Shown here piece after piece: positions 1 to 10,981 of a stretch of DNA of 10,981 nt; positions within the stretch are counted from its first letter, which is position 1, and each line of letters opens with the position of its first letter. The DNA comes from a virus. Its lineage: Duplodnaviria; Heunggongvirae; Uroviricota; Caudoviricetes. Where the stretch lies: IMG/VR virus record IMGVR_UViG_3300037883_000041; one strand, 5' to 3'. Below the pieces are notes generated by a model. That model made no database searches. It had not been told where the DNA came from and was given only the letters and a program-made list of their open reading frames with translations. A program made the translations under genes and the position numbers.

Positions 1-141
1 AGCTTCAAGTGGCGCAACGACTGCTTCGCCGAAGCAATGGAAACGTACAACGACGGAAGCTCCGAAGAAGCACAAGAGAATCCCGTTGAAGTCGACGGCT
101 TTATCGCACAACCCAACTGGATGCAGTGGTCATCCTCTTAA
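1..141 (+). CDS. 3' end of a gene truncated by the window edge; hypothetical protein (SFKWRNDCFAEAMETYNDGSSEEAQENPVEVDGFIAQPNWMQWSSS*)
   Basis: My own translation: frame 1 is open from base 1 to TAA at 139-141. Codon style matches the downstream genes, and the stop lies 16 nt before the next start. Confidence 0.7.
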   Translation, partial: SFKWRNDCFAEAMETYNDGSSEEAQENPVEVDGFIAQPNWMQWSSS

Positions 142-157
142 ATAACTGGAGTCTGTC

Positions 158-2782
158 TTGAAGAAGAAACTCGGACGATTGAGCCTGGAGTCATTTGACC
201 AGGCCCCGACTGGCAACGTCGAACCCACGGCACAGCCGGTCACCCCGCCGCAACCCCTCGTGCCGACGGCAGGCTACAGCGAGACCCCGTTCAGTGGACA
301 AGAGAACTACGCAGCGGAAGAACACGTCGAAGCTGACGTGAAGGAATTCTGGCAGAAGCTGCTCGGCTACTGGAAGCATTACGGGGATGACGAGATCCTC
401 GAAAGCCTGAACCCTGGTGCGAACTCCGGCGAGATCAGTGCGCTGGAATCCGAATTCCACGTTCGGTTGCCGGAAGCCTTCATCGCGTTGCTCAAGCTGG
501 CCAATGGTCAGACTGAAGACAATCATGGCGGCTGGTGCTTTGGTCATCGCGAGTTCCTCGGTACGCAACGTATCATCGAGAAGACGCGCGAGTGGCAAGG
601 ACTGAACCAGCAAGCCTGGGGCATGTATAGTACCGAGTACGCCGACAAGGAAGTGAAGAAGACCGACTGGAGCGACAAGTGGTTGATCTTCGGCTGGTCG
701 GAAGATCACAAACCGTCGTTCCTCGTGCTCGACTTCGATCCGACGCATGAAGGCAAGATGGGTCAAGTGGTGTCGATCGATCTGCGTGAAGGTCGTCGTG
801 TTGTGGTGGCACCGGACTTCCTCACGTGGTTCAAACGCTTCGTGACGCACCTCACGACGCCGAATCACGGGTCGGTGGCTGCAGAAAGCCACGCTAAGCC
901 CCCTTATCCGCTGCGTACGGCGCTCGAAGCTGATGCGATGGTCGTAGACGTGGATGATCTGGACCAGCTCGCTGTAGGGGCTAATAGCCTGTCTTCGTAT
1001 TTGACGGAGTCAGGCGCTGGGATGGCGTTGGAATCGGAAAAGAACCCGAGCGACATCGCCAAGAGCAAGATGCATCTGCGCTTCAAGAAGCTGAAGGACG
1101 GCTTTGTCGACACCTTCCGCTCGGCCGCAGGCATGGCTTCGAAGTACGAGAAGCAGCTCGACGAGCTGGAAGAAGAGTTGCTCAAGGGTCACACACACGG
1201 CCAGATCAAGGTGAACATGTCGCACCTCTGGCAGCACTTCTCCGATGAGAAGGGTCCGATTACGCACAACCTCATCACCAAGGTGAAGGAAGACGTCGCG
1301 TTCTCGACCTACATCCTCACGGTGTTCTCGGAGCAGGCCTACCAGGAACTGGAAAACCTCTCGCGTGCGCTGCACACGGGCCAGGGTACCGATGACGAGC
1401 AGGCTAAGCGTACCGCACTGGACGTCGAGAAGCTGAAGGGTCCGGCTGAGTACATGGATCAGAAGTGGGTCTGTGCAGCAGGCGAGCAACCGTACCTGTC
1501 AGTCACGGGTCTGTCGGTGCAACAAGGCCGTCATCCGCGTCCGGTCGGCATCGAAGGTGTATCGCTCGATCGTCTGGCTTTGCTGGCTACGCCGTACCAC
1601 TTGCGCGAGTATGGTTCGTTCATGCACGGCCTGAAGAAGATGTTCGTGAGCAACTCGACCAAAGAAGTGCACATGGCGGCTGAAGATCTCGCCAAGCTGA
1701 TCGTGATCGGCCGTGAGTACCTGAGCGCTGCCAAGCTCTACCTGGCGATCTACAACAAGGTCTGGCCGATCTTCCGTCGTCTGGACGACAGCCTCGACAT
1801 GATCTGGGATGACTTCGGTCTGACGGATTACGAGATCAACATCGAGGGCAAAGCTGAAGACGGTAGCGAAGACGTCAACATCCAATGGCAGGAATCGGAG
1901 ACGGGCAACGTCAAGCGTCGTCTGGTGGTGTTCGACCAGCTGATGCAAGTGGTGCGCAACTTCTCCGACGCTGTTCTGCAACCGGGCGTGAACGAACTGG
2001 CGCGTGCATTGCGCGCAGCGAAGTTCCATGGCTATCTGGTGGCCGCTGGGATCAAGGCAGCTGAAGGCAAGGGGCAGCACGCAGGTAACGTGGCGCAGGA
2101 GTTGTTTGGCTTTGGTAAGAAGGAAGAACCGAAGCCTGCTGAATACGCGAGCCCGAAGGACAAGGATATTCCGGCACCGCAATGGGACCCGAATCATCCG
2201 CCCTCGATCGCCGAGTCCTGGAAAGCCTACACCGCGTTTCTGAAGCAGGAAGCACCGGAAGCACTCAAGTATATTCGTCCGCTCAAGTCCGACGAAGAAC
2301 TGAAGAAGCTTGTGGCGCTTGTCAAGGAAAGTACTGGTAAGCAGTTCCCGGCAGACCTCATTGCGCTCTGGAAGCTCACCGATGGTCTCGAAGCATCGAG
2401 CAATCATCCGGGGATGTTTGACCACCTGGACTTCCTCACCGTGCACTGGTCGTACGACGCCTATCTGAGTAACCTGGACATGATGGACGACGACTGGGCG
2501 GATAGTGATTCGAAGGTCGGTCAAGGCATGCAGGGTAAGAAGTGGTGGGAACCCTGGTGGATTCCGTTCACTTCCAATGGCGGTGGCGACTCGATGTGTG
2601 TCGACATCAATCCAGGCAGTGGCGGTAAGGCAGGACAAGTGATCGCTTGGTATCACGATGCAAGTGATCGCCGTGTGGTCGCGCCGAGCGTCGCAGCGTA
2701 CTTCGCGCTGAGTGTTCACCGCCTCATGTATCTTCACGGCCACAAGAAGGACTGGGATTCCAAGAACGGTCCTAAAGAGTAA
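158..2782 (+). CDS. Putative jumbo-phage internal head protein fused to two SMI1/KNR4 (SUKH) domains (SUKH - head core - SUKH), 874 aa
   Basis: TTG start with GGAG at 148-151 (6-nt spacer). aa ~60-232 and ~683-856 carry SMI1/KNR4 signatures. aa ~305-635 align by eye with ORF 2850..4283 (RFKKLKDGFVDTFRS/PFKRWKDRLGDLFKS, AKRTALDVEKL/AKRAALEVEKL, PYLSVTGL/PYLGVTGL, ELARALRAAKF/EANRALRGARF). Confidence 0.85.
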   Translation: MKKKLGRLSLESFDQAPTGNVEPTAQPVTPPQPLVPTAGYSETPFSGQENYAAEEHVEADVKEFWQKLLGYWKHYGDDEILESLNPGANSGEISALESEFHVRLPEAFIALLKLANGQTEDNHGGWCFGHREFLGTQRIIEKTREWQGLNQQAWGMYSTEYADKEVKKTDWSDKWLIFGWSEDHKPSFLVLDFDPTHEGKMGQVVSIDLREGRRVVVAPDFLTWFKRFVTHLTTPNHGSVAAESHAKPPYPLRTALEADAMVVDVDDLDQLAVGANSLSSYLTESGAGMALESEKNPSDIAKSKMHLRFKKLKDGFVDTFRSAAGMASKYEKQLDELEEELLKGHTHGQIKVNMSHLWQHFSDEKGPITHNLITKVKEDVAFSTYILTVFSEQAYQELENLSRALHTGQGTDDEQAKRTALDVEKLKGPAEYMDQKWVCAAGEQPYLSVTGLSVQQGRHPRPVGIEGVSLDRLALLATPYHLREYGSFMHGLKKMFVSNSTKEVHMAAEDLAKLIVIGREYLSAAKLYLAIYNKVWPIFRRLDDSLDMIWDDFGLTDYEINIEGKAEDGSEDVNIQWQESETGNVKRRLVVFDQLMQVVRNFSDAVLQPGVNELARALRAAKFHGYLVAAGIKAAEGKGQHAGNVAQELFGFGKKEEPKPAEYASPKDKDIPAPQWDPNHPPSIAESWKAYTAFLKQEAPEALKYIRPLKSDEELKKLVALVKESTGKQFPADLIALWKLTDGLEASSNHPGMFDHLDFLTVHWSYDAYLSNLDMMDDDWADSDSKVGQGMQGKKWWEPWWIPFTSNGGGDSMCVDINPGSGGKAGQVIAWYHDASDRRVVAPSVAAYFALSVHRLMYLHGHKKDWDSKNGPKE
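335..853 (+). other. SMI1/KNR4 (SUKH superfamily) domain 1 within 158..2782
   Basis: LNPGANSGEISALESEFHVRLPEAFIALLKLANGQ ... KWLIFG ... FLVLDFDPTHEGKMGQVV ... VVAPDFLTWF matches the known SMI1/KNR4 pattern (L-x-P-G-A..E-I..LE......LP..F..L....NG; W..F; D.....G.V; vA.sf..w). Confidence 0.85.
1034..2062 (+). other. Head-protein core domain within 158..2782, paralogous to the mature part of 2850..4283
   Basis: At least five collinear conserved blocks are shared with ORF 2850..4283. DNA similarity is also visible: gctaagcgtaccgcactggacgtcgagaagctg (~1403) vs gcgaagcgtgcagcactggaagtcgaaaagctg (~3594). Confidence 0.85.
2204..2725 (+). other. SMI1/KNR4 (SUKH superfamily) domain 2 within 158..2782
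   Basis: FPADLIALWKLTDG ... WWEPWWIPFTSNGGGDSMCVDINPGSGGKAGQVIAWYHDASDRRVVAPSVAAYF is a close match to the C-terminal half of bacterial SMI1/KNR4 proteins (WIPF..dGgG...cvD..P...G..GQVI...hd). Confidence 0.9.
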
Positions 2783-2789
2783 CGTTTGT

Positions 2790-2823
2790 CGGGGTGGAGA
2801 ATATTCTATGGAATTCCACTCCG
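2790..2823 (+). other. Intergenic stem-loop after 158..2782 (possible terminator or processing site) with TATG in the apical loop
   Basis: cggggtgga (2790-2798) pairs with tccactccg (2815-2823) with one G-U pair. An inner attc/gaat stem closes the loop TATG (2807-2810). Confidence 0.45.
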
Positions 2824-2830
2824 ATTAATT

Positions 2831-2844
2831 CCTTTTCGAAAAGG
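2831..2844. promoter_or_regulatory. Perfect 14-bp palindrome CCTTTTCGAAAAGG overlapping the probable Shine-Dalgarno (AAGG 2841-2844) of 2850..4283
   Basis: The sequence equals its own reverse complement and ends 5 nt before the ATG at 2850. Confidence 0.4.
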
Positions 2845-2849
2845 TTATC

Positions 2850-4283
2850 ATGAAAAAGAGTCTGCACCGTATTGCGCTGGAATCCGAGCGCGTTGAAGAA
2901 GTCCGCGTCGAGGAAGAGCGCACGGAAGAGCTGCGCCGCGTCGAATTGTCGGAGCCGGTCACCAACGAACCCGAACTCGCCGAAATCGACCGCGTGGCGG
3001 ATGACGCCGACGGCGAATACGACATGGAGCAACAGGAAGCCGTCGCGATCGAACAGCTGGGTGCTTGGCGCGACCTGCTGGCTCACCAGATCAAGACGAA
3101 GACCGTCTCGATGGAATCGATCGCACTGATCCAGATGGGCGTGCAGCAGATTTACGCGTCGCAAGGCGTGCGCATGCGCACCGTCGCACAAGAAAGCAAC
3201 ATGACGGCAGAAGCCTACGGCACCTACGTCATGGAAAGCATCTTCGGCGCGATCGGCAACAGCATCGTGCTGCCATTCAAGCGTTGGAAGGACCGCCTCG
3301 GCGATCTGTTCAAGTCGCTGCCTGCGCAAGCTGAGAAGTACAAAGGCAAGCTGGAAACGGCTCGTCAAGAACTGCACCAGAAGCCGTTCTCGGGCGCTGC
3401 TGAAATCAACATGCACGAACTGTGGGGCTTCTTCACCACCGGCGAAGGTCAAGCTGTCAAGACACTCGCCGTCCTGCAGAAAGACTTGGCAATGGACAAG
3501 TACGTGCTGGTCGACTACCCGCAACAACTGGGCAAGCTGGTCGCCTCGCTCGCTGGCATCGTGGGCCACGGTGACTTCAACTCGCCGGAAGGCGCGAAGC
3601 GTGCAGCACTGGAAGTCGAAAAGCTGCAGCACCCGGTCGACATGTTCAACCAACAGTTCATCTCGCACGGCAAGAAGCCGTACCTGGGTGTGACGGGTCT
3701 GGACATCAAGGTCGGCGCGAAGCGCAAGGTGCTGTCGATCGACGGTCAAGCGTTCACGAAGCTCGCTGAACTGGCGTCGGTCAAGCGTGTCGACGAATCG
3801 AGCTCGTTCGGTCACAACTTCCTGAACGCGGCCGGTAAGGTCGGCGGCAAGGTGCTCGGCAATGCCGTGAACACCGCCTCGATCGTGCTGTCGAAGAACG
3901 CGAAGATGACCTCGCAAGAACTCGACAAGCTGATCACGTTCGGCGAAGAGTACGTCAACAACGTCGACGCGTACCTGAAGAACAGCCAGCAACTCTGGAA
4001 CAGCCTGCAACAACTGGACCAAGCCATCGAGAAGCATTCGCATGGCAAGCTGCAAGGCGAAGCTGCGGCAGTGTTCATGCAGATCGCTCAGTTCGCGGAC
4101 GTGTGCGTGCAAGCTGCGGGCAACCCGGCTATCCGTGAAGCGAACCGTGCGCTGCGTGGTGCTCGCTTCGTGGCCTACATGGCTCGTCGTGGTATCTTCC
4201 ACGGCAAGAACAGCGGCCAAAGCAACCAAGAAGCACCGGCAGCTCCCGCTGGTGAAGAAGGTGGCGAAGCAGCAGCTGCGTAA
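2850..4283 (+). CDS. Putative phiKZ-like internal head (ejection) protein with cleavable acidic propeptide, 477 aa
   Basis: Very Glu-rich N-terminal region with ALE(9-11), SME(87-89) and AQE(113-115) motifs matching the phiKZ-type prohead protease consensus (S/A/G)-X-E, followed by a helical core. Paralog of the middle of 158..2782. Confidence 0.75.
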   Translation: MKKSLHRIALESERVEEVRVEEERTEELRRVELSEPVTNEPELAEIDRVADDADGEYDMEQQEAVAIEQLGAWRDLLAHQIKTKTVSMESIALIQMGVQQIYASQGVRMRTVAQESNMTAEAYGTYVMESIFGAIGNSIVLPFKRWKDRLGDLFKSLPAQAEKYKGKLETARQELHQKPFSGAAEINMHELWGFFTTGEGQAVKTLAVLQKDLAMDKYVLVDYPQQLGKLVASLAGIVGHGDFNSPEGAKRAALEVEKLQHPVDMFNQQFISHGKKPYLGVTGLDIKVGAKRKVLSIDGQAFTKLAELASVKRVDESSSFGHNFLNAAGKVGGKVLGNAVNTASIVLSKNAKMTSQELDKLITFGEEYVNNVDAYLKNSQQLWNSLQQLDQAIEKHSHGKLQGEAAAVFMQIAQFADVCVQAAGNPAIREANRALRGARFVAYMARRGIFHGKNSGQSNQEAPAAPAGEEGGEAAAA

Positions 4284-4301
4284 GCAGTAACTGTCTAAAT
4301 G

Positions 4302-4325
4302 AGAGGCGGGCTTCGGTCCGCCTCT
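4302..4325 (+). terminator. GC-rich hairpin with C(UUCG)G tetraloop, probable terminator after 2850..4283
   Basis: agaggcgggc-ttcg-gtccgcctct forms a 10-bp stem. One G-U pair works only on the + strand. There is no classical U-tract; TATGCCGTTTA follows. Confidence 0.7.
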
Positions 4326-4387
4326 TATGCCGTTTACTGACTTGCTGAATCTTATAGAACTCCCTCCAATCCTTTATTGGTCCCACT

Positions 4388-5131
4388 ATGAGCCAAGCAG
4401 AACAGTTGACACAGTGGCTCGAGACTGTGTCCGAGAAAGTCCGCAAGAATGTGACGGTCGTAACGCCTGAAGAAGTGGGTCAGGATTACTTCCTCCACAT
4501 GAGCACGGACACGGGAATCAAGAAGTTCATCCCGCACATCGGGCGGCGCCAGGCTTATAGCGAGGACCGTTCGGTACCGCGCATTACTGTGGCCCCGACC
4601 TTGCTGGGATGCTTCATTGGTTACGCGAAGAGTGCGTACGATTTCCAAAACTTGCCTTCGGTAAAGAAAGCCGACGAGAAGGGTTACAAGGGCGGCTGGA
4701 AGATTTACGCCCTGCCCTTTCAAGCGGCTCTGAAACCGACGGCTCGCATGGTGTATGACTCACGGGTCAGTGACGAGCACTGGCTGGTGTCGTACAACCG
4801 GGAAACGAATGAGTACATCCCGGAAACCGCAGGCAAAATGTTCTTCCGTTCCATCCGACTCGTCTCTCGTGCAGGTAACATGCCGGAAGGCGAGATGGAG
4901 CTGTACGCGGAGATCACCAAGCCAGGTGGTGTACGCTTTAGCAAGAACATTCGATTGGATGTGGGCTATCATCGTATCGTGGGGCCCCTTCAGGAACACG
5001 TGAAGGCCTGGACCGATGATAAGGGCTATGTGTCCACACCGATCGATAAGGCTGAGTACTTCTCGGCCAAGAACGCGTCGGCTGACTTGCTCAGCCTGAC
5101 ATCTGGCATCCCTCCCCATCTTCAGTGGTAA
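4388..5131 (+). CDS. Uncharacterised phage protein, possibly ADP-ribosyltransferase-like fold, 247 aa
   Basis: Motif order FLHMST (H37) ... EDRSVPRITVAPTLLGCFIGY ... WKIYALP ... YDSRVSDEHW (E130) resembles the strand/helix order of H-type ART domains. No clear Shine-Dalgarno. The fold is inferred from motif spacing only. Confidence 0.5.
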   Translation: MSQAEQLTQWLETVSEKVRKNVTVVTPEEVGQDYFLHMSTDTGIKKFIPHIGRRQAYSEDRSVPRITVAPTLLGCFIGYAKSAYDFQNLPSVKKADEKGYKGGWKIYALPFQAALKPTARMVYDSRVSDEHWLVSYNRETNEYIPETAGKMFFRSIRLVSRAGNMPEGEMELYAEITKPGGVRFSKNIRLDVGYHRIVGPLQEHVKAWTDDKGYVSTPIDKAEYFSAKNASADLLSLTSGIPPHLQW

Positions 5132-5135
5132 GAAC

Positions 5136-6443
5136 ATGAGATCTTTTAACTGGCGTAGTGCCCTCCAAGGAAGCAATGCTGTCGAAGAATTCCCGCCTCC
5201 TGGCGGTGGCACCTGGAGTCAGACCCAGGCCGAAATCGACGCGGCGAAGAATCGACCGACCGAAGACCAGGATCTCGAAGACACCGCCAAGCCGACCAAG
5301 CAGGCCGGGCAGATCGACGGCGACACTACGACACTCTCGGGTCAAGCCAAGCCTGGTCAGAACCCGGTGCCGGACAAGGAAGACACCCGCGGTGGTGGCG
5401 AGCCGAAGATCAACAGTGCGCCGGTGGATCTGGCCGATGTGGTGCTGACCAACCAGGACCGTCGTGCCTATCAGCCGCTCGTCTCGGACGCAGCCAGCAA
5501 GGACGCGGTCAATGAGCAGAACATCGCTCAGGAGTCAGGTCTCTTCGAGCGCATCAAGGATTCCTTCCAGCATCAGGAAAAGAGCATCCTGGAAGAACGT
5601 GCTGAGGCGAGAGAAAACCTGTCGCGTATCGAAGGCATGAAGACCAAGCTGCAAACGCGGCAAGGTGACGTGCATGAAAAGTCCGATACGATCCGGCTGT
5701 CGGCGTACGCCACGTGGCTGGCGATCGATGGCAAGGTGATGGACACCGAAGCAGATCTCATGCGTGAGCTGGCTCGTCTGCAAGAGTTCAGCCGCTGGTT
5801 CACTTCATCGTACGCCAAGTCGCTCTTTGACACCTACGAGTACATGGCGACGAAGGTGCTCAAGCTCGGTGAATCGAACCTGCCTGAGGCGAAAGCCAAC
5901 CTCGCCAAAGTCTTCGAGATCTACAAGCCCGAAGGCATGGAGAAGTACCTGACCGAAAAGAAGACGGTCGAGGACAAGGGGCAATCGTACACCGACATGG
6001 AATCGCCGATGTTCATGGGTTCCTGGCGAGTCGTAGCCTACGAGCAAGTGAAGACCAATCTGGCCCAAGGTCACGAGCTTACCTTCCGCTGGGAGAAGGC
6101 CAATGACAAGGTCAAGAAGGCTGAGCTGAAGCCCCTCTCCAAGCAGGCCATGCTCAAGGTCGTGGGTCAGCTGGAAGCCATCTCGAACGTCATGGCAGCG
6201 TTCAGTGCAGAGGCTGAGTTCAAGAAGGCCGTGCGTTTTTACGATGCACTCGACGAATTCGCCTACCGCTATCGCTACTTCAAGCAACTCCCCCGTGAAG
6301 AGCAAGCCATGGTTCAGTCGATCTACCAGATTTGCAACATGGTTGCCGAAGGCGTGCGGATGTGGTTTGCTGAGCGCGCCGTGAACCATACCGTCAAAGC
6401 AACGTTGCTGTACGTCGAGAAATCGATGCGCCGCATCAAGTAA
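5136..6443 (+). CDS. Putative phiKZ-like internal head protein with long disordered propeptide, 435 aa
   Basis: A ~130-aa Pro/Gly/Thr/Asp-rich N-terminus ends in AQE(131-133)|SGLFERIKDSF, followed by a helical, Lys/Glu-rich body. Starts 4 nt after the upstream stop. Confidence 0.65.
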   Translation: MRSFNWRSALQGSNAVEEFPPPGGGTWSQTQAEIDAAKNRPTEDQDLEDTAKPTKQAGQIDGDTTTLSGQAKPGQNPVPDKEDTRGGGEPKINSAPVDLADVVLTNQDRRAYQPLVSDAASKDAVNEQNIAQESGLFERIKDSFQHQEKSILEERAEARENLSRIEGMKTKLQTRQGDVHEKSDTIRLSAYATWLAIDGKVMDTEADLMRELARLQEFSRWFTSSYAKSLFDTYEYMATKVLKLGESNLPEAKANLAKVFEIYKPEGMEKYLTEKKTVEDKGQSYTDMESPMFMGSWRVVAYEQVKTNLAQGHELTFRWEKANDKVKKAELKPLSKQAMLKVVGQLEAISNVMAAFSAEAEFKKAVRFYDALDEFAYRYRYFKQLPREEQAMVQSIYQICNMVAEGVRMWFAERAVNHTVKATLLYVEKSMRRIK

Positions 6444-6454
6444 AGGAGTTACCC

Positions 6455-7834
6455 GTGGAAGAAGAAGTCATCGAAGCAACGGTGGAAACACCGGAAGTGC
6501 CGACCGAAACGGTGCTCCTGACCGAAGACGTCGAATGCACGCGCATGAACCGTCAGCTGGAGCGTCTGGAAAGCCTGCGTGGTCAACTGGTCGAGAACAA
6601 GCAACTCACCAGTGAAGTCGCGCTGGAGCATCAGGCTTTGACCGGCAGTGATTCACTGGTGGATGCGTACTTCAGTCCGGCTGCCAAGCAGAAGAAGTAC
6701 CAGATCGCCTCGGAAGGCCTTCTGCAGACCACCCAGACGCTACTCAAAAAGGCGAAGGACCTGCTCTGGAACATGATCGTCAAGGTCTTCAACTGGTTCC
6801 AGAAGCTCTTCATGGACAAGAAGCCGCTGACCGAAGCTGCTGTCGAAGCCGAGCATGCCAAGTTCAAGGAGTACGTGGGTCCGGTCGAACGGGCTGAACG
6901 GGTACCGAGTTCCCGGACAGCGATCATCGCAGCCGTGCGTGAAGCGGGTCTGGACGACAAGTACGTCGGTCAGTTGACGCCCGAGGAAATGGACATCTAC
7001 AACGAAGGTCGTTTCCATCAGGCAATGCAGCGGGTGATTCCGACGCTCAAGGGCTTTGACGTGTACGACGTCGTGGTTGCGCTGGAGAACTGGCACAAGA
7101 AGGCCTTGAAGGATGCTGAGATCTTCGATAGCGAGAATGGTCAGTTGGATGACGAGGTGATCGAACGCAAGCTCGAGATCTGGAAGAAGGACACCATGCG
7201 GGCGTTGGAGTCCGCTACCCAGATGTCGAAGTCGGTCATGGAAGTGCGTCTGCAGGCCTACCAGCTGGCTGTGGAAGAGCGTCGTAAGCTCAAGGTCGAT
7301 CCGCATTTCCATCTGGGCACGGATCTCTCCGGCATCATGCATCGTGGTCTGCGCATCTTCGATCAATCCGGCTACAAGCAAGTTGGCGACGGCATGCGTG
7401 ACGTCCATACAGGTCTCACCAAGACCGTGAAGCAATTGCAGACGTTGCGTCAGAACGCCGAGGTCGAATTGCAACAGATGCAGATGGGCGGCAGCAACAG
7501 CGTCATGAGTGCGCCGGGTGCGCGCAAGCCTGCAGCTGAGTTTGTTGAAGCGACGTTCATGAAGGAAGTGAACCGCATCATCTCGACGTTGCATCAATGC
7601 GTCCAGTCGGTGCAGTTGCTCAACAACTACTTCTCCTTCGTGGTGTCGTCCACACGTACAATCCTCAAGTACGTGCAGGAAACGGCCGTAGAGGCGATGA
7701 AGTACGGCGGTGATGTCAAGAGCTTGAACGAAGTCGCGCGCCGCGCTGAGGCCGGTGCAATCCAGCCTACAGAGACCGACCTCCAGAACAACCTGGGATC
7801 GAACTACGATACCAAGCTGGGTGACGGTAGCTAA
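6455..7834 (+). CDS. Putative phiKZ-like internal head protein, 459 aa
   Basis: GTG start with AAGGAG at 6443-6448. The acidic N-terminus has ALE(56-58) and ASE(85-87)|GLLQTTQTLLKKAKDLLWNMIVKVFNWFQKLF, the X-X-E|G-then-amphipathic-helix layout I associate with phiKZ internal head proteins. Confidence 0.75.
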   Translation: MEEEVIEATVETPEVPTETVLLTEDVECTRMNRQLERLESLRGQLVENKQLTSEVALEHQALTGSDSLVDAYFSPAAKQKKYQIASEGLLQTTQTLLKKAKDLLWNMIVKVFNWFQKLFMDKKPLTEAAVEAEHAKFKEYVGPVERAERVPSSRTAIIAAVREAGLDDKYVGQLTPEEMDIYNEGRFHQAMQRVIPTLKGFDVYDVVVALENWHKKALKDAEIFDSENGQLDDEVIERKLEIWKKDTMRALESATQMSKSVMEVRLQAYQLAVEERRKLKVDPHFHLGTDLSGIMHRGLRIFDQSGYKQVGDGMRDVHTGLTKTVKQLQTLRQNAEVELQQMQMGGSNSVMSAPGARKPAAEFVEATFMKEVNRIISTLHQCVQSVQLLNNYFSFVVSSTRTILKYVQETAVEAMKYGGDVKSLNEVARRAEAGAIQPTETDLQNNLGSNYDTKLGDGS

Positions 7835-7878
7835 CGCTTCGGCGTCATAGAGGCAGGGGGTAACCCCTGCCTCCTATG
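7834..7878. terminator. Tandem hairpins between convergent genes, probable bidirectional terminator
   Basis: acgc-ttcg-gcgt (7834-7845), then gaggcagggg-gtaa-cccctgcctc (7850-7873, perfect 10-bp stem, GNRA loop), extendable by catag/ctatg. Lies between the stops of 6455..7834 (+) and 7885..8235 (-). Confidence 0.75.
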
Positions 7879-7884
7879 CCCTCG

Positions 7885-8235
7885 TTAATGAGGCGTGAGC
7901 GGATTGATGGTGACCACCGACTCTTGTGTGTTGGCGAAGTTAAACGCCGTGTCCAGTACGATGCGCTGATACAGACAGTCTGCATCTTGACCGTCCGAGA
8001 TCAGGATGTCGACTCGTCCCTGCTTGCCTGGAATGTTAGTCGGATCTTCGGCGTACGGTAGGGTTGTGGGGCGCACCAGCACGATCTTGACGATGATCGG
8101 GAAGGTGTAGCCAATCAAAGCCAGAATGCTGTAAGCGACCGTCGTGGTCGAACAGTTAGCCAGCAGCCAGGTACGCAGACCATCGAGGTCAGTCAGTGAT
8201 TCAGGGACAGTGATCGGGGTAGGGGTCGTTGCCAT
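7885..8235 (-). CDS. Hypothetical protein, ~116 aa (start revised from 8241 to 8235)
   Basis: On the - strand AAAGGA overlaps the first ATG (8241) but sits 5 nt upstream of the second ATG (8235), so MATTPTP... is the more likely N-terminus. No family recognised. Confidence 0.7.
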   Translation of the reverse strand: MATTPTPITVPESLTDLDGLRTWLLANCSTTTVAYSILALIGYTFPIIVKIVLVRPTTLPYAEDPTNIPGKQGRVDILISDGQDADCLYQRIVLDTAFNFANTQESVVTINPLTPH

Positions 8236-8271
8236 GAGCATCCTTTAGTGGTATTCCTCATGGGATAAACC

Positions 8272-8324
8272 AAAAAAAAAAGAGGGCTGATACAGGCGGA
8301 CCCGAAGGTCCGCCCATATGCCCT
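8272..8324 (-). terminator. Intrinsic terminator: long UUCG hairpin followed by U10
   Basis: - strand reads agggc-atatg-ggcggacc-ttcg-ggtccgcc-tgtat-ca-gccct-c-T10. The G-U pairs work only on the - strand. Lies just after the stop of 8331..9992. Confidence 0.85.
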
Positions 8325-8330
8325 AAAGCA

Positions 8331-9992
8331 TTACGACCAGCGCGCACGACCAGTCGGCGAACCAACCGGAGTGATTGCATCCATCGGTACGACCTGTTGC
8401 AGATGGACCACGCCAGATTGCGACACCGCACGCATGAGCAGACCGTGCATCATGTTGAACTCGAACTGATACATCAGCTGGCCATGAGCCTGCGGATTCA
8501 CTTGCTCGCGAACCACGTACATACGAGCAAGCACATCCGTGACGGTGATGTCAAGTGTGCGGATGTTTTCGATCAATGCCTTCAGGATACGGCCATAGCT
8601 ATCGAGATTGAAGGTCGACAGTTTGGCTTCTTCCATGAACGGCGTTTGCATCGCCGGACCCCACGCGTGCTGCTGCGTGAACTGCGGGCCTTGCGGACCT
8701 TGACCAAAGCGATGTTGACCACCCATACCACTCCAACCGCCGCCCCAGTGCTGACCGCCCAACCCGCCCCAGCCACGCCGCTGACCGTGGTGTGAACCCA
8801 TGCGAACTGACGTATCGGCATCCAGCGCGACACGATCGACAGTCTCCACGTAGTCAATGTTCACCAAACCATCCATCAGCGTCAGACCATTGACCGGCTT
8901 CAGGAAGACCGTATTCAGGTTCAGTGCCCCTACGAAGCGCTCACCGGTGAAGAGCTCAAGTCGCACTTGCCCAATCGGCGTAGGGCCGCCGACAAGACCC
9001 GGACCATACAGACGGCACAGTCGATACCCGATTTTGCCAGGGATGACCTCCGGGTTGGAAGGCGACGTGAGCATCTGGTAGTGCTGGGTCAGCTCTGCAC
9101 TCGACGCTGCGGTGAGGTGTTGTTTCAGGGCATTGCGCAGTTCAGGTTCCGCTGCGTGAATCGTCGGCTCTCCTTCGCCTTCGCCGATGTTGATGTACTG
9201 ATAGACGCCCGCCTTGTAGGGCATTGCGTGCTCTTCCGGTTCATCACCTTTCGGGCGTTCAACAGAGACGATCGCTTCACCCCAGGATACGCCTCCCAGA
9301 TCCTTCCAGCCCGTCGTGATACGCAAGCGTCCGGCCCGTGACCACGATCCCTTGTCAGCAACCATGATCTCGACTATCAGCGCACCACTTTGGTCCTTGA
9401 AGTCGTTCTTCATCGGCGTATCGATACGTACGATGTTAAAGAGACGGCTCGCAAAGAGACGCGGACGGTCTGCACCATGACCGATCGGGTAATCGTCAAT
9501 GATGTTCTTCACGATGTCCACCAACCATGCGTAGTTGGTCGCGCTGAATCCAGCGCGCAGCAGGAACTGCACGAAACGCGCTTCGTCCAGATACATCGGC
9601 GGGGCGATCATGAGGTGCTCTTCCGGACGAACGGCTTCCTTGCCAGGCATCCACAGCGTGATGCTTTCGATGTACTCGTACGTCTTGTCGTCATCGTCGC
9701 GAGCGCTCGTCTTGAAGAACAAGTAGTCGTTGAGGACCGAGGATACACGCAAGATGTCCGGGCGCTCCTCGGCGCGGATGATCTGGATCACTGCGTCATC
9801 GGCTTTGATACCGTTGGCTTCGACCCAGGTCAGGAAGAGCTTCAGATCATCCTGACATTCCTTACGTTCGCGATCAGGGTCGTCTGCGTGCACACCGATG
9901 CCGCGATGCGCGAGAATCAGCGCTTCGACGGTCGCAGGTGTGACCAGGGTTTCGGGAATGTCGATACGGATGATGCCGTCAGTCTTAATCAT
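8331..9992 (-). CDS. Hypothetical protein, 553 aa, with a Gly/Gln/Trp/His-rich low-complexity segment (aa 399-449)
   Basis: ATG with AGGAG at 10000-10004 (7-nt spacer), long ORF with normal codon style, terminator downstream. No family recognised. Confidence 0.85.
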   Translation of the reverse strand: MIKTDGIIRIDIPETLVTPATVEALILAHRGIGVHADDPDRERKECQDDLKLFLTWVEANGIKADDAVIQIIRAEERPDILRVSSVLNDYLFFKTSARDDDDKTYEYIESITLWMPGKEAVRPEEHLMIAPPMYLDEARFVQFLLRAGFSATNYAWLVDIVKNIIDDYPIGHGADRPRLFASRLFNIVRIDTPMKNDFKDQSGALIVEIMVADKGSWSRAGRLRITTGWKDLGGVSWGEAIVSVERPKGDEPEEHAMPYKAGVYQYINIGEGEGEPTIHAAEPELRNALKQHLTAASSAELTQHYQMLTSPSNPEVIPGKIGYRLCRLYGPGLVGGPTPIGQVRLELFTGERFVGALNLNTVFLKPVNGLTLMDGLVNIDYVETVDRVALDADTSVRMGSHHGQRRGWGGLGGQHWGGGWSGMGGQHRFGQGPQGPQFTQQHAWGPAMQTPFMEEAKLSTFNLDSYGRILKALIENIRTLDITVTDVLARMYVVREQVNPQAHGQLMYQFEFNMMHGLLMRAVSQSGVVHLQQVVPMDAITPVGSPTGRARWS

Positions 9993-10059
9993 TGTAATTC
10001 TCCTGTAGTGTTCGGGGTGTTAGTTGCGGCTTAGCGGTTCGTGAGGATCTTCTGCGCCC

Positions 10060-10434
10060 TTATTTCGGAAAGCGGATGGTTGAGCTCGTAGCCGCCGAGA
10101 CATTGTCATGCGTGAGGATGGTGAAGAAGAAAGTCGCCACATCCGCACCGAGGAGCTCAATACCCTTCAGGAAGACCTTCCAGGTAATGACGGGCTGCAT
10201 CAGTTCTCTGGACAGATTTGCACGCAGTGAGGTATGGTCCGCGCTTGCATCAAGGATACGTCCACGCGCACCGATCGTCTTGACGATGTATGCGTCCAGC
10301 AGCATATCCCAGAGTTCCGGTGTCATATTCCTGGCGCGGACTAAGGAGCGGAATTGGGAAGCCAGCAACTGTTCCGGCTCCACAGCCGCAAGTGGCTCCA
10401 ACAGTGTAGCGACGATGACTTCTGCATTGCTCAT
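10060..10434 (-). CDS. Small alpha-helical hypothetical protein, 124 aa, with an R-x-N-L ... TWKVF-x-K-G motif
   Basis: ATG with AAGGAG at 10441-10446 (6-nt spacer). LRANLSRELMQPVITWKVFLKGIELLG resembles, from memory, a conserved unknown-function family in phiKZ-like phages (unverified). Confidence 0.75.
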   Translation of the reverse strand: MSNAEVIVATLLEPLAAVEPEQLLASQFRSLVRARNMTPELWDMLLDAYIVKTIGARGRILDASADHTSLRANLSRELMQPVITWKVFLKGIELLGADVATFFFTILTHDNVSAATSSTIRFPK

Positions 10435-10460
10435 GGTACTCTCCTTGTTTCCGAATAGAT

Positions 10461-10496
10461 GAAAGAAGACGAGACCCCTTCCGCAAGAGGTCCCGT
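10461..10496 (-). terminator. Probable intrinsic terminator after the last gene
   Basis: - strand acgggacctctt-gcgg-aaggggtctcgt forms a 12-bp stem with two G-U pairs, followed by cttctttc. Confidence 0.55.
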
Positions 10497-10504
10497 GCGT
10501 TACT

Positions 10505-10981
10505 TTACAGCTTGATGCCGAAATAGGTGTAGTTGCCGTTCGGCTCCTTCGCGTCGATCACCAGCTCGACACCGTCGACGAACGTGAACTCGAACGTCGC
10601 GCCCGTGGCCGTACCGTGGTAGGTGCGATCCATGAACTCGATCGTGTTGTTCACGCGATCTGCCAGGTCAGCCGTCGACAGCAACGGCAACACACCCATG
10701 AGCGTACCCTTGAAGAACTCGAACGAGTCCGACTGGAACTTCGTCACACCCATACCCAGACTATCCTTCGGTTGCTTACCGACGACAGCCTGTTCGTTCG
10801 CTTCTTTTGCATGGCCCGGAGCCGCACCGATGGTTTCCAGCGTTTCCACCCGCGCCTGTTCACGTGCTGCTTCGGTACGGGCCTTCAGTTCGTCAGCCGC
10901 TTGGCATTCGACGCTCTGGATGAGCTCGACGTTGCGGTCGTTGAACGTGTCGGAACCGAGACCGGTGATCAGGTCAAACGT
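10505..10981 (-). CDS. Hypothetical protein, 5'-truncated by the window edge
   Basis: I translated the frame from 10981 to 10850 (TFDLITGLGSDTFNDRNVELIQSVECQAADELKARTEAAREQAR) and found no stop, so the GTG at 10849 in the ORF track is probably internal. Confidence 0.8.
   Translation of the reverse strand, partial: TFDLITGLGSDTFNDRNVELIQSVECQAADELKARTEAAREQARVETLETIGAAPGHAKEANEQAVVGKQPKDSLGMGVTKFQSDSFEFFKGTLMGVLPLLSTADLADRVNNTIEFMDRTYHGTATGATFEFTFVDGVELVIDAKEPNGNYTYFGIKL

Follow-up and report, generated by a model that had tools for sequence, protein, structure and literature searches.

One protein of a giant phage from soil, a relative of Burkholderia phage FLC9, combines a helical core, which profile–profile and transitive evidence alone place in a divergent position within the phiKZ internal-head-protein superfamily, with two SUKH-1 domains, in the order N-terminal targeting peptide, SUKH-1, helical core, SUKH-1. 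It is encoded by an uninterrupted ORF of 874 aa at 158..2782 (+ strand) of the window, by which we mean the whole 10,981-nucleotide stretch of DNA analysed here (IMG/VR record IMGVR_UViG_3300037883_000041). We tentatively propose, at slightly less than even likelihood, that a nucleus-forming (phiKZ-like) jumbo phage has here made an internal head protein the carrier of two SUKH-1 binding modules that are delivered as inhibitors; its packaging, cleavage, injection and target we infer. The first-pass annotation of the window knew of no description of a SUKH–head-protein architecture, and a literature search likewise found none. New here are the [S/A/G]-x-E motifs at the module boundaries, the shuffling of modules and the recurrence of the fusion in distant relatives of ~325 kb. 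The features to which we refer are listed below, with arrows marking predicted cuts.

1..141, + strand: 3′ end (last 46 codons) of an SNF2-type helicase gene, in frame 1 with TAA at 139-141; ortholog of FLC9 gp95 and phiKZ gp203
158..2782, + strand: internal-head-protein-like polyprotein with two SUKH-1 modules, 874 aa; overall dN/dS against FLC9 gp96 of 0.21
158..190, + strand (aa 1-11): short predicted N-terminal targeting/cleavage peptide ending L-S-L-E↓S; E11 and S12 invariant in 7 orthologs
191..319, + strand (aa 12-54): highly conserved, predicted disordered segment ending Y-A-A-E↓; pLDDT <35
320..886, + strand (aa 55-243): SUKH-1 module 1; the cassette is swappable and ends in A-A-E↓S; PF09346 62.2 bits, Atlas TM 0.82
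887..1033, + strand (aa 244-292): linker holding a pair of invariant motifs of the protease type, A-L-E↓A at E257 (nt 926-928) and A-L-E↓S at E292 (nt 1031-1033); pLDDT <50
1034..2101, + strand (aa 293-648): helical core, phiKZ internal-head-protein superfamily, with V-A-Q-E↓L (E648, nt 2099-2101) at its end
2102..2203, + strand (aa 649-682): linker that follows V-A-Q-E↓L-F-G-F-G-K-K; the SUKH2 cassette has its recombination boundary here
2204..2779, + strand (aa 683-874): SUKH-1 module 2, a swappable cassette; PF09346 63.3 bits, Foldseek 3e-7
2850..4283, + strand: cargo-less paralog of 477 aa with N-terminal motif …R-I-A-L-E↓S, acidic propeptide and the same core
4388..7834, + strand: three co-oriented downstream genes, with synteny kept in relatives

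Gene, domains and genomic setting

The ORF starts with TTG, with GGAG 8 nt upstream, and this start is supported by the orthologs, which open with ATG at the same motif. FLC9 gp96, from an isolate genome, has an architecture identical to that of the product; a contig from an independent soil metagenome spans nt 341-2760 with zero differences, and nt 126-556 are spanned in a third sample. Since the ORF is contiguous in FLC9 and in independent metagenomes, an origin as an assembly chimera, which the first-pass annotation had named as a refuting outcome, is ruled out. The single uninterrupted ORF that it described at 158-2782 is intact over all 874 aa, and its domain coordinates proved correct to ~10 residues.

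Pfam SMI1_KNR4 (PF09346) matches the whole 874-aa protein at E 4.7e-34 and, when the domains are scanned separately, scores 62.2 bits at aa 87-226 and 63.3 bits at aa 722-850, against a curated gathering cut-off of 25.4 bits. Foldseek searches with the AF2 model retrieve the SUKH folds of Knr4 (3e-7), FBXO3, BF1740, YobK, 2ICG and Syd; pLDDT in both domains is 70-90. For aa 61-238, the model in the ESM Atlas reaches a TM of 0.82 to SMI1/KNR4 clusters. By these profile matches and predicted folds, both terminal domains are true SUKH-1 domains; that they are SUKH domains had already been read from the translation. They share 24% identity with each other, and the closest solved sequence to SUKH2 is the Knr4 core (8aj2, E 1e-4). 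The searches found no close bacterial SUKH relative from which a target might be read, and none of the window ORFs has a toxin or nuclease domain by Pfam or NCBIfam, in agreement with the earlier remark that no cognate toxin is visible there. SUKH domains have roles beyond toxin immunity, such as those of Syd with SecY, Knr4 and FBXO3 (PMC3113570).

The suspected paralogy of the core with the adjacent gene holds: aa 307-640 align to the next ORF (2850..4283) with 27% identity (BLASTP, E 7e-34). The core family comprises 126 representatives, three of which (P0072, P0090 and P0104) pass the PF12699 threshold, and its HMM matches FLC9 gp333, a true PF12699 protein, colinearly at 2.3e-9. Aligned by hhalign to phiKZ gp92-96 and FLC9 gp332-334, the family scores 95.5% (E 1.5e-8, 290 columns), with the alignment beginning at the cleavage motif. 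The protein itself scores 13.8 bits against PF12699 over its whole length and 15.6 bits with the core alone, below the curated Pfam cut-off of 27 bits, and a six-frame search of FLC9 gave no PF12699 match at gp96. In the comparison with phiKZ_IP (PF12699) that the first-pass annotation proposed, remote homology therefore stands and a threshold match does not. The AF2 model of the core (pLDDT 89.8) matches virion structural or internal head proteins in BFVD, including those of 201phi2-1, Psa21 and Noxifer, and nearly all named matches come from phages of the phiKZ-like group. Its best PDB match is phiKZ gp86, at a Z of 10.4 that, for a long helical bundle, lies within the range the tool labels possibly generic and that has no support at the sequence level.

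FLC9 gp95, the ortholog of the truncated helicase gene at 1..141, carries ResIII/SNF2/Helicase_C domains and matches phiKZ gp203, annotated as a virion structural helicase (E 2.3e-139, 37% identity). Of the three proteins encoded at 4388..7834, one (247 aa) belongs to phrog_5043, one (435 aa) has an A-V-E motif at its N-terminus, and one (459 aa) weakly matches the N-terminal portion of PF12699; that they are head proteins is only suggested. In relatives the neighbours that keep synteny are genes for head proteins and helicases, and ~5 kb upstream both FLC9 and three metagenomic relatives carry the gene for a phiKZ-type capsid protein. FLC9, the closest relative and a chimallivirus, also encodes a gp175-like prohead protease (37% identity, 8e-43) and a chimallin homolog (8e-29).

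Boundary motifs and module exchange

A conserved [S/A/G]-x-E motif occurs at all module boundaries (E11, E54, E243, E257, E292 and E648), where the sites form invariant islands inside low-pLDDT linkers. Prohead proteases of the phiKZ type cleave at this motif, and cutting at these sites is predicted. E292 is present in 121 of the 126 family members, and its logo, [LVI]-[ASV]-[LM]-E↓[GSA], fits the motif and preferences of the SPN3US protease (A-x-E, with Val preferred at P4 and Ser at P1'; PMC10052503). Of 121 family members, 94 have [SAG]-x-E within their first 20 aa where 55 would be expected, and the E usually falls at positions 9-14. The same N-terminal motif is present in phiKZ gp92-97; gp93 begins …K-L-S-L-E↓S and is cut between E13 and S14 (PMC11297242). 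[quoted passage not shown] The E243 site is absent precisely in the orthologs that lack SUKH1 (P0007 and P0008), a motif site likewise lies directly N-terminal to the SUKH domain in distant SUKH-bearing relatives, and V-A-Q-E↓L-F-G-F-G-K-K is kept in all orthologs and in the distant P0022. [SAG]-x-E is a short motif, and P0001 has 21 copies, the majority of them non-conserved.

Identity to FLC9 is 92% in the core, 72% in SUKH2 and 35% in SUKH1. With all other orthologs SUKH1 shares ~30% identity, both of its flanks being 86-94% identical. Module exchange is indicated because dS is also elevated in the SUKH modules; the identity matrices of the modules, SUKH2 included, are incongruent with that of the core. 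Contigs of soil strains ~95% identical to the window cease matching abruptly at nt 2091 and 2128, just past the core. The SUKH1 module is missing from P0007 and P0008, and P0004 probably carries three SUKH modules. As read from these alignments, SUKH modules are shuffled between phages with near-identical cores. The fusion is found again at the same locus in the distant ~325-kb relatives; a search for the architecture in relatives, proposed at the outset, located it in FLC9 and in two or more other branches of this family. Together, the protease motifs beside each SUKH module and the exchange of modules strengthen the idea that the protein forms a conflict interface.

Proposed delivery and alternative roles

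SUKH domains generally act by tight binding and neutralisation of protein toxins, and phiKZ-type internal head proteins make up a large protein mass in each virion. Under the proposal of delivered inhibitors, the N-terminal peptide and conserved aa 12-54 would bring the precursor into the prohead, where the gp175-like prohead protease would cleave the boundary motifs and release three kinds of piece within the capsid: SUKH1 of ~21 kDa, the core, and SUKH2 of ~25 kDa. The freed pieces would exit with the DNA upon infection, SUKH2 most securely, and would bind and neutralise toxin-type proteins of the host or of competitors ahead of any phage gene expression; candidate targets would be abortive-infection effectors and RNase, nuclease or other polymorphic-toxin domains. 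Injection of head proteins, inner-body proteins included, is described for phiKZ (PMC13282480). Delivery of SUKH1 is less certain than that of SUKH2 because it occupies the position of a phiKZ-like propeptide, and propeptides are usually removed from the head; those of phiKZ and SPN3US mostly leave it at maturation (PMC10052503). An anti-nuclease version of the proposal is weakened since the DNA of a nucleus-forming phage is already shielded from nucleases (PMC13282480). Turnover of the cassettes would mirror an arms race against variable targets. A more far-reaching form, possible but doubtful, is a ‘polymorphic immunity’ that mirrors polymorphic toxins: a constant internal-head-protein trunk would carry exchangeable SUKH antidote cassettes, freed by the protease and co-injected, that pre-arm the cell before transcription against variable abortive-infection effectors or neighbours’ toxins, and the cassette would help to set which strains are permissive.

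An alternative interpretation is that the SUKH modules serve the phage itself and inhibit nothing in the host, by binding a phage partner in assembly or in the capsid, by keeping the protease, or a co-packaged enzyme or toxin, inactive in the cell that makes the phage, or by recruiting other cargo into the head as adaptors. SUKH immunity proteins are normally paired with a cognate toxin from the same genome (PMC3113570), many enzymes are packaged in phiKZ-like heads (PMC13282480), the gene sits among head-associated genes, and SUKH1 lies in the propeptide region, which in phiKZ-like phages is active in assembly and then mostly removed (PMC10052503). However, the window ORFs hold no toxin or nuclease domain by Pfam or NCBIfam, PF09346 matches in the whole FLC9 genome are confined to the two domains of gp96, and a conserved partner should constrain the modules, yet they are swapped, lost or multiplied beside near-identical cores and neighbours; we consider a phage-side role unlikely. 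The same turnover argues against a further interpretation, also improbable in our estimate, in which the modules are delivered not as antidotes but as general host-takeover adaptors that engage a host hub, membrane or translation component for the early infection vesicle or for redirected physiology: with a conserved host target, modules would not be expected to be replaced and lost so rapidly. This interpretation draws on the SUKH fold as a versatile protein-binding cleft used beyond immunity (PMC3113570), with Syd–SecY, the Knr4 hub and the binding of host factors by herpesvirus US22 proteins as parallels, on the need of nucleus-forming phages for early factors in the cell before transcription (PMC13282480) and on the absence of a toxin context among the window ORFs (Pfam and NCBIfam). 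It also draws on the closest solved relatives of SUKH2 in sequence and fold, which are Knr4 and FBXO3 and not bacterial immunity proteins, but the Knr4 similarity is low (14-17% identity) and may reflect just a shared SUKH-1 subgroup.

The SUKH parts might also never reach a new host, the whole protein staying attached inside the capsid wall with a structural or cementing role or, left unpackaged, acting in the producing cell's cytoplasm late in infection. The core could remain in the capsid because its sole solved look-alike, phiKZ gp86, is a vertex-binding protein fixed to the inner face of the capsid vertex, and the N-terminal parts of phiKZ gp93 and gp162 remain on the capsid wall (PMC11297242). 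We regard such retention as very unlikely: homology at the sequence level is to the gp92-97 group and not to gp86, for which the structural score is possibly generic, the protease motifs that bound each module make sense only with module release, and module turnover is atypical for a purely structural part.

SUKH cargo offers a concrete hypothesis for the function of a jumbo-phage ejection protein, testable in cultured FLC9 (gp96), and indicates the SUKH cassettes as a likely determinant of strain-level host range. If their targets are host defence effectors, the cassettes would form a new class of virion-delivered anti-defence factor. The layout also suggests that the combination of targeting peptide, carrier and cargo engineered by T4 researchers is already in natural use, which is of relevance to the engineering of protein-delivering phages.

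Comparison with known systems

The phiKZ proteins gp92-gp97 (PF12699, phiKZ_IP) and their 201phi2-1 and SPN3US homologs have a helix-rich core of the same superfamily, share a short N-terminal peptide ending S-L-E↓ and a propeptide region bounded by [S/A/G]-x-E sites, and are likewise a cluster of paralogs near head genes; the gp175-type protease that accompanies them has its counterpart, on the present side, in the relative FLC9. In contrast to these, the protein described here falls below the PF12699 cut-off, is a putative virion protein and bears two SUKH-1 domains, one supplanting most of the acidic propeptide and the other appended after the core. The architecture had no match in phiKZ with the narrow core profile A2, and PF09346 had none in the three PF12699 genes of FLC9.

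Bacterial SUKH-1 immunity proteins, such as B. subtilis YobK (2PRV), belong to the same Pfam family and fold as both modules, and likewise occur as several divergent copies side by side that diversify by cassette exchange (PMC3113570). The signs of such exchange in SUKH immunity systems, incongruent identities, elevated dS and a breakpoint (here at nt 2091-2128), are found in this protein as well, but here the domains have no adjacent toxin gene, are fused to a phage structural-type protein and are candidate neutralisers. Two SUKH domains in one viral polypeptide are also found in the herpesvirus US22 family (PMC3113570); these, however, are SUKH-5 domains of an animal virus in an unrelated architecture, whereas the SUKH-1 pair here is split by a head-protein core.

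Phage-borne conflict modules on a head-associated trunk have a precedent in the MuF polymorphic toxins of temperate phages, which also combine a constant trunk with variable modules and a proposed virion delivery (Jamet et al. 2017, PMC5576092). In MuF systems what varies is the toxin, whose immunity gene is separate, and the phages are temperate ones that infect Firmicutes; here it is an immunity-type domain that varies, toxin-less, in a phiKZ-like jumbo phage. Phages of the phiKZ-like jumbo group are known as lytic.

T4 IPI* is a packaged anti-restriction protein whose short N-terminal targeting peptide is removed by the prohead protease and which is co-injected with DNA; foreign proteins fused behind T4 IPIII are packaged and delivered, and T4 IP loci are variable among relatives (PMC9026906). 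No sequence relation to IPI* is seen, in that no T4 internal protein is listed among the Pfam scan or fold-search matches, and the likeness is a functional analogy only; the protein here would carry SUKH cargo on a large helical carrier with several predicted internal release sites. By that analogy, the known kind to which the SUKH-bearing head protein may belong is that of packaged anti-host proteins such as T4 IPI*, of which it would be a variant.

Gene layout and neighbourhood

The ORF at 158-2782 runs uninterrupted through an N-terminal peptide, SUKH1, a linker, a helical core, a second linker and SUKH2, and the domain layout described in the first-pass annotation (SUKH-core-SUKH in one reading frame, the core paralogous to the adjacent gene product) is correct. 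PF09346 (SMI1_KNR4, SUKH-1) matched the whole 874-residue product, P0001, in two stretches (E = 4.7e-34, Pfam), and the terminal domains scanned alone scored 62.2 bits (aa 87-226) and 63.3 bits (aa 722-850), both above the cut-off of 25.4 bits. When the AF2 model was compared with the PDB by Foldseek, the leading matches were all SUKH proteins (Knr4, FBXO3, BF1740, YobK, 2ICG and Syd), and an ESM Atlas model of aa 61-238 reached a TM of 0.82 on SMI1/KNR4 clusters. Taken over its full length, the AF2 model is of poor quality (pLDDT 57), with values of 70-90 in both SUKH domains and below 50 in the linkers at 1-55, 235-302 and 637-660. SUKH1 and SUKH2 are 24% identical to each other, and aa 307-640 align with the product of the next gene at 27% identity (E = 7e-34).

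Genes of the window discussed here
1-141, + strand: last 46 codons of the upstream SNF2 helicase, an ortholog of phiKZ gp203 (L001:6004-8052 at the locus of a relative)
158-2782, + strand: P0001, uninterrupted, 874 aa
2850-4283, + strand: cargo-less paralog, 477 aa, core without SUKH
5136-6443, + strand: 435-aa protein whose aa 15-17 read A-V-E, and A-L-E in its FLC9 ortholog
6455-7834, + strand: 459-aa protein, matched weakly (E = 0.021) by PF12699 in the N-terminal part of that profile alone, and by phrog_32764

Translation of P0001 begins at a TTG codon, 16 nt past the stop of the preceding gene and with GGAG 8 bases upstream, a start supported by orthologs that open with ATG at the same motif. 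Antisense (-) ORFs of 233, 159 and 414 aa overlap the gene (window 191-2743); they are most simply explained by the G+C content of 57%, and the + frame is favoured because homology and dN/dS both support that strand.

The window DNA is 81.6% identical to that of Burkholderia phage FLC9, the closest isolate relative. This jumbo phage infects B. glumae and has a genome of 321.8 kb, in which every gene beneath the match is annotated as hypothetical. Its gp96 is the ortholog of P0001 (72% amino acid identity), and PF09346 matches nothing in the FLC9 genome apart from the two domains of gp96. Just seven proteins of the P0001 type occur among 5.8 billion clusters; those other than FLC9's are encoded on metagenomic contigs, which reach 327 kb in length, and the window DNA itself is present in soil metagenomes. 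FLC9 and three metagenomic relatives have a common gene order of phiKZ-type major capsid protein, ~190-aa gene, divergent DnaB, SNF2 helicase, SUKH protein and downstream genes. FLC9 also encodes homologs of chimallin (8e-29) and of gp175, the protease that matures the phiKZ head (37% identity, 8e-43), the latter at record positions 32369-33145, as well as three true PF12699 (phiKZ_IP) internal head proteins elsewhere in its genome. The helicase phiKZ gp203 is annotated as a virion structural protein, and the possibly packaged helicase and the SUKH carrier adjoin and are co-oriented in all relatives examined. In the window and in FLC9, the gene next after the SUKH carrier is the cargo-less paralog; in one 327-kb relative, that position holds a gene for a 202-aa 2OG-Fe(II) oxygenase (L003:12821-13429). 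Downstream, the 435-aa protein has no family match, and its A-V-E motif resembles the targeting/cleavage peptide of internal head proteins; judged by that motif, it may be another packaged protein. The 459-aa protein is possibly one more internal head protein that has diverged, its FLC9 ortholog matching the N-terminal part of PF12699 at 8.8e-5 in a six-frame search.

Since SUKH1 is only 35% identical to its FLC9 counterpart while both flanks are ~90% identical, an assembly chimera, a danger already named in the first-pass annotation, was a real concern. This explanation is rejected: a single contig from an independent soil metagenome (X2) is identical over nt 341-2760, covering the SUKH1-core and core-SUKH2 junctions, a contig from a second sample (X3) is 96% identical over nt 126-556, covering the junction ahead of SUKH1, and the layout is common to FLC9 and five other assemblies.

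Core family and boundary motifs

The first-pass annotation named PF12699 as a check, and at 14-16 bits for P0001 against a cut-off of 27 direct membership of that family is rejected; kinship with the phiKZ internal head proteins (gp92-97) holds through a broad family profile. A profile of the core and its paralogs retrieved 126 clusters from 1.84 billion representatives, most of them 430-520 aa long with the core C-terminal, preceded by 100-160 residues. Three of the family members score above the PF12699 cut-off along nearly all of the profile, and the family-core HMM matched FLC9 gp333, a true PF12699 protein, colinearly at 2.3e-9. With the PF12699-positive members taken out, hhalign aligned the family with phiKZ gp92-96 and FLC9 gp332-334 over 290 columns (95.5% probability, E = 1.5e-8), in an alignment that opens at a cleavage-type motif. 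A narrow core profile found no match in phiKZ, and the relation is seen only with the broad profile.

AF2 folded the core (aa 286-655, 86 family sequences) with high confidence (pLDDT 89.8, pTM 0.88) into a long bundle of helices that carries small beta inserts. Matches in BFVD numbered 43 at E ≤ 0.001 and include virion structural and internal head proteins, almost all named rows being from phiKZ-like phages such as 201phi2-1, Psa21, Noxifer, Ea35-70 and RP12. Foldseek matched no solved structure to the core model, and no solved helix-rich domain of the gp92-97 type was found in the structure searches. In exhaustive alignment the best solved structure was phiKZ gp86 of the capsid structure 8Y6V (8y6v_G; 230 residues, rmsd 4.6) at Z 10.4, a level that the tool warns can be generic for helical bundles, and the next-best reached Z 7.8; sequence comparison found no relation to gp86, and such a relation is rejected. 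Likeness to helical toxins of the ClyA, Hbl and IpaD type was not significant in Foldseek (probability ≤ 0.35). Because of the PF12699-positive members, the gp333 HMM match, the hhalign result and the AF2/BFVD matches, we conclude that the core is a divergent branch of the phiKZ internal-head-protein superfamily, and P0001 is very probably a head protein of that superfamily.

Motifs of the kind processed in phiKZ heads recur along P0001 (a slash marks the bond after the glutamate). It opens with M-K-K-K-L-G-R-L-S-L-E/S and the cargo-less paralog with M-K-K-S-L-H-R-I-A-L-E/S, and the openings of phiKZ gp92-97 are alike, for example K-L-S-L-E/S in gp93, which is cut between E13 and S14 according to a proteolysis study cited in the paper on the phiKZ capsid (PMC11297242). 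Across the family, 94 of the 121 complete N-termini have [SAG]-x-E within their first 20 residues, against 55 expected from shuffles, with the glutamate mostly at positions 9-14. Of the 126 members, 121 have the glutamate that precedes the core (E292). The logo there, [LVI]-[ASV]-[LM]-E/[GSA], fits what was measured for the SPN3US protease, an A-x-E motif with Val preferred at P4 and Ser at P1' (PMC10052503). The motifs at E11, E54, E257, E292 and E648 are invariant among the seven orthologs, all in low-confidence linkers at module boundaries, and a sixth, E243, occurs in the six proteins with SUKH1 and in no other. More distant SUKH-bearing relatives have a site just ahead of the SUKH domain, as in the core-family member P0085 (V-A-L-E at 685-688). 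The segment between the first two sites, aa 12-54 (window 191-319), is predicted to be fully disordered (pLDDT < 35) and is nonetheless the most conserved part of P0001 (94% identity to FLC9, dN/dS 0.07). Its position corresponds to that of residues 14-84 of phiKZ gp93, a stretch lining the inside of the capsid wall (PMC11297242), and by this analogy it is a candidate capsid-binding or core-binding arm. Packaging of P0001 and its processing at these predicted sites are, in our judgement, likely.

Turnover and spread of the SUKH modules

The modules of P0001 differ sharply in divergence from FLC9 gp96.

Divergence of P0001 modules from FLC9
aa 1-54 (N-terminal segment): identity 94%; dN/dS 0.07; dS 0.43
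Core: identity 92%; dN/dS 0.08; dS 0.69
SUKH1: identity 35%; dN/dS 0.42; dS 1.7 (both rough because of saturation)
SUKH2: identity 72%; dN/dS 0.135; dS 1.7

The raised dS of the SUKH modules points to replacement by recombination rather than to fast change alone. Pairwise identity matrices of modules and cores are incongruent: the window SUKH1 is ~30% identical to every other SUKH1, those of the orthologs P0002, P0004 and P0005 share 53-58% identity between one core group and another, and P0005 and P0007 are 81% alike in SUKH2 but just 58% in their cores. The SUKH2 of P0004 shares 22-29% identity with each of the others, and this protein probably ends in a pair of SUKH domains. Over nt 1-2100, contigs from two further soil metagenomes match the window at 95-97% identity, the matches ending at nt 2091 and 2128, just past the E648 motif, and one continues with unrelated sequence from nt 2128. 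In X3 and X4 there is no contig of at least 90% likeness over most of the SUKH2 region (window 2091-2782), and in X3 nt 2590-2778 are replaced by sequence of the same length, diverged.

By sequence comparison, the SUKH fusion is older than the P0001 clade. On a contig of 327 kb, P0085 (814 aa) lies at the same locus behind the helicase and has a core of ~20% identity with a C-terminal SUKH domain, and P0022 (651 aa) combines a paralog-like core, the same V-A-Q-E-L-F-G-F-G-K-K linker and SUKH. Beyond the window, a carrier with SUKH recurs in FLC9, P0085 and P0022; SUKH1 is absent from P0007 and P0008. Recent capture from a host genome has no support, a word-based search with each domain by itself having found no relative. 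One core subfamily with a common N-terminus (M-D-L-N-T-L-I-H-K-A-A...) has C-terminal extensions of 0-346 residues, from essentially none in P0075 to 92-346 in P0066, P0072, P0078, P0090 and P0093. In these five the extensions contain no Pfam domain and do not match the SUKH HMM built here; P0066, P0072, P0090 and P0093 match only PF12699, on the core, P0078 matches nothing in Pfam, and the P0066 extension gave no lead in the ESM Atlas. Their sister P0085 carries SUKH at the position of the extensions, which may be other cargo domains.

Proposed delivery, its rivals and known systems

In phiKZ-type heads many packaged proteins are processed by gp175 at S/A/G-x-E sites, and phiKZ head proteins, including those of the inner body, enter the host (PMC13282480, PMC11297242, PMC9026906). 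Alongside the architecture, family relations, conserved boundary motifs and cassette exchange demonstrated here, we propose that the precursor would be packaged into the head and cut into separate pieces, with predicted masses of about 21 kDa for SUKH1, 40 kDa for the core and 25 kDa for SUKH2, and that the SUKH pieces would then be injected and neutralise variable toxin-type proteins. Inhibition of host or competitor effectors by delivered SUKH modules is a tentative reading, to which we give somewhat less than even weight. Speculatively, DNases are less likely targets than effectors that act on RNA or on other non-DNA molecules, since phages of this group keep their DNA shielded.

Three rival explanations compete with delivered inhibition. 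SUKH domains serve toxin systems as immunity proteins and are also versatile binders of protein (PMC3113570). The partner might lie on the phage's own side, or the modules might act as host-takeover adaptors. A third possibility is that the SUKH parts are not delivered at all; against it stand the predicted sites at the module boundaries.

Delivered inhibition would have a counterpart in T4 IPI*, which is packaged and inhibits a restriction enzyme of the host; proteins fused to T4 IPIII, too, are packaged and delivered (PMC9026906). Literature on SUKH/SMI1 with phage, virion or jumbo yielded no description of SUKH domains on phage head proteins, and SUKH goes unmentioned in a comparative paper on jumbo phages (PMC7824862). 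Packaged proteins acting against the host and immunity by SUKH are each already known, and what is new is their combination, the putative release sites and the cassette exchange.

Follow-up and report, generated by a model that had tools for sequence, protein, structure and literature searches.

The window analysed here, a 10,981-nucleotide stretch of phage DNA, is syntenic with the genome of Burkholderia phage FLC9 (81.6% nucleotide identity) and comes from a jumbo phage related to it. Its gene at 158–2782, the orthologue of FLC9 gp96 (~99 kDa; 72% protein identity), encodes a protein that we read, with a probability of roughly 55%, as a phiKZ-type head protein that carries two SUKH domains and is cut at six sites, with the resulting pieces retained in the capsid and ejected. 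In the pathway that we propose, the 874-residue protein would enter the prohead as its paralogues do, and a prohead protease of the gp175 type (MEROPS S80) would cut it after E11, E54, E243, E257, E292 and E648. The products would be a basic leader, a Pro-rich arm (residues 12–54), SUKH1 of ~22 kDa, two small linker peptides, a helix-rich core of ~40 kDa and SUKH2 of ~25 kDa, with the SUKH domains serving as exchangeable cargo cassettes between pre-existing cut sites (Table 1). We infer that the cuts happen and that fragments are retained and ejected, as we do the SUKH binding partners considered below. An earlier note on this DNA had proposed a polyprotein of three products; the linker motifs on which it drew are very probably protease sites, but three products are too simple: cutting at all six conserved sites would give as many as seven fragments.

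Table 1 Features of the internal head protein gene and its paralogue; cuts and masses of fragments are predicted.
Feature	Position (nt)	Strand	Details
Internal head protein gene, two SUKH domains	158–2782	+	ORF and translation; TTG start, 874 aa, 98.1 kDa
Basic leader	158–190	+	11 residues, ending S-L-E11; predicted first cut E11|S12
Pro-rich conserved segment	191–319	+	residues 12–54, ending in invariant Y-A-A-E54
SUKH1 cassette	320–886	+	residues 55–243 (fold ~56–234), ending A-A-E243|S; predicted 21.8 kDa
Linker	887–1033	+	residues 244–292; A-L-E257 (codon 926–928), A-L-E292 (codon 1031–1033)
Helix-rich core	1034–2101	+	residues 293–648, divergent phiKZ_IP (PF12699-like); predicted 40.1 kDa
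Junction	2090–2122	+	V-A-Q-E648|L-F-G-F-G-K-K; predicted cut freeing SUKH2
SUKH2	2102–2779	+	residues 649–874 (fold ~684–870); predicted 25.4 kDa
Paralogue	2850–4283	+	477 aa, FLC9 gp97 orthologue, without SUKH

Profile comparisons place the core, as a divergent member, in the phiKZ lineage of internal head (inner-body/ejection) proteins. Its family counts 83 representatives among 1.8 billion proteins, and PF12699 (phiKZ_IP) matches in 28 of 56 core-family members. Five of the closest matches, together with the C-terminally extended P0087, pass the Pfam gathering cut-off of 27 bits with scores of 34–47 bits, and an HMM built from these six finds both the paralogue (P0002; 4e-91) and residues 289–628 of the 874-residue protein (P0001; 6e-55). 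Profile–profile alignment with hhalign against 11 canonical phiKZ, SPN3US and FLC9 proteins gave probabilities of 96.5% (local) and 98.7% (global). The family profile aligned weakly with SPN3US gp53, SPN3US gp54 and phiKZ gp93 taken singly (15–42% probability), and when compared with phiKZ it produced only one marginal match, to gp97 (E 0.1). Neither P0001 nor P0002 itself reaches the PF12699 gathering cut-off: P0001 had no match at E ≤ 0.01, and P0002 had none at E ≤ 0.1. A PF12699 scan of FLC9 picked up three genes, with gp96 and gp97 not among them. Pfam returned only the SUKH domains for P0001, and neither paralogue had a match in PHROGs.

The paralogue shares 27% identity with the core of P0001 (E 7e-34) and has a related layout: a leader ending in A-L-E11 is followed by an acidic propeptide, and A-Q-E115 and V-M-E129 precede its core. 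The three canonical internal head protein paralogues of FLC9 likewise carry [SA]-L-E leaders. Among 50,697 phage records searched by tblastn with the paralogue, SUKH1 and SUKH2, FLC9 alone matched.

The motifs to which the earlier note had drawn attention—SLE11, GQE49, AAE54, AAE243, ALE257, ALE292 and AQE648, the last followed by LFGFGKK—all lie where it placed them (E11 codon, 188–190; E648 codon, 2099–2101). Its argument that they cluster in the linkers holds in part: the linkers contain eight motifs versus 4.1 in composition-preserving shuffles of this single sequence (P = 0.026), or P = 0.037 in a binomial test with model-defined linkers, again on the single sequence, but 13 motifs inside domains had been omitted. 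This single-sequence enrichment is modest and weak, and there is no overall excess, since the whole protein holds 21 [SAG]-x-E motifs versus 15.6 expected by composition. In the paralogue, NQE461, which the note had offered as a comparable site, departs from the consensus and is not conserved among that protein's orthologues, and we reject it as a site.

What raises the observation above chance is the conservation of the sites across orthologues. In seven orthologues of 49–73% identity, giving six comparisons, S/A/G-x-E is kept at E11, E54, E257, E292 and E648 in every comparison, and at E243 in five of six, the sole exception being the orthologue that lacks SUKH1. The P3 residue varies yet stays within the permitted set (S, G or A at E11; A or S at E243, E257 and E292), and orthologues with inserts in their linkers gain extra A-L-E-S, A-M-E-S and A-T-E-S copies there. 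By comparison, the SUKH domains together contain six motifs, and conservation is incomplete for every one of them. Across the wider family, the leader site equivalent to E11 is [SAG]-x-E in 51 of 56 members and the pre-core site equivalent to E115 of the paralogue is present in 53 of 56; the N-terminal regions together hold 369 motifs versus 240 expected, and the cores 261 versus 273. Inside the core, S-x-E364 and A-G-E443 are also conserved, so motif conservation alone is no proof of cleavage. In the structure model, pLDDT falls below 50 at residues 1–55, 235–302 and 637–660, stretches that between them contain all six conserved sites and, on this model, are probably disordered, whereas the SUKH domains that they separate are folded with confidence. 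We also considered whether the cargo domains had been purged of motifs and rejected the idea: the observed-to-expected ratio was 0.75 in SUKH2 but above 2 in the SUKH1 columns, the latter partly a product of linker inserts.

A protease suited to such sites is encoded in the lineage. FLC9 encodes a homologue of gp175 at 32369–33145 of LC667451 (37% identity, E 8e-43; phrog_3014 at 3e-82), and proteases of this type also occur in 19 related IMG/VR contigs, among which the window's own 162-kb contig did not appear. In FLC9, whose capsid gene lies ~5 kb upstream of gp96, A-L-E143 of the capsid protein aligns with the G-L-E163 cut of phiKZ gp120 (PMC11297242), and A-L-E197 of the protease matches, by eye, the position of A-L-E210 in gp175. 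Two of the sites before the core, E11 and E292, likewise coincide in position with cuts mapped in relatives. The gp93 leader of phiKZ has a mapped cut at S-L-E13, before Ser, and the position of E11 is equivalent to it (PMC5694885, PMC11297242). In SPN3US, cuts have been mapped at ARE-12 and E125 of gp53 and at AQE-124 and E137 of gp54 (PMC10052503); in profile alignments, E129 of the paralogue falls on E137 of gp54 and E125 of gp53, and its E115 on AQE-124 of gp54. E292 was set on E129, the family's second pre-core site, by eye, the other alignment steps being made by profile; cleavage at E292|S293 during maturation is predicted to create the N-terminus of the core.

With these correspondences in hand, it is highly improbable that the x-x-Glu positions are instead capsid targeting or binding motifs, or chance occurrences in Glu-rich linkers. 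A tripeptide is admittedly low in information, the single-sequence enrichment reaches a P of only ~0.03, and the core too contains conserved motifs. Such readings sit poorly with a P3 position that is held to S/A/G while its identity changes, with linker inserts that add further copies, with positions that coincide with cuts mapped in homologues and with a matching protease in FLC9. We therefore regard the six linker sites as very probably prohead-protease sites. Because conserved sites of this kind flank each SUKH domain, cleavage of the protein into separate pieces within the capsid is, on sequence grounds, probable.

Both SUKH domains match Pfam SMI1_KNR4 (PF09346) well above its cut-off of 25.4 bits (SUKH1, residues 92–224, 62 bits; SUKH2, residues 722–849, 63 bits). 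Residues 55–242 match entire models of stand-alone bacterial SUKH proteins (TM ~0.8), and SUKH2, modelled with a pLDDT of mostly 65–90, has Foldseek matches to Knr4, the SUKH domain of FBXO3, BF1740 and YobK. In blastn against FLC9, similarity stops at nucleotide 318, in the E54 codon, and restarts at nucleotide 884, in the E243 codon; between these points the SUKH1 proteins share 29% identity, against 85–93% in the flanks. Relatives P0008, P0009 and L032–L034 have no SUKH1, and in relatives of this kind the two sites stand only eight residues apart. As the DNA similarity to FLC9 breaks at the E54 and E243 codons, SUKH1 is, judged from these alignments, a cassette that has been swapped and has the two sites as its borders. 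Proteins involved in conflict typically show fast turnover of alleles. No relatives of the window's SUKH1 allele were found in IMG/VR, nor any stand-alone relatives of SUKH2 (124–396 aa), and the FLC9 genome has no SUKH domains besides those of the gp96-type protein.

Upstream of the cassette, the Pro-rich segment is 69–93% identical among orthologues, with 23 invariant columns and a pLDDT below 50. By analogy, it is possibly a capsid-binding arm like residues 14–84 of phiKZ gp93 (PMC11297242).

Two precedents bear on what would become of SUKH1 after cleavage. In SPN3US, PF12699 proteins have long acidic propeptides, which for the most part are cleared from the head (PMC10052503), so SUKH1 could be lost, whereas phiKZ retains the pieces from either side of a cut, and these have separate roles (residues 14–84 of gp93, and gp162N; PMC11297242). 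The SUKH parts might be propeptide material that is cut off, acts in the prohead only—perhaps by binding scaffold or capsid protein as an adaptor for assembly or folding—and is then degraded or expelled, never being delivered. Consistent with such a fate, SUKH1 occupies the region that is propeptide in the paralogue, the SUKH1 domains of orthologues hold many non-conserved [SAG]-x-E motifs, and some relatives do without the domain. We consider this quite unlikely, since a ~22-kDa folded domain that lacks conserved internal sites would hardly be cleared as small peptides, and an adaptor should co-evolve only slowly with its phage partner, at odds with how far SUKH1 has diverged relative to its flanks and with the SUKH2 of the relative P0005, which shares 21–29% identity with other SUKH2 domains. 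The preferred reading is that the SUKH pieces, as folded domains of 22–25 kDa without conserved internal sites, most likely remain in the capsid and would enter the host with the DNA.

The C-terminal cut requires separate consideration. In SPN3US, all mapped substrate cuts remove an N-terminal propeptide and the sole C-terminal cut found is the protease's own (PMC10052503), so cleavage at E648 would have no direct precedent there. Use of the N-terminal sites alone would remove everything up to E292 and leave a core–SUKH2 protein of ~65 kDa, with AQELFGFGKK as a structural or functional hinge. Besides the SPN3US precedent, a helix modelled with low confidence over residues 642–650 fits such a hinge, as does the LFGFGKK that follows E648, which is invariant, as conserved as the AQE motif, and points to more constraint than a cut site alone would impose; a distant relative, P0024, carries the same VAQELFGFGKK–SUKH module. 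Several observations nevertheless make this outcome unlikely. All seven aligned orthologues share A646, Q647 and E648, which P0009 has too, amid a variable linker with a local identity of 0.47. In all the family members found with a C-terminal extension, a [SAG]-x-E lies ~20–45 residues past the core-end motif, and the extensions are unrelated to one another. P0005 has a third SUKH domain, separated from its second by another A-Q-E|S. C-terminal prohead cuts do exist, in T4 Alt and in the proteases themselves (PMC9026906). We thus keep E648 among the predicted cut sites.

As for function, it is possible, though doubtful, that the SUKH domains are immunity proteins which, freed from their inner-body carrier by the protease and injected, neutralise host toxin-type defence effectors before the phage expresses its genes. 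Cassettes would then be swapped exactly at the cut-site junctions, retargeting the defence, with the cut site doubling as the recombination joint. A co-packaged toxin partner encoded nearby was also considered, but Pfam gave it no support: no toxin domain was detected in the other ORFs of the window or in FLC9 gp93–gp95 and gp103–gp106.

In the literature that we searched, we found no report of folded, fast-evolving SUKH domains mounted on a PF12699-lineage protein as their chassis, of such domains each lying between conserved cut sites, or of cassette boundaries that coincide with cut-site codons. Should the pieces be retained and ejected, the arrangement would offer a rule, readable from sequence, for finding the injected cargo of jumbo phages, and a candidate new class of injected anti-defence protein with a bacterial toxin-immunity fold. 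As FLC9 is cultured and infects Burkholderia glumae, the prediction is directly testable.

The earlier note had also cast the core as a carrier, a putative role; in T4 and phiKZ, targeting or capsid binding is carried out by the N-terminal leader and N-terminal region. Among known systems, phiKZ gp93 and gp162, PF12699 proteins processed by gp175, are similar to the protein described here in several respects: the gp93 leader, SLE-13|S, resembles SLE-11|S, an N-terminal region is split by cleavage from a helix-rich domain, as is predicted here (PMC11297242, PMC5694885), and the protease family is the same as that seen in FLC9, the nearest relative. They differ in that no SUKH or other globular insert has been reported in them, whereas here a folded domain lies between two propeptide sites and a second domain follows the core. 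SPN3US gp53 and gp54, ejection proteins of paralogue family A that gp245 cuts at A-x-E, are likewise a pair of paralogues arranged in tandem, and they have conserved leaders (ARE-12), two pre-core sites and several cuts within their propeptides (PMC10052503). At ~420 aa they have no added domains and lose N-terminal propeptides only, whereas one paralogue here has two cargo domains and a predicted C-terminal cut.

T4 provides a functional parallel. IPI–III and Alt carry an N-terminal tag of ~10 residues that ends in Glu and is removed by the prohead protease gp21; the cargo thereby freed is injected along with the DNA. Related phages differ in their sets of cargo, and one T4 cargo, IPI*, acts against restriction (PMC9026906). 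The T4 protease belongs to S77 and its code is L/I-x-E, unlike the sites described here, where every conserved site has S, A or G at P3; T4 also has one cargo per gene rather than several on an inner-body protein. With the SUKH immunity proteins of polymorphic toxin systems, finally, the two domains share the PF09346 match, the SUKH fold and the fast turnover of alleles, but they lie within a predicted virion protein instead of beside a toxin gene.

The most likely account of P0001, the two-SUKH protein of the window, is that it would enter the prohead in the manner of other PF12699 proteins (phiKZ-like internal head proteins) and then be cut at six conserved [SAG]-x-E sites: E11, E54, E243, E257, E292, and E648. 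The earlier note had proposed a three-product polyprotein; SUKH1, core, and SUKH2 are indeed among the predicted pieces, but the six conserved sites would yield seven. The window derives from a 162-kb jumbo-phage contig, and Burkholderia glumae phage FLC9 (321.8 kb) matches it at 81.6% DNA identity over 71% of its length, with gene order conserved. Pfam recognizes both SUKH (SMI1_KNR4) domains, and the alignment shows that the basic leader of P0001 also begins its orthologues. The FLC9 counterparts of P0001 and its paralogue P0002, gp96 and gp97, lie ~5 kb downstream of the major capsid gene (gp92; phrog_3231). Window positions 1-141 (+) hold the 3' end of the gp95 orthologue, a SNF2/ResIII-type helicase, and FLC9 gp94, upstream of gp95, is a divergent DnaB-like ATPase (L001, the FLC9 record, 4004-6052); replication genes thus separate the capsid gene from the internal head protein genes.

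Genes and predicted processing products of P0001 (window nucleotides for genes, residues for pieces)
Feature	Position	Strand	Details
P0001, two-SUKH protein	158-2782	+	ORF, TTG start, 874 aa
P0002, paralogue of P0001 middle part	2850-4283	+	477 aa, 27% identity, E 7e-34
Leader	residues 1-11		predicted 1.3 kDa
Pro-rich arm	residues 12-54		predicted 4.5 kDa
SUKH1	residues 55-243		predicted 21.8 kDa
Linker peptide	residues 244-257		predicted 1.6 kDa
Linker peptide	residues 258-292		predicted 3.5 kDa
Core	residues 293-648		predicted 40.1 kDa
SUKH2	residues 649-874		predicted 25.4 kDa

Every motif listed in the earlier note was found at its codon, and the linkers are modestly enriched; its list was selective, however, omitting the 13 of 21 tripeptides that fall inside domains (15.6 in total expected from composition). 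Against shuffles preserving regional composition, linkers carry 8 motifs versus 4.1 (P = 0.026) and domains 13 versus 10.9, and linkers taken from the structure model give a binomial P of 0.037. This single-sequence enrichment is suggestive, but not compelling alone. Across six aligned orthologues (49-73% identity), S/A/G-x-E at E11, E54, E257, E292, and E648 was kept in all six, with S, G or A at P3, while the E243 motif was kept in the five with SUKH1 and lost in the one without it. None of the six motifs inside SUKH domains was fully conserved; E364 and E443 in the core were, yet within blocks of 75-80% local identity. Additional A-L-E-S, A-M-E-S, and A-T-E-S copies arrive with linker inserts in orthologues. 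In the AlphaFold model (mean pLDDT 57), both SUKH domains are folded and all six conserved sites fall within stretches of pLDDT <50 (residues 1-55, 235-302, and 637-660).

Comparison with relatives marks the SUKH domains as cassettes that these sites delimit. Blastn similarity to FLC9 ends at nt 318 and restarts at nt 884, and the E54 and E243 codons occupy 317-319 and 884-886; base by base, identity collapses directly after A-A-E54 and recovers at E243-S244. Protein identity to FLC9 is 90-93% over residues 1-54, 29% over 55-243, 85% over 244-292, 91% in the core, and 70% in SUKH2. The window SUKH1 shares only 29-33% identity with all other alleles, and searches of phage records and IMG/VR found no close relative. 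Residues 55-242 match the extent of whole stand-alone bacterial SUKH proteins (TM ~0.8). SUKH1 is absent from the P0001 relatives P0008 and P0009 and from three IMG/VR relatives, in which the A-A-E and A-L-E sites lie just 8 residues apart; SUKH1 thus occupies the gap between adjacent propeptide sites. The orthologue P0005, on a 326.6-kb JGI metagenome contig, differs strongly in SUKH2 (21-29% identity to other alleles) and carries a third SUKH domain at 884-1058 (PF09346, 38.7 bits) after A-Q-E and S, so that some relatives carry three cargo domains. P0024, a distant family member, shares the VAQELFGFGKK junction and likewise has a SUKH domain after it, and all C-terminally extended members found have [SAG]-x-E ~20-45 residues past the core-end motif, whatever the extension.

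An exhaustive search returned 83 representative relatives of the core, mostly 440-500 aa with the core C-terminal. Pfam matched PF12699 in 28 of 56 aligned members, several of the closest-matching exceeding its cut-off, which P0001 and P0002 did not reach. An HMM built from six cut-off-passing members matched P0002 (4e-91) and residues 289-628 of P0001 (6e-55). Compared profile against profile, eleven canonical proteins (phiKZ gp92-95 and gp162/163, SPN3US gp53/54, three FLC9 paralogues) gave 96.5% local and 98.7% global probability. P0001 and P0002 are best described, from these profiles, as a divergent sister branch of the PF12699 family. Of the 56 members, 51 have [SAG]-x-E at the leader site and 53 at a pre-core site; N-terminal regions hold 369 motifs (240 expected) and cores 261 (273 expected). 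FLC9 carries three further canonical PF12699 genes in tandem (L001, 264445-268332, -), so the lineage has two separate internal-head-protein clusters; their open frames span 766, 440, and 458 aa (762, 435, and 455 aa from the first ATG), and their leaders end V-A-L-E17, L-S-L-E27, and V-S-L-E23. Foldseek matches of the core (window 1034-2101) to SipD/IpaD type III secretion tip proteins and the pore-forming toxin component NheA (probability <=0.25) are only a lead, because model confidence is low there.

The phiKZ cleavage code, for which S/A-x-E is reported as the cut site in head proteins (PMC9026906), appears to hold in the FLC9 lineage. FLC9 encodes a homologue of the phiKZ protease gp175 (37% identity, E 8e-43; phrog_3014), and 19 related IMG/VR contigs also have this protease type. 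A-L-E143 of the FLC9 capsid protein aligns with G-L-E163, where phiKZ gp120 is cut (PMC11297242); A-L-E197 of the protease corresponds in position, by eye, to gp175 A-L-E210, and the three canonical paralogues have [SA]-L-E leaders. The P0001 leader ends L-S-L-E then S, like phiKZ gp93, reported to be cut at SLE-13 (PMC5694885) and confirmed by a cryo-EM model beginning at Ser14 (PMC11297242). SPN3US gp53 has a probable cut at ARE-12, from gel fragments, and one at E125, while the cuts mapped in gp54 lie at AQE-124 and E137 (PMC10052503); profile alignments place P0002 AQE115 and VME129 on these gp54 sites. By eye against the family consensus, P0001 ALE292 falls on the second, near residue 289 where the family HMM match starts.

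Given this homology to mapped cuts, E11 and E292 are very probably cleaved. Cleavage at E54, E243, and E257 is probable, from conservation, low model confidence, and cassette boundaries. Invariance and analogous sites in other extended members tilt the balance towards a cut at E648, held down because SPN3US offers no mapped precedent for such a C-terminal cut (PMC10052503) and because the conserved LFGFGKK following it hints at a further role.

Elsewhere in the window, a 435-aa protein (5136-6443, +; 68% identity to FLC9 gp99) has a leader ending A-V-E17 before EFPPPGGG, that of gp99 being shorter and ending A-L-E13 before the same residues; as this cut-site-like motif is preserved across an indel, the 435-aa protein is probably another protease-processed head protein. 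A 459-aa protein (6455-7834, +) has Ala at P3 in 8/8 [SAG]-x-E motifs, 7/8 of them conserved in FLC9 gp100 (92% identity), whose N-terminal part matches PF12699 below threshold (19 bits over profile positions 11-124). This 459-aa protein is a candidate for a third internal head protein, a highly divergent one. The second fast-evolving window gene (8331-9992, -) encodes a 553-aa protein without a match in the family search, 46% identical to FLC9 gp102 beside neighbours at 68-92%; blastn against FLC9 gave no HSP over 8326-9301 and only 66% similarity over 9302-10019.

Once released, the SUKH pieces would stay in the capsid and be ejected, as their size, T4 and phiKZ precedents, and rapid turnover suggest; such turnover would fit host conflict better than an assembly role. 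The earlier note proposed the core as the carrier, but if the T4 capsid-targeting sequence and the N-terminal region of gp93 are a guide, incorporation is no less likely to be directed by the leader and the Pro-rich arm (12-54). The literature searched yielded no account of phiKZ-type internal head proteins that contain SUKH domains, nor of cassettes being exchanged at cut-site codons. The processing principle itself is already known: phiKZ keeps pieces from both sides of a cut (PMC11297242), giving multi-product processing in this family a precedent, and there the gp93 and gp162 N-terminal regions line the capsid and helix-rich parts are thought to form the inner body (PMC11297242).
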